NCBI GenBank assembly: GCA_043813585.1
Contig: JBDRKW010000002.1
Location: 19,182-83,181 of the forward strand
Source of the DNA: Candidatus Kerfeldbacteria bacterium
GTDB taxonomy: Bacteria > Patescibacteriota > Patescibacteriia > UBA9570 > XYC2-FULL-38-9
Direction of reading: 5' to 3'
DNA: 64,000 bases
Shown: piece after piece, positions 1 to 64,000 of the stretch
Layout of the letters: each line of letters starts with the position of its first letter
Numbering within the stretch: position 1 is the first letter of the stretch
The notes under the pieces: generated by a model
The model's database searches: none
The model's input: the letters and a program-made list of their open reading frames with translations, nothing else
Told to the model about the DNA's origin: nothing
Program-made: the position numbers and the translations under genes

Positions 1-182
1 AAAAACAGCCCGGATTCAAAACCTTTGTAAAGCGCAGTGAACACCTTCATAGGCGACGGGAACAGCCACGCAGGCCACACGCCGATCTTGTAAATAACCC
101 ACCATACAAATACCAAAAACACAAGGAATACAATCTTGATGCCGATTTTAGCCGCCTGCTTTTGCCGCTGGGTCAGGGTCAT
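1..182 (-). CDS. ABC transporter permease, N-terminal part (SsuC/TauC-like); partial, runs off the window
   Basis: The reverse complement of 1-182 translates to MTLTQRQKQAAKIGIKIVFLVFLVFVWWVIYKIGVWPAWLFPSPMKVFTALYKGFESGLF. ATG at 182-180 overlaps the stop of the upstream ATPase (ATGA). The hydrophobic N-terminus with WPAWLFPSP is typical of aliphatic-sulfonate/taurine permeases. Confidence 0.6.
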   Translation of the reverse strand, partial: MTLTQRQKQAAKIGIKIVFLVFLVFVWWVIYKIGVWPAWLFPSPMKVFTALYKGFESGLF

Positions 183-949
183 GCCGGTTGGGATGAATGA
201 TATGCCAGCATTTCCGCGACAACCTTGTCGATCTCTTCCTTGAGCTCTTTCATGATTTCGTTGCTGATTTTTGCGACTTCAAGGTCGTTCATGTCGCGCG
301 GACGCGGCAGGGTGATGCGGTACTCTTTTTTAATGCGGCCGGGCCGCGCCGTGAACACCACCACCCGGTCGCCGAGACACACCGCCTCGCGCACGTTATG
401 GGTGACGAACATCACAGTTTTTTTTGTCATATGCCAGATCTCCTGCAGTTCGTTGTACAGCAGCTCCCGCGTCTGCGCGTCGAGAGCGGCAAACGGCTCG
501 TCCATGAGCAGGATATCCGGATCGAGTATGAGCGTGCGCGCCAGCGCCGCGCGCTGCCGCATGCCTCCGGACAGCTCATGCGGGTATGAATCCGCAAACG
601 CGGACAGATGCACCATGTTCAGGTACTTCTGCACCAATGGCGTACGCTCCGATCTTTTCATGCCCTGCTGCTTCAGCCCGAACGCGACATTACTCCTGAC
701 TTTCAGCCAGGGAAACAGCGCCGCATCCTGGAACATAAACCCGACTTTGCCTACCACTTCAATGGTGCCGCGCCTCGTGCGTTCCAATCCGGCCACAAGG
801 GAAAGAAGGGTGGACTTGCCGCAGCCGGACGGGCCGACCAGGCAGACGAACTCACCCTCCTTCACCTCAAGGTTGATGTCCTCGAGCGCCTCGACGTAAT
901 GGCTGTTTGAACGGAACTTTTTACTGATATTGCTGATTCGTAATTTCAT
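179..949 (-). CDS. ABC transporter ATP-binding protein, NitT/TauT (SsuB/TauB-like) family
   Basis: Walker A GPSGCGKST, signature LSGGMRQRAALARTL, Walker B LLMDEPFAALD. ATG at 949, stop at 179. Confidence 0.88.
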   Translation of the reverse strand: MKLRISNISKKFRSNSHYVEALEDINLEVKEGEFVCLVGPSGCGKSTLLSLVAGLERTRRGTIEVVGKVGFMFQDAALFPWLKVRSNVAFGLKQQGMKRSERTPLVQKYLNMVHLSAFADSYPHELSGGMRQRAALARTLILDPDILLMDEPFAALDAQTRELLYNELQEIWHMTKKTVMFVTHNVREAVCLGDRVVVFTARPGRIKKEYRITLPRPRDMNDLEVAKISNEIMKELKEEIDKVVAEMLAYHSSQPA

Positions 950-1967
950 TCAGGATAGTCAGGTCGTATAAGTCATCGAGGTTCGGCTTCTCTTCGCCGA
1001 GGAAGCCGTTGTCGAACGCCCACTCCGAAAACTCAAGCGCCGTATCGGACAGCGGGTCAACGGTCGGGTCGATCCTTTCCCACGCCATCTCCAGCACGTT
1101 ATCCGCGATGCGCGCAGAAGTGATGCGCTCGATCTCCGAGTTGACAACGGTCTGCGCCTCGGCCGGGTTAGCGATAATCCAGTCGGTCAGCTCAACGTGC
1201 GCCTCAAGGAACTTGCGCACCAGATCAGGATGTTCATTCAGGAAATCGGTATTCGCGACAATGTTCGTAGTGATGAACTTGTCGCCTTCCCACAAGTCGC
1301 GCTCGTCAATGATGAGTTCGCCGTCCGCTTCAATAATGATGCGCGACGCCCACGGCTCCGGAGCCCAGCAGCCGTCCAGGTCGCCCTGGGTGAACATGGT
1401 CAGCTGGTCCGCGTTCGCGATCGGGATGATCTCAACATCGTCGGTGAGGTTGTTTGCTGCGAGGTAATGGCGCAGTGAAATATCCTGCGTGTTGCCGAGA
1501 GATGGCGTGGCAATCTTCATGCCTTTCAGCGCCTGCGCCCCCTGCGCCTTGAACGCCGCCGCCAGCTCCGACGTGCCGACTAATGCGGCTCCGCCCGAAT
1601 TCGCGCCGCTGATGATGCGCAGCGCCTGGCCTTCCGACTTTACATACCCGTTGATGGCAGGGGACGGCCCGATGTACCCCAAGTCAATCTCCCCCGCAAA
1701 GAGCGCTTCTATTTCGGTTGTGCCGGAGTTGAACGTCAGCGGGACGATCTCGACGTCATCGCCCAGGTACTGCTGGAACGTACCGTCCTGCATACCCACC
1801 ACCGCCTGCGAATGGGTGATGTTCGGGAAATACCCGATGCGTACGGACTGTTTTTCTCCTCCCTGTTGGTTCTGCTCTGCGCCTTCCTGCTTCGTGCAGC
1901 TGGCCCCGACAATAACCAGGGCCGCACTGACAAAGCATGCAAGCGCAATGATGTTGTTTCGTTTCAT
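921..1967 (-). CDS. ABC transporter substrate-binding lipoprotein, NMT1/SsuA/TauA-like
   Basis: The track ORF starts at TTG 1973; the first ATG is 1967 (MKRNNIIALACFVSAALVIVGASC, lipobox GASC). VRIGYFPNITHSQAVVGMQ...EIDLGYIG is typical of sulfonate/taurine binding proteins. Overlaps the ATPase start by 29 nt. Confidence 0.75.
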   Translation of the reverse strand: MKRNNIIALACFVSAALVIVGASCTKQEGAEQNQQGGEKQSVRIGYFPNITHSQAVVGMQDGTFQQYLGDDVEIVPLTFNSGTTEIEALFAGEIDLGYIGPSPAINGYVKSEGQALRIISGANSGGAALVGTSELAAAFKAQGAQALKGMKIATPSLGNTQDISLRHYLAANNLTDDVEIIPIANADQLTMFTQGDLDGCWAPEPWASRIIIEADGELIIDERDLWEGDKFITTNIVANTDFLNEHPDLVRKFLEAHVELTDWIIANPAEAQTVVNSEIERITSARIADNVLEMAWERIDPTVDPLSDTALEFSEWAFDNGFLGEEKPNLDDLYDLTILNEITNQQYQ

Positions 1968-1988
1968 ATGCAAATCAATTATTATCGT

Positions 1989-2390
1989 TTAGACAAGGTC
2001 GGCTATTGTCAGACGTTCCAGCCTGCGGGATATGTAATCCCGTATGCCTTTGAATTCCTTCAGCGCCTTTTTTTCCTTGGAAATGGGCGTTGTCTCAAAA
2101 TAAAATTCGCTCACCGATTCCGTCGGCGCCAGCGCGCCGTCCATCAGCCGGATTACTTCCGCCACCGTTATCTTGTTTGCCGGACGGGCAAGCATGTAAC
2201 CGCCCTGCGCGCCGCGCTTTGTCTTGATTAGGCGGCTCTGTTTGAGGGCAGTCAGGAGATGCTCCAGATATTTTTTTGTGATATCGTATTTATCGCAAAT
2301 CTTCTCGACCTTGACGTACTCGTCTTTGCCGTATCGCGCTATGTAAATGAGCGCGAGGAGGGAATATTCACTTTTTGTCGTCAGTTTCAT
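1989..2390 (-). CDS. Rrf2-family transcriptional regulator (IscR/CymR/NsrR-like)
   Basis: 133 aa. N-terminal wHTH SEYSLLALIYIARYG...KYLEHLLTALKQSRLIKTKRGAQGGYMLARPANKITVAEVIRLMDG. First gene of a co-directional string with the SBP/ATPase/permease genes. Confidence 0.85.
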   Translation of the reverse strand: MKLTTKSEYSLLALIYIARYGKDEYVKVEKICDKYDITKKYLEHLLTALKQSRLIKTKRGAQGGYMLARPANKITVAEVIRLMDGALAPTESVSEFYFETTPISKEKKALKEFKGIRDYISRRLERLTIADLV

Positions 2391-2402
2391 TATTTGAAGC
2401 TA

Positions 2403-2427
2403 ATTGTCTAGTATGTCCATAGACAAT
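2403..2427. promoter_or_regulatory. Perfect 8-bp inverted repeat ATTGTCTA-N9-TAGACAAT, 13-37 nt upstream of the rrf2 start; candidate Rrf2 autoregulatory operator
   Basis: Read directly: attgtcta gtatgtcca tagacaat. The position overlaps the expected promoter/RBS of the regulator gene. Confidence 0.4.
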
Positions 2428-2501
2428 ATAAACTATATCGACGCGCTGTCAACAAGAGTTTTCCACATTTTTGTATCCCACGTTGTTACGGCTGTCCGCT
2501 T

Positions 2502-3536
2502 TTACGTGCGTTTCGATTCCTCAGCCGCTGTTGAATAATCCATGCGGCGGTCAAAAATGATCCGCTCCAGCCGTCCCCACGGAATCTTCTTTTCATCCTG
2601 CAGCGCCTCCAATATCTCGCCGCCACGCTTCTTAAAAAGCTCCTCTTTGACGCCCTCATGCCCGCCGATGGTCATGTACGAATAGATCAGCTGCGCCAGC
2701 TTGTCCTTTTGCTTGTATTGTATCGCCCGTTCCATCTGCTTCACCAGTTCAAGCTGCGTCTCATTATTATCGGGATTTCGGAACACCCGCAGGAATTCAT
2801 CGATTCTGGCGTCAACGCTGTGCTTAGTCGATTCAGCGTACGCCACATTCGCCACATCCGCTTCTATCTCCTCACGAATGACTGCCTGCAACTGGTGAAG
2901 AAGATCATTATTTTTTTCAAAATGCGCTTTTGAAATAGCACCCTGCACCAGCCATGAGGCTTTGTCCATCAACTTTTCGACATACGCAAATTTCAAGTCA
3001 TCCGTAAGCGTAGGTTTGTTGCTAACCTCTTCAGCAGGAGTGTACTTCGCGTGTTCCGGAACTGGCGGCTGTTGCTCACGCTGATAATACTGGGTCAGCG
3101 CTCCTTCATTTGACATCTGTTCTACCGTATCCGTCACCGCCTGCCGCAAATCATGGGCATACAACCCGGTCCGTTCAATGATGTCTTTTCTCATCTCTTC
3201 GTCAAGATCGCCTCCTTCGGTTGTCGTGGATTTGTAGATTGCTTCCTTCTTGGAAAATTCCTTTGATTCCTGAATAAAAGCCACGAACGTGGCATCCTCG
3301 CGCAACCTTTGCATCGTTCGCTCGTCAATCAGCTTGGCACTCACCATCTCATCCAGCGCCACTGCCACGTTGCGGTCAAAATTCTGTTCTGCCTGCTCCC
3401 ATTTGACGTCGTCATGCAGGTCCTGTTCCGCTTCTTCCTTTATTTCTTCCAGTGTTTCCGGCTCCGGTCGCGTTCCAAAAGGATCGTGTTCAGCCCTTGC
3501 CTTTCTTCTAAAAAATCCCAGGAATTCTTTTGCCAT
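2502..3536 (-). CDS. hypothetical acidic soluble protein (344 aa), no recognisable domain
   Basis: Long ORF with ATG at 3536 and no TM segments. E/D/K-rich. No motif I can assign. Confidence 0.5.
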   Translation of the reverse strand: MAKEFLGFFRRKARAEHDPFGTRPEPETLEEIKEEAEQDLHDDVKWEQAEQNFDRNVAVALDEMVSAKLIDERTMQRLREDATFVAFIQESKEFSKKEAIYKSTTTEGGDLDEEMRKDIIERTGLYAHDLRQAVTDTVEQMSNEGALTQYYQREQQPPVPEHAKYTPAEEVSNKPTLTDDLKFAYVEKLMDKASWLVQGAISKAHFEKNNDLLHQLQAVIREEIEADVANVAYAESTKHSVDARIDEFLRVFRNPDNNETQLELVKQMERAIQYKQKDKLAQLIYSYMTIGGHEGVKEELFKKRGGEILEALQDEKKIPWGRLERIIFDRRMDYSTAAEESKRT

Positions 3537-3680
3537 AAGTATTGTGGATTATTATGTCTTAACAAAGAAACTGTACCAACAATTAACCATAATTGGCAAT
3601 GCATCCGGCTTCCCTTTCCCCACAGATTATCTTCTTGACGGCTTTACGCATTTTCGCTAAGATTTGACTTGCGCGAAAAA

Positions 3681-5690
<2,010 letters not shown>

Positions 5691-5716
5691 CTCCCCAACC
5701 GTAAACACGGTTTTAT

Positions 5717-5747
5717 GAGCTCCCGGCAGCATTCCGGGAGCTTTTAT
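5717..5747 (+). terminator. Rho-independent terminator after groEL
   Basis: gagctcccgg-cagcatt-ccgggagctt followed by ttat. A 9-10 bp GC stem plus U-tract. Confidence 0.7.
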
Positions 5748-5780
5748 ATATATGCAAAAAATGCTATACTTGCAGACGAT

Positions 5781-6275
5781 ATGGATGAACATAAACCTGA
5801 AGAGTTAGCGGAAAAATCAATGACCACGGAGCTGGAGGACGCTTCGTCACCAGTACCTCCGGAGGTTGTTGAAACCCAAAAAGTAGCGGAAAAATACATC
5901 AAAGTCCTGATTTGGCCCGTTTTCATTGCCGGCGCCTTTTTGGTTACCGCGCTTTATAATGAGAACCGCATAATGCTGGTGCTGATTACGCACGGCATCC
6001 TGATTATCCTGGTGCTGCTGGAAGCGTTCCGCGAAAAAGCAAGATGGCAGATCGCTGCAATAGCAGGTGCAATCGCCAGTGGAACCGCAGCACTCATCGT
6101 TGCAATCTGGGAACTTATTACCGACTTCACGGTACTGAACATCTTCAATTTATTTACATCAACGGCAATTACCGCAATCTTTGCGGGAATCATAACCGGC
6201 TTTCTTTTTATTGTTGTACAGCTGATTATCGGAAAAAAACAAACAATTGCGAAAGGGGGTGAGCAACATGGCTGA
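5781..6275 (+). CDS. hypothetical integral membrane protein (about 4 TM)
   Basis: The track ORF starts at 5715 inside the groEL terminator. ATG at 5781 (MDEHKPEELAEK...) follows an extended -10 TGcTATACT (5760-5768). Several hydrophobic helices. Confidence 0.5.
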   Translation: MDEHKPEELAEKSMTTELEDASSPVPPEVVETQKVAEKYIKVLIWPVFIAGAFLVTALYNENRIMLVLITHGILIILVLLEAFREKARWQIAAIAGAIASGTAALIVAIWELITDFTVLNIFNLFTSTAITAIFAGIITGFLFIVVQLIIGKKQTIAKGGEQHG

Positions 6276-6618
6276 CCAACCAACAGCACCCCAGCAACCA
6301 ACAAGCGGCGGCAACGACGCGGAAGAGAACAAGATGATGGCGGTACTCGCGTACATCGGCATTCTCGTACTCGTCCCGCTGCTCGCAGCAAAGGACAGTA
6401 AATTCGCACAGTATCATGCCAAACAGGGACTTGCTCTGTTTATCGCAGAAGTCGTCATTGGGTTAGTGGGTATTATCCCATTTATCGGATGGCTTGTGAT
6501 GTTTGTCGGATTCCTCGCCTGCCTCGTTCTGGCAATTATGGGAATCATGAATGCATTGAACGGCAAAGAAAAAGAACTTCCGTTACTTGGACCAATTGCC
6601 AAGAAGCTGAACTTCTAA
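6268..6618 (+). CDS. DUF4870-family small membrane protein
   Basis: Starts at MADQ (6268), preceded by an AAGGGGGTGA RBS. MAVLAYIGILVLVPLLAAKDSKFAQYHAKQGLALFIAEVVIG is the characteristic DUF4870 core. Confidence 0.7.
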   Translation: MADQPTAPQQPTSGGNDAEENKMMAVLAYIGILVLVPLLAAKDSKFAQYHAKQGLALFIAEVVIGLVGIIPFIGWLVMFVGFLACLVLAIMGIMNALNGKEKELPLLGPIAKKLNF

Positions 6619-6623
6619 CAATA

Positions 6624-6662
6624 AAACCCCGCACACGCATACTCGCACGTCCGGGGTTTTTT
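6624..6662. terminator. bidirectional Rho-independent terminator between the DUF4870 gene and the recA 3' region
   Basis: aaaaCCCCG...CGGGGtttttt. The GC stem has A-tract and T-tract on either side, so it can terminate both convergent transcripts. Confidence 0.6.
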
Positions 6663-6671
6663 GTATCTAAT

Positions 6672-6874
6672 TATTTATGTCAGCATTTGCTTGTGTAGCG
6701 GACTAGAAGGGCTGAGCGGCCATGGTGTCTTGCGAAGCAAGACGAGCGAAGCCCGGAAAGTCAATGAGTGAGCCTCGGTGGGGCGAACGAATGGCGCTAC
6801 AAAGCAAGATGCTGACATAAATATCGCGAAGACGAGAATAGCTCGCGGCGGTAATGTCCGGAAGGGGCTGAGCG
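6672..6874. repeat. about 200-nt non-coding element downstream of recA, bounded by a perfect 15-bp inverted repeat and carrying a duplicated 13-14 nt motif
   Basis: TATTTATGTCAGCAT at 6672-6686 has its exact reverse complement at 6809-6823. GAAGGGCTGAGCG occurs at 6706-6718 and GAAGGGGCTGAGCG at 6861-6874. Inner hairpin CTTGCgaaGCAAG. No ORF. Confidence 0.3.
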
Positions 6875-6884
6875 AGCTTCTTAT

Positions 6885-7943
<1,059 letters not shown>

Positions 7944-7985
7944 ACATGATTTATTTACTGTTTGTTTTATTCGGTCCGTCCATCA

Positions 7986-8043
7986 TAACCGAACAAAACC
8001 CGAATGTCCAGACATCCTGTGGATAACCGAACAAAACCCGAAT
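7986..8043 (-). promoter_or_regulatory. two identical 20-nt boxes (ATTCGGGTTTTGTTCGGTTA on the recA coding strand), 38 bp apart in the recA promoter; candidate SOS (LexA) operators
   Basis: Exact 20-mers at 7986-8005 and 8024-8043. The same box pair with the same 38-bp period occurs 35-92 nt upstream of lexA (32524-32581). The proximal box lies between the -35-like TGGACA and the -10 TATGAT. Confidence 0.6.
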
Positions 8044-8068
8044 ATTACAAAGTACAAACCCCACGTCC

Positions 8069-8779
8069 TCATGCATCCTCTTCTGGAGCCTCATATAAGA
8101 TATTCCGAATTTCTACGCGTTCAGAACTGCGTTTGGACCGGGTGGTTATGCGAAGCGAATTTAAACCTTCATGCAAATAGACATCCTCGATAAAACGGCC
8201 GTCCGGATCAACCGAAATGCCTTGGCCGTTGATCTCCACAATTGCTTCCGGTTCGGTTTTACCACGAATAGTGATCTTCCGGTCGGCCACAATCACATCC
8301 TCTGTCGGATACTCAATCACGAGCTCGGGCGGGCTTAAAAGCTGCACGATCTCCCAGGAAAAATAGATCACCAGGAGCAGCACGACAATCCCGGCAACCC
8401 CGAACCTCAACAGTCGCGGTATCAGAAGCGGTTTGCGCTGATGCGGCGTCGATCCCGTACCCACCGGCTTATGCCGCTTCGATTCCTGCTTGCGCTGCAC
8501 GTCCGGATGGAACGCGCGGATCTCCCTTTTGTAGTCCTCTTCGATCTTCTCCCACCGCACGCCAAGTTCTCGGCAATACAGCTTGAGATAATTGGTCACA
8601 TAGACCGGCGACGGAAGGTCGCTATACCGGCCGGACTCCAGCGCCTCCAGATACCGCTGCGGCACCTTAATCGCCCTCGCAATCTCTGTCATCACCAAGC
8701 CCTGTGACTGGCGCGCCACTCGAAGCTGTTCACCGACTGTTTGATGCTGCCGTACCGGCTGCTGTTTAAAATTCGACAT
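8069..8779 (-). CDS. RodZ-like cytoskeleton protein (XRE-type HTH, one TM, C-terminal beta domain)
   Basis: The track ORF begins at GTG 8866 inside ftsK. ATG at 8779 (MSNFKQQPVRQHQTVGEQLRVARQSQGLVMTEIARAIKVPQRYLEALESG) gives the HTH, followed by TM GVAGIVVLLLVIYF. Overlaps the ftsK 3' end by 14 nt. Confidence 0.6.
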   Translation of the reverse strand: MSNFKQQPVRQHQTVGEQLRVARQSQGLVMTEIARAIKVPQRYLEALESGRYSDLPSPVYVTNYLKLYCRELGVRWEKIEEDYKREIRAFHPDVQRKQESKRHKPVGTGSTPHQRKPLLIPRLLRFGVAGIVVLLLVIYFSWEIVQLLSPPELVIEYPTEDVIVADRKITIRGKTEPEAIVEINGQGISVDPDGRFIEDVYLHEGLNSLRITTRSKRSSERVEIRNILYEAPEEDA

Positions 8780-11126
8780 TATTGCGATCTTCAGGATCAA
8801 GATCCTCCTGCGACTCCTCATCAGAATACTCGTCTTCCGGCTCATCTGGCTCCTCCGGCTCTTCACCCGGCTCTCCGATCATCGATTCTCCCGCCGCCTC
8901 GTCCTGCACAAGAATTTCACGCGGCTTCGCTCCGTCTGCCGGGCCGATAAATCCTTCTTCTTCCAGGATATCCAGAATACGCGCTGCTCGCGCATACCCA
9001 ACCCGCAGCCGTCGCTGCAAGAGCGATGCGGACGCTTTGCCCGCCTGCAAAATCACCTCTTTGGCATCATCAAGTAATTCATCGCTGTCTTCAGCTCCAC
9101 CGCTCACGCCCGAGATGCCTCTTTTACCGGTATTAGATTCCGTTACATCGCTGTCATATTCCGGCTTCTCCCGATTCCGCAGATAATCCACGACAGCATC
9201 AATGTCCTTGCTTTCCAGATGCGCGCCCTGCAGACGCTTCGGCCTGGACAGGGTTGCATCAATAAACAGCATATCGCCGCGGCCAAGCAGCTTCTCCGCT
9301 CCGGAAAAATCCAGGATTGTGCGCGAATCCACCTGCGACGCCACGGAAAACGCAATGCGCGCCGGCATATTCGCCTTGATCAGGCCGGTAATGACGTTGA
9401 CCGACGGACGCTGCGTTGCCAGCACCAAGTGGATGCCGACCGCACGCGCCATCTGCGCCAGCCGCACAATCGCCGCTTCAACCGAATTTGCAGCAACCGA
9501 CATTAGATCTGCCAATTCATCAATCACGAACACAATATACGTCATGCGCTCGTCTTCATCGACTTTGCTGTTGTATTCATCAATGCTTCGCGCACCGGCC
9601 CGTTGCAGCATTTCATACCGCCGATCCATCTCCGCCACCGTCCATTTCAACGAATTCACTGTTTTTTCAATGTCAGTAATCACCGGCGTCAGCAGATACG
9701 GGATATCGTTATAGTTCGACAACTCCACGCGCTTTGGATCCACCAGGATAAACTTGAGGTCATCCGGAGAATTCTGGTACATGAGCCCGCAGATAACACT
9801 GTTGATACAAACCGACTTACCTGAACCGGTAGCACCCGCAATCAACAGATGCGGCATGCCTGATAAAGACGTGACAAACGGCTTGCCCGCAACATCTTTA
9901 CCTAAACACAGTGTGAGATTGTCTTTGCGTTTCTTGAATACTTTCGAAGTGAGGATCTGTCGCAGTGTTACTGTTGCAATCGCCTTGTTCGGCACTTCAA
10001 TGCCGACTAACGCCTTGCCAGGGATCGGCGCTTCAATCCTGATTGGAAATGCAGCCAGCGCCAACGAAATATCGTTATGCAATGTCGTGATCTGCGTAAG
10101 CTTTACACCCTCTTGCGGGGCCAACGTGTACTGCGACACCATCGGGCCGACATTTACTTCGCCCATCTCAACCGGAATACCGAAGCTCTCCAACGTCAAT
10201 CGAATTTTTTCCTTATTCTCCTCAATGTCGCCGCTGGTCGGCTTCTCATTGCGTTCCGATAGCAGGCTCAACGGTATTTCACTCCAGCCGCGCCGTTTAG
10301 ACCGCTTTGGAATAAACGACATCTGTTCCAGATCCTTGTCTGTCGCCTGCTCCTGCCCGGTATGCTCTACTTCTTTGGTGGAAAACGCCGGCTCTTCTTC
10401 CGGTTCGCCATCAACGCTCCCTTCTTCTGATTCATCGTCCTCATCTTCCTCGGCATCTTCTTTTGCTGCGCCGATCTTATACCCGTTCATACGCGCATGC
10501 AGCCGCGTCTTCAGCCAATTCCATACGCCGCCGAAAAAACCGAACTCGCGCACCCGCGTAATGAGCGCAGGTATCGACAGGCTCAACATTACAGAAACTG
10601 ATGCGATAAACAGGCCGAGCAACACGATAATCGCCACCCAGATGCCGGCGTATTTTATTAGCGGAATGGAAAACACGATTCCCAGGTAGCCGCCGCCTTT
10701 GCCGGCTTTAGCCGCTTCGGTGAAATCAACATACGGGATAAACAGGTGCAGAAGCGCCAGCCCGGACAACAGGAAAAACGCCAGTCCGATCCAGTTCCAC
10801 ATGCGGATTTCGTATTTATCGCCATTCAGGAACAGATACGCGAGCGCCGCAATGATAAACGGCACGATATACCGGCCCCAACCAAACACCCAGCCAAGGA
10901 TCTCGTCTACCCATACACCGAAATCGCCGGCCGCATTCACAAACGACAATAACGACACCGCTGAAACTGCGAATAAGAAAATAACGAGCAGTCCGCGCTG
11001 CGCACCGCCGTCATCTTCATCCCACGTATATTTCTTACGCTGCTGTTTTGGCTCCGCCTCTTCGTCCTTTGGTGGACGCCCGCGTTTCTTTGCAGGCTCT
11101 TGCTTTAAGGTCTTTCTCTTCGCCAT
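8766..11126 (-). CDS. ftsK: DNA translocase FtsK/SpoIIIE
   Basis: 786 aa. N-terminal TM helices, Walker A LLIAGATGSGKSV, gamma winged-helix (SLLQRRLRVGYARAARILDILEEEGFIGP), then an acidic tail. Confidence 0.95.
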   Translation of the reverse strand: MAKRKTLKQEPAKKRGRPPKDEEAEPKQQRKKYTWDEDDGGAQRGLLVIFLFAVSAVSLLSFVNAAGDFGVWVDEILGWVFGWGRYIVPFIIAALAYLFLNGDKYEIRMWNWIGLAFFLLSGLALLHLFIPYVDFTEAAKAGKGGGYLGIVFSIPLIKYAGIWVAIIVLLGLFIASVSVMLSLSIPALITRVREFGFFGGVWNWLKTRLHARMNGYKIGAAKEDAEEDEDDESEEGSVDGEPEEEPAFSTKEVEHTGQEQATDKDLEQMSFIPKRSKRRGWSEIPLSLLSERNEKPTSGDIEENKEKIRLTLESFGIPVEMGEVNVGPMVSQYTLAPQEGVKLTQITTLHNDISLALAAFPIRIEAPIPGKALVGIEVPNKAIATVTLRQILTSKVFKKRKDNLTLCLGKDVAGKPFVTSLSGMPHLLIAGATGSGKSVCINSVICGLMYQNSPDDLKFILVDPKRVELSNYNDIPYLLTPVITDIEKTVNSLKWTVAEMDRRYEMLQRAGARSIDEYNSKVDEDERMTYIVFVIDELADLMSVAANSVEAAIVRLAQMARAVGIHLVLATQRPSVNVITGLIKANMPARIAFSVASQVDSRTILDFSGAEKLLGRGDMLFIDATLSRPKRLQGAHLESKDIDAVVDYLRNREKPEYDSDVTESNTGKRGISGVSGGAEDSDELLDDAKEVILQAGKASASLLQRRLRVGYARAARILDILEEEGFIGPADGAKPREILVQDEAAGESMIGEPGEEPEEPDEPEDEYSDEESQEDLDPEDRNNVEF

Positions 11127-11174
11127 AGAAAGGTATTATACCATATTTCAAGGTGCAAATCCAGCCCAACCCAC

Positions 11175-11199
11175 TAAAAAACACTCCTCAAAGGAGTGT
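11175..11199 (-). terminator. Rho-independent terminator about 170 nt downstream of guaA
   Basis: Minus strand reads ACACTCCTttgAGGAGTGT followed by TTTTTT. Confidence 0.6.
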
Positions 11200-11364
11200 C
11201 CGCGCCTTCCTCTATAGAAAGGCACCTATGATTGTAGCTTACCGGGGGCTCTTCGTCAAATCCAGGACACCACCAATAAATAGACGCCAAAAAAGAAAAA
11301 CATCAGCGCCACCAGCAATAACCCTTTGTATCGAAATTTAACCATACGAAATTATTTACGCCTA

Positions 11365-13203
11365 TTATTCCCACTCAATCGTAGCCGGCGGCTTATTGGT
11401 TATGTCGAAGAAGACCGCATCCACGCCGTCGATCTTCATGATCTCGTCTGCCATCTCTTTTAATACTTTCTTTTCCATCTGGTAGAAATTCACGGTCATC
11501 GCCTCCTGCGATTCGATCGGCCGGAGCACGATCATTTCTCCTTTGCCCGTAAAGGTCAGCGGAAGCATAATCACCGGGAACTGCCAGATCTTGTCATACA
11601 AACCGTGCTCCTGAACAAGGTCAAACACGACATTGTCCGCTTCGCGCAATATTTCGAGACGATCACGTGTCAGATATCCTTCCTTTAACGCAATATTCTC
11701 AAAATCAACATCCCCGCCAACATGTGCAACCAAACGATTGACTCCCTGCACATTATTCACCATGCGGATTGCAAGTTCATCGAGTATCTGCCATTCGATA
11801 TCAAGCGCATCCCGCACGACAACCGCATGCTGGTAGGTACGCAGGTCGCCCTGCACGCCGACGCTCTTGAGCGGAAGCATCTGCCCCTCGACGCCCGACT
11901 TTTTTAAGTGTTCGCCAATTTGCACTTTAATGTCGCTGATCTCGTCGATCTGTTTCTGGTTGCGCCCTTCCAACGCGGCTTCTTTCCCTTCAGAACACAA
12001 ACAGCGGATGGACAACCCCGGCCCCGGAAACGGCCACCGGTTCACCAATTCGTCCGGCAAGCCGAGCTGGCGGCCGATCTCGCGGACTTCATCCTTATAT
12101 AATTCCGACAGCGGCTCGACCACGCGGCCTTGGTTGATCATCTCCACAATCTCTTCCACGCGATTATGATGCGTTTTTATCACATCCGACGCTTTAGTGC
12201 CGCCGGCCTCAATCGTATCCGGATAGATGGTTCCCTGTCCGAGCAGCCACTCGTCTTGGTTGAATTCAAGGTCATCAAACACATCCTTCTGCACATCCAA
12301 AAATATGCGGCCGATCTTTTTACGCTTCTCTTCCGGTTCGACCAGCCCTTCAACTGCCAACAGAAACCGGTCGCTTGCGTCGACAACATGCAGATCATCA
12401 AACCCTGCAGCCGCCAGCGACTCCTTCACAAGCGCGGACTCATTCTTGCGCATGAACCCGGTATCGACATGCAGGCCGAATACTCGGTCCTTGCCCAGGA
12501 TGTCTTCCAGCAGCGCGAACGCGACGGAAGAATCCACTCCGCCAGACACCAGCAGGAACACGTTGCGCTTGCCGACCAGCTCCTTGACCTCTTTCTTCAG
12601 CCCGTCAAAATATTCCTCCATGCTCCAGTTCTTTTCCGCGCCGCAGATGTCGAATACAAAATTCTCGAGCATCTTCATGCCGCTGGTCGTGTGGTTCACC
12701 TCGGGATGGTATTGGAAACCGTAAATCTTTGTTGTGTCATTGGCCATTGCGGTCACCGGGCACTCAGGCGTGGTGCCGACAATCGTAAACCCTTCCGGCA
12801 CTTTCGTGACTGCATCCCAGTGGCTCATCCATACCTGCTCCTCGCCGGTTAATCCCTTAAAAATCGGCGAGTCGCCTTCCACCGTCATAATCGCTTTGCC
12901 GTATTCACGGTTATGCTGCGATGCTACTTCGCCTCCCAATACCTTTGCCATCAGCTGATGCCCGTAGCAGAACCCCAGCATCGGCTTGCCTAGTTTAAAT
13001 ATTCCCGGGTCATACGGGAGCTTCTCTTCTGTAATGGAATCCGGCCCGCCGGATAAAATAATGCCCCATGCGTCTTTAAGGTCATGGGCATTGACATCCG
13101 TGGGGTAAATCTTGGCCAGTACGCCGAGTTGTCGGACGCGCCGGCTGATTAAATGCATGTACTGCGATCCGAAGTCCAGAATCGCGATATGTTTTCTTTT
13201 CAT
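11365..13203 (-). CDS. guaA: GMP synthase (glutamine-hydrolysing), unusually long at 612 aa
   Basis: Class-I GATase (ILDFGSQY...GFCYGHQLM), PP-loop LLVSGGVDSSV, C-terminal KPPATIEWE. An extra segment resembling a partial duplication of the C-terminal dimerisation region. Confidence 0.93.
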   Translation of the reverse strand: MKRKHIAILDFGSQYMHLISRRVRQLGVLAKIYPTDVNAHDLKDAWGIILSGGPDSITEEKLPYDPGIFKLGKPMLGFCYGHQLMAKVLGGEVASQHNREYGKAIMTVEGDSPIFKGLTGEEQVWMSHWDAVTKVPEGFTIVGTTPECPVTAMANDTTKIYGFQYHPEVNHTTSGMKMLENFVFDICGAEKNWSMEEYFDGLKKEVKELVGKRNVFLLVSGGVDSSVAFALLEDILGKDRVFGLHVDTGFMRKNESALVKESLAAAGFDDLHVVDASDRFLLAVEGLVEPEEKRKKIGRIFLDVQKDVFDDLEFNQDEWLLGQGTIYPDTIEAGGTKASDVIKTHHNRVEEIVEMINQGRVVEPLSELYKDEVREIGRQLGLPDELVNRWPFPGPGLSIRCLCSEGKEAALEGRNQKQIDEISDIKVQIGEHLKKSGVEGQMLPLKSVGVQGDLRTYQHAVVVRDALDIEWQILDELAIRMVNNVQGVNRLVAHVGGDVDFENIALKEGYLTRDRLEILREADNVVFDLVQEHGLYDKIWQFPVIMLPLTFTGKGEMIVLRPIESQEAMTVNFYQMEKKVLKEMADEIMKIDGVDAVFFDITNKPPATIEWE

Positions 13204-13311
13204 AGGCAGATCATACCGAAATCACGGCCCAAAATCAAGGGTCGCGGTGTATAAGAACATTGCTCCAAACGCCATTTTTCAGTACAATATGACTACTAAT
13301 AACAACGACTT

Positions 13312-14385
13312 ATGAAAAACATCCCATACGCACTTGCTTATGACGACGTCCTGCTCGTTCCGCAGGAATCCAAGATCCTTCCGGCAGAAGTGGACTTGAG
13401 TACGAAGCTTGGAAAAATGAAACTCGACCTGCCGTTTATCAGCGCGCCCATGGACACGGTCACCGAAGGCAGCATGGCGATTGCCATGGCAGAACTGGGC
13501 GGACTCGGCATAATACACAAGAACCTCACGCCGGGCCAGCAGGCGGCGGAAGTGGAACGAACGGCGATAAAAAAACTGCGCGTTGGCGCGGCCGTTTCTG
13601 TTTCTGACGAAGAATTCAAGCGCGCAGTAAAATGCGTGAAAGCGGGCGCAACGCTGCTGGTTGTTGATTCGGCGCACGGCCATTCCAAAGGCGTGCTCGA
13701 CCAGGTGAAGCGTTTGAAACGGGAATTCAAGAACAGCATCACGATTGTCGGCGGGAATGTCGCCACAGCAGAAGGGACGCGCGCCTTGATCTCTGCCGGA
13801 GCAGACGTTGTGAAAGTCGGCGTCGGGCCGGGTTCAATCTGCACCACCCGCGTGGTGGCCGGCATCGGCGTTCCGCAACTGACTGCGGTGATGGATTGTG
13901 TTGCAGCGGCAAAAAAATCAGGAACTCCGATCATTGCAGACGGCGGCATCAAGTATTCGGGCGATATCGTGAAAGCGCTGGCAGCCGGAGCTTCAGCCAT
14001 TATGGCCGGCGGCCTGTTTGCCGGATGCAAGGAAGCGCCGGGCAAATTAGTGAAGATCAAGGGACAGCAGATGAAAATGTACCGCGGCATGGGTTCGGTT
14101 GACGCCATGGAACAGGGCAGCAAGGACCGCTACGGCCAGAAAGACACCAAGCAGAAGAAAAAGCTGGTGCCGGAGGGCGTGGTCGGGTACCGTCCGTATA
14201 AAGGAGAGCTTGAAGGCGTGGTGTACCAGCTGGCGGGCGGCGTGCGCGCAGGCATGGGATATATCGGCGCAAAAAACATTGGCGAACTACAGAAGAGAGC
14301 GCAGTTTATCCAGATCACCGCGGCCGGGCTGGTGGAATCGCATCCGCACGACCTTTCAAACATCCAGGGTTCTCCAAATTACTAA
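13312..14385 (+). CDS. guaB: IMP dehydrogenase, short form lacking the CBS (Bateman) pair
   Basis: 357 aa. Catalytic GSICTT, flap MYRGMGS...DRYGQ, KLVPEGVVGYRPYKG, GGVRAGMGYIGA. These favour IMPDH over GMP reductase. Divergent from guaA. Confidence 0.85.
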   Translation: MKNIPYALAYDDVLLVPQESKILPAEVDLSTKLGKMKLDLPFISAPMDTVTEGSMAIAMAELGGLGIIHKNLTPGQQAAEVERTAIKKLRVGAAVSVSDEEFKRAVKCVKAGATLLVVDSAHGHSKGVLDQVKRLKREFKNSITIVGGNVATAEGTRALISAGADVVKVGVGPGSICTTRVVAGIGVPQLTAVMDCVAAAKKSGTPIIADGGIKYSGDIVKALAAGASAIMAGGLFAGCKEAPGKLVKIKGQQMKMYRGMGSVDAMEQGSKDRYGQKDTKQKKKLVPEGVVGYRPYKGELEGVVYQLAGGVRAGMGYIGAKNIGELQKRAQFIQITAAGLVESHPHDLSNIQGSPNY

Positions 14386-14404
14386 AATCAATTCACAATA
14401 AATC

Positions 14405-14440
14405 AAAAAGCGCTTCCCATCTTTAGGAGGCGCTTTTTTG
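14405..14440. terminator. bidirectional terminator between guaB and the convergent amidohydrolase gene
   Basis: AAAAAGCGCTTCC-catctttag-GGAGGCGCTTTTTT. Confidence 0.7.
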
Positions 14441-14445
14441 TATGA

Positions 14446-15930
14446 TTATTTCTTTGTGCTCTTTTTTTTCGTGCTCTGCTTCACTTTCTTGAGCCGTTTG
14501 CGCATTGCCTGATGATGCGCCTGGATCTGGTTGAGCAGTTCTGTTTCGTCGATAATATCATGCCGGCGGTTGGAAATGATAAATTCGCCGTTGATCATGA
14601 GGTCGCGGACATTACGGCCGCCGTGGGTGATCATGTTGCCGATTATGGTGACCGGCTTGTCTTCCGCATACGGGATAAAGCCGCGGTCGCGCACTTTCCA
14701 GAATGCCAGGTCTGCCTGGAACCCCGGCAGAATCCGGCCGCGCGTCTTCAGGCCGAGAATCTGCGCCGCATTATAGGTCATCATCTTAAAGAGCTCTTCA
14801 TAATAAACAACGTACTTGTCCTGGTGCATAATGCGGGCCTGTAGCGCTTCCGATAAAATATCGAGTGAGTTCTTGGAGATGACGCTGTCGGTTCCAAGTG
14901 CAATCTGCCCTTCCGCCCCGTACTTGGCAAACAACGGATATTGAAACTCGCCGCTTTTGTGCAGCTTGTTCGATGTCGGCAGGTGGACCACGCCGATATT
15001 GTACTTCTTAATCATCGCCACTTCCTCCTCCGTCAGGTTCACGCAATGGGAAAGAATCGAGCGGGAATTCGCCAGTCCGTACTTCTGTAGTGTTGGAATG
15101 GTAAGGTCATCGTGGACACGAAGGTTCTCCGCAACCGAATCGCGCGTTTCTGCCGCATGGGTGGTGAATATTGCCTTGTACTTCTTACAAATGGCTGCGA
15201 CCTTCTTCAGAATGGCCGGATCGGCCTTATGCAATGTATGCACTGCAACTGCGACCTGCGTACTGTAGTTTTTCTTATTCTTCAACAGCTTCTCTACATA
15301 CGCCGGCGTATTCTCCGGATGTGAATTCGATACGGCAGAAATTGCATTAATCACATTTTGATTCACCAATTTCGATGCCTCCTCAATCGCATCGAACACA
15401 GCATAGTGTGAAAGCGTTGTGGTGATGCCGTTCTTTTGCTCTTCCGTCAGGTCGCCGACTGCGGAGATGAAAAAATCCTCGTCCGTCATGTTGCTTTCGA
15501 GGTTGAACATGTCCTTCAACGACTTTTCCAGGTTCTCGCCCTTTTCCAGCATGAGCGACGAGCGCAGCATATACATGGGCGGATGGGAATGGGCGTTAAT
15601 GAAGCCCGGCGTGACGGCAAGGCCGCCGCGGAGTCCGGCATCAAAAACAAGATCGACTTTGTTCAGATCGATCTTTCTCTTTTTCGGATCAAAAATTTCG
15701 GTGATGACGCCGTTTTTGATATAGATGGACCGGTCCTTGATGACCTTCACATCCCCTTTTTCATCAGCCGTAATAATGTATTTCGGCCGGTGGATAACAA
15801 TGGTTTTTGCTTTTGGCGTTGACGTGAGGTGCGTGTAGCGTGACCGCTTCTCGCGCAGCGGAAATGGGATGCCGCCGTCCTTCACGCGCAGTATCGCATT
15901 CGCGATAGGTGCGAACTCTTTTGGTATCAT
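14446..15930 (-). CDS. metal-dependent amidohydrolase (chlorohydrolase/deaminase family; guanine- or SAH/MTA-deaminase-like)
   Basis: 494 aa. HxH metal motif GFINAHSH. Fold-typical downstream His/Asp residues. Sits in a purine-gene context. Confidence 0.7.
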   Translation of the reverse strand: MIPKEFAPIANAILRVKDGGIPFPLREKRSRYTHLTSTPKAKTIVIHRPKYIITADEKGDVKVIKDRSIYIKNGVITEIFDPKKRKIDLNKVDLVFDAGLRGGLAVTPGFINAHSHPPMYMLRSSLMLEKGENLEKSLKDMFNLESNMTDEDFFISAVGDLTEEQKNGITTTLSHYAVFDAIEEASKLVNQNVINAISAVSNSHPENTPAYVEKLLKNKKNYSTQVAVAVHTLHKADPAILKKVAAICKKYKAIFTTHAAETRDSVAENLRVHDDLTIPTLQKYGLANSRSILSHCVNLTEEEVAMIKKYNIGVVHLPTSNKLHKSGEFQYPLFAKYGAEGQIALGTDSVISKNSLDILSEALQARIMHQDKYVVYYEELFKMMTYNAAQILGLKTRGRILPGFQADLAFWKVRDRGFIPYAEDKPVTIIGNMITHGGRNVRDLMINGEFIISNRRHDIIDETELLNQIQAHHQAMRKRLKKVKQSTKKKSTKK

Positions 15931-15983
15931 AAAAGTATTATAGCAGAAATTGGATATTTTTTCCAGCCCCGTTTGGACTTAGA

Positions 15984-16020
15984 GTAAAAAAAGTCCCGGA
16001 TCTGTTGCCAGAGTCCGGGA
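15984..16020 (-). terminator. Rho-independent terminator downstream of the 438-aa secreted protein gene
   Basis: Minus strand reads TCCCGGA-13 nt loop-TCCGGGA followed by CTTTTTTT. Confidence 0.6.
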
Positions 16021-16045
16021 GCCCACCTCGATGGGGGGGGTTGGT

Positions 16046-17362
16046 TCAGCGCCTCCAGGAGCGGGTGAGCTGCTGGTCAAGCGCGTGGCCGTACTCGCAG
16101 GTGGTAGACGGTGCATAGACCGGATGGCCTTGCCCGCACCATCCTTTGACCTCGCCGACGTCGATGAGGCCGTTGTCGTAGTAGGAGTACGCCTGGCGCG
16201 GATGGTAGGAACGGTAGTACACCGCTCCCAGCCCGACCCACCACGGGTCGTACGGCGCGTACCACGGGTCCCAGTAGACCACGACGTAGTGACGCCGCGG
16301 AGGATACCAGCCCCAGCTCCACCACTGGTCGTAGCCGTAGCTGTACCGCCAGTTGTTGTGATGGTAGTGCCACGCGTTGTGGGACTGGTGCCAGCTATGG
16401 ACCGCCAGGTTGGTGTGGTGCAACGGCCTGTCCAGGTCGTAGTGCGGCCTGGGATGCGAGCTACCGCGCGCGTGGCCGTGTCCGCCGGTGGTACGGGAGT
16501 CGGGGCGGCGCTCGTGGCTGGTATGTGCCATCGATGTCCGGTCGCGCAGGTTGCTCGGCCGTGTGTTGCGGTAGAACTCACTTGGCCGCTGACCGGTGGC
16601 GTGGTCGTAGGTACGGCTGCGGTCGACGCGCTGCAGGCTCTGCGCCCGTTGCACGTTTCGATCCGACGGCGGATGATTCACGCGGTCAGTGGCCTGGGTG
16701 CGGCCGCTGCTGGACTGCCTGGTCGTGTCGCGCAGGTTGCCGTAGTGCTCGCTCGGCCGCTGGCCCGAGTTCGGGTCGAAGCTGCCGCGGTCGACGCTGG
16801 GCGTTCGGTCACTGCTTGGCTGCCTGGCCGTGTCGCGGTTGAAGTCGCGCGATCGGTCCGGCACCGCCTGACGGTGATCATACGTACCCATACTCGACGA
16901 ACGATCCCGCTGCTGGACGCTCCGGTCCGGCGTGCGCTCGGTTGAGCGGTCCGGATAGATGTTCCGCTGCGGGATTTGGCTCGTCGGCTGCCGGTACGCA
17001 TCGCGGGTCGGCGCGCGGTAGCTGCCGCGGCTATCGTGCGAACCCGATGCCGAACTCCGATCCGGCGTGCGATATGTGCTCCGGCTGTTCGAACCGGAAC
17101 TCGAATGCCCCGAACTGCGGCTCGGCGCGCGGTAGCTCGAACGGCCGGAGTGGCTCGTCGAACCGGAAGACCGATGCGCCGAACTGCGGCTGCCGGAACT
17201 CGAGTGCCCCGAGCTGCGATGCGCGGAGCTGTGCGACCGCTGGGCCGAATGCGAACTCCTCGAACTGCTGCGCTTCTTCTTGCCCTTGCCGGCGAACGCC
17301 GGAGCAGGCACGAGAAGCAGCAACGCCGCGAGGATCACAAAAAAACGATTTGCCTGGTTCAT
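16046..17362 (-). CDS. secreted low-complexity Ser/Arg/His-rich protein with an aromatic (Trp/Tyr/His) and Cys-containing C-terminal domain; no known family
   Basis: ATG at 17362 behind a GGAGG RBS. Signal peptide MNQANRFFVILAALLLLVPAPAFA. About 300 aa of SRSSHS/HRSSG-type repeats. C-terminus ...HYVVVYWDPWYAPYDPWW...GWCGQGHPVYAPSTTCEYGHALDQQLTRSWRR. Region GC is about 65-70%. Confidence 0.7.
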   Translation of the reverse strand: MNQANRFFVILAALLLLVPAPAFAGKGKKKRSSSRSSHSAQRSHSSAHRSSGHSSSGSRSSAHRSSGSTSHSGRSSYRAPSRSSGHSSSGSNSRSTYRTPDRSSASGSHDSRGSYRAPTRDAYRQPTSQIPQRNIYPDRSTERTPDRSVQQRDRSSSMGTYDHRQAVPDRSRDFNRDTARQPSSDRTPSVDRGSFDPNSGQRPSEHYGNLRDTTRQSSSGRTQATDRVNHPPSDRNVQRAQSLQRVDRSRTYDHATGQRPSEFYRNTRPSNLRDRTSMAHTSHERRPDSRTTGGHGHARGSSHPRPHYDLDRPLHHTNLAVHSWHQSHNAWHYHHNNWRYSYGYDQWWSWGWYPPRRHYVVVYWDPWYAPYDPWWVGLGAVYYRSYHPRQAYSYYDNGLIDVGEVKGWCGQGHPVYAPSTTCEYGHALDQQLTRSWRR

Positions 17363-17491
17363 GAGGCGTCCTCCCTGTATGGTGGCGTGATTTCGATGGT
17401 AGGTTCAGCCCCAAAACAACAATTTTCATTGCGCTTAAAGGGCCTGTTACCCTAACATCACAGAGTATATTTTTCAAGTCCAAATCTCCAG

Positions 17492-17531
17492 TAAAGAAAG
17501 AACCCCGATATCCGTCATGGAATCGGGGTTC
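17492..17531 (-). terminator. Rho-independent terminator after the small secreted paralog
   Basis: Minus strand reads GAACCCCGAT-12 nt-ATCGGGGTTC followed by TTTCTTT. Confidence 0.65.
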
Positions 17532-17606
17532 TCCGTTCGATATTGCCGCGTCATGCGGCTAAAGTTGTTGCGCCGGCGGCGGGTGTTCCGCGGCCGGCGG
17601 TTGTGT

Positions 17607-17936
17607 CTAGCGGCGGCCGGTGCGTCGCTCCCACTCGCGGGTGGCGTTCTGGTCAATTGACCTTCCGCACACCGACACCGAGCTGGGTGCGTACACCGGA
17701 CACCAGTTGGCATCCACCCCGCGCTGGTCGCCGGTCGTGTAGACCGGCCCGGCCTGGTTGCCCCACGGGTGGTAGTCGTACCGCGGGTACGCCGGCCGCG
17801 GGTGCGACCGGTGCACGACGACCACGTGGGTCGTGTGCCGCGGGCGGCCGTGGCGCGGACGCGCGTCGGCGATCGCCGGCACGACCATCATCAGAATCAG
17901 GGCAGCCAGGGCCAGGGCACTCGTGAACTTCTTCAT
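17607..17936 (-). CDS. small secreted His/Arg-rich protein, paralog of the C-terminal domain of the 438-aa protein
   Basis: ATG at 17936 after AAAGAGGAGAG RBS. Signal peptide MKKFTSALALAALILMMVVPAIADA. Shares the HVVVV...PW...VY...WCPVYAPSSVSVCGRSIDQNATREWERR motif with the upstream protein. Confidence 0.7.
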   Translation of the reverse strand: MKKFTSALALAALILMMVVPAIADARPRHGRPRHTTHVVVVHRSHPRPAYPRYDYHPWGNQAGPVYTTGDQRGVDANWCPVYAPSSVSVCGRSIDQNATREWERRTGRR

Positions 17937-18146
17937 TTCTCTCTCCTCTTTTTCGTCCATCGCGTCTGCGACGGGCGTATGTTACGAACGGAGTGTTCTC
18001 CCTCCTTCTTTAAGAAGGTTAAGTCGTCACATGACGACAAAAGAACAAAACAGTCTATCATAAAAAAATCAAAATGTCAATACCTAAAATCGGGCGTGGA
18101 ACATGTAGTGCTACTACGCCATGTTCCACATTTAATGAGAAAGAAT

Positions 18147-18178
18147 CAAAAAAGCCGGCAACCTCTGCCGGCTTTTTC
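18147..18178. terminator. bidirectional terminator downstream of rpoC
   Basis: AAAAAA-GCCGGCA-acctc-TGCCGGC-TTTTT. Confidence 0.75.
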
Positions 18179-18203
18179 TATAGCATTCAGAACGGTCTGC
18201 CGG

Positions 18204-22169
<3,966 letters not shown>

Positions 22170-22180
22170 AGGTGCTGATG

Positions 22181-25100
22181 TTATTCCTGCTTAGATTTAT
22201 CGACTTTGATGATCCCTTCGTCTTCCGAAAGCTCGTTTGCCGTTTCCTTATTGTCTTCATGATCCCTGCTGACCTCTTCCGTCCTTGCCGCCACAGGAAA
22301 ACCGTCGTCATCAAGCAGCTCAACCTCGAGGCACAGGCCTTTCAGCTCGCGCATGAGGACGTTAAACGATTCAGGCACGTTGATATTTTCAATCTCTTCA
22401 CCTTTGATCGTTGCCTCGTACGCTTTCGCGCGGCCCGGCACATCGTCCGATTTGATCGTCAGCATTTCCTGCAGGGTATGCGCGGCGCCGTACGCTTCCA
22501 GCGCCCACACTTCCATTTCACCGAAACGCTGGCCGCCGAACTGCGCCTTGCCTCCGAGCGGCTGCTGCGTGACGAGCGAGTATGGACCGATCGAACGCTG
22601 GTGAATCTTGTCTTCCACCATATGGTTCAGCTTCAGCATGTAGGACACGCCGCACATGACCGGCTGGTCAAACACCACGCCGGTGCGGCCGTCATGAAGG
22701 GTAATCTTTCCGTTGCGCGGGAATCCGGCTTTTTCGAGCTCTTCGCGGATGGTCTCCGCAGGCACGCCGTCAAACACCGGAGACGCAACTTTGTATCCGA
22801 GCGCGTCGGCTGCCATGCCAAGGTGCGCTTCCAGCACCTGCCCCAGGTTCATGCGGGACACGACGCCAAGCGGGTTCAGCAGGATATCAACCGGACGGCC
22901 GTCTTCGAGATACGGCATGTCTTCCACCGGGATAACGCGGCTGATAACGCCCTTGTTTCCGTGGCGTCCGGCCATCTTGTCTCCCACCTGGATCTTGCGC
23001 AGCTGCGCAATCGACACCTGGATGGTGCGGGTCACGCCGGCCGGCAGCTTGTCGCCGTGCTCTTTGCTGAAATTCTTCACATCAACAACTTTGCCGTGTT
23101 CGCCATGCGACAGATAGAGGGATGAATCTTTTACATCTTTTGCCTTATCGCCAAAAATCGCACGGAGCAGTTTCTCTTCGGCTGACAATTCTGTTTCGCC
23201 TTTCGGGGTGATCTTGCCGACGAGAATGTCGCCGCTCGACACCTGCGCGCCGACGCGGATAACGCCGTTCTCGTCCAGGTTCTTCAGCTTCTCTTCAGAT
23301 ACGTTTGGTATGTCGCGCGTTACGACCTCGGGTCCGAGCTTCGTGTCGCGTATATCGACGGTGTAATCTTCAATATGGATGGAGGTGTACCGGTCCTGAT
23401 GCACCAACCGTTCAGAAATCAGCACGGCGTCCTCATAGTTGCCGCCTTCCCACGGCATGTAGGCCACCATAACGTTCTGGCCGAGCGCAAGTTCGCCCTG
23501 GTCTGTTGCCGCGCCGTCGGCGATCACGTCGCCTTTCTCCAGCTTCTGCCCCTTGTCCACAATCGGACGCTGGTTAATGCAGGTGGATGCGTTCGAACGG
23601 ACAAATCGCTTCATGCGGTATTCATGCGACTGCCCCTTTGTTTCGGAAATCACAACTTTGTCCGCATCGACGTGGGTAACCGTACCCGCTTCTTCAGTCA
23701 CAACCGCCTGTCCGGAATCTTTTGCGGCGCGGTATTCCACGCCCGTTCCGATCACCGGGGACTGCGGCACAATGCACGGGACCGCCTGGCGCTGCATGTT
23801 CGTTCCCATTAGGGCGCGAACCGCGTCGTCGTTTTCCAAAAACGGAATCAATGCCGTTGAAATGGATACGATCTGCTTCGGCGATACGTCCATGTAGTCA
23901 ATCGTATGTACCGGGCCGATAATCGGCTTCATGAATTGCCGCACCTCTGTCCGCTCTTCCAGGAAATATCCGTTTTCATCAAGCGGAGTTGTTGCGGCTG
24001 TGGTCGTGGTTTTTTCTTCCGTAAACGCGTCCAGATACACAACGTCATCCGTCACGCGCGGCTTCACCGGAACCGTTTCCAGTTTGCCGAGCTTCGCGAT
24101 ATCTTTTTCTGAAATCAGGTCGCCGGCCTTTACGACAACCTTGCCGTCAACCTCAATGTCCTCGCGCGCGATCTCGCCGGCCGCTTCCTTTGGCGCCGGA
24201 TCATGGATGACCTTGCGGAACGCCGTCTCGATAAAACCGAAATCATTAATGCGGCTGAATGATGCCAGGTGGCCGACCAAGCCGATATTAGGTCCTTCAG
24301 GCGTTGCAATCGGACAGATGCGTCCGTAGTGGGTGCGATGCACGTCGCGAACTTCAAATCCCGCGCGCTCGCGTGAGAGGCCGCCAGGGCCCATCGCCGA
24401 CAAACGGCGCTTATGCTCCAGCTCCGCCAGCGGATTGGTCTGGTCCATGAACTGTGACAGCTGTGATGACATAAAAAACTCTTTCACGGAACCGATCACC
24501 GGCCTCGCGTTAATCAGGTGGCCCGGCGTCAGCGTATCGACATCTTTTGTCGACATGCGATCCTTCACAATGCGCTCCATGCGCGACAGCCCGATGCGGA
24601 ACTTGTTCTGCACCAATTCGCCGACTGCGCGAACGCGGCGGTTGCCGAGGTGGTCAATATCATCCGGCGGTTCCTGCGTATTGTTCAGGCGGATAACCTC
24701 GCGCACAATCGCGACCAGGTCTTCGCACCGCAACACGCGCGTCTCCGGCGTGTTCGGGATGTCAAAACCGAAGCGCTTGTTGATCTTGTAGCGCCCGACG
24801 CGGCCAAAATCGTACCGGTCGAAGTTAAAAAACATAGCGTGGATCAAACTGCGCGCGTTATCAACCGTTGCCATGTCGCCCGGACGGATGCGCTTATAGA
24901 CCTCTTTCAAACCCTCGCCCTCTGACTTGGAGGTATCCTTTTCAATGGTAGCCGCGATGTACTGGTTATTCGGGTCAACATCAATATCCTTAAACAGCTC
25001 AACAATCTCTTCATCAGAACCGTATCCGAATGCGCGCAGCAGCGCCGTTACCGGAACCTTGCGCTTGCGATCAACCTTTACATAGATGACGTTGTCATGG

Positions 25101-25609
25101 TTCGTCTCGATTTCCAGCCATGCGCCCCGGTTAGGGATGATCTTCGCGCCGTAAAACACATTTCCTTTAATAAAATCCGAAGTGAAGAACACGCCGGCAG
25201 AACGGATCAGCTGGGATACGACAACGCGTTCAATGCCATTCACCACAAATGTTCCGCGGTCGGTCATCAACGGGAAGTCGCCCAAAAATACTTCCTGCTC
25301 CTTAATCTCATTCGTTCGCTTGTTTACCAGCTTGGTGTTTACGCGAAGCGCGGCTTCAAACGTTAAATTCTTGTCTTTTGCAGTTACCTCGTCAAATCGC
25401 GGTTCGTCCAGGTAGTAATCCATTAAATGGAGTTCCAGGTCGCGGCCGGTGAAGTCTTCGATTGGCGTGATTTCATCAAGCAGTTCTTTCAAACCATCCT
25501 TCATGAACCAGTCGTAAGACATCTTCTGTACTTCAATCAAGTCAGGAAGCTCCATTGCTTCATGGCTTGGGGCGAAGTACTTCCGATCTTTGCTCTGAGC
25601 TTTTCCCAT
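22181..25609 (-). CDS. rpoB: DNA-directed RNA polymerase beta subunit
   Basis: 1142 aa. Rifampicin cluster region (...[30 protein letters not shown]...) and C-terminal conserved blocks. 11 nt from rpoC. Confidence 0.98.
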   Translation of the reverse strand: [1142 protein letters not shown]

Positions 25610-25896
25610 AGGCCTATATAGAATTAGTGGCTATTAAAATAAAAAATCTCTGTTTCCCTGAGGGAAATAGAGTGTTATTTCTCGTAACTAATTGTTTTGA
25701 CGTTTATGGAGGATGGACACGTGTTTTTCCCTTTTTTTCGGGCGTTGTTGTGTGATTTCGTGGGAACAGTCTCAATCCTAAGTCTGGATACCAACGATCA
25801 CTTTACGAATAATCCGTGGACTTGTCAAGAGCCCAACAACTTTTTTGTCAAGATCGTTTTCCACACGGCATTTCGGTGCTAACCTTAGCAAAGAAC

Positions 25897-25925
25897 AAAA
25901 AAACCGCTTTTTGCAAGCGATTTTT
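25897..25925. terminator. weak bidirectional terminator between the Mur-ligase gene and the rpoB leader
   Basis: AAAAAAA-CGCTT-tttgc-AAGCG-ATTTTT. Confidence 0.45.
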
Positions 25926-26005
25926 CATGGAATCTTTTTCACTAAAGTTACCCACATTCTCCACAGTTTTGTGCACATGCCTAAAATAAGGTAAAAATTG
26001 ACCCC

Positions 26006-27331
26006 TTATTTCCCTAACAGGCTCTTCAATTCCTCGCGCGCAACCTCCCGGTCATCCCAGTCGATCTTTTTCCCGCCTGCAACCACCATTTTCTGTTCTG
26101 CGCCTTTTGCCGTTAAAATGACTAAATCCCCCGGTTTTGCAAGCTTAAACGCCTTCTCAACAGCATGCCGCCGGTCCAGCTCCCGCCAAAAATCCACTCC
26201 TTCTGTTTTGCCGGCCTGCTTCACACCCTCGGCTACCTGGTCAATAATCTCCATTGGATCATCATCATACGGGTCTTCATCCGTCACAATAACGAAATCG
26301 CACATTTTGCCGGCCACTTCGCCATTTTTCGGCCTCCGCGCCACATCGCGGCCGCCGCCGGTGGAGCTGATGAGCGTAATGAGCTTATTCCCTTCGCCTA
26401 CCAGCTTGCGGCAGAATGTATAGAGCAATCCCAAACTCAACGGCTCGTACGCATAGTCGACGATAACGGCAAACGGCTGGCCTTCTTTAATAAATTCCAT
26501 CCTCCCCGGTGCCGGTTCAAGCTTGGGCGCTTTTGCAATCAGCTGCGGCAGCTCCGCACCCACAGCCATGGCAGCCGCCATTGCCGTCAGGCAGTTATAG
26601 GCATTCCATTCTCCCAGATGCGGAATAAACACCGACTGGCCGTTCACTTTAAACTCTGTCCCGCCGACGGTTTCATTCACATCTGACATACGAAGGTCAT
26701 TATCCTCGCCTTTGCCCAGCGTAATCTTTTTATAGTTGCCGATATTTTTGAAATCCATGGCGTAATCAGAATCCATATTGATCACGCTCGCGCGCGGAAC
26801 ATTCTTGCCGTCGATCTCTTTTACCGCCAGGTCGCCCAGGTGGCGGAAGAGTTCCATCTTCGCTTGTTTGTAGTATTCAAAGCTGCCATGCGCTTCAATA
26901 TGTTCGGGCGAAAGGTTCGTAAATACGCAGACATCATAATCAATGCCCAGGTGCCGCCACTGCTTAATGCCTTCGGAAGTTGTTTCAATAATGGCGATAT
27001 CACATCCATTGTCTTTCATGCGGCGCATTAGGCTCTGCAGCTTAAACCGGCCCGGCATGGTCATCTTGTCTTCGTTCAAAAAATATTCATCGCCAATCCT
27101 GTAGTTGACGGTTCCTGTCATGCCAACGGTATGTCCGGCATCAGTCAAAAACTCCCAAAGCATATTGCTGATGGTCGACTTGCCTTTGGTGCCGGTGACC
27201 CCGATCACGATCATGCCGCGCGACGGGTCGCGATAAAGCAATGCGGAAAGAACCGCCAGTGACAGATGGTACGTCGAGAGCCACGACGGCGGGACAAATT
27301 TCAATAAAAACGTTTTTACGGAATACCACAT
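26006..27331 (-). CDS. Mur ligase family protein (MurE-like UDP-MurNAc-tripeptide synthetase), short form
   Basis: 441 aa. P-loop GVTGTKGKST, DNGCDIAIIETTSEG, NLSPEHIEAHGSFEYYKQAKMELF, and a C-terminal Mur ligase domain. Confidence 0.75.
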   Translation of the reverse strand: MWYSVKTFLLKFVPPSWLSTYHLSLAVLSALLYRDPSRGMIVIGVTGTKGKSTISNMLWEFLTDAGHTVGMTGTVNYRIGDEYFLNEDKMTMPGRFKLQSLMRRMKDNGCDIAIIETTSEGIKQWRHLGIDYDVCVFTNLSPEHIEAHGSFEYYKQAKMELFRHLGDLAVKEIDGKNVPRASVINMDSDYAMDFKNIGNYKKITLGKGEDNDLRMSDVNETVGGTEFKVNGQSVFIPHLGEWNAYNCLTAMAAAMAVGAELPQLIAKAPKLEPAPGRMEFIKEGQPFAVIVDYAYEPLSLGLLYTFCRKLVGEGNKLITLISSTGGGRDVARRPKNGEVAGKMCDFVIVTDEDPYDDDPMEIIDQVAEGVKQAGKTEGVDFWRELDRRHAVEKAFKLAKPGDLVILTAKGAEQKMVVAGGKKIDWDDREVAREELKSLLGK

Positions 27332-27340
27332 AGAAATATG

Positions 27341-27790
27341 TTAATCGTCATCATCATACGTATAAGATTTCGGCGCCGGAAAGACGCGCCGGACAAACCA
27401 CAATAAGAATACAACGATAACCGTTCCGATAACCGCCACCCAATACCATTGTACGCCGACCGCCATGCCGATGGCGGAGCTTACCCAGATACCGGCCGCT
27501 GTCGTAAGGCCGTGCACGCGCTCGCCAGTAAAGATGATGATGCCCGCGCCCAAAAATCCGATGCCGACAACAATCTGCGCCATAATGCGCGATATATCGA
27601 CGTTATCAAACCCTGCGTAAGAATTGAGGGCATGGAGCGAAATGCCGGTAAACAGCGCGGAACCGATGGTAACAAGCGCATGCGTGCGAATGCCGGCCTC
27701 CTTATGCTCGGCCCGCCGTTCAAAACCGATCAGGCCGCCAAGAATACCCGCAAGCAACATTTGGATGATAATCACAAATTGAATATCCAT
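27341..27790 (-). CDS. MgtC/SapB family membrane protein
   Basis: 149 aa. MLLAGILGGLIGFERRAEHKEAGIRTHALV is the MgtC N-domain signature. Four TM helices. Confidence 0.8.
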   Translation of the reverse strand: MDIQFVIIIQMLLAGILGGLIGFERRAEHKEAGIRTHALVTIGSALFTGISLHALNSYAGFDNVDISRIMAQIVVGIGFLGAGIIIFTGERVHGLTTAAGIWVSSAIGMAVGVQWYWVAVIGTVIVVFLLWFVRRVFPAPKSYTYDDDD

Positions 27791-27802
27791 AACTCAAGTA
27801 TA

Positions 27803-30688
27803 TTATTTAACCCATCCGGAAGCAACACGCACCGCTCCGGTGAACGTCACAAACGGATAGACGGTCTCTTTCAGCTTGGTTCCTTTCGGCGAATAGATGT
27901 TTACCACCGCAGGGGTGCCTCCGTTGCTTCCAATGATATTCCGGTCTGCCCGTTTTTGGAACAAGTCACCGCCTGCGATAGTGCCGCCGTTCGCATACCA
28001 GGAACCGATGCCGAAAAAGCCTGTTTGGTAATACGTCGGCGTTCCGTTGCCTCGATAGACCGACTGGACGAACGCAGTTCCATGTTCCGGTACTGACAAG
28101 ATCACATCCGGATCGCCAGGGTCGAAGCTAGCCCGCGCCACGCGCACGCCGCCGCGGAACGCACTGTCATACGCTGAATATTGAGCCAGTAGTTCAGTGG
28201 TACGGCTGGAATAAATCTGCACAGTCGGCCCGCCGCCCTCGCCGGCCGATACGACAATCTCGTCGCGGCCTTTGCCGTTCCAGTCCACGCCGGCCACAAA
28301 CGCTCCGCCGGTAAACGCCTCGTCCAGCGCGTTAAACTGGAAGAGCAGTGTGCCGTCCATCTTGAATACGCGCACCTGCGGCCCGCCTCCCGGACCCGGC
28401 GCCGTAATGATCTCATCCACACCATCATCGTCAACGTCTCCGGTAGCGACGCGCACCCCTCCGCGGAACCCAGCATTATATGCCAGGAATGACGATAACA
28501 GTTCCCCATCCGGCTCAAACACCCGCACCCACGGATCTCCGCCCCGATCCAGGCCTACCACGATCTCATCGCGCCGATCGCCGTCAACATTGCCGACTGC
28601 AACTTCCAACCCGTTCGTCGCTTCAACCGGGAACGCATACCATGAATAGAGGTTTGCTTTTTTCTTGTAGCTCCAGACGCTCACGAGCGGACTCCCTCCC
28701 GGGCCGGCAGCCATGACCACGTTCTCCCGGGGATAAAAACGTTTATTCTTTATCTTGGAACTTTTCTTGTTGCCCAGGTCGTCCTTTACTTTTACGCGAT
28801 ATCGGTATTTCACGCCGTTCTTCACTTTTGTGTCCGTATATTTTGACGTTGGGTGTGAAATAACCCCTTTCTTCTTCCATGAACACGAACTGCACCCGTA
28901 TTTCTTGCGGAAAACCTGGTATTTCTCCGCATGCTCTCCTTTTACTTTGTCCCAGTCCACTTTTATCCCGTTCGCGGTTCGCGACAGCTCCAGGTTGGTG
29001 GGTTTTGTGGTTTCCGTATCAATGACATATTCAAAACTCGCAGCTTCGGTGGAAGCGTTGCCGTCATTGTCTTTTGCTTTCACGCGAAGGTAATAGGAGA
29101 CCTCATTCCCCTCAATCGCCGACGGTTCATAATTCCGTTTCGTCTGGAACGTTCCTTTAGTCACCGGATCGGCATGCGCGTTCGTGCCGAAGTAGACATA
29201 ATATCCGGCAATCCCGTCGCCGTCATTTGCGGCTGACCACGTGAAATACGGCCTGGTATCAGCCGACCGCTCGCCGTCATTGAATGTTCTCGACTTTGAA
29301 GAGCTGTTGTACGCCGTAACGGTTGCCGGCGTCGTCGGGTTTTCCAGCGAACCGATGCCGTCCAGCGCTATATTCGCGTCTGCGCGGCCGCTGCCAAAAT
29401 TAGACCCGAGTCCTATGTCAACCGTATTTTTCGTTATCACTTCGCGCAGTTGGGAACGCGTCAGGCTGGATTCTTCAGAAAGAAGCAGCGCCGCTATCCC
29501 GGACACGATCGGCGTCGACATTGATGTGCCGGATTCATAATCATACGAAGCGGTAAACCCGTACGCAGCATTGATGTAAACAGTAGAGAATATCTGGTAT
29601 CCGGGCGCGGATAAATCCACACAGTTCGAACCGTAGTTGGAAAACGCTGCCGCTTCCATGGAGCTCTTGTGCGCCGCTACGCCAATGACGCTGTCATAGC
29701 ACGCAGGATAAAACGGCGTGGAATTAATATTGATTCCATCATTGCCTGCCGCTGCAACAACAAGCACCCCGTTATCCTTTGCATAGGTTATTGCGGCCTC
29801 CAGCAACGCGCTCTCTCCCGCACCGCCCAGGCTCATATTGATAATATCGGCGCCGTTGTCCACGGCATATTCAATGCCTTCAATAATGCCGCTGTCCAGG
29901 CCTCCTCCTTCATCATCCAGCACGCGGACGGCCATCAGCTTGGTCTTCCATGCAACGCCGGCAACGCCTTTGCCGTTATTGCCCACTGCACCGACAAGCC
30001 CGCCGACGTGCGTACCGTGCGTGACGCCGTTATCCGCGCCGTTCTGGCTGTCATTATCCACACCATCCGGCTGCGGATTTGGATTTTTATCATCATCCAC
30101 AAAATCATACCCGTTCACATCATCGATGTACCCGTTGCTGTCATCGTCAATGCCGTTGTCGGCAATTTCGTCGCCGTTCAACCATAGGTTATCTTCAATA
30201 TCGGGATGGTCGGTATCGATGCCGGAATCAATAATAGCGATAACCACACTGTACGTGCCGGTCTGATCTGCCCAGGCATCCTCTGATGAAATGCCTGCAT
30301 CTGCGTCAGAATGATGCCACTGGTTGGCGTAGTAGGTATCGTTGGGAGTGACGGTTGCATGCCTTTTGTAATTCAGTGCGGCTTCCTCGACCTCCGGATT
30401 GTCTTCCAGTTGTTCAAGCACCTCTTCAGCTGTCTTGTTTTCCGGAACACGGACGCGCTGCACGCGGTTCCGCAGTGATTGCTCGCCCCGACCTTCATCC
30501 TTCAACGTCACAAGAACAGTATCGTTTTCGTATTCCTTGCCGGCCAATGCCCGGTTTAAACGGTGGCCTTTTTCTGGCGATGCATCTACGCGGTCAGTGC
30601 AAATAAAAACAGCAGCGAGAACAACTGCCGCTGACGCGACAATGCCGCATCCCAGCGCCAATCGGGAACGAAATGCCGTATGTATCAT
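27803..30688 (-). CDS. large secreted subtilisin-like (S8) serine protease with FN3-like and C-terminal FG-GAP/VCBS-type repeats
   Basis: The track start is TTG 30724. ATG at 30688 gives a signal/anchor MIHTAFRSRLALGCGIVASAAVVLAAVFIC. Catalytic triad contexts DSGIDTDHPD, HGTHVGG, GTSMSTP. Repeats GDVDGDRRDEIVVG and GDVDDDGVDEIITAPGPGGGPQVRVF. Confidence 0.85.
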   Translation of the reverse strand: MIHTAFRSRLALGCGIVASAAVVLAAVFICTDRVDASPEKGHRLNRALAGKEYENDTVLVTLKDEGRGEQSLRNRVQRVRVPENKTAEEVLEQLEDNPEVEEAALNYKRHATVTPNDTYYANQWHHSDADAGISSEDAWADQTGTYSVVIAIIDSGIDTDHPDIEDNLWLNGDEIADNGIDDDSNGYIDDVNGYDFVDDDKNPNPQPDGVDNDSQNGADNGVTHGTHVGGLVGAVGNNGKGVAGVAWKTKLMAVRVLDDEGGGLDSGIIEGIEYAVDNGADIINMSLGGAGESALLEAAITYAKDNGVLVVAAAGNDGININSTPFYPACYDSVIGVAAHKSSMEAAAFSNYGSNCVDLSAPGYQIFSTVYINAAYGFTASYDYESGTSMSTPIVSGIAALLLSEESSLTRSQLREVITKNTVDIGLGSNFGSGRADANIALDGIGSLENPTTPATVTAYNSSSKSRTFNDGERSADTRPYFTWSAANDGDGIAGYYVYFGTNAHADPVTKGTFQTKRNYEPSAIEGNEVSYYLRVKAKDNDGNASTEAASFEYVIDTETTKPTNLELSRTANGIKVDWDKVKGEHAEKYQVFRKKYGCSSCSWKKKGVISHPTSKYTDTKVKNGVKYRYRVKVKDDLGNKKSSKIKNKRFYPRENVVMAAGPGGSPLVSVWSYKKKANLYSWYAFPVEATNGLEVAVGNVDGDRRDEIVVGLDRGGDPWVRVFEPDGELLSSFLAYNAGFRGGVRVATGDVDDDGVDEIITAPGPGGGPQVRVFKMDGTLLFQFNALDEAFTGGAFVAGVDWNGKGRDEIVVSAGEGGGPTVQIYSSRTTELLAQYSAYDSAFRGGVRVARASFDPGDPDVILSVPEHGTAFVQSVYRGNGTPTYYQTGFFGIGSWYANGGTIAGGDLFQKRADRNIIGSNGGTPAVVNIYSPKGTKLKETVYPFVTFTGAVRVASGWVK

Positions 30689-30695
30689 AGGTTTC

Positions 30696-30724
30696 AGTAT
30701 ACCAGTCAACGGGCGGTGTTTCAA
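30696..30724 (-). promoter_or_regulatory. sigma70-type promoter TTGAAA-17-TATACT driving a leaderless protease mRNA
   Basis: On the minus strand, -35 TTGAAA (30724-30719) and -10 TATACT (30701-30696). The ATG at 30688 lies only 7 nt past the -10. Confidence 0.5.
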
Positions 30725-30726
30725 TA

Positions 30727-30758
30727 AAAAAAGAAGACCCGGTTCCTCCGTCGGGTCA
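30727..30758 (-). terminator. Rho-independent terminator overlapping the stop codon of the zinc-ribbon gene
   Basis: Minus strand reads GACCCG-10 nt-CGGGTC followed by TTCTTTTTTT. Confidence 0.65.
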
Positions 30759-31403
30759 TCGCTTCGGCTCGAGGTAGAACAGGCCGCATTGGCCGCATCG
30801 TCGGGCCCGGACAGTCTTCCTCGTCTTCACGTCTACTCCCGTGAATCCCTCCGACGCCTTCATGGTGGCGCCGCAGTCGTTATTCGGGCAGTAGTAGCCG
30901 TTTTCCTTGGTCGGACCGTACGCAACCCGCATGCCCGCGGTATTGATCTCCGCACGTGGCGAGATCTTCTTCATCAGCCAGGCGAAGAACCCGAGCACCT
31001 TGACGAACAGCCAGAACCGCGGCTTCTTCGGAACCGGCCGAAGGGCCGACTTGTCGGAAGCGCGTCCCCCGGGACCGAGTCCCTCGGGATTCGTCTCCGA
31101 CTGCCGGTCAGATGGATACGGCGGCCGCGGCTTGGCGGGTTCGTTCGGGAGCAACTCCGCCTTCATCACCTTGAACGGCTTGCTGCAACGCGGGTAGCTG
31201 CAGACATGGACCGTGATGATCCGGGTCGAATCATTCTGGTCGCGAACCTGCTGCGTCTTACAGTCGTTCCATACGAGCACCCGGCCGCAGGAGGGACAAT
31301 TCTCAACCTTGCCGGTCGCGTAGAGGACAGGAATGTTCTCGGCGTCGATCATGGCGAGCGGTCCCATATTGAAGTCATGCTCACCATTGGAAGAGCTGGA
31401 CAT
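30756..31403 (-). CDS. hypothetical membrane protein with two CxxC...CxxC zinc-ribbon motifs flanking one TM helix
   Basis: GAGGAG RBS 7 nt before ATG 31403. CPSCG...C..C (N-terminal) and CPNNDCG...CGQCG (C-terminal). TM FWLFVKVLGFFAWLM. GC-rich with GC3-biased codons. Confidence 0.6.
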   Translation of the reverse strand: MSSSSNGEHDFNMGPLAMIDAENIPVLYATGKVENCPSCGRVLVWNDCKTQQVRDQNDSTRIITVHVCSYPRCSKPFKVMKAELLPNEPAKPRPPYPSDRQSETNPEGLGPGGRASDKSALRPVPKKPRFWLFVKVLGFFAWLMKKISPRAEINTAGMRVAYGPTKENGYYCPNNDCGATMKASEGFTGVDVKTRKTVRARRCGQCGLFYLEPKR

Positions 31404-31461
31404 GATTGACTCCTCAAAATCATGGTTGGTGGGGCTTCATCTTAGCGATAACGCGCAAAAA

Positions 31462-31500
31462 GTCAACGGACGTTGACACAGGCGCCAAAGTTGCTATGAT
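31462..31500 (+). promoter_or_regulatory. palindromic operator GTCAAC-GGAC-GTTGAC overlapping a TTGACA-16-TATGAT promoter, in the divergent region between the zinc-ribbon and acidic-protein genes
   Basis: gtcaacggacgttgac at 31462-31477. -35 TTGACA at 31473-31478, -10 TATGAT at 31495-31500. Confidence 0.5.
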
Positions 31501-31639
31501 GAGCCGGTTGTGTTCATTTATAACTAACCAGTAGGGAACATTGTGGGCAAAAAGGAACTGCCCTTTTATTGTTTACAGCGTCCCCTGCTGGTGCCACGCA
31601 GGTTAACAACTTCAACCGAACGAGAGAGGACACAAGTAC

Positions 31640-32344
31640 ATGAACTCACTGCAGCGCGCATACTTCCACCTGTTCCTGGGCATGGTGCTCAAGGATGGGA
31701 TGGACCTGGACGAGGAGGCCCTGAACGGCTTCTGTATGACGATCCGTAAGGACAACGGCGAGACGACCGAGGTGGTCGAGGAGCCGGAGCCCGAAGAGCC
31801 CGCGGCGGAGCCGGAGGAGCCCGCGGCGGACGAGGTGGTCGAGGAGACCCCGGAGGATGGCGAGCCAGAGGTGGTCGACGAGGTGGCCGAGGAACCCGCG
31901 CCCGAGCTGGATGCGGAGCCCGAGGCCGAGGTGGTCGACGAGGTGGCCGAGGAGCCCGTGGCGGAGCCCGAGCCCGAGAACGACGGCAGCGACGAGGTGG
32001 TCGAGGAGCCGGAGCCCGAAGAGCCCGCGGCGGACGAGACCACGCCCGAGGAGACCCCGGAGGACGACGGCAACAACGATGCCGATCCCGCCGAGGAGCC
32101 CGAGGGTGGCGACGAGGAGACCCCGGACGAGGAAGCCCCCGCCGAGGAGCCCGAGGGTGGCGACCCCGAGCCGGAGGACGACGGCAACGACGAGGAGTCC
32201 GAGGACAACGGAGAGCCCGAGGACGAGAGCGGCGAAGACGACCCCGATGACGGGGATGGTGATGACAACAACGGCGGGGACGACGATGACCCGGCCGGCG
32301 ACGAGGACGGTGGCGACGAGCCCAATGAGGACGACGTCACCTGA
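31640..32344 (+). CDS. hyper-acidic Glu/Asp/Pro-rich tandem-repeat protein with a short structured N-terminus
   Basis: AGAGGA RBS before ATG 31640. MNSLQRAYFHLFLGMVLKDGMDLDEEALNGFCMTIRKDNGETT, then about 190 aa of EVVDEVAEEPAPE.../EEPEPEEPAA repeats. About 60-nt DNA tandem duplications. GC about 68%. Confidence 0.55.
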   Translation: MNSLQRAYFHLFLGMVLKDGMDLDEEALNGFCMTIRKDNGETTEVVEEPEPEEPAAEPEEPAADEVVEETPEDGEPEVVDEVAEEPAPELDAEPEAEVVDEVAEEPVAEPEPENDGSDEVVEEPEPEEPAADETTPEETPEDDGNNDADPAEEPEGGDEETPDEEAPAEEPEGGDPEPEDDGNDEESEDNGEPEDESGEDDPDDGDGDDNNGGDDDDPAGDEDGGDEPNEDDVT

Positions 32345-32495
32345 TCGTGGGAGGTGCCCTTGCGCACCTCCCGCAACCTGAACGAAGAGTGGCACCAGAA
32401 TTGGGGAGGGAGATGCGTGAGCGCATGAGAATCACAGTTACAGCAAACCGCAGCGCGTCTCCCATCTCCCTTCATTTACAACTCCATTTAATAGA

Positions 32496-32522
32496 AAGCG
32501 GGATCATTCCCGCTTTTGTTTA
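32496..32522 (+). terminator. Rho-independent terminator about 150 nt downstream of the acidic-protein gene
   Basis: AGCGGGA-tcatt-CCCGCT followed by TTTGTTT. A perfect 9-bp hairpin GGGAGGTGC-ccttg-GCACCTCCC (32349-32371) lies right after the stop codon. Confidence 0.65.
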
Positions 32523-32523
32523 T

Positions 32524-32581
32524 ATTCGGGTTTTGTTCGGTTATCCACAGGTAGAATTGACATTCGGGTTTTGTTCGGGTA
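32524..32581 (+). promoter_or_regulatory. two 20-nt boxes (ATTCGGGTTTTGTTCGGTTA and ATTCGGGTTTTGTTCGGGTA), 38 bp apart, upstream of lexA; candidate SOS operators
   Basis: Boxes at 32524-32543 and 32562-32581. Identical (one mismatch) to the recA promoter boxes. The proximal box is preceded by -35-like TTGACA (32557-32562). Confidence 0.6.
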
Positions 32582-32615
32582 CCCTTACTCTACCCTATAA
32601 ATAAAGGCCAAACAT

Positions 32616-33236
32616 ATGACAAAAATCCTCCCGAGGAAGAAACAAAAAATCCTCCAGTATCTCAAGGACTATATCGACGATCGCGGGTACGCCCCGACGC
32701 TAAAAGAGATCGCCGATGAATTCAAACTCTCTTCTACCGCGACCGTTCATGAACATATAGGGTATCTGGAAGAACACGGTTTTATCAGACGCAATGATGG
32801 CGGGTTGGAAATAATGGACACACAACCGGAAGGGCAGGACGAATCGTTTACAGAAGGCAGCTCCGTTCAACTTCCAATCGCCGGACTCATTACAGCTGGT
32901 GTACCGATTGAAGCGGTCGAAGATAAAACCGAGATGCTCACCGTTCCAAAAGAACTCGCACGCCGTCCGGACTGCTACGTCCTCAAAGTCAAAGGCGATT
33001 CCATGATAGAAAGCTTTATCGACGATGGAGATTACGCCGTTATCCAAAAACAGGACTACGCAAGCGATGGCGATATCATTGTTGCGCTCCTCGATGATGG
33101 TTCGGCAACTCTAAAAGAGTATCATCGTGAGAAACAATACGTTCGCCTGCAACCGCGGAACAGAAATTACGAACCGCTTCGCGTGAAAAACGTCGTCATA
33201 CAGGGCAAAGTAGTGGGAATCATCAGAAAGTTCTAA
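32616..33236 (+). CDS. lexA: LexA repressor
   Basis: 206 aa. N-terminal wHTH (YAPTLKEIADEFKLSSTATVHEHIGYLEEHGFI). Ala-Gly cleavage site (PIAGLITAG). S24 peptidase with GDSM Ser and downstream catalytic Lys. Confidence 0.93.
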   Translation: MTKILPRKKQKILQYLKDYIDDRGYAPTLKEIADEFKLSSTATVHEHIGYLEEHGFIRRNDGGLEIMDTQPEGQDESFTEGSSVQLPIAGLITAGVPIEAVEDKTEMLTVPKELARRPDCYVLKVKGDSMIESFIDDGDYAVIQKQDYASDGDIIVALLDDGSATLKEYHREKQYVRLQPRNRNYEPLRVKNVVIQGKVVGIIRKF

Positions 33237-33246
33237 AACAAAATAT

Positions 33247-33543
33247 ATGTCATTCGCAAAAAATACACCCGTACAATATCTGCCAGGTGTTGGTTGGAGG
33301 ACCGCACAAGTCATGCACGACCTGGGCGTTCACACGGCCGGCCAGCTCAACTCCATGCCTGAACGCGTTCTGATCGAACTCTTCGGCCCCAGTATCCGCT
33401 CTGTTATCAGCAGCCTGCATCTCTCATCACCCCGAAAGAATAAACAATCCGTCACGCGCGCATCATCCATCAACGCCGGTTCAAAGAAAAAGAACCTCGC
33501 GTCGAGGCTCCGCATGGCAGCAACACTCATGACGCTTCTCTAA
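33247..33543 (+). pseudogene. 98-aa ORF equal to only the thumb/HhH segment of a Y-family DNA polymerase (DinB-like); likely a truncated remnant of an SOS polymerase gene
   Basis: YLPGVGWRTAQVMHDLGVHTAGQLNSMPERVLIELFGP aligns to the DinB block IPGVGKVSAAKLEAMGLRTCGDV...LLKRFG. No palm/fingers catalytic domain is encoded upstream. Confidence 0.4.
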
Positions 33544-34340
33544 AACATGCTGCTTTGATGGGCAAACGTCTGTCCCGTTTCCGCAATATCCCAGACATTG
33601 GCAACAGTGAACTGGGATTTTTGATTATCCGCATGGCAAAACGCCTCGAATCGGTCACCGTCAAACGATAAGATTTCTATCGTATGCTTCTTCACCTCTT
33701 TGGCATTATTATCATCAACTTCAAAATAATCGATCTCCAGCTGTTCATGCCGCTTAAACGCTTCCATCAACTTATCGATGATTAACGGCGCCTGCCCCCA
33801 CTTAATTGGTATGGGGATCTGCTGACCTCCGGACGGATAGAAAATCCTTCCGTGGCGCAATCCATATTCATACACATCACGCGTCACTTTCACATCATCC
33901 AGGCAGTACTTCGAAAGGGAATCCAGGTCGCCCTCGCGATACCAGCGAATAGCATCAAGACCGCTGCCGCTCTTTCCTTCATGCAACGTCGCCTGGGCTA
34001 CATTATCAAGCTTTACCCGGTGGCCAAGCGCCTTGGTGATCTCTTCCAGAATATCCAAATGCGGCAACGTGGATAGGTCAAGCTCCTTAAAATACGGTTG
34101 CAACACAGGATTATCGAAGTGCTTCGAATTAAAACCAATCAGCATCGGCTTTTCAGTTATCATTATTTTTTCCAGCTTCGGCAAATCCTTCTCAAAAAAA
34201 CCAAACGATTTTTTCTGCGAATACGAATACACCCCGCAAAACGAGACACCAAGATCCTTCTGGCCGTTTTCTCCAACCTCGTCAAAGGTCTTCTGCGTTT
34301 CTATATCGAATACCATTCGTTGTGGTGATGTATGATCCAT
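33540..34340 (-). CDS. RNase H-like 3'-5' exonuclease (DEDD, PolB-exo/YprB-like)
   Basis: The track ORF starts at GTG 34346; ATG at 34340. Exo I motif MVFDIETQ and a downstream acidic motif (FNSKHFDNPVLQPYF). Confidence 0.6.
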   Translation of the reverse strand: MDHTSPQRMVFDIETQKTFDEVGENGQKDLGVSFCGVYSYSQKKSFGFFEKDLPKLEKIMITEKPMLIGFNSKHFDNPVLQPYFKELDLSTLPHLDILEEITKALGHRVKLDNVAQATLHEGKSGSGLDAIRWYREGDLDSLSKYCLDDVKVTRDVYEYGLRHGRIFYPSGGQQIPIPIKWGQAPLIIDKLMEAFKRHEQLEIDYFEVDDNNAKEVKKHTIEILSFDGDRFEAFCHADNQKSQFTVANVWDIAETGQTFAHQSSMF

Positions 34341-34362
34341 ATCCACTCTATCTTACTGTTAT

Positions 34363-35163
34363 TTATTCATTGATCAAGTCTTCTTCATCCTTCTGATGCG
34401 CTGCAGCGGCTTCATTCTCTGAAATCATCACTTCAACCTGCTCTTTTGCAGGGCATATAGTAATAAAATCACAATTTCTGCAATATTGATTCAGCTTCGG
34501 TTCAAATTCCTTTTCGGCCTTGATTTTTTCTACCTGCTCTTTAACAAGTTGTACGGCCTCGTCTGCCTCTTCCTGCCCAACTTCGATTGTATGCCACTGC
34601 ATAGTCTGCAAATAGAGATAACTTGCCTTTGTCACCGGTTTTTTCTGGCCTGCAGAAACGATCAGGGCATACAGAATCAACTGCAAATCGCTGATGTCGT
34701 CCTCATTATACTTGCCGGTCTTGTAATCAATCACATGCAGCGTGCCGTCTTCGAGCTCGTCCGCGCGGTCAATCCGGCCGATAATCTTCAGCTGGTCATC
34801 GATGTCCGTATCATAGTAATCTTCAAGCATCACCGGTGTTTTCGTCACATCGGTCCGGTGCACATACAAACGCAGCGTATTCAATGCCTTCACGCCCCAC
34901 TTTGCCTCGTCCTCTTTTGACGCAAACCCTTCACGATTTTCACGCCACCGCCGCCGGAGGATCTTTTCCAGCTCATCATACGTTCGTTTGTTCGGTTCAA
35001 GCTGTTCGTAAAAATCCTTAAGCGCATTATGGACATGCGCACCCATCGTCAGGTACGGCTTTGGTTTCTTGTATTCCTTATCCAGGTGGTCAATGTAGCT
35101 GAACTTATACTGCCGCGGGCAGTTCTCAAACATTCGCAGCTTAAATGGTGACGCCCGGAACAT
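34363..35163 (-). CDS. PD-(D/E)XK nuclease with a Cas4/AddB-type Cys cluster (Cas4-like, no CRISPR context)
   Basis: N-terminal Cys (ENCPRQYKF) plus C-terminal CRNCDFITICP, the 4-Cys arrangement of Cas4/RecB-family nucleases. Central ...IGRIDRADELEDGTLHVIDYKTGK has the D...ExK nuclease motif. Confidence 0.6.
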   Translation of the reverse strand: MFRASPFKLRMFENCPRQYKFSYIDHLDKEYKKPKPYLTMGAHVHNALKDFYEQLEPNKRTYDELEKILRRRWRENREGFASKEDEAKWGVKALNTLRLYVHRTDVTKTPVMLEDYYDTDIDDQLKIIGRIDRADELEDGTLHVIDYKTGKYNEDDISDLQLILYALIVSAGQKKPVTKASYLYLQTMQWHTIEVGQEEADEAVQLVKEQVEKIKAEKEFEPKLNQYCRNCDFITICPAKEQVEVMISENEAAAAHQKDEEDLINE

Positions 35164-35168
35164 ATATC

Positions 35169-35996
35169 CTACTTGAAATGTTGCTGCATAATCTCCACAA
35201 TCGCTTCCTCGTCCGGAATCCAGTAATAGAGCTCCTTGCCAAAGTCAGGGGTGTAGATACGGTCGCCGTAGCCGGGCAGCGCTTCCTCTTCCATCTCTCC
35301 GATTGAAACCTGGCCTTTGCGGCTGATGCCTGCTCCCACAAGAAAATAGATAAGTTTCGTTTTGCCGTAATCCAGCCGTGCCTGCTCTGCATCATTGAAA
35401 TAAGCGAGCAGCGATTTCACCGTGGAAGGTTTCTTGATTTTTGTCACAAGGGAACGAAGAATCTCGCGCGCGTCCGCCTGCCGGTCAAAGTCAGAGCGAT
35501 CGCCGGTAAACCGGTCGCGCACCACAGCCAACGCTGCAGGGCCGTCCACGACCTGGCCTTCCAGCACAGCGCCTCCAAGCGTATTGATAATCTCCTCAAA
35601 ACTCTGAAAGGTCACTTCAACCGTTGCGTCCACTTTTATATCCAGCAATTCTTCAATAACACTACGTGTCAATTCAATATTGCCCAGCGCCTTCTCGTCA
35701 TCCGGCCGTTCGCCCAACGCATAAAAATGCGTCATCTTCTGCATGCCCCATTCTTCGTGCTCAATATAAGTATCCCGCGGAATAGTCAAAAAATACGGTT
35801 GTTTGTTGCTGCTCTTCGGAACCGAAACGACAAACAGCACGTCAGAACGCGCCCGCTCAGTGCCGCGCTGATCCGATCCAACGAATAAAACATTGTAATG
35901 ATCCGGCGCCGTAACCACAATAAATCCCAAAACCACCACGATCAAGACAGCGCTTGTTATGATGAATCCTAAGATGAAAGGCAATATTCGTCTCAT
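35169..35996 (-). CDS. LytR-CpsA-Psr (LCP) family protein
   Basis: N-terminal TM, then NVLFVGSDQRG...RSDVLFVVSV...TIPRDTYIE, the LCP core. Confidence 0.75.
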   Translation of the reverse strand: MRRILPFILGFIITSAVLIVVVLGFIVVTAPDHYNVLFVGSDQRGTERARSDVLFVVSVPKSSNKQPYFLTIPRDTYIEHEEWGMQKMTHFYALGERPDDEKALGNIELTRSVIEELLDIKVDATVEVTFQSFEEIINTLGGAVLEGQVVDGPAALAVVRDRFTGDRSDFDRQADAREILRSLVTKIKKPSTVKSLLAYFNDAEQARLDYGKTKLIYFLVGAGISRKGQVSIGEMEEEALPGYGDRIYTPDFGKELYYWIPDEEAIVEIMQQHFK

Positions 35997-36943
35997 GAAT
36001 GCATGATTGAATGGACATAGGTCAGCACAACATCGTGCATTCTCTGCTCTTCTTTCAGGTTGTTGGTAAAATACACCATATTCGGTTTCGTATTCAACTC
36101 CACCATATACGGCTTGCCGTTCTGGAAAAAGAAATCCGCGCCATAAAACTTATACGGAAAAATCGCCAGCGCGTCAGAGACACGCTTTAACAACGGTTTC
36201 ACCGACTGAGGGATTTTAGATACAGGCAGGAAACAAATTCCACCACCCTGCGAGATATTACAGAGTTCCGTTCCAGGCGCAACAGTCCGAATATACGTCA
36301 TCACCGGCTTGTCGCCGGCAACATTGACGCGGAGGTCATGCGTGTCATTGAATAAACCAGGGATGCCGGCTGAGGTATCGATATGCGGCTGTAAAATACA
36401 CGGGGCGTTTGGCCGCCGATGTTTCATTTTCGCCTTGCTCTCTATAATGATTCCGGCGCCGCCATAACCCATGCGCGGTTTAAGCACTGCTTTTCGTGTC
36501 TTAATTTTTGCCAGTCCCTCAAGAAGTTCTGCCCGTGAACTGACCCGGTACGTATCCGGCATGATATCGTAAAACATCACGCTTGAGAGCAGTTTGTCTG
36601 AAGCCAGGAGGTCAAGCTCCATCGGATTAATCATCAAATTCTTTTTTTCAAACTCTTGCTTAAAACCAATACGATCATAGCGCATCGAAATCTTATCGTA
36701 GTACACGTCAGCCTTAATCCGCTTGCGGACTTTCACCCATTTAGAACCGTTCCAGGCCCACGCGCGGTCAAAATAACCATCCTTATACCAATGCATGCTC
36801 ATGCGGTAGGCCTCCATGCCATAATGGTCCGAAGCGCGCTGATACAATCGTTCATACGATTCGCGCATTTCGCGGTTCTCGAAGGGAACAGCCTTATGCC
36901 AGTCGGCATCTGAATACAGCATTCCGAAAATCTTTTTTCTCAT
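35993..36943 (-). CDS. ATP-grasp ligase, YheC/YheD-like
   Basis: VLKPRMGYGGAGIII (Gly-rich ATP loop) and C-terminal YMVELNTKPNM. 4-nt overlap with the LCP gene. Confidence 0.6.
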   Translation of the reverse strand: MRKKIFGMLYSDADWHKAVPFENREMRESYERLYQRASDHYGMEAYRMSMHWYKDGYFDRAWAWNGSKWVKVRKRIKADVYYDKISMRYDRIGFKQEFEKKNLMINPMELDLLASDKLLSSVMFYDIMPDTYRVSSRAELLEGLAKIKTRKAVLKPRMGYGGAGIIIESKAKMKHRRPNAPCILQPHIDTSAGIPGLFNDTHDLRVNVAGDKPVMTYIRTVAPGTELCNISQGGGICFLPVSKIPQSVKPLLKRVSDALAIFPYKFYGADFFFQNGKPYMVELNTKPNMVYFTNNLKEEQRMHDVVLTYVHSIMHS

Positions 36944-36961
36944 AACGATGGGTTAACTTTG

Positions 36962-37837
36962 TTATTTCTTGCGATACTGTTGCAGTGCATAATCAACCAC
37001 ATATTCCGCAACATCAACGCCAAGCGTCCCTTTCAAATTCTGCCATTGGGGATTTGCATTCGTTTCCAGAACAAGCCATTTGCCGTGATGCTTAATGAGA
37101 TCCACGCCGGCAATATCATACCCAAGCGACCGCGTGGCTTTCAGCGCCAATATGCGTACCTCCCGCGTCAGCGGCGCCTTGTCTGAATGCGCGCCAAGGG
37201 CATTCGTCCGGAATTCTCCTTTTGCGGCAAATCGTTCAAGCATCCCAATCACCTTGTTGCCGATCACAAGAACGCGATAATCGCTTTCAGCCGGAATATA
37301 TTCCTGAATGAAATATCCCGACCGGTTTTTGTTTAAGAATGCCAGCGCCTTTTTCTTTGAATCAAATTTCTCAATGCCACGACCCATCTGGCCGTACACC
37401 GGCTTTACGACAATGGGGAATGGCACCTGCCGCAACAACTCCTCATACGAACCCCCATCAGCAGCCTGAAAGGTGGCCGGGTGCGGAATGCCATTCTGGA
37501 CATAAATGCTTGCCTCATACACTTTGCTCGGCACGGTCCGCCGCGCCAAGGCCGAATCAATGACGATTTTGCCCTGCCGGACAAACAACCCCGCTAAAAT
37601 CTGCGCTATGACGTAGTTTCGGTTATACGCGCGGAACAGGTACACAGCACCGGTATCAATGCGGCGGCCCTTATATGTTGGCACTATCTTTCCATTCTTA
37701 TATGAAACCAAAACATCTTTCAGTTCGACAACGCGAACAGAATGGCCGCGGGCGCGTATTACTCGAACAAGATCCTGGTCGTTCTTGGATTTATGCCGGC
37801 CGATAATAATGAATTGTACCTTACGCGCCATCGGCAT
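36962..37837 (-). CDS. RimK-family alpha-L-glutamate ligase (ATP-grasp)
   Basis: The track ORF starts at TTG 37885. ATG at 37837 or 37831 (MPMARKVQFIIIG...). VVKPVYGQMGRGIEKF, EYIPAESDYRVLVIGNKVIG, LVLETNANP. The start overlaps the xseB 3' end. Confidence 0.75.
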   Translation of the reverse strand: MPMARKVQFIIIGRHKSKNDQDLVRVIRARGHSVRVVELKDVLVSYKNGKIVPTYKGRRIDTGAVYLFRAYNRNYVIAQILAGLFVRQGKIVIDSALARRTVPSKVYEASIYVQNGIPHPATFQAADGGSYEELLRQVPFPIVVKPVYGQMGRGIEKFDSKKKALAFLNKNRSGYFIQEYIPAESDYRVLVIGNKVIGMLERFAAKGEFRTNALGAHSDKAPLTREVRILALKATRSLGYDIAGVDLIKHHGKWLVLETNANPQWQNLKGTLGVDVAEYVVDYALQQYRKK

Positions 37838-38057
37838 CGTCCTCGACTTCGTATTGCTTCTTGAGCGTTTCGATGCTGTTTTCAACCGTCTTCAGCGTTG
37901 CCTTAAGGTCTTGTGCAATCTTCAGGCCTTTCTCAAACTGCTTCAGGCTGGCGTCCAGGTCAAGCTTTCCGTCTTCCAGCGAACCAACAATCGCCTCCAG
38001 CTCTTCAAACTGCTTTGCGAATGAGTCACTATTTTTGTTCTTGGTTGTTTTGGCCAT
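37821..38057 (-). CDS. xseB: exodeoxyribonuclease VII small subunit
   Basis: 78 aa. FEELEAIVGSLEDGKLDLDASLKQFEKGLKIAQ is the XseB signature. Confidence 0.85.
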   Translation of the reverse strand: MAKTTKNKNSDSFAKQFEELEAIVGSLEDGKLDLDASLKQFEKGLKIAQDLKATLKTVENSIETLKKQYEVEDDADGA

Positions 38058-38108
38058 ATCATAGTAAGACTATTAAGATTTACCCTCCCTGTCAAACCAC
38101 GCTTACTC

Positions 38109-39125
38109 TTATTTTTCAAGCAGCGCGCGCATTACTGTCCTGGCGATATTGCGCGGACGCCCTGCATGCGGAAAATGATGCATGCTCAGGCCCGGCTGAT
38201 GGTTCACCTCAACAACCACGCCGCGCGTTCGCTTCGCCGATTTGCTCACATCTTCACATAACAGATCAACACCCGCAAACCGGAGACCGAGCGCCTGTAC
38301 GGCATCTGTCGCTATGCGCTTATTCGCTTCGGAGATGTCATTGGTTGCATCTTCAACCGTACCGCCTGTCCCGATATTGCATACATTGCGCAAACGCACT
38401 TCACATCCGGATGCCGGTACGGACTGCAGCGTCATGCGCTGCTGCCGCAATAGGTACTTCATCTCCGCATCAATGCCGATCTTTTTGTACACGATGCCAG
38501 GGTGAACTTTGCGCATGCGCTCCCTCTCCGATATGAGTTGAAGTACCGACTGCCGGCCGTCCCCCACAACATACGCGGGCCGGCGCCACGTCACGCCAAG
38601 TACTTTTCCGTCAAACACCAAAATACGATAGTCATTCAAGCCCTTATGAAACTCCTCAATAAGAACGTACTCATATTTTTGCAATGCGGACTTCACCATC
38701 CGTTTCAGGGTTTTCTTATCGCGAATATCCGTCCGGATGCCCTCGCCGCCTGCTGTTCCTTTATTGGGCTTGATCACGAGCGGAAAGCGGAGACCTCGCA
38801 GATCCAGATCTCCGGAAGCCAGGTCTCGTTTGTGAACCCGAATGCTCTTTGAAACGGGCACGCCGGCGGCGGCCAGTTGCGTGTTAGTAATGAACTTGTT
38901 ATCCGCGGCAAAGGAACTTGAAAAAGTATTCAACGGCGTTGCCGCGCCAATGAAAAAGTACCGCCTCACCCCTTTTTCAATCAGGACATAATAGGGCTTA
39001 TGGAAAAAATGAACGGTCCATCCCATATCCAGCGCCACTTCTGCAAACAACGCAGCGTTAATCCAGCCGAGCTCAAACACCTCTTCATAAACATTTTTCT
39101 TTGTAATTCTGACCTTCTTAACCAT
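38109..39125 (-). CDS. ATP-grasp ligase resembling the N-terminal ATP-grasp domain of cyanophycin synthetase/RimK-like enzymes (stand-alone)
   Basis: PLVIKPNKGTAGGEGI, RRPAYVVGDGRQSVLQLI, CNIGTGGTVEDATNDI, VVVEVNHQPGLSMHHFP. Confidence 0.6.
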   Translation of the reverse strand: MVKKVRITKKNVYEEVFELGWINAALFAEVALDMGWTVHFFHKPYYVLIEKGVRRYFFIGAATPLNTFSSSFAADNKFITNTQLAAAGVPVSKSIRVHKRDLASGDLDLRGLRFPLVIKPNKGTAGGEGIRTDIRDKKTLKRMVKSALQKYEYVLIEEFHKGLNDYRILVFDGKVLGVTWRRPAYVVGDGRQSVLQLISERERMRKVHPGIVYKKIGIDAEMKYLLRQQRMTLQSVPASGCEVRLRNVCNIGTGGTVEDATNDISEANKRIATDAVQALGLRFAGVDLLCEDVSKSAKRTRGVVVEVNHQPGLSMHHFPHAGRPRNIARTVMRALLEK

Positions 39126-39137
39126 GCTTCGGCGTTA

Positions 39138-40301
39138 TTATTTTTTATCGGCAGTTGAGCGCACCTCGCCGTCAAAAAATCGCGTACGAAGCCGCTGGCC
39201 CGCGCGCACCCTCGCGGCACTGGTAAGCGCCCGGCCCATCTCATCCAGCGTCATGGTATATCCCCGCTGCAGTACGTTCATCGGATTAATTGATTTGAGC
39301 AGCTGCATCATCGATTGAACCTGCGACAATTTCATTTGAACATCATGAGACAGGCCAAGTAGGGTAATATTCAGCCGCTGCTGCAGCTCTTCAAACCGGC
39401 CGACCTGTTCGCGCGCGTTATGGTCAAGCAGCTGCACTGCGCTGTAAATGCGGTCGCGATACTGATCAAGCAAGCTATCCACGGAGCTCCCCATGCGTTC
39501 AGTCATATATTGTATCTCGGCAATCACGTCGCGCTTCTCCGGCACAACCAGCTCCGCTGCATTCGACGGGGTTGAAGCGCGCACGTCAGCCGCCATGTCC
39601 GAAAGCGTCACATCGCGTTCATGGCCGACCGCGCACACCACCGGAATATCGGATGCAAAGATCGCACGTACAACCTCTTCCGAATTAAACGCCTGCAAAT
39701 CTTCCAGCGATCCGCCTCCGCGCGTAAGAATAATGCAGTCCAAATCCTTCTGCGTTTCATTCATCTCATGCAGCGCGTCCACAATACTATCCACTGCGCT
39801 GACGCCCTGAACCTGTACATGCATATGCCGGATATCCAGCCCTGCCCAACGATTCTTTAAAATGCGAAGTACATCCGTATAGGCAGCCGCATCCTTACTG
39901 GTTACCAAACCGACCTTCTGCGGAAACCGAGGCAGCTGACGCTTGCGGGATTCGTCAAACAGCCCTTCTTTTTCTAGTTTCTTCTTTAACAACGCGAACG
40001 CCTTTTGCAGGCTGCCTTCGCCAACCAACTCGATCTGCCGGGGCTTGAACGCAAACTGCCCTTTCTTGAACAGCGTCGGCGTCCCGACCGCGCGGATCTC
40101 CATGCCGTCTTCGAGCTGCTGCCGCAGCTGGAACGTCATCATGAAACAGCTCACAGCCGAATCCTCATCAACCAATGAAAACCAGACAAACCGGTTCTGC
40201 GAAATATGGAAATCAGAAACTTCGCCCTGGACCATAACCGTAACCTGGCCGAGCAGTTCATTTATCTCTTCGCGAAATTCTGAAACCGAATAAACTTTCA
40301 T
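39138..40301 (-). CDS. xseA: exodeoxyribonuclease VII large subunit
   Basis: 387 aa. N-terminal OB fold (VSEFREEINELLGQ...VMVQGEVSDF) and a catalytic/coiled C-terminal region. Confidence 0.88.
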   Translation of the reverse strand: MKVYSVSEFREEINELLGQVTVMVQGEVSDFHISQNRFVWFSLVDEDSAVSCFMMTFQLRQQLEDGMEIRAVGTPTLFKKGQFAFKPRQIELVGEGSLQKAFALLKKKLEKEGLFDESRKRQLPRFPQKVGLVTSKDAAAYTDVLRILKNRWAGLDIRHMHVQVQGVSAVDSIVDALHEMNETQKDLDCIILTRGGGSLEDLQAFNSEEVVRAIFASDIPVVCAVGHERDVTLSDMAADVRASTPSNAAELVVPEKRDVIAEIQYMTERMGSSVDSLLDQYRDRIYSAVQLLDHNAREQVGRFEELQQRLNITLLGLSHDVQMKLSQVQSMMQLLKSINPMNVLQRGYTMTLDEMGRALTSAARVRAGQRLRTRFFDGEVRSTADKK

Positions 40302-40555
40302 TATTTGTATGGCTTCAGTTCAAACGCATGGTCACCAGTCCGAACAACCGAATAGTAATCACCGTCACCCAGCTTCACCATCGCAGAACCGCCGTGCCCT
40401 AACGCAAAAACACTATTATGTACTTTCCCTCCGGCATTGATTGCACGAATCAACCGATCAAGATGCAGGCCTTCTAAATCATTCGTATTGAAATAGTACG
40501 TATGTGGCTCCGACTCCTCGTCCCGACGCATATATTCTTTTCTTGATGCTGGCAT
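40301..40555 (-). CDS. hypothetical small protein (84 aa)
   Basis: ATG at 40555. The stop overlaps the xseA start. No recognisable family. Confidence 0.45.
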   Translation of the reverse strand: MPASRKEYMRRDEESEPHTYYFNTNDLEGLHLDRLIRAINAGGKVHNSVFALGHGGSAMVKLGDGDYYSVVRTGDHAFELKPYK

Positions 40556-40562
40556 AGTATTA

Positions 40563-41156
40563 CTATAGCGAATTTAGGTCGATGGATAAATTTGTTGCCT
40601 CAAGGCCGGAAGAAGCGCACGGTTCATCGCGATACGGCGCGCCATCACGCCTGAGCCAGACATATTTTGCATTCGGCAGTACTGCATGCATCGCATCAAT
40701 CTCGGAACCGCGGTCATTAATAAATACAACGTCCTCGCCTTCCCATTGTTTCACAATCTCTTCCTTTGACTGTTCTGTTGCAACCACTTCGTCTACTAGC
40801 TCATCAATACCTGCGCCGGCAATCTTTCGCTCCTGCCATTCCGGCAATCCAAACGACAATACCGTAACGTCATGCTCGCTGTGATCCTTTAAAAACGGCA
40901 GTGCGTCCGGATATAAAAACTCTCCGGCATTATCAACAACCGCTTTCATCTTTTCCAGCGCTTCGCCCTGCTTATCGCCGCCGACCAGCAGCCGGACATG
41001 CTCGGTCAGGTGATACACGCCGTCGAGCTTCGCTTCCTGTTCTGTTGAACGATAGGTATTTTCGTCCACGCCAAACGGCTCCAGCACAGCGATTAATGCG
41101 CGCCGCATCGCTTCCGTGTTAAACAGCGTATAGTCAAAATCTACAAGGATTCGCAT
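40563..41156 (-). CDS. HAD-superfamily hydrolase
   Basis: Motif I ILVDFDYTLF with the DxD nucleophile pair. Later conserved Ser/Thr, Lys and Asp residues. Confidence 0.7.
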   Translation of the reverse strand: MRILVDFDYTLFNTEAMRRALIAVLEPFGVDENTYRSTEQEAKLDGVYHLTEHVRLLVGGDKQGEALEKMKAVVDNAGEFLYPDALPFLKDHSEHDVTVLSFGLPEWQERKIAGAGIDELVDEVVATEQSKEEIVKQWEGEDVVFINDRGSEIDAMHAVLPNAKYVWLRRDGAPYRDEPCASSGLEATNLSIDLNSL

Positions 41157-42049
41157 AGGTCATAAATTGCTTGCGCGGCCTTTTTGCCCGAAACACAGAC
41201 AGGATTCTCTTCATCTGCCAGGTCAACAGTAATTATTTGAACCGCTTCATTAGATACTTCGGTAGGTATGCCCTGGACATCATCCGGCAGCGCAACGGTT
41301 CCGTCATCAACAATCGCCACAGACAGCCGCGCCGGTTCCAGGTACCGGTTTAACTCGGAGATAAAATCACTGGTCGTAAAATCATGCGTCTCGCCCCGCT
41401 TTGTTGAACGGTTGCATACGTACACGACAGGCGCGTCGCTCTCTGCGATCGCATCAACAACGCCTTCCACCAGCAAATTAGGAATAATGCTCGTATACAA
41501 ATCGCCCATGGAAATGACGATGCAGTCTGCAGCTGCAAACGCCTGCTTAACCTGATCGGTGGTCTGCACAGCCGGATCAAGCCGCAACTTATCTATGTGC
41601 AGCGAACTGTCATGCTTTGGCACATCTATATTCTCTTCTTCCCGGACAACGGTCTTTCCATCATCATACTCAGCTACCAGATGCGTAAGCTGTTCCGTTA
41701 CCGGCAGTACGGTTCCTTTCACTCCGCACCGGTCAGACAGGGCGCGCACTGCCGACGTGACAGCGCCAACTTTCTCAAACTCGCTGACAATCTCCAAATT
41801 GCCTTTCGCATGCCCCTCCCGGTCGCGCTCATTCCATTCGCATACCGCTCCAGTATTCTCTGCCAACGCGGCAATGCACCGGCGCAGGTCCCCGGGCGGC
41901 AGCACGCCGTTCATCTCCCGCAGCTTGCCGCTGGATCCGCCGCTGTCCATCATCGTCACCACTGCCGTTATTTCAACATCGTGCTCCTTTAAATACGTCA
42001 GCAGCTCTGACTGGCCGTTCCCGCCGCCGATGGTGACAATCCGCTTCAT
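41141..42049 (-). CDS. YvcK/UPF0052 (CofD-like) family protein
   Basis: IVTIGGGNGQSELL, MMDSGGSSGKLR, LPPGDLRRC, the YvcK hallmarks. Confidence 0.8.
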   Translation of the reverse strand: MKRIVTIGGGNGQSELLTYLKEHDVEITAVVTMMDSGGSSGKLREMNGVLPPGDLRRCIAALAENTGAVCEWNERDREGHAKGNLEIVSEFEKVGAVTSAVRALSDRCGVKGTVLPVTEQLTHLVAEYDDGKTVVREEENIDVPKHDSSLHIDKLRLDPAVQTTDQVKQAFAAADCIVISMGDLYTSIIPNLLVEGVVDAIAESDAPVVYVCNRSTKRGETHDFTTSDFISELNRYLEPARLSVAIVDDGTVALPDDVQGIPTEVSNEAVQIITVDLADEENPVCVSGKKAAQAIYDLCESL

Positions 42050-42052
42050 ACG

Positions 42053-42772
42053 CTAAACGAGCTTATTGTTAATAAGAAACCGCTCAACCTCTGGGATGTC
42101 TTCCGGCTTGCCAAAATCAACCCATTCACCGGCCATCCGCTGCACTTTAATCTTTCCGTCCGCTGCCATCATATTAACCGCGTCAACGATTTCATATTCC
42201 CCGCGCGGCGACTCATGCACATTGCGGACCACATCAAATACTTCAGGCTGAAACACATACACGCCAAGGTTGATCAGGTTCGAAACCGGTTCACGCGGCT
42301 TCTCAATAATACCTTTCAAGAAAGCATCCTTGCCCATATCAAGAACGCCATAATGGGTCGGATCTTCATGATACGTCCCGACAATATGCGAAAACCCGTC
42401 GTCTTCCCGGATCGAACGCAGCACTTCCGGCGTATACAGCGAATCACCGTTAATGAGGACAAACGGCCTGCCTTTGAGCTCAGGTTCCACGGCTTTCACC
42501 ACCATTGCCGTACCGTAATGGTTCGGCTCGCGCTCCGACTGATTCACCATCGTAATATCATAGGGCTCTGAATCCAGGAATTTCTTCATGATGTCGGCGT
42601 AATAGCCGGCAACCACGATTATGTGCCTGAACCCGACCTGGTCGACAAGCTTCAATAAAAAATGCAAAAACGGCTTGCCCGCCACATGGATAAGATGCTT
42701 CGGCTGCTCATCGGACAAGTGCTTCATGCGTACGCCCCTGCCTGCTGCCGCGATAACAATCGTGTCTATCAT
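42053..42772 (-). CDS. sugar-phosphate nucleotidyltransferase
   Basis: IVIAAAGRGVRMKHLSDEQPKHLIHVAGKPFL (G-x-G-x-R-x nucleotide loop). Confidence 0.7.
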   Translation of the reverse strand: MIDTIVIAAAGRGVRMKHLSDEQPKHLIHVAGKPFLHFLLKLVDQVGFRHIIVVAGYYADIMKKFLDSEPYDITMVNQSEREPNHYGTAMVVKAVEPELKGRPFVLINGDSLYTPEVLRSIREDDGFSHIVGTYHEDPTHYGVLDMGKDAFLKGIIEKPREPVSNLINLGVYVFQPEVFDVVRNVHESPRGEYEIVDAVNMMAADGKIKVQRMAGEWVDFGKPEDIPEVERFLINNKLV

Positions 42773-43776
42773 AGGATTGATTTCAAGCGTTTTACTGTAC
42801 GATATATGGTATACCAGGTTTGCGAAAGAGGAAACTCTACCGTGCCCGGGTATATGGCGGTTTCCCCGCCAAATCCGGTCTTGAACCGCGTTACGCCCGC
42901 TAACTTATGCTCTGGCTGGTCATCCGGACTGATCCCGTAAAAATCAAACCACGCAAAACCTGCCTCTTTTGCCCGGCGAATGGACTGCCACTGCAGCGCA
43001 TAGGGCGCCATCACGTTCTTCATTTCATCAGACGATGCGCCGTGCAGATAGGTCATGGTGTCGCCGAACCGAATAAGGATATTCACTCCGAGCAGCTTCC
43101 CTTTATATGTGGCGCGCGCCAGTTCAAGCTCGCCTTTCTCGCCCAATACTTCGATCATGTTAAGGTAATACCCTTTCGGATGCAGACGGATGCCGTGCCG
43201 CTGCGCTGTCGTGTCTGCCATGATGTAGAAATCCTCTGCCGGCCCGGCCCAGCCCGCGCCGCTGTTCGATTGCGTCAGGAAATCAACCTCTACGCCTTTC
43301 TTCTCCGCAAGACGGATATTATACCGGGTTTTCTGCTTCATGCCGGCAAGAAGCTCTTCTTCCGACTTACTCAGGTTCAGGATGGATGTAACCGCTGGTT
43401 CAACATCCGGCACCACGCGGCTTTGCGGCATAAGATCGCCGGTCAATGGTTCAAGCCGCCAAAAAACATAATCATACTCTTTCTTCAAAAATTGCTTCAT
43501 CGCTCCAATAACGCCGGCCGTATCAACACCAGCCAACACCACCGGGCCGCGCGGAGAAAACGCAAACGTCTTTCTCATCGGGATATCAAACTCCACAACC
43601 AGGCATGCCGCCACCGGCCTGCCATCCTGCCGAACAAAAAAACGGTGAACCCGCCGGCTGAATCCCGCCTGCACTTCACCCCAGTCCCAAGACTGTAAAA
43701 ACGAAGAATGTTCCGGCGCCTGCTCCGTTATAAACCTATCCCAAGCGCCTTGTTCATGTACCTCTGCAATATCCAT
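42769..43776 (-). CDS. FemAB-family peptidoglycan peptidyl/aminoacyl transferase
   Basis: KTRYNIRLAEKKGV, HGIRLHPKGYY, YLHGASSDEMKNVMAPYALQWQSIRRAKEAGFAWFDFYGI. Confidence 0.75.
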   Translation of the reverse strand: MDIAEVHEQGAWDRFITEQAPEHSSFLQSWDWGEVQAGFSRRVHRFFVRQDGRPVAACLVVEFDIPMRKTFAFSPRGPVVLAGVDTAGVIGAMKQFLKKEYDYVFWRLEPLTGDLMPQSRVVPDVEPAVTSILNLSKSEEELLAGMKQKTRYNIRLAEKKGVEVDFLTQSNSGAGWAGPAEDFYIMADTTAQRHGIRLHPKGYYLNMIEVLGEKGELELARATYKGKLLGVNILIRFGDTMTYLHGASSDEMKNVMAPYALQWQSIRRAKEAGFAWFDFYGISPDDQPEHKLAGVTRFKTGFGGETAIYPGTVEFPLSQTWYTIYRTVKRLKSIL

Positions 43777-43780
43777 CCTT

Positions 43781-44359
43781 CTATGTTATTGATAGCTTCT
43801 TTAGCGCGTCCTTCACCTGCTCTTCAACCGGAGCGTCCGAATCAATGCCATGCAGTACGTCTATAGCTTCTGACTGCGAGTACCCAAGGCCGAGCAGTAT
43901 GTCAATCGCGCCAATCTCTTTTGGAGGGCCGCCCGCAGACGATGACTTTGAATCAGACAACACGGCAATCGAATCCTTCAAGTCAAGCACAATGCGTTCT
44001 GCTGTTTTTTTACCGACACCGGAGACGCTGGATAACAACGCGACATCACCATGGATAATTGCTTTTTTCAAATCCTGCGATGCAAACTCTGATAAAAGAG
44101 CCAGGCCAAGCCGCGCACCGACGCCCGAAACCTGGATCAGCTGTTTGAAAAAAACCAGGTCATCGTATTCCGGAAAACCATAGAGATCCAATGTCGCTTC
44201 ACGGACATACTGATGCGTATACAACTCAATATCCTGGCCGGTGCGAATCTTTTCACGCACGCGATCAGGCACAAAAACCGAATACCCGATTCCCTTAACA
44301 ATAATAATAAGCCCATCCTCCTCGACGCGCTTGACTGTACCGTTTATGTAGCTAATCAT
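43781..44359 (-). CDS. ruvA: Holliday junction helicase subunit RuvA
   Basis: 192 aa. ISYINGTV...GIGYSVFVP OB domain and two HhH motifs (VSGVGARLGLALLS). Confidence 0.92.
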   Translation of the reverse strand: MISYINGTVKRVEEDGLIIIVKGIGYSVFVPDRVREKIRTGQDIELYTHQYVREATLDLYGFPEYDDLVFFKQLIQVSGVGARLGLALLSEFASQDLKKAIIHGDVALLSSVSGVGKKTAERIVLDLKDSIAVLSDSKSSSAGGPPKEIGAIDILLGLGYSQSEAIDVLHGIDSDAPVEEQVKDALKKLSIT

Positions 44360-44406
44360 AGTGAAGTTCTACCGCTATTGTACCATGCGGTCAATTGTTG
44401 AAACAA

Positions 44407-45894
44407 TTACTCTTCATTCTGCGCCGTCGTGTCCCCGGCAGGCAGCGCGGGCGTCTTCGCTGCTTTTACCGCCTTCTTGACTACTCGTTTCTTGATAACC
44501 TTTGTCGAATCAATGAGGAAATGCGATAAATTCCGCTTGCCGATAATCATAGGATACTTAAGGCTGGAGCGGTCGTATACATTCGGCTCGATCGTCATTT
44601 TTAACCCCCCTAATACCATGGCGAGCTTGATATGCATTCGGATAGAAACGCCATGCGAAGACTTCACCACCGACAACCGCGCAATATCCTTGTTCAGTCC
44701 GACCAGATCTTTTTTTACCGTTTCAATCGCCGCATTGGCCTCTTCCTCTGTTTCATATTCGGCAAAATGCTGCGCATCAAACGCGGCAATGGCTTTCCCA
44801 TACCCCAGCTCGCGCGCAAGCGCAATGTCCATCGAACTGTCATCAGCGCCCGTATCGATTTTTGCGCGGATATTTTTCCGGAATTGTTCTTTTCCGATCA
44901 GCGTTACCGGCTCAATGAGCCCGATCACGTGCCGGCCGGTAATGTTAGAAACCTCCTCTGCCAGGTATCCGCCGAACAGGTCTTTTGCAATTGCGATGCC
45001 GCGCTCCGGCGTTTCAACCGTTAATCCGCGAATGCGCTGCAGCCGGTCGCGCAGCGGAATCATATTCGCCACCTGGATTCCCAGGCCCGGCCGCGCGTTC
45101 AACTCCATAACCACCGGACCGCGCTTCTTGTCGACGGAAATATCCACGCCGGCAAACCGCAGCCCGATCACGCGCGCTGCAATAATGGCTGTCTTCAGTA
45201 CCTCGTCCCAGTACGGAACTCGTATTCCGCGCAGGCTCGCGCCGTTGTCCGGATGCTTTTCGATCTCTTTCTCTCCCAGGTAGGACTTCACAACAGCATG
45301 CGTGGTTATCCCGCTCGGTACGTCAACGCCAATGCCGATGCCGCCCTGCGCCAGGTTCGCCCGTCCGCCGGATTTTTTCGTCGGCACGCGCATCATCGCA
45401 AGCACCGGAACGTTGTTGTAAACAATCACGCGAATATCCGGTATGCCGTCTGCTGAAAAACGCTTATACAGCGGATCGCCCGCCAGCCGCGCTTCAAAAA
45501 ACGCGGCGTCCGGCGTATGCAGCAGGGAAAAATTCCCGTCCAGGATATTCATGACATGCGCCGCCAGATCTTCATTGGTAAGCTGCCGACCGCGTGTGGT
45601 CAGCCAGTTTCCGTTTTTCATTTTGTTGTACACGACAATAATTCCCTCGCCGCCCAGGCCGCGCGACGGTTTGATCACAAAACTATTCGGCAAAGAGTCC
45701 CAGTCAAAATCCATGATCTCGGTAGCATGCTTAATCACCGCAATGAGATCAGCGCTCGTGATCCCGTGTTTCATTAAAACGCGCTTCGTCCGAAGCTTAT
45801 CATCTGCAATTTTTCGCGCTCTCTTCTTGTTCTCCCGCAGGTAGATGCTGCTGCGGGCATTCATTCCGAGAACTTTACTTCTTGCTTCCAGCAT
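44407..45894 (-). CDS. fusion protein: RimK-related alpha-L-glutamate-ligase-like ATP-grasp domain plus C-terminal retropepsin-like (clan AA, DTGA) aspartic protease domain
   Basis: N-terminal IKPSRGLGGEGIIVV...VMELNARPGLGI (ATP-grasp). C-terminal GLIEPVTLIGKEQF...AKIDTGADDSSMD...PMIIGKRNLSHFLID with the D-T-G-A catalytic motif. Confidence 0.75.
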   Translation of the reverse strand: MLEARSKVLGMNARSSIYLRENKKRARKIADDKLRTKRVLMKHGITSADLIAVIKHATEIMDFDWDSLPNSFVIKPSRGLGGEGIIVVYNKMKNGNWLTTRGRQLTNEDLAAHVMNILDGNFSLLHTPDAAFFEARLAGDPLYKRFSADGIPDIRVIVYNNVPVLAMMRVPTKKSGGRANLAQGGIGIGVDVPSGITTHAVVKSYLGEKEIEKHPDNGASLRGIRVPYWDEVLKTAIIAARVIGLRFAGVDISVDKKRGPVVMELNARPGLGIQVANMIPLRDRLQRIRGLTVETPERGIAIAKDLFGGYLAEEVSNITGRHVIGLIEPVTLIGKEQFRKNIRAKIDTGADDSSMDIALARELGYGKAIAAFDAQHFAEYETEEEANAAIETVKKDLVGLNKDIARLSVVKSSHGVSIRMHIKLAMVLGGLKMTIEPNVYDRSSLKYPMIIGKRNLSHFLIDSTKVIKKRVVKKAVKAAKTPALPAGDTTAQNEE

Positions 45895-47524
45895 GTTTGA
45901 ACACTTTACGGAACCGGATAAACTCCATAAGCCGCAGGCCGGAGAATTTTCCGACCAAGTAATTAATCACGAGGGTAAGCAGAATCAATTCCGGGTATGC
46001 CAGCATGGTTGTCTTGAACAGCGTCCAGTCGGCAATGAGGAAACCGACAATGGAGAGGATCAGCGTTTCTGCCGTCAGCTTCACCGCCGTCTTGTACCCC
46101 TGTTCAATCTGAACGGAAACGAAGTGCTCGGTGATGACTGTCATGATCAGGATCGGAAAGACGGAAATATTGATCAGCCCAGGCAGGTCAAAGTATGCGC
46201 CAATAAAGAACAGCACCAAAATCGACAGTGCCAAAACGGACAAAACTATCGCCATCCGCGGCAGGTACAGAATTCGCAGCTTGCGGGCGAGGATGCGCGC
46301 AATCGCTCCCAGGATAATAATCGTTAAGAAGATAATCAGCCCGTATTGCAGCCCGGTTTCGAGGAACGCCAAAGCGATAACCGTTGGCGCGAAAATGCCA
46401 AATGCCTTAATCCCCACCAGCTGGCGGGCGGCGGCAATGACGGTTGCCATCACGGGCAGCATGAGGATCAGATAAAGGGAATTCACCGGCACGCCCGTAT
46501 TAATCATATAATTCATCAGGTACGACATGAAATTCAGGGGGCTCAGCTTCTGCAGTCCGCGTTCGGTGTATTCAGTAATGATCTGGTAGGCAGCGCCTGC
46601 TGTTACAAGCGAATTCTGCAGCTCTTCGGGACTCTGCGCTCGTATCGCGTCATCCAGGATCTCCTCGTCTGCCACGACAATGTACTTCGGCTGCAAGCCC
46701 TGGTACGTGCTCTGTGCCGTGCGTGCGCTCGTTGTCAGAGACTGGCTGTTATTCACGGCAACGATTGCCTTGGAGCCAAACCCGAGCGGCTCGAGCGATT
46801 CAGCGTTCAGCGAAGAGATGCGCGACAGCTCGATTAACGAATTCAGGCCGACATTGCCCGCGGTCCAGGTAATAATAATATCGGAAGCAATAAGATCCTC
46901 CTTTGCCTTCGCAATTTTTTGCGCCAGCGTCTGCACAGTCAGGTATTCCTGGCTCACGCCGACTTCACGGATTGATACGACCAGCGCACCCTGCGTCAAG
47001 CCGTATGAGACGAGGCTGTCCACCTGTTCTTTCGTCACGCTGTCGTCAGTGACAAGCATCACCAGCCGGTCCTGCACCGAAACAATCACTTCAGCGCTGC
47101 TCATCCTGTAATTTTTCGACCCCTCCGTTCCGACAGACGTCATCAACGTCACGCGGTAGGTACCGCTTGTCTCATACACATGCGTCGCGTCAATGCCGGT
47201 GGCGTTGGTCCCGTCGCCAAAATCCCATTCAAATAAAATATGCTCGTCTTCCGGGCCGGTCGTGGCTGACGCGTCAAATAACACCGTGCGCCCAACAACC
47301 ACATTCCTGTCTTCGCCCGCGTTCGCCTTGAGCCGGACTTGGCTCTTTGTGGCATTCTCGTTCTGCTGGGCATTTTCAGCCGCCGAATCCGCCGCTGCAG
47401 CAGTATCTTCCGGAGTCTGCGCAACAGCCGCCGCGGGCAATACGGCCCATGACGCAACTGAAAACATCAGCGCGCACAGCGCTGTGACCGTCCATCGGGT
47501 GAAAATTCTGTTCATTCGTATCAT
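45875..47524 (-). CDS. secreted PKD-domain protein with a C-terminal 7-TM bundle (7TM partner of the ATP-grasp/retropepsin system)
   Basis: The track start is TTG 47536; ATG at 47524 or 47515 gives a signal peptide (MNRIFTRWTVTALCALMFSVASWAVLPAAAVA). PKD block VLFDASATTGPEDEHILFEWDFGDGTNATGIDATHVYETSGTYRVTL. About 7 hydrophobic helices in the last 230 aa. 20-nt overlap with the downstream gene. Confidence 0.7.
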   Translation of the reverse strand: MIRMNRIFTRWTVTALCALMFSVASWAVLPAAAVAQTPEDTAAAADSAAENAQQNENATKSQVRLKANAGEDRNVVVGRTVLFDASATTGPEDEHILFEWDFGDGTNATGIDATHVYETSGTYRVTLMTSVGTEGSKNYRMSSAEVIVSVQDRLVMLVTDDSVTKEQVDSLVSYGLTQGALVVSIREVGVSQEYLTVQTLAQKIAKAKEDLIASDIIITWTAGNVGLNSLIELSRISSLNAESLEPLGFGSKAIVAVNNSQSLTTSARTAQSTYQGLQPKYIVVADEEILDDAIRAQSPEELQNSLVTAGAAYQIITEYTERGLQKLSPLNFMSYLMNYMINTGVPVNSLYLILMLPVMATVIAAARQLVGIKAFGIFAPTVIALAFLETGLQYGLIIFLTIIILGAIARILARKLRILYLPRMAIVLSVLALSILVLFFIGAYFDLPGLINISVFPILIMTVITEHFVSVQIEQGYKTAVKLTAETLILSIVGFLIADWTLFKTTMLAYPELILLTLVINYLVGKFSGLRLMEFIRFRKVFKHAGSKK

Positions 47525-47536
47525 AGTACCATTCAA

Positions 47537-48028
47537 TTATGATTCTCGTTGTTGTTGGTTGTGGAGCGCCGCTCCGGCTATCGCAATCGCTACCGCATCT
47601 GCCGCATCATCCGGCTTTGGAACCTCATCCAGCTTAAACAGTATTTGCACAATGCGCTGCACGTCTTTCTTGTCTGCATTTCCTGCGCCGGTGACGATCG
47701 ATTTCACTTCCACCGGCTTTACATCCCGTATCGGGCAGCCCTGCCGCTCCAAAATGTACAGGACGACCCCGCGCGCCTGCCCCACGGCAAACGCCGTCGT
47801 CACGTTCTTTGCAAAAAAGAGCTCCTCCACGCTCGCCAGCGCAATTTCCGGGTACTGCTTCAGAAGCGCTTCCAAATCATTCGCCAATATGTTCAGCCGC
47901 TGAGGCAGCGTCGCTTCCTGCGGCGTACGTATGACCCCGCATTCAACCAGCTCCTGAGCAGGCCCGGTAATATTCACTATTGCAAAACCCGTAATCTCAA
48001 TGCCCGGATCGATTCCCAATACCTGCAT
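47537..48028 (-). CDS. ruvC: crossover junction endodeoxyribonuclease RuvC
   Basis: 163 aa. MQVLGIDPGIEITGFAIV, VEELFFAKNVTTAFAVGQARGV, and acidic catalytic residues. Confidence 0.92.
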   Translation of the reverse strand: MQVLGIDPGIEITGFAIVNITGPAQELVECGVIRTPQEATLPQRLNILANDLEALLKQYPEIALASVEELFFAKNVTTAFAVGQARGVVLYILERQGCPIRDVKPVEVKSIVTGAGNADKKDVQRIVQILFKLDEVPKPDDAADAVAIAIAGAALHNQQQRES

Positions 48029-48036
48029 ACTGCGTA

Positions 48037-48762
48037 TTAAAGGTCAGCGTTAGTATAGACGCCGCTTACGTCATCGTCTTCCTCCAGAGTTTCTATGAGC
48101 TGCTCGCATTTTTCCGCATCCTCCTTCGGCGGAACAATCATGTTCTTCGTAATCCATTCCAGTCCGCTCGAAGCCAGCGTTAAACTTTCCTTATCCAACA
48201 TATCAACCAGCCCATTCAGCTCTTCGCGCGCACATAATATGGTCATTCCCTCTTCTTCACTGCGTATATCTTCGGCACCTGCATCAATGGCAGCCAGCTC
48301 TATGGCGTCCTTGTCCTTTCCTGCGATTTGCTCGCTTGCAATGCGCACAACCCCTTTCCGTTCAAACATGTACATCACGCTGCCGCTGCTGCCCAGCGTC
48401 CCGCCGTTCTTCGTAAGCGTGCTGCGGACGCTCGATACCGTCCGATTCGTATTATCGGTTACCCCTTCAATAATCATGGCGATGCCGCCCGGGCCGTACG
48501 CTTCATACACAACCTCTTCATACACCGCGCCCGGCACCTCGCCAGCGCCTTTAAGGATTGCTTTCTCAATACTATCTTTTGGCATGTTCGCGGCTTTGGC
48601 CTGGTCGATCGCGGTCCGCAGCGCGGGATTCATGTCCGGATCCTTCCCACCTTTTGCGGCAATGACTATATTCTTCGCCACTTTGGTAAAAACAGCGCCT
48701 TTTTTGGCGTCAGATACGGCTTTTTTCCTCTTAATTGTGGCCCATTTCGAATGTCCGGACAT
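48037..48762 (-). CDS. yebC: YebC/PmpR-family DNA-binding transcriptional regulator
   Basis: 241 aa. MSGHSKWATIKRKKAVSDAKKG...KVAKNIVIAAKGG. Confidence 0.9.
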   Translation of the reverse strand: MSGHSKWATIKRKKAVSDAKKGAVFTKVAKNIVIAAKGGKDPDMNPALRTAIDQAKAANMPKDSIEKAILKGAGEVPGAVYEEVVYEAYGPGGIAMIIEGVTDNTNRTVSSVRSTLTKNGGTLGSSGSVMYMFERKGVVRIASEQIAGKDKDAIELAAIDAGAEDIRSEEEGMTILCAREELNGLVDMLDKESLTLASSGLEWITKNMIVPPKEDAEKCEQLIETLEEDDDVSGVYTNADL

Positions 48763-48886
48763 TTTTTATGCAATCAAAAATATCGCATACAATCTACCGA
48801 ATTTTAGCCGAAAAGTCAACGCCCGGCGCTTGCTTGATTTGCCGTTTCAACGGTATCATACAGAAGTTAAGTTTTAATGAATCTCT

Positions 48887-49951
48887 ATGCTCGACCGAGA
48901 ATCAATCAGCAAGCTCGATTCACAACAGATGCTCTCATCCATTGAGGTGCTCGACAAGCAATGCACTGACGCATGGAACGCCACAAAGGGAATGGAATTC
49001 CACGACGCGTACAAGAATATTTCCAACATTGTGCTCTTTGGCATGGGCGGTTCAGCGCTCGGCATCCACGTCGTAAAAACGCTCTTCAGCGACCGGCTGA
49101 ACGTGCCGGTAGAAATCGTAAATGACTATTCCATTCCGGCCACTGTCAACGGACAGACGCTTGCAGTCCTTTCCAGTTATTCCGGCACCACGGAAGAGGT
49201 GGTGACTGTCAGTAAAACAATACTGGAAAAGACAAAAAACGTATTTGTGGTGGCTACCGGCGGCTTCCTCCAGGAGTTTTCAGAGGAGCAGCACCTGCCG
49301 GCCTATATCTTCCATCCTGAATTCAACCCAAGCAACCAGCCGCGCATGGCAGTGGGGTATTCCGTCATGGCCATTCTTGGCGCGTTCACTTCGCTGGGAC
49401 TCCTTTCTGTCACAGATAAGGAAGTTGAGAAGATGGCCTCATTTTTACAGCAGCTGCACGAAACGCTTGGCGCAGATGTTCCGGAGGAACAGAATCCGGC
49501 AAAAAAAATCGCTGCGGAAATCAACGGCAGGCTCCCGATATTTATCAGCTCCGAATTCCTCGTCGGCAGCACGCATGTCTTTACCAACCAGGTAAATGAA
49601 AACGGCAAATGCTTTGCCGGCCGGTTCACCATTCCGGAAATGAACCATCATTTAATTGAAGGGTTCCAGCAGCCGCGCGAATCCCTGGACCGACTCCTTT
49701 TTGTGTTCATCACCAGCGCGTTCTACCATGACCGAAACCAAAAACGGTACGAAGTGACGCGCGGCGTCGTAGAAAAAAACGGCATTGCCGCAACCGAAAT
49801 CAAACTCACCGGAGCGAACCCGTTCATCCAGGCGTTTGAGCTGCTCCTGTTTGGGAGCTACGTCTCATTTTATCTGGCCATACTGACGCAAACCGACCCC
49901 TCTCCAATACCGAATGTCGACCTGTTGAAGAATGAGCTGAAAAAATCTTGA
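48887..49951 (+). CDS. bifunctional phosphoglucose/phosphomannose isomerase (SIS-domain PGI/PMI family)
   Basis: 354 aa. NIVLFGMGGSALG, SYSGTTEE, and tandem SIS domains. Confidence 0.7.
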   Translation: MLDRESISKLDSQQMLSSIEVLDKQCTDAWNATKGMEFHDAYKNISNIVLFGMGGSALGIHVVKTLFSDRLNVPVEIVNDYSIPATVNGQTLAVLSSYSGTTEEVVTVSKTILEKTKNVFVVATGGFLQEFSEEQHLPAYIFHPEFNPSNQPRMAVGYSVMAILGAFTSLGLLSVTDKEVEKMASFLQQLHETLGADVPEEQNPAKKIAAEINGRLPIFISSEFLVGSTHVFTNQVNENGKCFAGRFTIPEMNHHLIEGFQQPRESLDRLLFVFITSAFYHDRNQKRYEVTRGVVEKNGIAATEIKLTGANPFIQAFELLLFGSYVSFYLAILTQTDPSPIPNVDLLKNELKKS

Positions 49952-49976
49952 CACTTCAAACACCCCTTGCTAAGGT
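49948..49976 (+). promoter_or_regulatory. sigma70-like promoter TTGACA-17-TAAGGT overlapping the PGI/PMI stop
   Basis: TTGACA at 49948-49953. 17-nt spacer. TAAGGT at 49971-49976. Confidence 0.4.
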
Positions 49977-50005
49977 CACATCGAGTTCCCGCGGGGAGGC
50001 TTCTG

Positions 50006-50030
50006 GCGGGTTCTACTCCCGCTGCACCCA
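50006..50030 (+). other. tmRNA/tRNA 3'-end-like fragment (T-arm plus acceptor 3' strand) in the leader of the downstream membrane-protein gene
   Basis: GCGGGTTCTACTCCCGC-TGCACCC-A resembles the E. coli ssrA 3' end GCGGGTTCAACTCCCGC-CAGCTCC-A. No complementary 5' acceptor strand, D arm or anticodon arm upstream. Confidence 0.35.
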
Positions 50031-50075
50031 TGCTTGTCAGCGGGAGTTTCTGTATCCACATGCATCAAGATCCGT

Positions 50076-51674
50076 ATGTACAGAAAATCATTATTCCTCG
50101 CATTAAAAAAATGGTGGCTCGATAATCCGTGGATTGCCCCGCTGCTTATTTTTTGCATTGCTGTCGCCGCTTTCTCCCTCTGGCTCGCGTCCCCGACCTT
50201 TGCGGATCCGGATTCCTTTTACCACATCAAGATCTCGGAGATGATGATCAAGAAGCGCCAGGCAATTACGGAATTCCCTTGGCTGCAATTTACGACGCTG
50301 AAAAATGCGTACGTTGACCACCACCTCCTCTATCACGTCTACCTCATACCGTTTATTCTGGCGCTCGGCACGACGGTCGGGGTCAAGCTGGCCACTATCC
50401 TGCTTGGGTCGGGCACCGTGACCTTGTTCTGCTGTCTGCTGCAAAAAATGAAGGTTCGGTATTCGCTTTTATTCTCAATACTACTGCTTTTCTCCTACTC
50501 GTTCGCGTTCCGGATGGGGCTATCGAAAGCTCCCGCAGTCGGATTCCTGTTCCTGACGGGCGGGTTCCTGCTTATGGCAATGAAACAGCATCGCCTCCTT
50601 ATCCTCACGAGCTTTCTGTTTGTATGGTCCTATGGCGGTTTTCTGCTGCTGCCGATCCTTGCCGGTATCTATTCCCTCATTGGGGCCTTCAGGTACGTTC
50701 AAAAAAATGGAAAGGCGTTCGAACGAAAAAAAATGCTCCGTTTGTTCCTGCCTCTCGCGGCAACCGTCGCAGGCACTGCAGCCGGACTGCTCATTCACCC
50801 TTCATTCCCGCAACACATCATCTTTCTCTGGCAACAGATAATTGAAATCGGGCTCATTAACCAGCAAAACGTCATCGGCGTGGGAAACGAATGGTATCCA
50901 TCCGAAATTATCACATTAATCTCGGATAACATACTGGTGGCCGGATTGCTCGCTTCCGGCCTGATTGCTTTTTTTGCCACCACAAAAAAACAGACGACGG
51001 CTTCAATTACTGCTGGTGTCCTGGTATTCATTTTCTTCATTTTTACACTGAAATCGCGCCGATATTCGGAATACTTTATACCATGGGCCGTCCTGTTCTC
51101 CGCGCTCTCCCTTCATCTCAGCGGCGCACTCGATGCCCTTCCCCGCCTGCTGAAAAAAGCAAAGCAAAAAATGAGCTCCAACGCCGTAACCGCGACCGCC
51201 GGAGCCGTTGCCGCCATCTACTGCCTGTTCATCTTCGGCGGTGTTTGTGCAATGGGCGCAGAAAATGTTTACGACTCCCACCATCATGGCATTCCACTGA
51301 CCGACTTTGCAGACGCCGGTAAATGGCTGCGCACCCATAGCAATAAAGGCGATATTGTGTTTCACAGCAACTGGGATATTTTCCCGCAGATGTTCTACCA
51401 CGTGGCACGCGACCGGTTTATTGTCGGCCTTGACCCGACCTTTATGTACAACTACGACCAGGAGTTGTATTGGGAATGGGTGGATATAACTAAAGGAGAA
51501 CAAACAAAAAATCTATATGAAATCATCGGGGACGATTTCAACGCGCGATTCGTCGTTATTGAAAACGACCATACGGCGATGATGAACAACGTCATCGCTG
51601 ACGGCCGCTTTAAGAAAACATACGAAGACGCCTCATACACCATATTCCGTTTACCGCGTGAAAACGGAAACTAA
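50076..51674 (+). CDS. polytopic membrane glycosyltransferase-like protein (GT-C/ArnT-PMT-like fold); family assignment tentative
   Basis: The track start is TTG 50034; first ATG at 50076 (MYRKSLFLALKK...). About 11 TM helices. Early periplasmic loop FADPDSFYH. Soluble C-terminal domain. Confidence 0.5.
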   Translation: MYRKSLFLALKKWWLDNPWIAPLLIFCIAVAAFSLWLASPTFADPDSFYHIKISEMMIKKRQAITEFPWLQFTTLKNAYVDHHLLYHVYLIPFILALGTTVGVKLATILLGSGTVTLFCCLLQKMKVRYSLLFSILLLFSYSFAFRMGLSKAPAVGFLFLTGGFLLMAMKQHRLLILTSFLFVWSYGGFLLLPILAGIYSLIGAFRYVQKNGKAFERKKMLRLFLPLAATVAGTAAGLLIHPSFPQHIIFLWQQIIEIGLINQQNVIGVGNEWYPSEIITLISDNILVAGLLASGLIAFFATTKKQTTASITAGVLVFIFFIFTLKSRRYSEYFIPWAVLFSALSLHLSGALDALPRLLKKAKQKMSSNAVTATAGAVAAIYCLFIFGGVCAMGAENVYDSHHHGIPLTDFADAGKWLRTHSNKGDIVFHSNWDIFPQMFYHVARDRFIVGLDPTFMYNYDQELYWEWVDITKGEQTKNLYEIIGDDFNARFVVIENDHTAMMNNVIADGRFKKTYEDASYTIFRLPRENGN

Positions 51675-53659
51675 TCCAGCAGCCCGTCCAGACCAATAGA
51701 CGTGGAGTTATCAGGGTCAATTATCGCCGCGCGCATCTTGAGTGTCTGCAATAATTCTTCCGAGGGAACCACCGGGCCGAAAACTGCCGCAACCCGCGCA
51801 GCCCCGGCAGGATGGACAACCGGAAGATGCATTGCATAGCTCTCGCCGGGCAGCCATGTATGCGTCGGGACAACCGAAAATCCAAGCGCATACTGATGTT
51901 CCTTGACCCGTTTTCCCTCAGAATCAAACCATTGCAGCTCAAGCTGCTGGTCATCGTCTGTCCATCCGCCGTTCATCTTTTCAAACGCGAGAGAAAGAGT
52001 GCCGCGATCATCGCCGTCAGGCGCATAGTTCCAGCCAAGAAACATCAAATCACCCTGCAAATCAGTGCGCAGGGGCTGCTTAATAGTCGCAGGATTATTT
52101 GTCCAAAATTGCTGCTCTTGATCCACTAACTCCTTGCGCGCAAAAACAAACGCATCCTGAGTTTGGTACGCGGGTATTAAATCATTGTCGTCAAGCACCT
52201 GCTGGACGCGCTGCCACGTATGCTGAATCTCCTCATCAGGAATATTTATTGCGGAATCGAAAATAACGTCATGCTCCATGATCAAACGCGAAACGCCTGT
52301 CGGCGATTGATAGGGGGTATCGGAAAAATGCATTTTTCCCGTAAACAATCCAAGGTTGGAATACAAATGCTCCCGATGCGATAAGAGCGGCCAAAACCGC
52401 CGCGACGCCATCACCGCTTCAGTATCGCCAATGGATTGAACAATCGTGCGATATCCATCCACATCGCGATGATACCATTCATCCACAGCGTCGGGAATTT
52501 CACGGAGCGGTGAAAACAGGCAAAAAAACATGATGAAATATGCCAGCAACGACAGCCCGACGGCATACGACAGCGCATATACTCTCCCCAACCGTGAACA
52601 GTTGATCCGCTTCAGCAGCTTCAAAAAAACAGGAATCCCGTAGACGGCAGAAATGAGCAGCCACGGAAAAATAACTGCAGCATGGTGGCTGGCCACAATC
52701 GCCCCGATGATATTCCTGTCAATCATAAAATAAAACAAAAACGGCCCGAGCGCCGGAACGAGGTAGCGCACCTTGAAGAATGAAAGCATGCCGATGCTCG
52801 CAATGAGATAAAATAATGCAATGGCATGGTCATTGCCAAATAACTTTGCAATCGAGCTGACGGGATGAAAGAGAAAAGCCCGCGCCACTTCCCCCGGGGT
52901 GCTGCCGTAATGTTCAAAATACATCATGAACTTCACGGTATCATCCGGGGAAAAGAACGATGCCACCCACAACATGCTAATGAGCCAAACGATGCTCAAC
53001 GCCGCGATTGCCGCGCCATGAAACCAGTACTTCCTCCCGTGCCGCAGCACAACCAATACCCCGACGCCTATGGTCATGAACGCCAAATCTTCACGAAGCA
53101 GCAGCAGCAGGACAACCAGGCAGTAGGTTGCGGCCCATTTCTTCCTGTCCAGTGCCAGCCATAACCAAAAAACGACGGGGATGACAAACGGCAGCATATG
53201 GAATTCAAACAGATTCATCTGCTGAACGGTCGGATGGATCAAATACAGCACACTCACGGCTGCCGCAATATATTCCGCCTTATTAACCCGGCCAACGAGC
53301 GCACGCTTCGCTATGAAATACAGCGGAAGGGCGCCGCTTCCAAGAGCAATGGTCTGCGCGACCAATAGCGTTATCGGATGCCCGGCAACCCAGTACAACG
53401 GCACAAATGCCATTAATAGCCACGACCGGTGATCCACCAGGTATGAATACGGGTTAAACGAATACTCATACCAGCGAAAATGGGAACTGTTCCATAGGAC
53501 CTGGTCAAATATTGCAAGATCAAATGTCGGGTACTGAAAATTAAAATATTTTGCAATGCACACTGCAGAAAAAACGACGCAGTAGGCAATACAAGAAACC
53601 CATACGATGCGGGGTATGCGCAGATGCGGCTTCATGACAGACAGCATGATTTTTCCCAT
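51671..53659 (-). CDS. DUF2079-family integral membrane protein
   Basis: 662 aa. N-terminal YPTFDLAIFDQVLWN (DUF2079 signature). More than 10 TM helices. Large C-terminal soluble domain. Confidence 0.65.
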   Translation of the reverse strand: MGKIMLSVMKPHLRIPRIVWVSCIAYCVVFSAVCIAKYFNFQYPTFDLAIFDQVLWNSSHFRWYEYSFNPYSYLVDHRSWLLMAFVPLYWVAGHPITLLVAQTIALGSGALPLYFIAKRALVGRVNKAEYIAAAVSVLYLIHPTVQQMNLFEFHMLPFVIPVVFWLWLALDRKKWAATYCLVVLLLLLREDLAFMTIGVGVLVVLRHGRKYWFHGAAIAALSIVWLISMLWVASFFSPDDTVKFMMYFEHYGSTPGEVARAFLFHPVSSIAKLFGNDHAIALFYLIASIGMLSFFKVRYLVPALGPFLFYFMIDRNIIGAIVASHHAAVIFPWLLISAVYGIPVFLKLLKRINCSRLGRVYALSYAVGLSLLAYFIMFFCLFSPLREIPDAVDEWYHRDVDGYRTIVQSIGDTEAVMASRRFWPLLSHREHLYSNLGLFTGKMHFSDTPYQSPTGVSRLIMEHDVIFDSAINIPDEEIQHTWQRVQQVLDDNDLIPAYQTQDAFVFARKELVDQEQQFWTNNPATIKQPLRTDLQGDLMFLGWNYAPDGDDRGTLSLAFEKMNGGWTDDDQQLELQWFDSEGKRVKEHQYALGFSVVPTHTWLPGESYAMHLPVVHPAGAARVAAVFGPVVPSEELLQTLKMRAAIIDPDNSTSIGLDGLLD

Positions 53660-53696
53660 TGCACCAGTATACCAAATTCAGCTGCAGCACAACAAA

Positions 53697-53725
53697 AGAA
53701 CCCGCAAGTGCGGGCTCTTTTTATA
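53697..53725. terminator. bidirectional terminator (CCCGC-aagt-GCGGG flanked by A and T tracts) after pilin-like gene 1
   Basis: aaagaaCCCGCaagtGCGGGctcttttta. A perfect 12-bp palindrome ACAGATATCTGT is adjacent at 53726-53737. Confidence 0.6.
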
Positions 53726-53751
53726 GACAGATATCTGTTTACAACAGATCG

Positions 53752-54111
53752 TTAGATTACTTGCGCACCTGTTGCGCCAGCGAGAATGCCGACAGCATAG
53801 ATGGAAATACCCCATGCAGCCATGACAATTACGAGGCCGATGACAGCTGCGATTAGAAGCTTCTTCGCGCTATCTACCTTTTCCTCGTTGCCGCCCGCTG
53901 TCATCCAGCGGAAGCCGCCGATCAGAACCATGATCACTGCGATAATGGCAAGGATGCCGAGAATCCAGTTGATAAGGTTGATAACAATATCTTCAGGAGT
54001 GTTTGTACCATAGCCGTTAACAGTGATACTTGTATTCACCTGTGCAAGCACTGGTGACGAAATAAGCATGCCAAGAGCTGTGAAACCGGCTGTTGCTAGT
54101 TTATTCTTCAT
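53752..54111 (-). CDS. VirB2/TrbC-like pilin-family small membrane protein (paralog 1 of 4)
   Basis: AAAGGAGGTGA RBS. Signal peptide MKNKLATAGFTALGMLISSPVLA. IGGFRWMTAGGNEEKVDSAKKLLIAAVIGLVIVMAAWGI. Confidence 0.6.
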   Translation of the reverse strand: MKNKLATAGFTALGMLISSPVLAQVNTSITVNGYGTNTPEDIVINLINWILGILAIIAVIMVLIGGFRWMTAGGNEEKVDSAKKLLIAAVIGLVIVMAAWGISIYAVGILAGATGAQVI

Positions 54112-54303
54112 TGAGTCATCACCTCCTTTCGATAATGTTCAGTTAAACTGATGTGCAAACTGTAGCATATATCCCCCATTTCATCAAGTCCCGCTATCCT
54201 TCTGTGGATGACGCCCGTACAGCCATCCTGAAAATAATTTAGTGGACGAACCCGGGGTACTGCAGTATAATTGAGTCGATCATATTATTCCAATAACTCG
54301 TCT

Positions 54304-54684
54304 ATGTATAAAAAAATAACCAAAACGCTATCAGCCGCAGGCGCCTCTCTTTTCGGTACGATGGCAGTTGGCGTGCATGCGGCGCTTGCACAGACTGAAT
54401 ACTTCGATCCAAACGATACAATCGGCACTAGCTCCGGCCTGCCTACCAGAAGCGCGGCAGATACGGCCCTTGCAATAGCCAATGTGTTTCTTGGTACCGT
54501 GGCGATCATCGCAGTCATCCTTATCATCTACGGCGGATTCACATGGATGACGAGCGGAGGCAGTGAAGAAAAGGTTACAAAGGGAAAAAATATATTAATC
54601 TGGGCCGTCATCGGCCTCCTCATCATCATGAGCGCATGGGGCATTACGCTCTATCTTATCGGCATTCTCGTTCCGGCAACGTAG
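54304..54684 (+). CDS. VirB2/TrbC-like pilin-family small membrane protein (paralog 2)
   Basis: The track start is TTG 54271. ATG 54304 (MYKKITKTLSAAGASLFGTMAVGVHAALA) follows the TGGACG-17-TATAAT promoter at 54244-54270. IYGGFTWMTSGGSEEKVTKGKNILIWAVIGLLIIMSAWGI. Confidence 0.6.
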   Translation: MYKKITKTLSAAGASLFGTMAVGVHAALAQTEYFDPNDTIGTSSGLPTRSAADTALAIANVFLGTVAIIAVILIIYGGFTWMTSGGSEEKVTKGKNILIWAVIGLLIIMSAWGITLYLIGILVPAT

Positions 54685-54711
54685 GCAAAGCGCTTCTTCA
54701 TTTGTATGAAC

Positions 54712-54737
54712 AAAAAACTCCCCTGCGGGAGTTTTTT
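54712..54737. terminator. bidirectional terminator between convergent pilin-like genes 2 and 3
   Basis: AAAAAA-CTCCC-ctgc-GGGAG-TTTTTT. Confidence 0.75.
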
Positions 54738-54755
54738 CATAATTCTGTCAGTAAT

Positions 54756-55103
54756 CTACACGATCGATTCACCTGCAATGGCACGGAAAATCGCTTCGGT
54801 TATGCCGTAGCTCGCGAAGACGACCACCAAGCCGATCGCTGCCCACATTAACGTATCACGCCCTTTCTTGACGCGCTCCGGACTTCCGCCGGAGGTCAGC
54901 AGCAAAAACCCGCCGTACACGATTATTATCAACGAAATAATTCCCACGATGCCGAGGAAAACGCGGATGACGTTTGCAATCACCTCATTCGGGTCTGTGA
55001 CGTTGCCAAGCGGATTCGTCAGTGAGAACTGCGCCAGCGCCGGCATAGCTAAAAACAAACCGACGACAGTTGTAGATGCTATTGTTTCAATTCGATGTTT
55101 CAT
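54756..55103 (-). CDS. VirB2/TrbC-like pilin-family small membrane protein (paralog 3)
   Basis: Signal peptide MKHRIETIASTTVVGLFLAMPALA. VYGGFLLLTSGGSPERVKKGRDTLMWAAIGLVVVFASYGI. Confidence 0.6.
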   Translation of the reverse strand: MKHRIETIASTTVVGLFLAMPALAQFSLTNPLGNVTDPNEVIANVIRVFLGIVGIISLIIIVYGGFLLLTSGGSPERVKKGRDTLMWAAIGLVVVFASYGITEAIFRAIAGESIV

Positions 55104-55114
55104 AGGTGCTCAAT

Positions 55115-55822
55115 TTATTCTATAGTTAATATACAGCAGACCGGTCGGTCATCCGGACAGGACCCCGTGGGTGATTCAATGCCGCCAGCTTCAGTGCAAA
55201 GGCTCGATTCTGTCAGGCATGACGCTGCCGTTGTTTGAGAACCTATATAGTTTGCCTCGCAGGATGGAATGCAGGTGCCGCCAGAACAGACACAGTTGTT
55301 CGTACAGTTGTCCTTCGTAATTGAACAAATCTTGCCATCATCCTGAGCCCCGCATTCCTGAAGCGTCGAACCTTTGGGAGTGCTGCCGCTTTCGCAGAAT
55401 GTTGACCAGTCCGTACCGAACAGTATTGCATTATCCGCCGGATTCTGTGTTACATATCCATCACCGGACGGTTTCTTAACAATAGAAGCAATTGAATAAT
55501 TCACCAGTAAAAACGCACCAAGGACAAAGAACAATCCGATAACCGCACCAATCATTATCTGCTGCCCTCGCTGCACCCGTTCCGGGTTTCCGGCAGAGAT
55601 AATCCAGTACACGCCGCCGATAATGATCATCAACACAACCAGCGGGCCGATCGCCATCAACAGGCCCTCTGCCCACCCCGCAAACAACGCAATAAAATCA
55701 CATGTTGTGCAGTTGCCGTCTTTCCAGCATGCCGGCAGAATCTGCGCGCGTGCAGCCAGCGGTGCGAACAGGGCGACTGCAACAGCGGCAATAATGGATA
55801 TTCGCGTTTTGATCATAATCAT
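55115..55822 (-). CDS. VirB2/TrbC-like pilin-family protein with a 120-aa Cys-rich C-terminal extension (paralog 4)
   Basis: Signal peptide ...FAPLAARA. IGGVYWIISAGNPERVQRGQQIMIGAVIGLFFVLGAF. The tail has 13 Cys (CTNNCVCSGGTCIPSCEAN...VCCILTIE). Confidence 0.55.
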   Translation of the reverse strand: MIMIKTRISIIAAVAVALFAPLAARAQILPACWKDGNCTTCDFIALFAGWAEGLLMAIGPLVVLMIIIGGVYWIISAGNPERVQRGQQIMIGAVIGLFFVLGAFLLVNYSIASIVKKPSGDGYVTQNPADNAILFGTDWSTFCESGSTPKGSTLQECGAQDDGKICSITKDNCTNNCVCSGGTCIPSCEANYIGSQTTAASCLTESSLCTEAGGIESPTGSCPDDRPVCCILTIE

Positions 55823-55825
55823 CGA

Positions 55826-57208
55826 TTAGTCTGATTGGAACGTAAGGCTCACCTTCCGCTGCGCCAGCGCCACAATCTCTTCAATAGGCGATGCTTTCGC
55901 GATCGCTTCATTCACCATCTCGCGGAACGCCAACAGCGTCGTATCAGGATCAACCCCATGATACCATGTTTTTGCGGTCAACGCCTGTTGGGCAAAGATG
56001 CCGATTTCGGAATCTTCCTGTTTCGTGCCGATTAATGATTTCACAGCCGGAATTCGCCCGGTCGAATCAAGAAATGCGCTCACCTGATCCTGCTGGGATA
56101 AATAATTTATGAAATTCCATGCATGGTCAGCATTTTCGCTGCCGATATGCACCGCTTCAATCGGATACCGCGCAATATTCACCTGGTTATTCAAATCCAC
56201 CTGCGGAATCTTGGCATAGGAGTAGTTGAGGTTTGGCGCACGGTTGTCGATAACAGCGCGGTCGCCGTAATAGCCGAAGTAGAAACCAAGCGTGCCCTGC
56301 GTAAACGCTTCAAGCGCTCCGAGCTGGTTATCGTCCCAGGTATATGTTCGAAACGCCGGGTCAGAAAACTTCGTGTAAAAATCCAACGCTTCAACCCCGG
56401 CCAGCCGTCCTGACTCTGTTTCGCCGATGAAATCAATGCGGCCGGTTTCGGTTACCATGTCTGCACCATTCTGCATCATGATTGATGACAAGATGTCCAT
56501 GAAGTATGGGATGTTATCAGCCGTACCGATAGCTGCAGCCGGCTGAACAATCTTATTGTCCTCGTCATACTGGGTCATGGCCTGAACCGCATTCCTGAAC
56601 TCCTCCCATGTGGTCGGCGGAACGGCAACCTGCGCGCGCGCCAGCAAATCGCGGTTATAGTACATCACCAATGTATCAAAGCTGTACGGCAATCCGAAAA
56701 TCTGATCTTCATATACCGCATCGTGGTAGACCGCATCAACAAACCGGTCACGGACCTGCGCAGTAGACGGAAACTGCACCGTGTTCTCGGTAACGGTGAT
56801 AACCGTCCGTCCAAAGCTCTTTTCTGCCACGGATTGGCGCAACGTCGCCTGCTGCGGCATGGGCGAGATAAATTCGCGGAACTTCCCCAACCGCCAATTC
56901 GGTACTGAAAAAATATCCGGCCCCTCCCCTTTTGACCAGGCGGCAAACAATTCATCTTCATACGTTTCCGGATCCATTGTGCGGATATTGAAGGAAACGT
57001 GCGGATACACCGCCTGATAGGCCTCAACCGCCGGGGTAAAATCACCGCTCCTGTCCGCCGGTCGCCAAATCTCCATCGTAAACGGGACTGGCGGTTCCAG
57101 GTCGCCGCCGCCCGGGCATAGCTGGCCCGTCGTTACCACTGCTGCCAGCAACAAAAACAAACCGGCGATCGAAACGGGCAGTGTTTTCAGAGAAAAACGC
57201 TTTCTCAT
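55826..57208 (-). CDS. extracellular solute-binding protein, ABC family-1 (sugar-type) SBP; no cognate permease adjacent
   Basis: Signal/lipoprotein-like N-terminus MRKRFSLKTLPVSIAGLFLLLAAVVTTGQLC. Family-1 SBP fold-length and motifs. Confidence 0.6.
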   Translation of the reverse strand: MRKRFSLKTLPVSIAGLFLLLAAVVTTGQLCPGGGDLEPPVPFTMEIWRPADRSGDFTPAVEAYQAVYPHVSFNIRTMDPETYEDELFAAWSKGEGPDIFSVPNWRLGKFREFISPMPQQATLRQSVAEKSFGRTVITVTENTVQFPSTAQVRDRFVDAVYHDAVYEDQIFGLPYSFDTLVMYYNRDLLARAQVAVPPTTWEEFRNAVQAMTQYDEDNKIVQPAAAIGTADNIPYFMDILSSIMMQNGADMVTETGRIDFIGETESGRLAGVEALDFYTKFSDPAFRTYTWDDNQLGALEAFTQGTLGFYFGYYGDRAVIDNRAPNLNYSYAKIPQVDLNNQVNIARYPIEAVHIGSENADHAWNFINYLSQQDQVSAFLDSTGRIPAVKSLIGTKQEDSEIGIFAQQALTAKTWYHGVDPDTTLLAFREMVNEAIAKASPIEEIVALAQRKVSLTFQSD

Positions 57209-57213
57209 ACGTA

Positions 57214-58080
57214 CTAAATATCTAATTGTTTAATGAATTCTTTTAATTTGTCCTTAACCTCTTCGTTTTTCAATGCGAACGACAGTACCGCTTTCACATA
57301 TTCCGCCTTATTGCCGCAGTCGCGATACACACCTGAATATGTCTTTGCATACACATCCTGCTCCTTCATCAGCGAACGGATCGCATCGGTTAATTGGATC
57401 TCTCCGCCCGCACCCGGTTCTGTTTTTTCCAGATGGTCAAAAATCTCCGGGGTCAGCAGCCACCGGCCGCTCACCGCCAGATTCGACGCCGCTTCCTCTA
57501 CCGGCGGCTTCTCGATAATGTCAGAAATTTTCACCAGCGTGTCATCCAGTTTCTTCTCGGGCGTCACGATGCCGTACCGGTCAACCTCATCTTTCGGCAC
57601 TTCCTGCACGCCAACAACAGAACCGCCGTATTTCTGATACACCTCAATCAATTCCTTGGCAGCAGGCTCGCCTTCAACCACATCATCGCCGCCGCATACG
57701 ATAAACGGCTCATCATGGATAATGCTCCGTGCCTGCAATACCGCATGCCCCAATCCGAGCGGTTCCGTTTGCGGAATAAAAATATACCGCGCCAATCCGA
57801 CGCATTCTTTAATGGCGTTCAACTCCGCATGCTTATTCTTCTCGTGAAGCACGCACTCCAGGGGCTCATCGCGTTCAAAATGCCGTTCAATCGCGATCTT
57901 GCTTTCGTTTGTAACAAAAATAATTTCTTCAACTCCGGAATCCCGCAGCTCCTCAACAATAAACTGAATGACCGGCTTATCCACCAACGGGAGCAGCTCT
58001 TTGGGGATTGCTTTAGTTGCCGGGAGAAAGCGGGTGCCCATCCCTGCAACCGGTATTATTGCTTTTCGTACGACTGCCAT
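57214..58080 (-). CDS. galU: UTP-glucose-1-phosphate uridylyltransferase
   Basis: KAIIPVAGMGTRFLPATKAIPKELLPLVDKPVIQFIVEE. Confidence 0.9.
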   Translation of the reverse strand: MAVVRKAIIPVAGMGTRFLPATKAIPKELLPLVDKPVIQFIVEELRDSGVEEIIFVTNESKIAIERHFERDEPLECVLHEKNKHAELNAIKECVGLARYIFIPQTEPLGLGHAVLQARSIIHDEPFIVCGGDDVVEGEPAAKELIEVYQKYGGSVVGVQEVPKDEVDRYGIVTPEKKLDDTLVKISDIIEKPPVEEAASNLAVSGRWLLTPEIFDHLEKTEPGAGGEIQLTDAIRSLMKEQDVYAKTYSGVYRDCGNKAEYVKAVLSFALKNEEVKDKLKEFIKQLDI

Positions 58081-58159
58081 GATTTATAGTAAAATGAAAC
58101 CTATACAACACTGTTGCGCAACATTAATATATCAAATTTCGCACTTTTTTGCAACCAAA

Positions 58160-58582
58160 CTATTTATGGTACGGGTGGCCCTCAATGATGGTCTGCGCCC
58201 GGTATAACTGCTCAATAAGAACCACGCGCGCCATCTCATGCGGCAGCGTCATGGATGACAAGCGGATCTTCTGTTGCACTTTGCTCTTCAGCTCCTCCGG
58301 AATCCCCTCTGCCCCGCCAATGACGAAGGTGAGGCCGGTTTCTGCCTGCGATGCACGGTCTATAAACTGCGCGAACTCAACCGACGTCATCTCTTTGCCC
58401 TTTTCATCCATAAGAACAACGCGGCCAACCAGCTGGCTGGCTCGTTCCATTAATTCCTTGTCGTTTCGCACTGTAACCAGCTCGCAACGGAAACGGCCGC
58501 TGATCCGCTTGGAATACTCCCGTTCCAGCCCCTGCATCTCGCGCGATTTGGTCTTACCGACCGATAAAATGGTGATTTTCAT
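58160..58582 (-). CDS. rlmH: 23S rRNA (pseudouridine1915-N3)-methyltransferase RlmH (SPOUT)
   Basis: 140 aa. MKITILSVGKTK...LTFVIGGAEGIPEELK...LSSMTLPHEMARVVLIEQLYRAQTIIEGHPYHK. Confidence 0.88.
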   Translation of the reverse strand: MKITILSVGKTKSREMQGLEREYSKRISGRFRCELVTVRNDKELMERASQLVGRVVLMDEKGKEMTSVEFAQFIDRASQAETGLTFVIGGAEGIPEELKSKVQQKIRLSSMTLPHEMARVVLIEQLYRAQTIIEGHPYHK

Positions 58583-58604
58583 ACCCGTAGTGTATCATAA
58601 TGAT

Positions 58605-58919
58605 ATGGAAATCGACATCCAGACAGGTGAAAAAATCCTGCGGAAAAAATTCACTTCGTACTACACGGATGAAGAAATCACCGGCATGTTGTATCTGACG
58701 AACAAACGATTGGCGTTCAGCGCTCATCCATTGAATTACAGGGAATATATAATCAATATTCCTATGCCGGAAATTGAACGAGTTGATTTCAAGCAAAAAC
58801 TCGCTCTCTTTCCGCACGGTATTCTTGTTATCACAACAGACGGAACATCATACAACTTTGCCGTGTGGCGGCGAAGAAAATGGAAAAAAGAAATTGAAAA
58901 AGCCGCTCATTCGGCGTAA
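58605..58919 (+). CDS. small bacterial PH/GRAM-like domain protein
   Basis: The track ORF (58149-) overlaps rlmH. ATG at 58605 (MEIDIQTGEKILRKKF...GMLYLTNKRLAFSAHP...GILVITTDGTSYNF) has the PH-like beta-sandwich pattern. Confidence 0.5.
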   Translation: MEIDIQTGEKILRKKFTSYYTDEEITGMLYLTNKRLAFSAHPLNYREYIINIPMPEIERVDFKQKLALFPHGILVITTDGTSYNFAVWRRRKWKKEIEKAAHSA

Positions 58920-59821
58920 CGCGTCTTCCTTAGATCGACTGATGGTCGACGAATGCTGAAATAAACGCCAGACAACATAATGATAATTCCAATCCACTGA
59001 TAGAGTGAGATTGTTTCATTAAAAAACAACAGAAGCGCTACCAGGCTGAATACGGGAAACGTCATTCCGAGCGATATTGCTTTTGAAATATCCAGCCGTT
59101 TCAGTCCCTCATACCAAATTACTTTTGTTACGCCAAATAATAGCAGGCCTGTAACAAGGATAATCCACCAATACTCGGTAACTATGCTGCCCCATTCCGC
59201 ATGCGGCTCAAACAGCAACGCAAGTGCAGAAATAAATAGCCCCCCGAGCGTATAGCGCATAAAAAGAATAGTTGCGGGAGAAACATAATTCAGCGCGCGC
59301 TTGCCGTAAAAATTCCCGATAGGATACGTCACGGTACTGGCTATAATAAGCAGATCACCCAAATTCAAAGAAAACGAACCATTATATAAAATAAACAACG
59401 ATCCAAACAATACCCCGCCGGCACCAAGTACTTTCAAACGCGTTGTTTTCTCGCCAATAAAATGCGTGAACACTAGCGTAAAAATAATTTCTGCCAATAG
59501 AAGCATCGAGGAATTCACTCCGGAAGTCATACTCGTGCCCGTATAGAATAACGTGTACGGAACAACGATGACAAACAGCGTGCCGGCTAACAACGGCACG
59601 TACGCTCGGCGGTCTTTCAATTCATGGAATGAACGCGTGACGGCAGCGTAAACAATAAAGCCAGCGCCTGCGCACAAGGCACTTAACGCGGCAAACGTGA
59701 TTGGGGCAATTTCCTTGGCTCCGAAATTCACGACAACCGGAAACATCCCCCACAATACTGCGTTCAGCAGCACCATGGTAACGCCGAGTGGTTGCTCCTT
59801 TTTAGTTTGGATATTTGCCAT
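58907..59821 (-). CDS. DMT-superfamily (EamA-like) transporter
   Basis: 10 TM helices with two EamA repeats (VLLNAVLWGMFPVV...). Confidence 0.75.
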   Translation of the reverse strand: MANIQTKKEQPLGVTMVLLNAVLWGMFPVVVNFGAKEIAPITFAALSALCAGAGFIVYAAVTRSFHELKDRRAYVPLLAGTLFVIVVPYTLFYTGTSMTSGVNSSMLLLAEIIFTLVFTHFIGEKTTRLKVLGAGGVLFGSLFILYNGSFSLNLGDLLIIASTVTYPIGNFYGKRALNYVSPATILFMRYTLGGLFISALALLFEPHAEWGSIVTEYWWIILVTGLLLFGVTKVIWYEGLKRLDISKAISLGMTFPVFSLVALLLFFNETISLYQWIGIIIMLSGVYFSIRRPSVDLRKTRYAE

Positions 59822-59876
59822 AATTCAGTCACATTGTATCATTGCGGCATTAAGGGCGCTACTTTATAATGCATGT

Positions 59877-60701
59877 ATGTCGGAGAACCAATTTATCCAG
59901 CACCGCGGACTGCGCGAATCGCAGGACCGGCCGAACAGTTTTGAAGCCATGCGCGAGCAATACGGCGTTGGCATTGAGTTCGACCTGTTCATTTTATCTG
60001 ACGGAACGATTGCCGTGCTGCACGATAAGGATTTTCAGGACGCGCAACTAACGCAGGAACAGGTGGAAGCCATGACGCTGTCGGAGCTGGAATCGATGAA
60101 TGTTATCTCGCGGACTGACGGAGAACGCGGCGGCGCCATACCGTTGCTGCGCGAATATATCTTCAACGCGTATGACCGCGGCATTGACCTGACTATGGAA
60201 ATTAAAGCCAGTACGCCAGACAAAGCAGAAGAAGCAGCGCGCGCAATGGTGGATGAAATCGCGGCGATGAAAGATGACGGCGTGTTTGAAACAATGCCCG
60301 ACTATCCGGAACAGTCGCTCGGCGTGCACTCATTTTCAGTTGAAGCGCTGCAGGAAGCGAAGGCCGCCATGGATGAACACGGCGTTCCGCTGAAGCGCGG
60401 GCTATTCTGGCCGTCGGCTCCGGAACGCGCAGATGAAATGGAAATTTCAAAAACAGCAAAAACATTTGTGGGCTATACGGACGAACACGAAAACGAATGG
60501 GCAGCATTTGGGCTTGAAGCGGCCAAAAAACTCGGCTGCGAATCGCTCAACCTGTTCCGCACGACCATTACCCCGGAAATCGTGGAAGAGGCGAAAAAAC
60601 ACAACATCGACATCTACGCCTGGGTGGTAAATAACAAAGAAGACGCACAGCGCCTACTTGATATGGGCGTAGAAAAAATCATCACCGAAACCAGTGAATA
60701 A
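59877..60701 (+). CDS. glycerophosphodiester phosphodiesterase (GDPD) family protein
   Basis: First ATG at 59877 (MSENQFIQHRGLRESQDRPNSFEAMREQYGVGIEFDLFILSDGTIAVLHDKD). HR...E...E.D...DG..V..HD is the GDPD catalytic motif. Confidence 0.65.
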   Translation: MSENQFIQHRGLRESQDRPNSFEAMREQYGVGIEFDLFILSDGTIAVLHDKDFQDAQLTQEQVEAMTLSELESMNVISRTDGERGGAIPLLREYIFNAYDRGIDLTMEIKASTPDKAEEAARAMVDEIAAMKDDGVFETMPDYPEQSLGVHSFSVEALQEAKAAMDEHGVPLKRGLFWPSAPERADEMEISKTAKTFVGYTDEHENEWAAFGLEAAKKLGCESLNLFRTTITPEIVEEAKKHNIDIYAWVVNNKEDAQRLLDMGVEKIITETSE

Positions 60702-62160
60702 ACGGAACCTCCGCGTCTACGAACGTGCAGATTTATATCCGCAATCTATCTCGTATTATTTTCCACTTTTTTATAGTTCTCCGGACGAACATCCCTATGT
60801 CGCAAACATCTGGGAAGTGGGGGCGTTCAAGGACGGTTATTTCTGGTGGGCGCGCGATGTAGACGAGTTGGAAAAACGGTTTCGGAAGTGGTTCGGCGTC
60901 TGGCTGGACGACCCAAAAGAACGAGCACGCCATTATAAAATGCATACGCAGGCAAGAAAAAAAATTCTTGAAGCCATTGTCTCGTTGAAGAAAAAAGATC
61001 TTACAACCGTACCGACAAAAGAGCTCCTGCATCAGTACTCGCTCCTCTATGGGCTTGCTTCGAAATTCATCCTATTTGCGGAATACACCGTTGATGTGTT
61101 TGACGATGTCTTTCATAAAATCTTTACCGAATATCTGGAATCAAACGCAAATAAGCCAATCGACTCTGCGGATCTTGCCGAGTTTATGAGGCCCGCAACC
61201 CTTTCAGCCAGTTCCGAATACAAAAAAGCGCTGTTGGAACGTTCACTGCAACCCAGCATCTTAGAAGATAATATACAAAAAACAGCAGAAAAATTCAGCT
61301 GGATCCGCATGGGATGGGACGGATCAAATGAAATAACGCAAAAGCAGGTTCGGGAAGAATTAATGGAGCTGTCTGATCTTCCGGCTGAAAAACGCGGGCA
61401 AGAACTCGAGAGTATTACAAACTATGGAGCCACGGTCGATAATAAACGCAAAGATCTTTGTACAGCATATTCCATTGCTCCCGATACGCTCTCCGGACAC
61501 TTTGACCTGCTGGACATGTTTAACGTGCTGCATGACAACCGCAAAGAGGTGCAGATGCGATGCAATCAAATCATCTACCGTGTCTTGCGTGAAATTCCAA
61601 ACCGCTTCGATGTAACCTATGAAGAAATTCTCCTCTATTTCCCGGAAGAACTGCTAGCCCTACTTGAAGAAGGTGCGCCGGTTAACACAAGTGAGATTAA
61701 TAAACGCAAAACCGGCCTGACAATGCAGATCCAATCCGGAAAAGTGCAAATCACCTATGGCGCCGATGCAAGAAAAGTACTTCAAGATGAAGTGTTGTCT
61801 GTAATACAAAGTGATGAAGCCACGGAAACCGAAGGAATTCCGGCAAACGCCGGCACTGCGAAAGGCATTGCGTTCGTAACAAAATCAGCAAAGGATGCAA
61901 ATGCACATCTTGAACAAGGAGAAATCCTCATAACAACAATGACCACCGTCGACTACCTGCCGGCCATGAAGCGGGCGGCTGCAATTGTGACAGACGACGG
62001 GGGCATGACCTGCCATGCCGCAGTGGTTAGCAGGGAGCTGGGTACGCCGAGTATCGTCGGCACAAAAAACGCAACGCAGCTGTTTACATCCGGCGACCGA
62101 GTTTATGTAGACGCAGGAATAGGAATTATTAAAAAAATAAAGGGTGCCAATCTTGATTAG
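60694..62160 (+). CDS. protein with a C-terminal PEP-utilising-enzyme mobile (swivel phospho-His) domain
   Basis: GTG start overlapping the GDPD stop. C-terminal AAIVTDDGGMTCHAAVVSRELGTPSIVG matches the PEP-utilisers GG.TSHAAI.ARE.G.P.VVG motif. N-terminal 370 aa unassigned. Confidence 0.6.
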   Translation: MNKRNLRVYERADLYPQSISYYFPLFYSSPDEHPYVANIWEVGAFKDGYFWWARDVDELEKRFRKWFGVWLDDPKERARHYKMHTQARKKILEAIVSLKKKDLTTVPTKELLHQYSLLYGLASKFILFAEYTVDVFDDVFHKIFTEYLESNANKPIDSADLAEFMRPATLSASSEYKKALLERSLQPSILEDNIQKTAEKFSWIRMGWDGSNEITQKQVREELMELSDLPAEKRGQELESITNYGATVDNKRKDLCTAYSIAPDTLSGHFDLLDMFNVLHDNRKEVQMRCNQIIYRVLREIPNRFDVTYEEILLYFPEELLALLEEGAPVNTSEINKRKTGLTMQIQSGKVQITYGADARKVLQDEVLSVIQSDEATETEGIPANAGTAKGIAFVTKSAKDANAHLEQGEILITTMTTVDYLPAMKRAAAIVTDDGGMTCHAAVVSRELGTPSIVGTKNATQLFTSGDRVYVDAGIGIIKKIKGANLD

Positions 62161-62189
62161 AACCGACAGACGCGATATAATGCAAATCT

Positions 62190-62693
62190 ATGGCCGACAA
62201 AAAGAAGCACTCCTACAAGCATCCATTCGAATGCGAAAAATGCAGCAAGCACTCCTCGGATGATTTTGAATATTTCGGGCCGACAGACGACTGGATGATC
62301 CTCTACCCGAAAGAACAGGCGATCCACATTCACTTCGGATGGGCAACGCACAGCGAAAAAGAATCGACAGCAGAAACAGAATGGCTGAATGATTTTGCAT
62401 CAAAGCACTGGTTTCCAAAGTATCCGGATAAAAAATTCTTCATCATGGTAGATATGACCCGTTCAGATGACAGCGAATTGCCGTCGCAGCGTTCAATCCA
62501 GCTATACAAAGAACTGTTTCGAAACAAACAAAACAGCAAAACCGTATTCTACGGCGTTACGCATTCCATGAAATTCTTTTTGAAGATGGTAACAAGCCTC
62601 TCAAAGACACCGAAAAAAATCGTTATTGTGGACACATTGGATCAAGCGCTGGAAAAATATGATGAATGGGCTAAAACGAACGTAAGGACTTAG
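62190..62693 (+). CDS. hypothetical protein (167 aa); leaderless transcript likely
   Basis: TATAAT at 62175-62180 is only 9 nt upstream of ATG 62190. N-terminal C/H-rich segment (HPFECEKCSKH). No family assigned. Confidence 0.5.
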   Translation: MADKKKHSYKHPFECEKCSKHSSDDFEYFGPTDDWMILYPKEQAIHIHFGWATHSEKESTAETEWLNDFASKHWFPKYPDKKFFIMVDMTRSDDSELPSQRSIQLYKELFRNKQNSKTVFYGVTHSMKFFLKMVTSLSKTPKKIVIVDTLDQALEKYDEWAKTNVRT

Positions 62694-63973
62694 CTGGTCT
62701 GGCCCGGTTCTCCCGCGCCAATAGTCTGGGCGTCGTCGTCCGGATTTTTTGTTCCGCCTTCTTCTACCTGGAGGTTCGAAATCATGCGGTCAAGGCGCTC
62801 GCGCAGCCGCTCGAGAACCTTTGCGTCGGTTGATGCTCCAATCGCATAAAGGCTCACCATCGTCGTCGGCATGGGCGTTACTGCCATATCCCGTCCGCGG
62901 TACTGCACCCGCTCGTATACCGTTTCATCAGGATCAATAACAGGAACAACATAGATTGTCTCGCTTCCGTCAGCATGAGGAATGCGCAGCCGCGCAAGTC
63001 CTGCCGTTATCGTACGCGACATCCGGTCGTCTCTTATGTAAAGCGCCTCTACCAGCCCGTCCTCCGCGAACAAAGGGAGGATTCGTCCGTGATGGGCCTT
63101 TGCATTAACACGCAGATACGTATCCTGGGCGTCCTGGCCCATCTCAAGCATCAGCCCGAATAGCGGAAAAAGATGCTGTGAAATTTCATCGTCTTTCTCT
63201 CCGACTGAAAAGCGCATCGCGCGTTCCCAGGAGCCCTCTCCGTATATTTCGTTCCATGCATTCGGGATTGCAGAATAATTATCAGTCGCATAGGCATTAA
63301 AAACAACGTCCCGCCCAAGCACCTCCATCACAAGGTACCCTGCGTGCTTTTCGCCGGTTTGGTAAATAGTATCGAGTAATGGTTCATCCGGCCGCACTCG
63401 CTTTGATGCCTCTATAACAAATGCCTGCGTAATACCTTCGGATACAAGCACGTCAAGATACGTAAAACGATCTTCCACGTCCGGATCTTCATACACGGAA
63501 TCATTTGAAAAGGTATGGGCAAATTCATGCGTTATTAATTCAAATGATCCCTGGTCAAATTGAGATTCCAGAAGCGCTTCATGAAGATGCTTCACGTTGA
63601 TGCCAAGAAATTCGCCCCCCGGAGTTATGAAGCCGCTGCTTCTTGACCAGTGCTTCAGAACATTTTCCGACACGATATCATATCCTTCCAGTTGCGCGAT
63701 CTCCTCATTATGCTCTTCAAGCCAGGTTGGCGAATAGAGCGCCACCATCATCAGATGATTGTCTGCAATTAGTTCCTCCTTTGAAACACCCGATAAATCC
63801 GTAAATGCCTGTATCACATCGTCCACCGGATATGCAGAAACCATTTCAACCACGCGGTCCAGTTCCTCCTGGGAAACATCGGCAAGCAAATCAGGGTCAT
63901 TCCGCTGATCTGCGGTTCGTGCAAACGCCTGCTGCATCAATTCAATCGACTGCGCCTGCGTTTCAATCGACAT
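62690..63973 (-). CDS. putative zinc metallopeptidase (HExxH)
   Basis: 427 aa. ELITHEFAHTF contains the HExxH zinc-binding motif. No closer family assignment. Confidence 0.5.
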   Translation of the reverse strand: MSIETQAQSIELMQQAFARTADQRNDPDLLADVSQEELDRVVEMVSAYPVDDVIQAFTDLSGVSKEELIADNHLMMVALYSPTWLEEHNEEIAQLEGYDIVSENVLKHWSRSSGFITPGGEFLGINVKHLHEALLESQFDQGSFELITHEFAHTFSNDSVYEDPDVEDRFTYLDVLVSEGITQAFVIEASKRVRPDEPLLDTIYQTGEKHAGYLVMEVLGRDVVFNAYATDNYSAIPNAWNEIYGEGSWERAMRFSVGEKDDEISQHLFPLFGLMLEMGQDAQDTYLRVNAKAHHGRILPLFAEDGLVEALYIRDDRMSRTITAGLARLRIPHADGSETIYVVPVIDPDETVYERVQYRGRDMAVTPMPTTMVSLYAIGASTDAKVLERLRERLDRMISNLQVEEGGTKNPDDDAQTIGAGEPGQTS

Positions 63974-64000
63974 TTCCGACAGCGTCTCCTCATCGATTGA

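Follow-up and report, generated by a model that had tools for sequence, protein, structure and literature searches.

Predicted direct-repeat LexA operators, with an adjoining DnaA-box consensus, at the recA and lexA promoters of Candidatus Kerfeldbacteria

Paired boxes upstream of recA and lexA

In a genome of Candidatus Kerfeldbacteria (Patescibacteria), recA and lexA are preceded by the same pair of 20-nt boxes, which raises the questions of which protein reads them and whether they represent a kind of SOS operator that has not been described before. A preliminary description of this DNA, made from the letters alone, proposed that they are a novel operator for LexA. We examined the boxes within the window (the whole 64-kb stretch of DNA that was analysed), at the lexA and recA loci of other genomes and in metagenome contigs.

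As that description had it, the 20-mer ATTCGGGTTTTGTTCGGTTA occupies four sites in the window, two before recA and two before lexA. The promoter-proximal and distal recA boxes (7986–8005 and 8024–8043, both on the minus strand) and the distal lexA box (32524–32543, plus strand) are exact copies, and the promoter-proximal lexA box (32562–32581, plus strand) carries the one mismatch that had been noted (...TTCGGGTA). Both pairs have a period of 38 bp. A search of the window at three or fewer mismatches returned nothing more, and the expected count, taken from 100 dinucleotide shuffles, is 0. The 28-mer said to be common to the two promoters, ATTCGGGTTTTGTTCGGTTATCCACAGG, is identical at 8016–8043 (minus strand) and 32524–32551 (plus strand), and the 58-bp box regions of recA and lexA agree at 52 of 58 positions. 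The boxes do contain TTCGG-N6-TTCGG, as claimed, but the bare pattern is not confined to them: it occurs exactly six times in the window rather than four, where 0.15 occurrences would be expected. One of the two extra copies lies at the yebC–ruvC promoter (48797–48812, minus strand); the other, at 60881–60896, is inside a coding region and was set aside as a chance match.

Pfam agrees with the identification of the downstream genes. The first (6885–7943, minus strand) encodes a 352-aa RecA (PF00154, E = 4.9e-137), and the second (32616–33236, plus strand) encodes a 206-aa LexA, with a winged-HTH domain (PF01726) and an S24 peptidase domain (PF00717). A promoter scan placed a sigma-70-type core promoter before recA (7982–8010, minus strand; 10/12 match), consisting of TGGACA (8010–8005), a 17-bp spacer and TATGAT (7987–7982), in line with the earlier observation that the proximal recA box lies between these two hexamers, a classic repressor position. 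The lexA core promoter is read as TTGACA (32557–32562), a 17-bp spacer and TACCCT (32580–32585), together spanning 32557–32585 on the plus strand; this −10 element is weak and falls below the threshold of the promoter scan, and its position is kept in relatives. At recA, and in this reading of lexA, the proximal box fills the whole of the 17-bp spacer. Two further possibilities were considered and rejected. No acceptable −35/−10 pair was found that would make the distal box the spacer of a second promoter, and an inverted sequence 3′ of the recA −10 element (7957–7977), considered as a third box, scored 0 bits.

A terminator-like hairpin (32494–32517, plus strand) closes the gene upstream of lexA, which makes lexA its own transcription unit. 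The gene that ends at this hairpin (31640–32344, plus strand) encodes an extremely acidic, E/D/P-rich protein of 234 aa with no Pfam match. On the other side, 10 bp 3′ of lexA, lies a 98-aa open reading frame (orf98; 33247–33543, plus strand), which is probably co-transcribed with lexA as part of a LexA-controlled operon. Its match to Pfam IMS_HHH_1 (E = 7e-6) is just under the cut-off. At two other loci (L006 and L011), lexA is followed by a gene for a full-length DinB, and orf98 aligns to the thumb region of that protein. By these matches, orf98 derives from the thumb (HhH) domain of DinB and stands alone. Seven relatives (L001–L005, L008 and L009) keep it directly after lexA at 47–61% identity, and it appears to be maintained, not decaying; at this place, other Patescibacteria have dinB, either full or truncated. 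On the minus strand, two nuclease genes (33540–35163) run towards the lexA operon, encoding an RNase-H-fold 3′–5′ exonuclease (33540–34346) and a PD-(D/E)XK/Cas4-like nuclease (34363–35163); no LexA box was found for either of them.

Anatomy and specificity of the box

The box is a non-palindromic direct repeat in which TTCGG occurs twice, 11 bp apart and in the same orientation, and the earlier account of two elements one helical turn apart therefore holds. In full it reads (A/G)TTCGG-N5-GTTCGG, that is, it belongs to the GTTC-N7-GTTC type, with 8-bp half-sites, (A/G)TTCGG(G/T)T, arranged head to tail. With an 11-bp period, the two half-sites lie on the same side of the helix, which suggests that each box would take up a single LexA dimer.

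A scoring matrix was built from 45 sites that lie no more than 300 bp 5′ of lexA in other genomes, with none of the window's own sites among them. Its consensus, CGTTCGGTTTTTGTTCGGTTA, holds 25 bits of information. The box consensus of the relatives is GTTCGGTTTTTGTTCGG, or GTTCGG-TTTTT-GTTCGG, with GTTCGGTT as its 11-bp repeat unit; the half-sites are longer than GTTC, and the centre between them is T-rich, at 1.5–1.6 bits per position in the 45-site matrix. In the window genome the first half-site reads ATTCGGGT, with ATTC and not GTTC in all four boxes, and the second tetramer is GTTC; relatives often have GTTC at both.

With this relatives-only matrix, the four boxes are well separated from everything else in the 64-kb window. 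The proximal and distal recA boxes score 30.3 and 28.5 bits, the distal and proximal lexA boxes 28.5 and 28.6 bits, and the next best score is 13.6 bits. The ordinary promoters of the window were without a box in the matrix scan. A 13.6-bit site at 44264–44284 was rejected, having only one good half-site and lying ~490 bp from the next start codon. The extra TTCGG repeat at the yebC–ruvC promoter is a doubtful fifth box, TTGAC-tt-TTCGGCTAAAATTCGG-TAGATT, at 6.9 bits. This promoter region (48794–48819, minus strand) has the frame of the SOS promoters with an A-rich centre, yebC (48037–48762) and ruvC (47537–48028) lie downstream, and five relatives lack the TTCGG half-sites at the corresponding promoter. 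Accordingly, yebC–ruvC is a weak candidate for a fifth member of the regulon.

Conservation of the box at SOS promoters

A LexA profile scan, with one genome taken per GTDB species, yielded 80 lexA loci, with Kerfeld-, Komeili-, Uhr-, Magasanik-, Falkow- and Berkelbacteria among the taxa represented. Matches of at least 16 bits cluster upstream of lexA: 61 lie within 320 bp of it, in 42 of the 80 loci, and 18 lie in the other 457 kb, most of them before a small gene that precedes lexA or before dinB. In the 45 promoter-proximal boxes, TTGA(C) stands immediately 5′ and TA immediately 3′, which is the same position in the spacer as in the window. When the two promoters of the window were aligned with those of five relatives, the proximal box, the −35 element, GTTAT-CACAGG and most of the distal box proved invariant, and the linkers variable. 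Another Patescibacterial clade has GTTCTATTTTTGTTCTAT at its lexA promoter, a GTTCTA-type box of equal period and orientation, and the Clostridia, Bacillota and Coriobacteriia loci among the 80 have the palindrome CGAAC-N4-GTTCG instead.

The recA loci of four Kerfeldbacteria-like relatives are less uniform. One (L081) has a single box in the promoter spacer and another (L084) has two in tandem, and the remaining two (L082 and L083) have no box within 1.5 kb of recA, which there follows an upstream RodZ-like gene by ~20 bp. Predicted control of recA by the box is frequent, not universal, and the two loci without it suggest that membership of recA in the LexA regulon comes and goes within the class. 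Where dinB lies directly downstream of lexA in L006, L010 and L011, it has a box of its own. The conservation that the operator reading leads one to expect is thus present at orthologous lexA, recA and dinB promoters of many related genomes.

Metagenome contigs were scanned with a composite pattern that includes the 9-mer upstream of the −35 element (see below), namely exact matches to TTATCCACA-N6-12-TTGAC-N0-2-TTCGG-N6-TTCGG, which gave at least 120 loci. Among the matches listed, at least 95 are lexA operons, six are recA (L089, L109, L172, L190, L191 and L196) and two are DNA methylases, the rest being cut by contig ends. By first downstream gene, again among the matches listed, lexA follows directly in 67, recA in six and another open reading frame in 36; of this last group, 26 belong to one unannotated family of ~113 aa and five encode 23S_rRNA_IVP proteins, lexA coming next in nearly all loci of both kinds, and four further loci turned out to be lexA.

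The number and orientation of the boxes vary across these loci. Of the 102 distinct composite promoters among the matches listed, 88 have the proximal box only, nine have a distal box 38–41 bp upstream (four direct and five inverted) and five have an inverted box 28–34 bp downstream. The tandem direct form is that of the closest relatives, at lexA in L110, L147 and L001–L003 and at recA in L191, L196 and L084. The inverted-distal form goes with LexAs of 55–60% identity, and the downstream form with LexAs of ~40% identity.

A DnaA-box consensus beside the boxes

The 28-mer shared by the two promoters had been noted as a whole, with TTATCCACAGG treated as a mere extension of the box. This part of the account did not stand: the additional letters belong to a separate element, independently conserved, that equals the DnaA-box consensus. 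The element is the 9-mer TTATCCACA, found 8 bp upstream of the recA −35 element (8018–8026, minus strand) and 7 bp upstream of that of lexA (32541–32549, plus strand); it shares three bases with the end of each distal box. It is identical to the universal DnaA-box consensus (TTATNCACA). The window holds three copies, and 0.31 would be expected.

Across the 80 lexA loci, TTATCCACA is 56-fold enriched before lexA: the 23.5 kb upstream of that gene contain 43 copies, and the remaining 460 kb contain 15, the majority of which adjoin stray LexA boxes. Among the 45 box-bearing promoters, 27 have it exact, forward and 7–10 bp from the −35 element; it is missing from about a quarter of the box-bearing lexA promoters. 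The clade with the GTTCTA-type box has the 9-mer reversed and further upstream. None was found at the dinB promoters of L006, L010 and L011, though these have a box, nor at the non-CPR lexA promoters of the 80 loci. In L081, the 9-mer at recA is TTATTCACA, the change falling on the fifth position, the only degenerate one of the DnaA consensus. The idea that TTATCCACA is a general promoter element of the group was rejected, its density outside SOS promoters being at chance level.

The distribution of TTATCCACA is what one would expect if a second, very conserved factor acted specifically at lexA and recA promoters; the obvious candidate is DnaA. The promoters examined have a single 9-mer each, with no pairs or clusters of DnaA boxes. 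In E. coli, DnaA is reported to prefer closely spaced box pairs (PMC11317965).

LexA as the probable reader of the boxes

Very probably, the four boxes are operators for the LexA encoded at 32616–33236. This conclusion, drawn from sequence comparison, combines the specificity of the boxes within the window, their conservation at lexA, recA and dinB promoters and the presence of an apparently intact, autocleavable LexA, and on these points the functional reading of the preliminary description is upheld. The features expected of a LexA operator were found together: a site in the promoter of lexA itself, sites at recA and, in relatives, at dinB, overlap with the core promoter, half-sites that suit a dimer and a cognate LexA in the same genome. 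In that LexA, Ala94, Gly95, Ser129 and Lys167 are residues that do not vary across 14 homologues; we take Ala94–Gly95 to be the cleavage site and Ser129 and Lys167 to be the catalytic dyad. The core of the recognition helix, S-x-x-T-V-H-x-H, is common to the LexAs of the direct-repeat type and to those of the palindrome type (Clostridia and Coriobacteriia), and the wing segment 'DPxKPRA' of the palindrome-type proteins is missing from the direct-repeat type. A shared helix with an altered wing suggests that the way in which a half-site is read was retained and that the orientation of the DNA-binding domains changed.

These features are consistent with the following mechanism. Each box would be bound by one LexA dimer, whose two winged-HTH domains would be arranged head to tail and not face each other, and a dimer on the proximal box, which lies within the core promoter, would exclude RNA polymerase. 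Upon DNA damage, RecA filaments would form and stimulate LexA to cleave itself at Ala94–Gly95 by means of Ser129 and Lys167, a step suggested by the conserved residues together with the established SOS mechanism, and cleavage would release recA and the lexA–orf98 operon. The distal box, confined to the closest clade, would be an accessory site. Because it adjoins and overlaps TTATCCACA, a second dimer there would probably tighten repression and/or block access to that element. The centre-to-centre distance of 38 bp amounts to ~3.6 helical turns, so side-by-side cooperativity between the two dimers is not obviously favoured.

The strongest rival to this reading is that another regulator, such as a small HTH protein, binds the boxes and controls lexA, recA and dinB, LexA itself reading something else, for example TTATCCACA. 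At lexA promoters, the 9-mer indeed varies even less than the box. However, it is the box, and only the box, that the lexA, recA and dinB promoters have in common, given the dinB promoters and the quarter of box-bearing lexA promoters that are without the 9-mer. An asymmetric 9-bp site is also ill-suited to a LexA dimer, whereas the GTTC half-site is one that LexAs with the same recognition helix read, and recognition of direct repeats by LexA has been reported for this superphylum (PMC7739468). Taken together, these points make a different regulator very unlikely.

More improbable still is that the two promoters are alike because a cassette was recently duplicated or copied by gene conversion, or because they carry a small dispersed repeat, in either case without operator function. 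The near-identity of the 58-bp regions would fit such an origin, as would the spacer letters of the boxes. Where these letters depart from the consensus, they are alike within a genome and differ between genomes, being GGGTTTTG in the window and in L001/L081, GTTTTTC in L002 and GTTTTTA in L003 and L084 (L008 was also in the compared set). This pattern looks like homogenisation of the copies; it suggests either that or co-adaptation with the LexA of each genome. Against this origin, five of the six differences between the 58-bp regions fall in the linker that joins the 9-mer to the −35 element, the boxes and both of these elements being kept, and the same architecture recurs at orthologous promoters of genomes whose LexA is only 40–70% identical. 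Nor do the boxes behave as a mobile element: the four copies in the window all stand at SOS promoters, with no copies elsewhere in it; viral contigs scanned with TTGACNTTCGGTTTTTNTTCGG gave 0 matches, which argues at that stringency against a phage-borne box; and an Rfam scan of the whole window matched no family, so that no known RNA element explains the repeats.

That the box is a promoter-spacer or DNA-shape element, a T-tract serving polymerase activity and not a repressor site, is hardly credible: its T-rich centre is strongly conserved and the box always lies within the spacer of the main promoter, but the distal, inverted and downstream copies have the same sequence outside any spacer, the yebC promoter, which has the same frame with a different centre, is not conserved, and the ordinary promoters of the window lack the box. 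A sequence that is kept while its number and orientation vary points to a protein-binding site rather than to a promoter element or a mobile repeat, and we retain LexA as the probable reader.

Relation to known LexA boxes

The boxes had been called novel, and this claim is not supported. A 2017 study by Sanchez-Osuna, Barbe and Erill (Environ Microbiol 19:3465) reportedly described the SOS network and LexA motif of Patescibacteria, and is said to have combined comparative genomics with in vitro binding. According to a later article by the same group, direct-repeat recognition by LexA evolved independently several times, and the 2017 study is cited there among the cases (PMC7739468). The host of the window is itself a Patescibacterium, so that direct-repeat recognition had already been reported for its superphylum; its LexA, RecA and YebC each match proteins of a Candidatus Kerfeldbacteria MAG at 100% identity. 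The boxes of the window share with the 2017 motif the superphylum and the direct-repeat form, and their targets, lexA and recA, are those expected of a core SOS regulon.

GTTC-N7-GTTC is the known direct-repeat LexA motif of Alphaproteobacteria (and Acidobacterium) (PMC8565304). The preliminary description had correctly remarked on this likeness, the consensus of the relatives being literally GTTCGGTTTTTGTTCGG: the direct repeat, the 11-bp period and the GTTC core are common to both. The boxes of the window differ in their longer half-site, TTCGG(G/T)T, in a conserved T-rich centre and in the ATTC of the first half-site. From its sequence, the predicted operator is a Patescibacterial version of the GTTC-N7-GTTC LexA box, not a new kind. 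The nearest non-CPR LexAs retrieved are of the Clostridia, Bacillota and Coriobacteriia types, which have palindromic boxes, and the likeness to the alphaproteobacterial box is therefore probably convergent.

Two other systems invite comparison. The Gram-positive SOS (Cheo) box, CGAAC-N4-GTTCG, has the same GAAC/GTTC half-site, is read through the same S-x-x-T-V-H-x-H helix and likewise overlaps the core promoter of lexA and recA, but it is a palindrome where the boxes described here are direct repeats, and the 'DPxKPRA' wing occurs only with the palindrome type. The Balneolaeota LexA motif, TTACACATATTTTWTACATA, is likewise a non-palindromic operator of ~20 bp that was found by comparative genomics, and it has experimental support (PMC7739468); its sequence is unrelated and it comes from another phylum, itself poorly studied.

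The predicted operator would thus be one more instance in which LexA has exchanged a palindromic target for a direct repeat. The series from the palindrome of Clostridia through GTTCTA repeats to TTCGG repeats could inform how the DNA-binding domains of a repressor become re-oriented. The box could also help to delineate the SOS regulon in an uncultured Kerfeldbacterium; this regulon is very small, and within the 64-kb window it would comprise recA and the lexA operon with its 98-aa DinB-thumb open reading frame, and possibly yebC–ruvC.

Possible two-input control and further genes with composite promoters

Of the elements described here, only the DnaA-box consensus next to the predicted operator could point to something new. 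We tentatively propose, as less likely than not, that in Patescibacteria the core SOS promoters, namely that of lexA and that of any recA under such regulation, take two inputs, a LexA direct repeat and a single perfect DnaA box at a fixed place shortly upstream of the −35 element, with the second LexA box of Kerfeldbacteria overlapping the latter, so that DnaA and LexA would compete or cooperate on the same 60 bp. If this were true, replication status would be coupled to the SOS switch in minimal genomes, and a link through DnaA would join replication initiation to SOS control in bacteria with a very small set of regulators. There is a partial precedent in E. coli, where the SOS promoter of uvrB has LexA boxes and a consensus DnaA box and is co-regulated by both proteins (PMC6015884). 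That case concerns one peripheral SOS gene, whereas here the consensus appears to be a fixed feature of lexA and recA promoters across a superphylum.

Among the genes other than lexA and recA behind composite promoters in the metagenome contigs, two kinds may be mentioned. The first is the ~113-aa family of one Patescibacterial clade, represented at no fewer than 26 loci (L085, L105, L108, L116, L119, L126, L127, L132 and L143 among them), whose members have a hydrophobic N-terminus and no Pfam match and are encoded by the first gene of the LexA-controlled operon, directly before lexA. In position and size, they recall the small SOS-induced membrane proteins that inhibit division elsewhere. 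The second is DNA methyltransferases: at two loci with no lexA nearby, L135 (~5844–6900) and L169 (~3991–4900, minus strand), the full composite promoter, with 9-mer, −35 element, box and TATAAT, stands before a methyltransferase gene, the enzyme being a C5-cytosine methylase in one case and an N4/N6 methylase in the other.

Follow-up and report, generated by a model that had tools for sequence, protein, structure and literature searches.

Two orphan genes with a shared C-terminal module in a GC-rich cassette at the rpoC-amidohydrolase junction of a Candidatus Kerfeldbacteria genome

Genes and expression signals of the cassette

The window, i.e., the whole stretch of 64,000 nucleotides analysed here, originates from a MAG of an uncultured Candidatus Kerfeldbacteria bacterium (Patescibacteria/CPR). 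Between the start of an amidohydrolase gene (15930) and the stop codon of rpoC (18204) it contains a cassette of 2.3 kb (15931-18203, minus strand), which holds two genes as its only ORFs. The large gene (16046-17362, minus strand; hypothetical protein MFH1425878.1), found both in the ORF list and in the NCBI annotation, encodes 438 aa. It is separated by a spacer of 244 nt from the small gene (17607-17936, minus strand), which encodes 109 aa if translation begins at the ATG at 17936. In NCBI, the small protein (hypothetical protein MFH1425879.1) is given as a form of 117 aa starting at 17960 (17607-17960, minus strand), within which the ATG at 17936 is internal; the latter start is favoured here because of its Shine-Dalgarno site and the basic n-region that follows. 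Both MFH1425878.1 and MFH1425879.1 constitute singleton clusters.

Concerning expression, the large gene is preceded by the Shine-Dalgarno sequence AGGGAGGA (17376-17369, minus strand), 7 nt ahead of its ATG, and the small gene by GAGGAG (17948-17943, minus strand), 6 nt ahead of the ATG at 17936. An intrinsic terminator follows the large gene (15985-16012, minus strand), with a stem CCCGGA...TCCGGG (16012-15995) and a subsequent T-run, and another one follows the small gene (17490-17533, minus strand), with a stem of around 15 bp (17533-17498) passing into UUCUUU. Upstream of the small gene, a sigma-70-like promoter (TTGACA-17-TAGACT with TG; 18052-18080, minus strand) is situated, after which a structured leader of around 115 nt is found. 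Each gene would be transcribed on its own. A search with Rfam did not find any riboswitch in the island; its only matches, on the rpoC terminator hairpins, stayed below threshold (e.g., FsrA, which reached 35.7 bits where the gathering score is 80) and were rejected.

Both ORFs are genuine genes in the frames given above. GC3 is highest in the sense frames (codon-position GC of the large gene 0.58/0.59/0.82), whereas the antisense ORFs (16031-16945 and 17543-17926, plus strand) exhibit maxima of GC1 or GC2. The protein similarity between the two copies scores 102 in the sense frame, while no other frame exceeds 68, and it survives synonymous change: 11 of the 23 identical residues are coded by different codons, including the six-fold Ser switch TCT versus AGC. 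A stop-free run of 438 codons was reached by none of 2000 shuffles, and the NCBI annotation calls the same frames. That the ORFs arose by chance in stop-poor GC-rich DNA, and that either the antisense ORFs or nothing at all is expressed, is therefore highly improbable, even if several frames yield long ORFs in such DNA and the orphan status of the pair would fit; Shine-Dalgarno sequence, signal peptide and terminator, moreover, are correctly placed in both genes. The opposite-strand ORFs, named in the initial annotation as a possible refutation, thus give way to the sense frames. Orphan, disordered and GC-rich ORFs can be evolutionarily young, with a weak or absent function.

Protein architecture and orphan status

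As judged by inspection, both proteins begin with a Sec-type signal peptide. In the large paralog it comprises aa 1-24 (17291-17362, minus strand), with cleavage after AFA (MNQANRFFVILAALLLLVPAPAFA, cut ahead of GKGKKK), and in the small paralog aa 1-25 of the 109-aa form (MKKFTSALALAALILMMVVPAIADA, cut ahead of RPRH). The sequences (MNQANR-FFVILAALLLLV-PAPAFA followed by G, and MKK-FTSALALAALILMMVV-PAIADA followed by R) each contain what characterizes a Sec/SPase I substrate, i.e., a basic n-region, an h-region of 10-15 aa and an AxA-type cleavage site, with no lipobox Cys near the cleavage site of either protein. Shine-Dalgarno sequence, Sec signal peptide and terminator, as initially proposed for each gene, could thus all be located for both. 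Covalent sorting signals of the types LPxT[GAS] or PEP motif are absent from both proteins. Within the last 40 aa, the longest hydrophobic run amounts to 2 residues, such that a basic RR end is present, but no C-terminal hydrophobic segment.

The two proteins share a module of around 70 aa, which is situated at the extreme C-terminus in both of them, behind N-terminal parts that are wholly different. By BLASTP, profile match and Smith-Waterman alignment, it covers aa 357-438 of the large paralog (16049-16294, minus strand; profile match 357-438) and residues 44-113 of the small paralog in the 117-aa numbering (17622-17831, minus strand). BLASTP of the large against the small paralog revealed 38% identity across 71 columns (E=2e-8), and the Smith-Waterman score of 102 compares with 39.5 +/- 6.2 in shuffled sequences, none of 2000 of which reached 102 (z around 10). 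The C-terminal similarity, which proper alignment might have dissolved according to the initial annotation, hence persists, and by its sequence the pair is paralogous.

In the large paralog, the module reads HYVVVY ... HPRxAY..YD ... WC-x4-PVYAPS-x2-C ... DQxxTRxWRR. PVYAPS is invariant between the two paralogs and lies between two Cys, the only ones in each protein, the spacing of which differs: W-C-x4-PVYAPS-x2-C (C-x12-C) in the large and W-C-PVYAPS-x4-C (C-x10-C) in the small paralog, such that the Cys are not column-aligned. The motif described previously therefore holds as a shared module, but not in its spacing. The Cys-x10-12-Cys loop may form a disulfide, although this is a guess given the unaligned Cys, and the terminal DQxxTRxW(x)RR element may be helical. 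The only conserved His within the aligned module is that of HPR. Conservation between two sequences alone cannot distinguish binding residues from fold residues, and the pLDDT values obtained with AlphaFold2 (39.5 with the 2-sequence alignment, 47.0 with the single sequence) are too low to be interpreted.

Ahead of the module, the large paralog contains a polycationic, hydrophobic-poor and probably disordered region of 276 aa (aa 25-300; 16463-17290, minus strand) with a net charge of +28, 5.8% ILVMF and 83% S/R/H/G/T/P/Q/D/N. It exhibits degenerate in-frame repeats, with three copies of YRxPxR and two each of GQRPSE[HF]Y and NLRD, and at the DNA level the repeat periods are divisible by 3. 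Between this region and the module, a His/Trp/Tyr-dense segment follows (aa 301-356; 16295-16462, minus strand), in which the number of His per window of 20 aa rises to 6 and that of aromatic residues to 8. Across its last 138 aa, the protein comprises 13 Trp, 18 Tyr and 14 His. The mature small paralog, by comparison, has 84 aa and a net charge of +8, and carries the module behind a short His/Arg/Pro tract. The His-dense tracts are not aligned between the paralogs. The label of His/Arg/Ser-rich proteins given at the outset applies to Ser (16.7% in the large paralog) and Arg (13.5%), but not to His, which is dense in local tracts and amounts to 6.8% in the large and 5.6% in the small paralog as a whole. 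Likewise, the low-complexity part of the large protein, estimated there at about 70%, corresponds to 63% (aa 25-300) of polar, hydrophobic-poor sequence, with strict low complexity only at around aa 25-120.

As far as sequence comparison reaches, the pair is an orphan that belongs to no known family. Neither protein matches any Pfam family at E<=1 or any PHROGs family, the PDB sequence profile search revealed no relative, and NCBIfam yielded only sub-threshold matches, located in the signal peptide (16.6 bits with a cut-off of 40 and 14.4 bits with a cut-off of 35). A full scan with an HMMER profile, of the kind proposed in the initial annotation, covered 1.84 billion representatives (around 15 billion public proteins) and found the two proteins themselves and two further ones, both of which were rejected as chance matches inflated by repeats: P0003 is a tandem-repeat translation that matches many unrelated Pfam families, and P0004 is a WG-repeat protein with E=7e-7 summed over 6 repeats and an hhalign probability of 13.8%. 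Word-index protein searches with the small protein, the complete large protein and a fragment of 136 aa from its C-terminus gave self matches only; they are weak negatives, as the fragment missed even its own parent. The degenerate DNA motif PVYAPS-x9-DQxxTRxW finds both copies in the window and no match in metagenome contigs. Pattern scans derived from the paralog alignment detected nothing in genome contigs or viral contigs, nor did blastn against phages or tblastn against plasmids, and a third paralog was found neither in the window nor in nine related loci. The motif could thus not be placed in a family, as had been supposed from the beginning, and the exclusion of RcnB and BA14K stands (no Pfam match at E<=1). 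RcnB/YohN and BA14K are likewise small exported proteins, BA14K also with paired Cys and aromatics, but neither paralog matches them in Pfam/NCBIfam at E<=1 to 10. One stretch of the large paralog, NGL..VG....G.PVYA, resembles a unit of the WG repeats (PF14903); membership in WG_beta_rep was rejected, since this is a single weak unit-like stretch, PF14903 matches neither protein, and hhalign gives the 13.8% mentioned above for P0004.

As it stands, the pair consists of uncharacterised hypothetical proteins, and such pairs are common in CPR MAGs.

Insertion, base composition and origin

In three relatives (L001, L002, L004), rpoC directly adjoins the amidohydrolase gene, and the 2.3-kb cassette is therefore an insertion relative to them. 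A fourth relative (L003) possesses a different insert at the same junction, namely an unrelated GC-rich orphan, a hint that new genes may reach reduced genomes from a recurring source. This insert and an acidic orphan at 31640-32344 of the window were compared and found to be unrelated; unrelated GC-rich orphans recur in the window as well as in relatives.

The GC content amounts to 0.64-0.69 over 16050-17250 and to 0.67-0.72 over 17550-18000, compared to around 0.52 in the window. The GC-rich segment of about 2 kb described initially is thus correct as to its GC level but not uniform: high GC is limited to the two coding regions, whereas the spacer (0.52) and the outer flanks (0.44-0.48) are lower. 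The two genes have a GC content of 0.665 and 0.686, as against 0.43-0.575 in host ORFs. Under host codon usage, proteins of this composition would be expected at 0.61-0.63, and the observed values lie above this because GC3s is 0.82-0.89 in the pair versus around 0.60 (0.605) in host genes, with a host range of 0.46-0.74. Amino-acid composition accounts for around 60% of the GC excess, and the rest is synonymous. Horizontal acquisition and amino-acid skew, presented before as alternatives, hence both appear to contribute.

Species-specific orphans in gut microbes are typically short, and their GC and GC3s normally match their genome (PMC11293555); in orphans, high GC goes along with disorder-promoting residues (PMC5389847). 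The pair resembles species-specific prokaryotic orphans (PMC11293555) in its lack of homologs, its high predicted disorder and its rarity, but exceeds the host GC by 14-16 points and the host GC3s by 0.2-0.3, and it differs further in the length of one member (438 aa), in forming a diverged paralog pair and in its export signals. Long, exported and diverged orphans so far above genome GC and GC3s are contrary to the usual picture of composition-matched orphans (PMC11293555).

Concerning its origin, the cassette might have arrived by horizontal transfer from a GC-rich donor with a genome GC of around 62-66%, in which the paralogs diverged and from which they came as one block, an assumption to which we give somewhat less than an even chance and which fits any of the functional readings below. 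It is favoured by the insertion into a conserved rpoC-amidohydrolase adjacency, by GC3s values outside the host range, by an excess atypical for native orphans, which normally match genome GC/GC3s (gut microbes, PMC11293555), and by the high GC3 that both copies keep in spite of saturation at their synonymous sites. However, the around 15 billion proteins include no homolog from any GC-rich organism, the spacer and flanks have host-like GC (0.44-0.52), amino-acid composition alone explains the larger share of the excess, and the recurring unrelated GC-rich orphans in the window and in relatives may reflect a lineage-internal process. Of the features of a horizontally acquired genomic island, the cassette exhibits atypical base composition and codon usage and absence at the syntenic site, but not mobility hallmarks or a donor: neither an integrase or transposase gene nor an identifiable donor was found, the cassette has neither direct nor inverted repeats at its flanks and lacks terminal repeats and a target-site duplication, and the window contains no tRNA.

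Proposed role and alternative explanations

CPR cells do not possess an outer membrane, and many of them are episymbionts. Since the proteins carry signals for Sec export but none for covalent anchoring, they would be released or held non-covalently. The explanation that accounts best for the pair as a whole, although we hold it only tentatively, is that of a secreted polycationic surface-binding or adhesive orphan pair with a C-terminal binding or anchor module. Each product would leave the cell via Sec, with signal peptidase I performing the cleavage; the module, with beta-prone aromatic/Val stretches, PVYAPS in the Cys-x10-12-Cys loop and the terminal DQxxTRxW(x)RR element, would bind or anchor the protein non-covalently to an anionic extracellular surface, which could be formed by the cell's own envelope polymers or belong to a host cell. 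The Ser/Arg-rich disordered region of the large protein (276 aa), in which Tyr/Arg 'stickers' recur at regular intervals, would contribute multivalent adhesion, both electrostatic and aromatic, such that the protein might serve an episymbiont as an adhesin or surface 'glue'. This role, the binding, the fold and the disulfide are what we infer, unlike the genes, their paralogy, export signals, orphan status and insertion described above. The architecture, a variable passenger with a conserved C-terminal module, supports the reading, as do the positive charge and the aromatic content; against it stand the lack of homologs and of informative neighbours, as well as a module that matches no known wall-binding domain. 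If the role is right, the module would be a new means of attachment in an episymbiotic CPR bacterium.

The general organization is similar to that of proteins with WxL, GW, choline-binding and SLH domains, which serve monoderm bacteria as non-covalent C-terminal surface modules; shared are Sec export, a variable N-terminal passenger, an aromatic-rich module at the extreme C-terminus and the lack of a covalent sorting signal; there are differences, since no match to these Pfam families at E<=1 was obtained and the module of the pair is much shorter (around 70 aa), single-copy and equipped with a Cys pair, its binding being putative. The Ser/Gly-rich spacer with spaced Tyr/Arg, positive charge and few aliphatics is comparable to FUS-like low-complexity regions, mussel foot proteins and silaffins, a likeness in composition only and not in homology; silaffins are Lys-rich and heavily modified.

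An extracellular metal-binding or buffering function, with the His tracts and paired Cys as chelators of Ni, Zn or Cu, is unlikely and weaker than the surface-binding reading. In both paralogs, a His-dense tract indeed directly precedes the shared module (at around aa 303-335 of the large protein, with 4-6 His per 20-aa window; with 5 His within RPRHGRPRHTTHVVVVHRSH of the small one), and each protein possesses two Cys. The overall His content is low, however, the HPR His alone is conserved in the aligned module, and the dominant Ser/Arg polycation is not a chelating composition. RcnB and other metal families of Pfam/NCBIfam do not match at E<=1 to 10, the island is without a riboswitch, and neither a metal regulator nor a dedicated metal transporter can be recognised among the neighbours with a Pfam annotation. 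With His at these levels, unaligned tracts and no metal neighbours, the proteins also do not resemble Hpn-like or His-tract metallochaperones; the putative metal-, mineral- or wall-binding role suggested initially was read from the composition of the proteins. Very unlikely is a secreted antimicrobial or host-damaging effector, i.e., a cationic Trp/Arg/Pro-rich polypeptide that inserts into anionic membranes, as indolicidin- and tritrpticin-type peptides do. The high positive net charge, the Trp/Arg/Pro-rich stretches (WWSWGWYPPRR, DPWYAPYDPWW), Sec export and the bacteriocin-like size of the 84-aa mature small paralog would agree with it. Yet no immunity, processing or export genes are adjacent, the likeness to these peptides is one of composition, and the small paralog lacks the Trp-rich stretch, which is therefore not the conserved part.

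Besides the surface-binding reading as such, a broader version may be considered, although it is distinctly unlikely: that the module is a new extracellular binding domain for the attachment of CPR episymbionts to host or mineral surfaces and, at the same time, the pair is one case of GC-rich orphan cassettes (14-20 GC points above the genome) repeatedly inserted at permissive core junctions in Kerfeldbacteria-like genomes. If true, the repeated insertion of such cassettes would imply either a GC-rich donor pool (host, virus or plasmid) or a lineage-internal mechanism that generates or maintains such genes.

Two paralogous genes of a GC-rich island

GC contents of 0.64-0.72, as compared to a window mean of around 52%, are found in two stretches (16050-17250 and 17550-18000), which are filled exactly by two minus-strand ORFs: a large one of 438 aa (16046..17362) and a small one of 117 aa (17607..17960), or 109 aa from an internal ATG at 17936. 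The ORF borders are also the limits of high GC, the 244-nt spacer having a GC content of 0.52 and the outer flanks of 0.44-0.48.

Concerning the coding frames, GC at the three codon positions amounts to 0.58/0.59/0.82 in the large and 0.66/0.53/0.87 in the small ORF, with the maximum at the third position as expected of genes; in the antisense ORFs that overlap them, the peak falls on position 1 or 2. The two C-termini align in BLASTP with E=2e-8 (27/71 positions identical) and reach a Smith-Waterman score of 102, compared to 39.5 +/- 6.2 for shuffles (0/2000 as high), such that the similarity described in the initial annotation holds on proper alignment. In an all-frame translation of both C-terminal DNA segments, the score is 102 for the sense frame and <=68 for all remaining pairings, and different codons are used at 11 of the 23 identical residues in ungapped blocks, including Ser TCT vs AGC in an invariant PVYAPS; conservation thus exists at the protein level in the sense frame. 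Shuffles of the 1.3-kb segment contained no 438-codon open frame, and the same two frames were called by NCBI in the source MAG (MFH1425878.1 and MFH1425879.1, both 'hypothetical protein', Candidatus Kerfeldbacteria). The GC3 pattern, sense-frame conservation and NCBI calls identify the sense ORFs, not the antisense ones, as coding frames, and the island with its paralog pair is confirmed with small corrections by BLASTP, the frame tests and the NCBI frames.

Shine-Dalgarno sites on the minus strand can be read upstream of the large gene (AGGGAGGA, 7 nt from the ATG) and of the small one (GAGGAG, 6 nt from the ATG at 17936). With the latter start, the n-region is basic as usual (MKK), whereas the 117-aa form has instead an acidic extension (MDEKEERE). 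By inspection, a classical n-h-c signal peptide opens both proteins; it ends in AFA|G or ADA|R and lacks a lipobox Cys. On the minus strand, a terminator-like hairpin with T-run (16012-15985) lies 3' of the large gene, a hairpin of around 15 bp followed by UUCUUU (17533-17490) 3' of the small gene, and a promoter-like TTGACA-17-TAGACT (18080-18052) upstream of the latter. The promoter scan yielded none passing for the large gene, for which a weak candidate of the extended -10 type (TTGAAA-17-TGTTAGGGT) was noted by eye. The small-gene leader of around 115 nt (17937-18055, minus strand) gives a better fold than any of its shuffles (z = -3.9). Two perfect palindromes lie in it, GTCGTCATGTGACGAC (18038-18023) and CCTTCTTAAAGAAGG; the former, without second occurrence in the window, could be an operator or regulatory hairpin.

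The common C-terminal module

In the large protein, the signal peptide (aa 1-24) is followed by a polycationic region (aa 25-300; net charge +28, 5.8% aliphatic, 83% S/R/H/G/T/P/Q/D/N), a His/Trp/Tyr-dense tract (aa 301-356), and the module (aa 357-438), while the small protein consists of signal peptide, a His/Arg/Pro tract of around 18 aa, and module. The polycationic region contains degenerate in-frame repeats (YRxPxR x3, SGHSSSGS x2, GQRPSE[HF]Y x2, NLRD x2), the DNA periods of which are multiples of three. Of the initial description as His/Arg/Ser-rich, the Ser/Arg part applies to the large protein; His reaches 6.8% (large) and 5.6% (small) overall, in local tracts. The module comprises, in order, beta-prone HYVVVY/HVVVVH, HPRxAY..YD, W-C, the PVYAPS, a second Cys and, at the C-terminus or close to it, DQxxTRxW(x)RR. 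The Cys spacing differs (C-x12-C vs C-x10-C) and the Cys fall in different alignment columns; a putative disulfide between them is plausible. AlphaFold2 gave pLDDT values of 39.5 for the module (two-sequence alignment) and of 47.0 for the small protein, too low to warrant a fold search; nothing stood out from the noise except the helix of the signal peptide and a short one at the C-terminus.

Neither protein matched Pfam (E<=1) or PHROGs (E<=0.1); in NCBIfam (E<=10), all matches stayed below threshold and covered the signal peptide of the small protein. Word-index protein searches returned self matches only, a weak negative: a 136-aa Trp/Tyr/His-rich C-terminal fragment failed to recover its 438-aa parent present in the database, and such searches are therefore unreliable for queries of biased composition and were given little weight. 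The decisive negative comes from a full HMMER profile search, in which 1.84 billion cluster representatives, standing for around 15 billion proteins, gave four matches: the two paralogs, each a singleton cluster at 90% identity, and two repeat proteins. One of the latter, a translated tandem repeat, was rejected as a relative, as was a WG-repeat protein (PF14903): its E-value adds up six units, and its hhalign probability is 13.8%; in Pfam, PF14903 matches neither paralog. Empty results were also obtained from the PDB profile search, phage blastn, plasmid tblastn, pattern scans of viral and genome contigs, and a degenerate DNA motif scan of metagenome contigs, and no third copy of the module exists in the window or nine related loci. 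The module thus lies outside known families, as initially supposed, and is a new, unclassified protein family of two members.

Insertion site and origin of the GC excess

The neighbourhood belongs to the core genome, with GroEL, RecA, FtsK, GMP synthase, an IMPDH-family gene and an amidohydrolase on the left and rpoC, rpoB, Mur ligase, MgtC, subtilase and LexA on the right. The amidohydrolase locus was fetched from relatives for comparison of the junction. In 'Microgenomatus auricola' (L001, 74% identity), Kerfeldbacteria AQU-08 (L002, 69%) and a more distant Patescibacteria MAG (L004, 45%), the rpoC stop lies within around 90 nt of the amidohydrolase start; the 2.27 kb at 15931-18203 are hence an insertion in the source lineage. 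A further locus (L003, 71% identity, genome around 44% GC) carries a different insert of 1.8 kb and 60-66% GC at this junction, with an unrelated 525-aa acidic orphan on the opposite strand (L003 8244-9821, minus strand). The junction seems to accept GC-rich orphan genes repeatedly, and this recurrent use is, together with the compositional anomaly, the most unusual aspect of the cassette, which no tRNA, integrase or flanking repeat marks.

Host codon usage would give the paralogs a GC of 0.61 and 0.63, compared to around 0.53 for host genes, so that around 60% of the GC excess stems from amino-acid composition. The remainder is synonymous, with GC3s values of 0.815 and 0.893 above the host range (0.605 in the pooled set, 0.46-0.74 in individual ORFs). 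In a large survey of gut microbes (PMC11293555), orphans normally match the GC and GC3s of their own genome; the pair is atypical in comparison. The initial alternative of horizontal acquisition or amino-acid skew is thus answered in part, the skew accounting for the larger share of the excess; the same applies to the initial interpretation as a whole, of which the unclassified module (no relatives found) and the insertion (L001, L002, L004) are supported. Two readings of the origin are offered, neither of them preferred: the pair may have come as one block, its members having diverged beforehand, from an unsampled GC-rich donor, or a lineage-internal process may keep certain genes GC-rich. 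The latter finds support in a further GC-rich orphan of the relative L007 and in a second such pair in the window (30756-32344, GC3s 0.79-0.89), situated between the subtilase gene (27803-30724) and LexA (32616-33236) and without Pfam or PHROGs match for either member: a Cys-rich protein of 215 aa (30756-31403, minus strand, GC 0.61, GC3s 0.79), in which several CxxC-like pairs occur, and an extremely acidic, Glu/Pro/Asp-rich one of 234 aa (31640-32344, plus strand, GC3s 0.89).

The L007 orphan (68-1252, 394 aa, around 60% GC) lies near an amidohydrolase gene in a locus of around 45% GC whose gene order differs, with a 162-aa ORF present and rpoC absent. In the window, the amidohydrolase gene lacks a Shine-Dalgarno site and is preceded by a promoter-like TGGAAA-17-TATAAT (15930-15965), the -10 box ending 6-7 nt before the ATG; judged from this arrangement, its mRNA looks leaderless, a state that arose or was kept downstream of the insert. 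At the end of RpoC (18204-18330) stands a low-complexity tail of around 40 aa, rich in Lys/Glu/Ala, which differs in length and sequence in L001, L002 and L003.

Possible function

The architecture is ordinary for secreted surface proteins. Since CPR MAGs often encode hypothetical proteins of orphan type, the interest is modest. Neither protein possesses an LPxTG, PEP-type or hydrophobic C-terminal anchor. The conserved module forms the very end of both proteins, whose N-terminal parts differ strongly, both are predicted to be exported via Sec, and the source organism, presumably an episymbiont, is taken to lack an outer membrane; this combination suggests a module for non-covalent binding or anchoring. 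It might carry a polycationic 'sticky' passenger, the whole acting as a surface adhesin or matrix protein that binds anionic polymers of an envelope, be it that of its own cell or of a host. That the genes are genuine, encode exported proteins, form an orphan pair of paralogs and lie in an inserted cassette is highly probable; the anchoring or adhesin mechanism is a tentative and, taken by itself, rather doubtful proposal, and the two combined have somewhat less than an even chance.

Spurious ORFs, contradicted by the frame and conservation tests, are very improbable. Metal-binding proteins, for which the His tracts preceding the module in both paralogs would speak, are unlikely, as these tracts do not align, overall His is modest, and no metal context surrounds the cassette. 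A cationic Trp/Arg membrane-active effector is given a slightly smaller chance still, its Trp-rich stretch being located outside the conserved part.

Follow-up and report, generated by a model that had tools for sequence, protein, structure and literature searches.

A lineage-specific orphan gene pair in the variable lexA–S8 intergenic region of a Kerfeldbacteria sub-lineage

Several described systems resemble parts of the locus analyzed here. The RNA polymerase delta subunit of Firmicutes (RpoE) joins a small, folded N-terminal domain (residues 1–90) to a long, strongly acidic, intrinsically disordered tail (residues 91–173, net charge −47) (PMC7749165). Membrane proteins with C4 zinc ribbons, that is, the DZR (PF12773), zinc_ribbon_2 (PF13240), and Zn_ribbon_9 families, combine conserved CxxC/Cx4C knuckles with one hydrophobic helix, the ribbons lying in tandem on one side of it, and the ZAS anti-sigma factors of the RsrA/ChrR type place a cysteine-containing N-terminal domain ahead of a membrane segment. 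Ocr, ArdA, and similar DNA mimics are compact folded proteins with a very high negative charge density. Finally, Arp (TP0433) of Treponema pallidum is an acidic, Glu-rich repeat protein of unknown function that is encoded by near-perfect 60-bp tandem repeats, ends in a SPOR domain, and is believed to have its role in the cell envelope (10.1101/2022.08.02.502389).

The window, that is, the whole 64-kb stretch of DNA that was analyzed, is a contig of Candidatus Kerfeldbacteria (CPR). Between lexA and the gene for an S8/FG-GAP peptidase it holds a module of ~1.8 kb (roughly 30725–32520) with two divergent genes, one for a zinc-ribbon protein and one for a strongly acidic protein; the neighboring genes encode the S8 peptidase, MgtC, a Mur ligase, LexA, an IMS_HHH protein, and an RNase_H_2 protein. 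This orphan gene pair is an accessory insert specific to one Kerfeldbacteria sub-lineage, located in a variable and normally short lexA–S8 intergenic region. We assign a probability of about 0.6 to the joint reading in which the module is a lineage-specific insert of ~1.8 kb that carries two real orphan genes with divergent sigma-70-type promoters.

The evidence for an insert comes from ten related loci (L001–L010, with L001 and L002 being Logan contigs). Among these, the pair is present only in L001/L002, where it has the same place and orientation as in the window. In L003, L005, L007, and L008 lexA directly adjoins the S8 gene at a distance of 155–262 bp, the slot is filled by unrelated orphan genes in L006, L009, and L010, and L004 has a different context, with Peptidase_M23 upstream of S8 and no lexA. 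Since lexA adjoins S8, or other orphans lie there, in related loci, the pair is best described as a lineage-specific insert in a variable slot. An earlier note on this DNA had proposed comparing relatives for the presence of the block; it is missing from most of them and atypical in composition, and is thus neither universal nor core-like. In the S8 tree the window and the L001/L002 lineage are sisters (bootstrap 100/100), and both junction and intergenic DNA are conserved between them. Judged from sequence, this shared DNA indicates a single ancestral gain of the pair, which appears to have been inherited vertically between the two lineages. Their divergence is considerable: the Mur ligase is 63%, the S8 peptidase 54%, and the zinc-ribbon protein 37% identical. 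An assembly chimera was also considered and rejected, given that the S8, zinc-ribbon, and acidic-gene junctions are the same in two independent assemblies. Of the features expected of a genomic island, atypical composition and codon usage as well as absence from the orthologous site in relatives are found here, and a mobility signature or donor is not.

The boundaries of the module are marked by predicted transcription signals. On its left, 3′ of the zinc-ribbon gene, lies a weak terminator-like element (30724–30757, minus strand) in which a loop of 10 nt is closed by a 6-bp stem (GACCCG/CGGGTC) and which also includes the run TTCTTTTTTTATT. Its DNA is kept in L001 and the S8 peptidase promoter lies immediately beyond it. 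We call it weak, with read-through into S8 being possible, because its fold is no better than that of shuffled sequences. The right end of the insert is formed by a canonical intrinsic terminator (32494–32517, plus strand; 10-bp stem followed by a T run), and from 32525 onward comes the conserved promoter of lexA, which contains two LexA boxes. None of the 23 candidate products between the zinc-ribbon gene and lexA occurs in the protein collection.

The zinc-ribbon gene (30756–31403, minus strand; hypothetical protein ABIG66_00415 in NCBI) encodes a basic protein of 215 aa (pI 9.45, net charge +12.6) and has a GAGGAG Shine–Dalgarno sequence 6 nt before its ATG. An exhaustive phmmer search of 1.84 billion proteins returned a single homolog, P0005, which is 37–42% identical and keeps nine of nine cysteines. 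The earlier note had read the gene as encoding CPSCG, a transmembrane helix, CPNNDCG, and CGQCG. These motifs are present (residues 36–40, 172–178, and 203–207), but the second N-terminal cysteine pair, which had been given as C..C, is C68-x4-C73. We predict an N-terminal C4 zinc ribbon formed by C36, C39, C68, and C73, accompanied by a conserved C48, and a C-terminal C4 ribbon formed by C172, C177, C203, and C206; all eight of these cysteines are invariant between the window protein (P0001) and P0005, and zinc binding is likewise a prediction. After the N-terminal ribbon comes a Pro-rich disordered linker and then a hydrophobic helix at 129–146, which is borderline as a transmembrane segment (Kyte–Doolittle 19-residue maximum 1.29 in the window and 1.91 in the homolog) and which, on these hydropathy values, probably anchors the protein in the membrane. 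Sub-threshold matches are to zinc-ribbon and treble-clef models only. Measured against the curated gathering thresholds of the Pfam zinc-ribbon families tested (DZR, Zn_ribbon_9, zf-ChsH2, zf-tcix, and others), all matches fall short, with top scores of 14–19 bits where 23–31 are needed, and in particular 14.6 against the 29.1 bits required for the window protein and 19.2 against 31.2 for P0005. The arrangement also differs from that of the C4 membrane proteins, as the two ribbons flank the helix instead of standing in tandem on one side of it. In AlphaFold2 models, which are of low confidence and were built from one or two sequences (pLDDT 46 and 50), beta-hairpins surround the cysteine knuckles; Foldseek searches of these models against the PDB returned nothing at E ≤ 0.001.

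The acidic gene (31640–32344, plus strand) encodes 234 aa, comprising an N-domain of ~35–40 residues, probably helical, and a polyanionic tail. The N-domain is kept in L001 (E 1e-8), where the copy of the gene is cut off after 84 codons. The claim that the last 190 residues are more than 60% Glu, Asp, and Pro is borne out (65%; Glu and Asp alone make up 50%, and Lys and Arg are absent). The net charge is −95 for the tail and −99 for the polyanion as a whole. Five [DE]VV[DE]E motifs stand among Glu/Pro runs in the first half of the tail, and Asp, Gly, and Asn are abundant in the second. The tail lies deep on the disordered side of the charge–hydropathy plot and is thus predicted to be a disordered, low-complexity region, which in composition and charge matches the delta-type acidic tail. 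The delta subunit is, by analogy, our best functional comparison for what may be a cytoplasmic nucleic-acid-like polyanion carried on a small docking domain. No homology to it was detected, however, and there are clear differences: the N-domain has only ~40 aa and gives no HARE-HTH match, with zero Pfam families matched by the whole protein or by residues 1–47; the tail is Pro-rich, twice as long, and twice as charged; and the linked gene codes for a zinc-ribbon membrane protein rather than for a component of RNA polymerase. Arp shares with the acidic protein its bacterial origin and its acidic, Glu-rich composition, but the 60-nt tandem repeats that had been reported for the acidic gene are in fact degenerate (TRF period 54, 2.8 copies, 76% matches, with further periods of 12, 15, and 21), and the protein has neither a SPOR domain nor a signal peptide. 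One 59-nt segment recurs 225 nt away with 86% identity.

A match of the acidic N-domain to polyubiquitin (E 8e-6) was discarded because it arises from summing over repeats: taken singly, none of the aligned stretches passes, and the score declines together with the ubiquitin copy number. Beyond the homolog P0005, searches for relatives of the pair were negative. In a word-indexed protein search the acidic protein had no match and the zinc-ribbon protein matched only itself; scans of genome and metagenome contigs with alignments of the zinc-ribbon protein and of the S8 C-terminus and with a leader DNA pattern returned nothing, as did viral contigs and tblastn of phages and plasmids. No family in Pfam, PHROG, PADLOC, NCBIfam, or Rfam fits the pair. 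The best PADLOC/PHROG hits were sub-threshold zinc-knuckle matches (E 0.04–0.07), NCBIfam gave no match for either protein, and the zinc-ribbon profile had no sequence match among solved structures.

The two genes are transcribed, on prediction, from divergent promoters. The promoter toward the acidic gene that the earlier note had described, TTGACA-16-TATGAT, stands as a sequence feature (31473–31500, plus strand), matching consensus at 11/12 positions and having an extended −10 TG; its L001 counterpart is TTGACA-16-TATTAT (11/12 matches, with TG). A promoter-like site for the zinc-ribbon gene lies at 31439–31466 on the minus strand (TTGACT-16-TAAGAT), corresponding to TTGACA-16-TAAGAT in L001. 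SOS control by LexA was considered and rejected, as there is no LexA box near the module promoters. The LexA box TTCGGNTTTTNTTCGG, of which two copies precede lexA and two precede recA in this organism, has no match within 3 mismatches in 30700–32513, and the stretch at 31496–31523 has a weak, 61% similarity to the LexA-box region with its first half-site missing.

The acidic gene is preceded by a structured 5′ leader of 133 nt (31507–31639, plus strand; fold −45 kcal/mol, z = −3.8), whose predicted consensus fold with L001 pairs the 5′ end to the Shine–Dalgarno region. Within it, a hairpin of 66 nt and 24 bp (31527–31592, plus strand) is conserved better than any other part of the locus. Its identity to L001 is 82%, and both sequences preserve all 24 pairs, with three double and five single compensatory changes; this covariation comes from two sequences only and was not significant against the shuffle control (65/500). 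The lower stem is GC-rich, the upper is rich in A-U and G-U pairs and can alternatively fold into a short GGGCA/UGCCC stem followed by UUUUAUUGUUU. The sense strand is more stable than the antisense strand in both genomes. We regard this hairpin as a candidate for a new cis-regulatory RNA. Searching the window and the ten related loci with a covariance model built on the leader turned up no further copy, and Rfam 15 gave no gathering-level match in the window and none in the leader at E ≤ 5. The possibility of a small leader peptide was rejected, with conserved nucleotides falling in different frames and the distance from the start codon to GTGCCA being 54 nt in one genome and 52 nt in the other. 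Right after the stop codon of the acidic gene comes another hairpin, which had been noted before as a 9-bp GC hairpin; the hairpin is there, but it is a perfect GC-rich one of 11 bp (32347–32374, plus strand; −23.2 kcal/mol, z = −6) and lacks a U tract. A long hairpin follows in the 3′ region of the transcript (32403–32470, plus strand; region z = −5.4). An integron cassette, in which these 3′ hairpins would represent attC, was rejected: there is no integrase, and no R′/R″ core sites were seen by eye.

What the pair does can be sketched tentatively. Three features suggest that the zinc-ribbon and acidic proteins are partners: neither occurs without the other, one control region serves both genes, and their charges are opposite (about +13 for the zinc-ribbon protein). 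In such a partnership the acidic N-domain would dock the polyanion onto the membrane-bound zinc-ribbon protein, and the tail would form a polyanionic brush or decoy that resembles nucleic acid or binds cations. Production of the polyanion may be set post-transcriptionally by the leader RNA, with the closing helix predicted to occlude the ribosome-binding site. As a joint proposal, this combination of partnership, docking, brush or decoy, and leader control is doubtful. The further possibility that the pair is a vertically inherited, novel two-component system, in which a membrane-tethered, basic protein with two zinc ribbons docks a −99 polyanion that is a decoy for nucleic acids or cations and is controlled by an undescribed structured leader RNA, and in which selection and not recent transfer keeps the GC-rich codons against the bias of the genome, is more doubtful again. 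At present the case is an ordinary one, a small group of accessory orphans in a CPR bacterium that has not been cultivated; if the two proteins do partner, the module would be a compact model of a membrane-docked bacterial polyanion.

Other readings of these genes and their control region have to be weighed against an insert of two real genes with divergent sigma-70-type promoters. The acidic ORF might not be a coding frame at all, being instead a shadow ORF of GC-rich DNA or lying opposite to the expressed strand. Four frames are indeed open across 31612–32475, and a 287-aa antisense ORF has GGAG 6 nt upstream of its ATG. Nevertheless, the sense N-domain is conserved, whereas translating the antisense frame yields nothing that aligns at E ≤ 100; the plus strand is also indicated by the strong promoter and by the leader hairpin, which is specific to the sense strand; and the antisense ORF would have to pass through the 11-bp GC hairpin after the acidic gene, which leaves this reading barely credible. 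The acidic frame itself has GC1 0.84, GC2 0.37, and GC3 0.89. Both gene calls and strands of the earlier note were therefore right, given that the N-domain is kept in L001 and the antisense Ser/Gly frame is not. It is also very improbable that the zinc-ribbon protein is a ZAS-type membrane anti-sigma factor or sensor modulated by the acidic protein. Its order of cysteine-rich N-terminal domain, hydrophobic helix, and C-terminal domain would fit, and an anti-sigma-like role had been suggested, but the position where HxxxCxxC requires His, four residues ahead of C36, is occupied by Lys in the window and by Ala in P0005 (K-V-E-N and A-V-E-N before C36-x2-C39), so that the motif is lacking; there is no zf-HC2 or other anti-sigma match in Pfam or NCBIfam, and neither the window nor L001 has a sigma-factor gene next to the pair. 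The palindrome GTCAAC-GGAC-GTTGAC (31462–31477) is present over the −35 region as described, but its interpretation as an operator for a dimeric regulator of one or both promoters is one that we consider rather unlikely. A perfect 6-4-6 inverted repeat does overlap both −35 boxes, and L001 has one at the same place (TTGTCAA-N8-TTGACAA). However, in both genomes its arms are accounted for as −35 hexamers at the correct distance, 16 nt, from their −10 boxes; no second exact copy was found in the 64 kb; and the module contains no regulator gene and no LexA box. The layout in L001 is the same but the half-site spacing is different, with GTCAA/TTGAC cores 6 nt apart in the window and 8 nt apart in L001, which argues against a dedicated operator. 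The window has 23 perfect inverted repeats with 6-bp arms and a 4-bp spacer, so that such a repeat is not rare per se, and its significance derives from position and conservation in L001. On prediction from the promoter sequences, the palindrome is two −35 boxes of divergent sigma-70-type promoters placed back to back, and besides RNA polymerase a regulator could use the inverted repeat too.

The remaining alternatives to a vertically inherited accessory insert concern its source and role, and both draw on its composition. The block had been described as 65–68% GC with atypical, GC3-rich codon usage; the codon usage is confirmed but the actual GC content is 63.1%, made up of 61% in the zinc-ribbon gene, 70% in the acidic gene, and 47.5% in the intergenic region. 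GC3 is 0.79 and 0.89 in the two genes against 0.48–0.75 in 44 other ORFs and a background of ~0.60, GAG accounts for 92% of Glu codons (background 41%), and the zinc-ribbon gene uses AAG for 17 of 17 Lys codons (background 54%). This distinct codon choice, the lack of the pair in most relatives, and the GC richness of the other slot occupants and of island 1 would all fit recent foreign DNA, with the pair or each of its copies having arrived from a GC-rich donor (a host, phage, or plasmid) and not yet ameliorated. We nonetheless find a recent arrival unlikely, as the same pair occurs with the same position, orientation, and junction DNA in a deeply diverged sister lineage, no donor homolog is found in the 1.84 billion representative proteins or in phages, plasmids, and viral contigs, and there is no integrase in the module, no tRNA, and no flanking repeat. 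A defense or counter-defense module located in a variable hotspot, with the polyanion mimicking DNA or serving as a decoy (e.g., in anti-restriction or as a trap for DNA-binding proteins), is quite improbable. The hypervariability of the slot between lineages, the extreme negative charge of the acidic protein, and the atypical composition speak for such a role; against it, PADLOC and PHROG give no match, phages, plasmids, and viral contigs hold no relatives, the pair is apparently inherited vertically, and the low-complexity tail, with its predicted disorder, contrasts with the compact fold of known DNA mimics, with which it shares its charge density. The chaperone-like role that the earlier note had offered beside DNA mimicry and anti-restriction would likewise have no family match to draw on, nor any homolog in the phage, plasmid, or defense libraries.

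We thus favor an accessory insert in a lexA/S8 intergenic region that has served repeatedly as an insertion slot in Kerfeldbacteria and in which the genes received are always richer in GC than the host genome. Both lineages that carry the pair retain a GC3 excess of 0.16–0.29 over neighboring genes. The persistence of such an excess in two deeply diverged sister lineages is at odds with the usual view of unameliorated foreign DNA and could shed light on how composition is maintained in reduced genomes. A single ancient gain, for its part, does not account for the GC3 excess persisting in both lineages.

The zinc-ribbon gene (30756..31403, minus strand, 215 aa) and the acidic gene (31640..32344, plus strand, 234 aa) form a two-gene, divergently promoted, lineage-specific module in which one gene bears a structured, conserved leader. 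Taken as a whole, we give this description of the locus a probability of roughly 0.6. The module is a pair of orphan accessory genes, and such pairs are common in CPR genomes. The ORFs, motifs, palindrome, promoter and hairpin described in the earlier note were all found where it had placed them. The zinc-ribbon protein is identical to an NCBI protein on a 133-kb metagenome-assembled contig of CPR/Patescibacteria. To the left of the pair lie, in order, rpoC, rpoB, a Mur ligase gene, MgtC and an S8/fn3/FG-GAP peptidase gene, all on the minus strand; to the right are lexA and a small IMS_HHH gene (both plus), and then an RNase_H_2-family gene (minus).

Several lines of evidence show that both genes are real and lie on the strands proposed. 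A word-indexed search with the zinc-ribbon protein returned the query itself only, and exhaustive phmmer searching of 1.84 billion representative proteins turned up a single relative: P0005 (209 aa, E 6e-28), which is encoded on two independently assembled Logan contigs of a sister lineage, L001 and L002. Its gene lies directly upstream of, and co-directional with, an orthologue of the S8 peptidase (55% identical), and MgtC, Mur ligase and rpoB come next, so that the gene order matches that of the window. All nine cysteines (9/9) are invariant between the two zinc-ribbon proteins. Divergent from P0005, L001 carries an ORF that the contig end cuts off after 84 codons. The first 39 residues of this ORF align with the N-terminus of the acidic protein (13/35 identities, 22/35 positives, E 1e-8), and beyond this N-domain the ORF runs on into an acidic tail of Glu, Asp and Pro that contains the motifs DVVDE and EVVEE. 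The rival possibility is that the opposite strand is transcribed and encodes a Ser/Gly-rich protein. This antisense frame is open in both genomes, and its translations from the window and L001 give no alignment at E <= 100. Given the conserved N-domain, the lack of antisense conservation, the GC pattern of the plus frame (GC1 0.84, GC2 0.37, GC3 0.89), the strong promoter upstream and a leader hairpin that is more stable in the sense direction, the plus-strand acidic ORF is the coding gene, and the opposite-strand reading is not borne out.

Locus tags and accession numbers (zinc-ribbon protein, ABIG66_00415; LexA, MFH1425887.1 when counted from MFH1425878/79) point to one annotated CDS between lexA and the zinc-ribbon gene. 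A collection of 15 billion proteins contained none of 23 candidate products taken from both strands of this interval, and the acidic protein as query in a word-indexed search did not retrieve its own record; collections of this kind may cover very low-complexity proteins poorly.

The block has 63.1% GC, somewhat below the 65-68% first claimed for it, in a window of 52.1% GC (51.4% without both GC-rich blocks). Its codon usage is atypical: GC3 is 0.79 in the zinc-ribbon gene and 0.89 in the acidic gene versus 0.48-0.75 elsewhere in the window, the shares of GAG, GAC and CCC among Glu, Asp and Pro codons are 92%, 78% and 69% versus 41%, 50% and 10% in the background, and all 17 Lys codons of the zinc-ribbon gene are AAG (17/17). 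The codon usage of the pair differs also from that of rpoB and rpoC. One observation sits badly with a simple story of foreign DNA: the GC3 excess of the pair over its neighbours (0.16-0.29) is kept in both the window and L001, lineages that are deeply diverged (identity 90% at the rpoB N-terminus, 63% in the Mur ligase and 54% in S8).

We collected S8 orthologues and read their surroundings to compare what occupies the slot between lexA and the S8 gene. In four loci (L003, L005, L007 and L008) lexA stands directly beside S8, divergent and 155-262 bp apart. The slot of L006 holds one orphan gene (266 aa, 60% GC, in a 43% GC genome), that of L010 holds four, one of them a GC-rich homologue of the L006 gene, and a relative of another L010 slot gene is present in L009. 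The zinc-ribbon protein and the acidic N-domain had no tblastn match in any of these related loci. Consistent with the island status proposed for the block, the pair thus occurs only in the window and L001/L002, and the other loci are empty or hold other genes. The window and L001 group as sisters when S8 proteins are compared by neighbour joining (100/100 bootstraps), and their DNA can be aligned both where the zinc-ribbon and S8 genes meet and over the divergent control region. Most simply, the ancestor shared by these two lineages would have acquired the pair once, at a site where insertions have recurred across the group. The module has neither a tRNA or integrase gene nor flanking repeats, and no donor was visible among proteins, phages, plasmids and viral contigs. 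The homologous orphan genes of L006 (4976-5776, minus) and L010 (1543-2523, minus) have a GC content of about 60-66%, against 43-52% for their hosts. They show motifs resembling those of HAD phosphatases (DxDxT, LTGR, DNEP) and a weak match to a polynucleotide kinase in PHROG (E 9e-4), and a large Ala/Glu/Pro-rich orphan gene also sits in the slot of L010 and L009. GC-rich genes seem to have entered this slot repeatedly.

The zinc-ribbon protein is basic (pI 9.45, net charge +12.6) and consists of a ribbon at residues ~33-77, a Pro-rich disordered linker, a hydrophobic aromatic helix at 129-146 and a second ribbon at ~165-213. The CPSCG of the N-terminal motif is present as described, with a second pair that is Cx4C; the proposed transmembrane helix exists as a hydrophobic segment that is only a borderline membrane span. 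Pfam, NCBIfam, PHROGs and PADLOC gave sub-threshold zinc-knuckle matches only, and AlphaFold models were poor, with no fold match. By its conserved cysteine pattern the protein appears to belong to the C4 zinc-ribbon structural class, in no curated family. An anti-sigma-like role had been suggested and is not supported: membership of the ZAS anti-sigma family fails on all of motif, Pfam match and gene neighbourhood.

The acidic protein (63 Glu, 40 Asp, 29 Pro; net charge about -99) has no signal peptide and no membrane span. A hydrophobic, probably helical N-domain of ~40 aa precedes a tail that lies far on the disordered side of a charge-hydropathy plot; Glu, Asp and Pro make up 65% of the last 190 residues, in line with the claimed figure of more than 60%, and Lys and Arg are absent from them. 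The first half of the tail has five [DE]VV[DE]E motifs and the second is Asp/Gly/Asn-rich. In the tail alone none of 20,000 shuffles reached the four motifs counted there by regex, an enrichment of which internal duplication explains much. The tandem repeats reported earlier proved to be degenerate rather than built of 60-nt units (period 54, 2.8 copies, 76% matches, plus shorter periods). In functional terms the acidic protein most resembles the delta subunit of RNA polymerase in Firmicutes, where a folded N-domain is combined with a disordered, acidic tail with a net charge of -47 (PMC7749165); its defining HARE-HTH domain is absent, and the acidic protein is therefore not a family member. 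With Treponema Arp it shares only acidity; the near-perfect 60-bp repeats of Arp and its SPOR domain (10.1101/2022.08.02.502389) are both missing here. The 3' region (32345-32523) contains three serial hairpins. The first, at 32347-32374, is the GC hairpin noted past the stop codon; it has a perfect stem of 11 bp rather than 9 and lacks a U tract. Next come a long hairpin (32403-32470) and, at 32494-32517, a canonical terminator, and these two might jointly make up a distinct small RNA of ~120 nt; Rfam gave only a chance-level RsaE match (E 3.6) in this region.

The palindrome between the genes had been read as an operator. The TTGACA -35 box of the acidic-gene promoter (16-nt spacer, TATGAT, TG extension) makes up its right arm, and the left arm, read from the opposite strand, corresponds to the TTGACT -35 box of the zinc-ribbon promoter (16-nt spacer, TAAGAT). 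L001 shows the same design: its acidic-gene promoter is TTGACA-16-TATTAT with TG, its zinc-ribbon promoter is TTGACA-16-TAAGAT, and the back-to-back -35 boxes form TTGTCAA-N8-TTGACAA. The GTCAA/TTGAC cores are thus 6 nt apart in the window and 8 nt apart in L001, which is unexpected for the operator of a dimeric regulator and natural for two independent -35 boxes, leaving the operator unsupported. Perfect inverted repeats with 6-bp arms are common (23 in the window at the palindrome's spacer), and the window holds no second exact copy of the palindrome.

The leader of the acidic gene (31507..31639, plus strand, 133 nt) adds something beyond the earlier note, namely a conserved hairpin. The intergenic region is conserved better than either protein, and its core is a 66-nt hairpin (31527-31592) that is 82% identical to L001. 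All 24 pairs (24/24) form in both sequences; no pair is broken, three have changed on both sides and five on one. When the partner columns are slid, pairing falls to 48-56%, and a shuffle control on these two sequences only was not significant (65/500). Owing to G-U pairs the fold is strand-specific, at -34.9 kcal/mol (z = -5.4) sense versus -28.3 (z = -2.6) antisense in the window and -29.3 (z = -3.4) versus -20.7 (z = -0.4) in L001. The whole leader folds with z = -3.8, and a predicted helix, also in the consensus fold with L001, joins its 5' end to the Shine-Dalgarno region. A leader peptide is ruled out because the conserved nucleotides fall in different frames in the two genomes. There was no Rfam match, and no other copies appeared with a covariance model in 178 kb of related sequence or in a pattern scan of metagenome and viral contigs. 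We regard the leader as a candidate cis-regulatory element controlling translation or attenuation. This hairpin and the long-maintained GC3 excess are the two mildly interesting features of the locus.

We infer that the two proteins work together, because neither is found without the other, the genes have a common control region and the same atypical choice of codons, and the charges are opposite (+13 and -99). In the most economical model, which we consider improbable, the N-domain would dock the polyanion to the membrane-associated zinc-ribbon protein, the tail would serve as a nucleic-acid-like or cation-binding brush or decoy, and the leader would gate synthesis of the tail protein.

The longest version of the S8 peptidase ORF has a TTG start at 30724 (minus, 973 aa), and the NCBI annotation has an ATG start at 30688 (minus, 961 aa). 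We favor the shorter gene, with a very short leader, because a promoter-like site (TTGAAA-17-TATACT, 30724..30696, minus) overlaps the longer start. A 15-nt imperfect direct repeat, AGTCAACGG[G/A]CG[G/T]TG (13/15 matches; 30704-30718 and 31461-31475), overlaps the -35 regions of the S8 and zinc-ribbon promoters, so that its two copies flank the zinc-ribbon gene; either chance or duplication of a promoter segment could account for it.

Two copies of the organism's putative LexA box, TTCGGNTTTTNTTCGG, precede lexA and two precede recA; six related loci keep it in front of lexA, and the module's promoters lack it. Exact copies of TTCGGGTTTTGTTCGG (TTCGG-N6-TTCGG) lie in pairs upstream of lexA (32525-32540 and 32563-32578, plus) and of recA (7989-8004 and 8027-8042, minus). 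The two boxes flanking a TTGAC -35 upstream of lexA are kept in L003, L005, L006, L007, L008 and L010, and the TTCGGGTTTTGTTCGG motif probably represents the LexA box of Kerfeldbacteria. As in the alphaproteobacterial box (GTTC-N7-GTTC), its halves form a direct repeat and not a palindrome.

The first GC-rich island of the window (15979-17990; 66-69% GC) lies between an amidohydrolase gene and rpoC. Its two minus-strand genes (16046..17362 and 17607..17960; GC3 0.82 and 0.87) encode orphan proteins that carry signal peptides and are secreted; each is a singleton in the protein collection and lacks a Pfam or PHROG match. One carries a long Ser/Arg/His-rich low-complexity region, and both have a C-terminal Trp/Tyr/Cys-rich domain, WC..PVYAPS..C...DQ..TR.W.RR (BLASTP E 2e-8).

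Follow-up and report, generated by a model that had tools for sequence, protein, structure and literature searches.

Predicted LexA operators and an intervening DnaA-box-like element at the lexA and recA promoters of a Candidatus Kerfeldbacteria bacterium

In Escherichia coli, lexA and other SOS promoters carry tandem SOS boxes, which are palindromes of the form CTGT-N8-ACAG placed side by side, and the autoregulation of lexA by tandem operators is textbook knowledge. Regulation in the Patescibacteria, which possess very few transcription factors and cannot be grown in isolation, is approached mainly through conserved cis-elements. In the Alphaproteobacteria the LexA box is a direct repeat, GTTC-N7-GTTC (PMC8565304). 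The SOS motif of the Patescibacteria is also already known, and the study that described the SOS response of this phylum (Sanchez-Osuna, Barbe and Erill, Environ Microbiol 2017, PMID 28618189) is cited in PMC7739468 among the direct-repeat LexA lineages.

The replication initiator DnaA has a documented place next to LexA. Its perfect, highest-affinity box in E. coli, Vibrio, Pseudomonas and Bacillus is TTATCCACA (PMC4285127). [quoted passage not shown] 2018, PMC6015884; review PMC8203912). In Bacillus subtilis DnaA regulates transcription in response to replication stress (Goranov et al. 2005, as described in PMC8203912). For the candidate phyla radiation the literature yielded DnaA-box-like repeats at a Peregrinibacteria origin (PMC4736985) and nothing more, and within a coverage that did not extend to the 2017 Patescibacteria SOS study, no paper was found that describes a DnaA box at the promoter of lexA or recA.

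The region considered here lies in a stretch of Candidatus Kerfeldbacteria DNA that was analysed over its whole length of 64 kb, referred to below as the window. What goes beyond the known pattern, and appears worth following up, is a DnaA-box-like element that is conserved within a clade and has a LexA operator pressed against it (Table 1). In the reading that is preferred, with a probability of about 0.7, LexA would repress these promoters by occlusion and a second input, probably DnaA, would act through a site gated by the distal LexA box.

Table 1. Coordinates of the regulatory features and genes in the window
Feature	Position	Strand	Remark
Terminator-like hairpin, GAAAGCGGGA-TCAT-TCCCGCTTTT with T-rich tail	32494-32517	+	Left edge of lexA regulatory region
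Distal LexA box of lexA promoter, TTCGGGTTTTGTTCGG	32525-32540	+	Direct repeat TTCGG-N6-TTCGG; 0-bp gap to 9-mer
DnaA-box-like TTATCCACA plus GG, lexA promoter	32541-32551	+	Centre ~47 bp upstream of predicted start
-35 hexamer of lexA promoter, TTGACA	32557-32562	+	T-GAC invariant in relatives' alignment
Proximal LexA box of lexA promoter, TTCGGGTTTTGTTCGG	32563-32578	+	Fills 17-bp spacer, -35 to -10
Predicted weak -10 of lexA, TACCCT	32580-32585	+	3/6 consensus; TA...T kept in relatives
lexA, 206 aa, winged-HTH and S24 peptidase	32616-33236	+	
98-aa ORF, 10 bp downstream of lexA	33247-33543	+	Position kept in relatives
Distal LexA box of recA promoter, TTCGGGTTTTGTTCGG	8042-8027	-	
DnaA-box-like TTATCCACA plus GG, recA promoter	8026-8016	-	
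-35 hexamer of recA promoter, TGGACA	8010-8005	-	
Proximal LexA box of recA promoter, TTCGGGTTTTGTTCGG	8004-7989	-	Within 17-bp spacer
-10 hexamer of recA promoter, TATGAT	7987-7982	-	
Possible third LexA site, recA leader, CCGAATAAAACAAAC	7960-7974	-	Degenerate, inverted, one good half-site; weak
recA, 352 aa	6885-7943	-	
yebC-ruvC promoter, TTGACT, t + TTCGGCTAAAATTCGG, TAGATT	48791-48819	-	Box 48812-48797; without TTATCCACA
yebC and ruvC	48037-48762 (yebC), 47537-48028 (ruvC)	-	Downstream of third box promoter

The genes behind the two main promoters had been named lexA and recA in the original prediction, and both names were borne out. The lexA product contains the LexA_DNA_bind (PF01726, E = 4.6e-16) and Peptidase_S24 (PF00717, E = 2e-29) domains and aligns over its full length to solved LexA structures, the best being that of Thermotoga maritima (3k2z, E = 3e-30). 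The cleavage site T93-A94-G95 is aligned with the AG of the T. maritima protein, and the catalytic dyad is present as Ser129 (in GDSM) and Lys167 (in TLKEY). With its domains and cleavage site in place, this ORF is a bona fide LexA, and its nearest relatives by protein similarity come from Kerfeldbacteria or Patescibacteria MAGs. The recA product is 100% identical to a protein annotated as 'recombinase RecA [Candidatus Kerfeldbacteria bacterium]'.

The same prediction had placed two boxes with a 38-bp period at both lexA and recA, each with the -35 hexamer abutting the proximal box, and this is what the window contains. The 16-mer TTCGGGTTTTGTTCGG is found at exactly four sites, which form the two pairs, and no further copy appears when up to three mismatches are allowed; the lexA pair lies 38-91 bp upstream of the ORF. 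The generic form TTCGG-N6-TTCGG occurs six times against 0.30 expected, a count reached in none of 100 shuffles. Five of the six belong to the lexA, recA and yebC-ruvC promoter regions, where three occupy the 17-bp spacer itself, and the sixth, at 60881 inside a gene, is probably there by chance. At each of the three promoters the stretch between the -35 and the -10 is taken up by one box. The inner spacer of the box is GTTTTG in all four lexA and recA boxes and CTAAAA in the yebC box, so LexA does not appear to constrain it.

These boxes stand at lexA itself and at other repair genes of the same genome (recA, yebC-ruvC), and they are kept at the orthologous lexA promoter in all nine close relatives with upstream DNA. 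The repeats can be taken with high confidence to be LexA operators that would repress by promoter occlusion. That they might instead serve some other regulator is suggested by their form, which is that of a direct repeat and not of the palindrome classical for LexA, but direct-repeat LexA motifs are already documented and the genes that carry the repeats, namely lexA, recA, yebC-ruvC and, in the related locus L142, a Y-family polymerase, form the canonical SOS gene set, which makes this alternative very improbable. As far as the description in PMC7739468 allows a comparison, the published Patescibacteria regulon concerns the same phylum and likewise has direct-repeat LexA operators in the lexA promoter. 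The alphaproteobacterial box is similar in being a direct repeat with an 11-bp period (TTC-N8-TTC), and the reading (A/G)TTCGGGTTTTGTTCGG of the present boxes makes their proximal half literally GTTC. Unlike that box, the half-site is TTCGG, extending 3' of TTC, and the lineage is unrelated. As in E. coli lexA, the repressor gene would be autoregulated through two operators of which one overlaps the core promoter, whereas the boxes here are direct repeats 38 bp apart that enclose both the -35 hexamer and a further conserved site.

The three promoters differ in quality. At recA the arrangement TGGACA-17-TATGAT matches 10 of 12 consensus positions and at yebC, where the LexA box again occupies the spacer, TTGACT-17-TAGATT matches nine of 12; both pass a promoter scan based on the consensus. 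The lexA arrangement TTGACA-17-TACCCT fails it, as its -10 matches only three of six positions, and the transcription start of lexA is a predicted one. The sequence TATAAA at 32596-32601 was considered as the main lexA -10 and rejected, as GTTCGG, the hexamer found 17 bp before it, does not resemble a -35 and the relatives keep TA...T right after the proximal box. That the lexA -10 is weak had been noted before and stands; the tight autoregulation deduced from it finds no support, and dependence on an activator is at least as good a fit to a weak -10 combined with a conserved site upstream. The hairpin upstream is terminator-like and would end the preceding transcription unit. No RNA element was found in the leader at Rfam E <= 1 (32300-32700). 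A place equivalent to the degenerate half-box in the recA leader is occupied in the lexA leader of locus L002 (about 2975-2990) by a full inverted LexA box, CCGAATAATAACCGAA, and some promoters may have a third operator downstream of the -10.

Between the two boxes there are 22 nt, which had earlier been passed over as mere spacer. They hold TTATCCACA, a perfect DnaA-box 9-mer that follows the distal box with no base between them and is separated from the -35 hexamer by 7 nt. At both promoters (32541-32549 and 8026-8018) the match is to a consensus that derives from E. coli, Vibrio, Pseudomonas and Bacillus and may not be that of the host. The conserved third element, gTTATCCACAgG, is identical to the highest-affinity DnaA box. 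Three perfect copies of TTATCCACA occur in the window against 0.31 expected, two of them in the lexA and recA promoters and the third at 30054, inside an S8 peptidase gene. Copies with one mismatch number 22 against 10.9 expected, 17 of the 22 on the + strand, and in the 64-kb window none of these lies upstream of a -35/-10 pair. A general promoter element was considered and set aside for this window, as the 9-mer lies upstream of a -35 only at the two SOS promoters; the yebC-ruvC promoter does not contain it. Elsewhere in the window (25857-25965, + strand) three near-consensus DnaA-box-like 9-mers, TTTTCCACA, TTACCCACA and TTCTCCACA, are gathered within ~110 bp of a 395-bp intergenic region upstream of a large - strand ORF (22181-25609).

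The conservation of the 9-mer was followed in 14 promoters that had been picked by similarity of their LexA or RecA proteins and not by the 9-mer. It is invariant throughout, with the single exception of TTATTCACA in locus L176, which differs at position 5, presumably the degenerate position of the stricter DnaA-box consensus TTATNCACA. Next to the 9-mer, the preceding G and the second of the following bases are largely or partly conserved, and further out there is almost no information. Upstream of lexA the composite of TTATCCACA, 7-10 nt, TTGAC, a LexA box and a -10 is found in loci L001-L006, L008, L009 and L034, and thus in all nine relatives with readable upstream DNA, that of L007 being cut off; in L005 a small ORF intervenes between the composite promoter and lexA. 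Within 450 bp upstream of lexA, TTATNCACA is present in 10 of 80 LexA loci, all of which are Patescibacteria or closely related by their LexA (L034 bears no label beyond 'bacterium'), and in none of ~55 loci from other phyla. At lexA in the Microgenomates, Woesebacteria, Berkelbacteria and Curtissbacteria the 9-mer is absent, and the -35 and the LexA box are kept.

LexA boxes without the 9-mer are also found, at yebC-ruvC in the window and at genes downstream of lexA in L008, L009 and L133/L142, the one in L142 encoding a 382-aa Y-family polymerase. The binding of LexA would therefore be independent of the 9-mer, which would represent a separate input, and only part of the LexA regulon carries the 9-mer. 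Across relatives the 9-mer is better conserved than the distal LexA box, and on such grounds it is very likely to be a selected protein-binding site.

Metagenome contigs were scanned for the composite with the pattern TTATCCACANG-N5-9-TKGAC-N0-3-TTCGG, which is conditioned on the 9-mer and so informs on the breadth of the arrangement and not on its frequency. The scan returned 95 matches where 40-90 would be expected by chance (19.5 specified bases). A second half-site at exactly N6, expected by chance in ~3%, followed by a TATAAT-like -10, is present in 48 of them, and the other 47, which do not have the second half-site, were excluded as chance matches, a number that fits the 40-90 estimate. 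The majority of the 48 composites lie upstream of lexA genes, the products of which are 40-77% identical to the LexA of the window, and recA is downstream at six loci. The composite also precedes three unrelated C5 cytosine DNA methyltransferases (L106, L119, L159) and two genes of the 23S-rRNA-IVP four-helix-bundle type (L129/L163, L132/L153). DNA methylation may thus be damage-inducible in these Patescibacteria. In L083 the composite promoter is followed by a 507-aa ORF that consists of a complete LexA (DNA-binding and S24 domains) fused to an N6/N4 DNA methyltransferase domain, which could also be an artefact of a frameshift or of read-through.

The lexA and recA modules are identical at 52 of 57 positions (32522-32578 against the reverse complement of 7989-8045), and all five differences fall within the 7 nt between TTATCCACAGG, the stretch conserved between the boxes of both promoters, and the -35 hexamer. 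The module had been held to be a selected one, conserved between the two promoters. Selection is supported by the recurrence of the -35 hexamer, the box within the spacer and the -10 at lexA in nine relatives, at recA in three of eight and at yebC-ruvC here; conservation between lexA and recA holds within this window, but the recA copy is lineage-specific. Of eight loci retrieved by RecA similarity, L176 has one box, with TTATTCACA replacing TTATCCACA, and L181 and L183 have two boxes. The other five have neither module nor box, and in these the gene upstream ends 14-33 bp before recA, compared with 125 bp in the window. Such a short distance from the upstream HTH_25 gene indicates that in most relatives recA is probably co-transcribed with it and not controlled by LexA. 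The order ftsK, an HTH_25/Glucodextran_B (RodZ-like) gene (8069-8866, - strand, in the window), recA, small membrane proteins and groEL is kept in L176-L183. In L103 (lexA) and L160 (recA), presumably conspecific, the two promoters share the -35 TTGACG and GGGTACTGTA after the proximal box.

The common GTTTTG spacer, the details shared by L103 and L160 and the lack of a recA module in most relatives suggest that the recA module was copied from the lexA cassette, or the reverse, and was kept by selection on its functional parts. The locus would then be an example of a regulatory cassette copied between promoters inside one genome. A copy of recent date could by itself account for the likeness, in which case the sequence between the boxes, TTATCCACA included, would be a functionless hitch-hiker. 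The identity of 52 of 57 positions is in keeping with such an event, as is the GTTTTG common to all four boxes although the yebC CTAAAA shows that this spacer is free to vary, and the 14-33 bp before recA in relatives without the module, set against 125 bp here, suggests an insertion. The 9-mer, however, is invariant where LexA has diverged to 40-77% identity and the neighbouring 7-10 nt have been randomised, and it persists without a distal box in 31 of 45 promoters. A hitch-hiking 9-mer is consequently highly improbable, and a selected site is the reading that is retained.

The arrangement of the distal box was compared across the 45 non-redundant composites. It is a direct repeat at a gap of 0 from the 9-mer in nine, is inverted at a gap of 1 in five and is missing in 31, and at no other distance from the 9-mer was a distal box found in this set. 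The layout of two boxes 38 bp apart, which had been described for lexA and recA, is therefore true of this genome and not general: in close relatives the period is 38 or 39 bp, so that 38 bp is not special, and it is the contact of the box with the 9-mer that is conserved. The distance from the 9-mer to the -35 varies by contrast from 7 to 10 nt in the same composites, which is loose for a factor that contacts the polymerase on one face of the helix. In the recA promoter of L183 (about 1090-1170) the 9-mer is 19 nt from the -35, against the usual 7-10, and the distal box still abuts the 9-mer. The additional spacing in L183 is close to one helical turn and could hint at a dependence on the face of the helix.

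A box that, where present, always lies 0-1 bp from the 9-mer may gate access to it by competition, and this placement suggests that the target of the distal operator is the protein bound at the 9-mer. The proposal of gating is a tentative one that falls somewhat short of even odds. The distal box may alternatively serve in co-repression. In our view it does not function mainly as one half of a phased operator pair with the proximal box.

As to the protein that binds the 9-mer, the chances that it is DnaA appear about even. The element is exactly the highest-affinity DnaA-box 9-mer, its sole variant affects the position that is degenerate in TTATNCACA, and no other factor is known with this consensus. 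These points speak against the rival view, in which TTATCCACA is a real regulatory site for a protein other than DnaA, such as a SOS co-regulator specific to the clade or a contacting subunit of the polymerase. This view gains from the restriction of the element to a single clade of the Patescibacteria, and there to some of the LexA-box promoters, and from the single copy of the box, which is unusual for DnaA-dependent regulation, where clusters are often used. A cluster upstream of a mraZ-like gene in L142 also makes other factors that recognise GTGGATAA-like repeats conceivable. Taken together, a binder other than DnaA is unlikely, though it deserves more weight than the other alternatives considered above.

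The cluster in L142 (4385-4440) comprises the DnaA-box-like sequences TTATCCACT, TTATCCCCACA and TTATCCACA, lies ~700 bp from the lexA promoter and is directly upstream of an ORF with a MraZ-like N-terminus. MraZ requires arrays of repeats, and it was rejected as the binder of the 9-mer because the SOS promoters have a single site. A tblastn search with an approximate C-terminus of E. coli DnaA gave no dnaA match in the window or in the fetched loci, and oriC does not lie in these sequences either. Further points against the preferred reading, in which DnaA is the probable second input, are that the recA module is missing in five of eight relatives and that the 9-mer is absent from yebC-ruvC and from the lexA promoters of other Patescibacteria classes.

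It is possible to sketch how such a promoter might work. The proximal operator fills the spacer between the -35 and -10, and by its position LexA bound there would exclude RNA polymerase, as in the classical SOS mechanism. Upon DNA damage, RecA filaments would trigger the self-cleavage of LexA and the promoters would open; the Ala-Gly site and the Ser/Lys dyad required for this proposal are present. If the 9-mer binds DnaA, the expression of lexA and recA would be coupled to replication status, and LexA on the distal box would compete with DnaA for the 9-mer. The direction of the DnaA effect can be argued both ways. Activation is favoured by the location of the site upstream of the -35 and by the weak lexA -10 in this genome, and for repression there is the precedent of E. 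coli uvrB, recN and dinJ.

These E. coli promoters are the closest parallel, in that DnaA-type and LexA boxes are combined in one promoter region. They belong to peripheral SOS genes, however, and contain several degenerate DnaA boxes through which DnaA represses, whereas the sequence evidence here points to a single perfect box, conserved in the clade, upstream of the -35 of the master genes lexA and recA. In B. subtilis, to the extent that PMC8203912 describes it, DnaA boxes in promoters likewise link expression to replication status, in parallel to RecA/LexA; that response is independent of RecA and outside the SOS regulon, while the putative site here is inside the SOS master promoters. 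The composite thus gives rise to the hypothesis of DnaA-LexA crosstalk at the top of the SOS hierarchy, which has so far been shown only for peripheral E. coli SOS genes. If this is true, the SOS switch would combine a damage signal, received by way of RecA and LexA, with a signal of replication status that comes from DnaA.

A broader proposal would extend this to the whole clade. DnaA would be wired into lexA and recA via a single perfect box, a LexA operator would have evolved flush with it at least twice, in opposite orientations, to control the access of DnaA, and damage and replication signals would be integrated on a portable cassette of ~60 bp that is also found at DNA methyltransferase genes. 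Considered as a whole, this proposal is possible but doubtful.

A number of smaller observations concern the genes around the composite. Upstream of the lexA terminator there is a 234-aa ORF (31640-32344, + strand) of low complexity that is extremely rich in Asp, Glu and Pro, with no Pfam match and no homologue in the fetched relatives. In L005 (2594-2992) and L128 the composite drives a conserved ORF of ~112-132 aa with a hydrophobic segment at its N-terminus, for which Pfam gives no match; lexA follows directly behind it in L005. The 98-aa ORF behind lexA in the window is probably part of the lexA operon. It shows a weak match, just below the Pfam cut-off, to the HhH thumb of Y-family polymerases (PF21999), and at least 10 relatives have a homologue with 34-61% identity directly 3' of lexA. 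In L142, which is more distant, the homologous stretch sits within the 382-aa Y-family polymerase, a full-length protein whose gene is preceded by a LexA box of its own, and the 98-aa ORF looks like a retained mini-gene derived from dinB.
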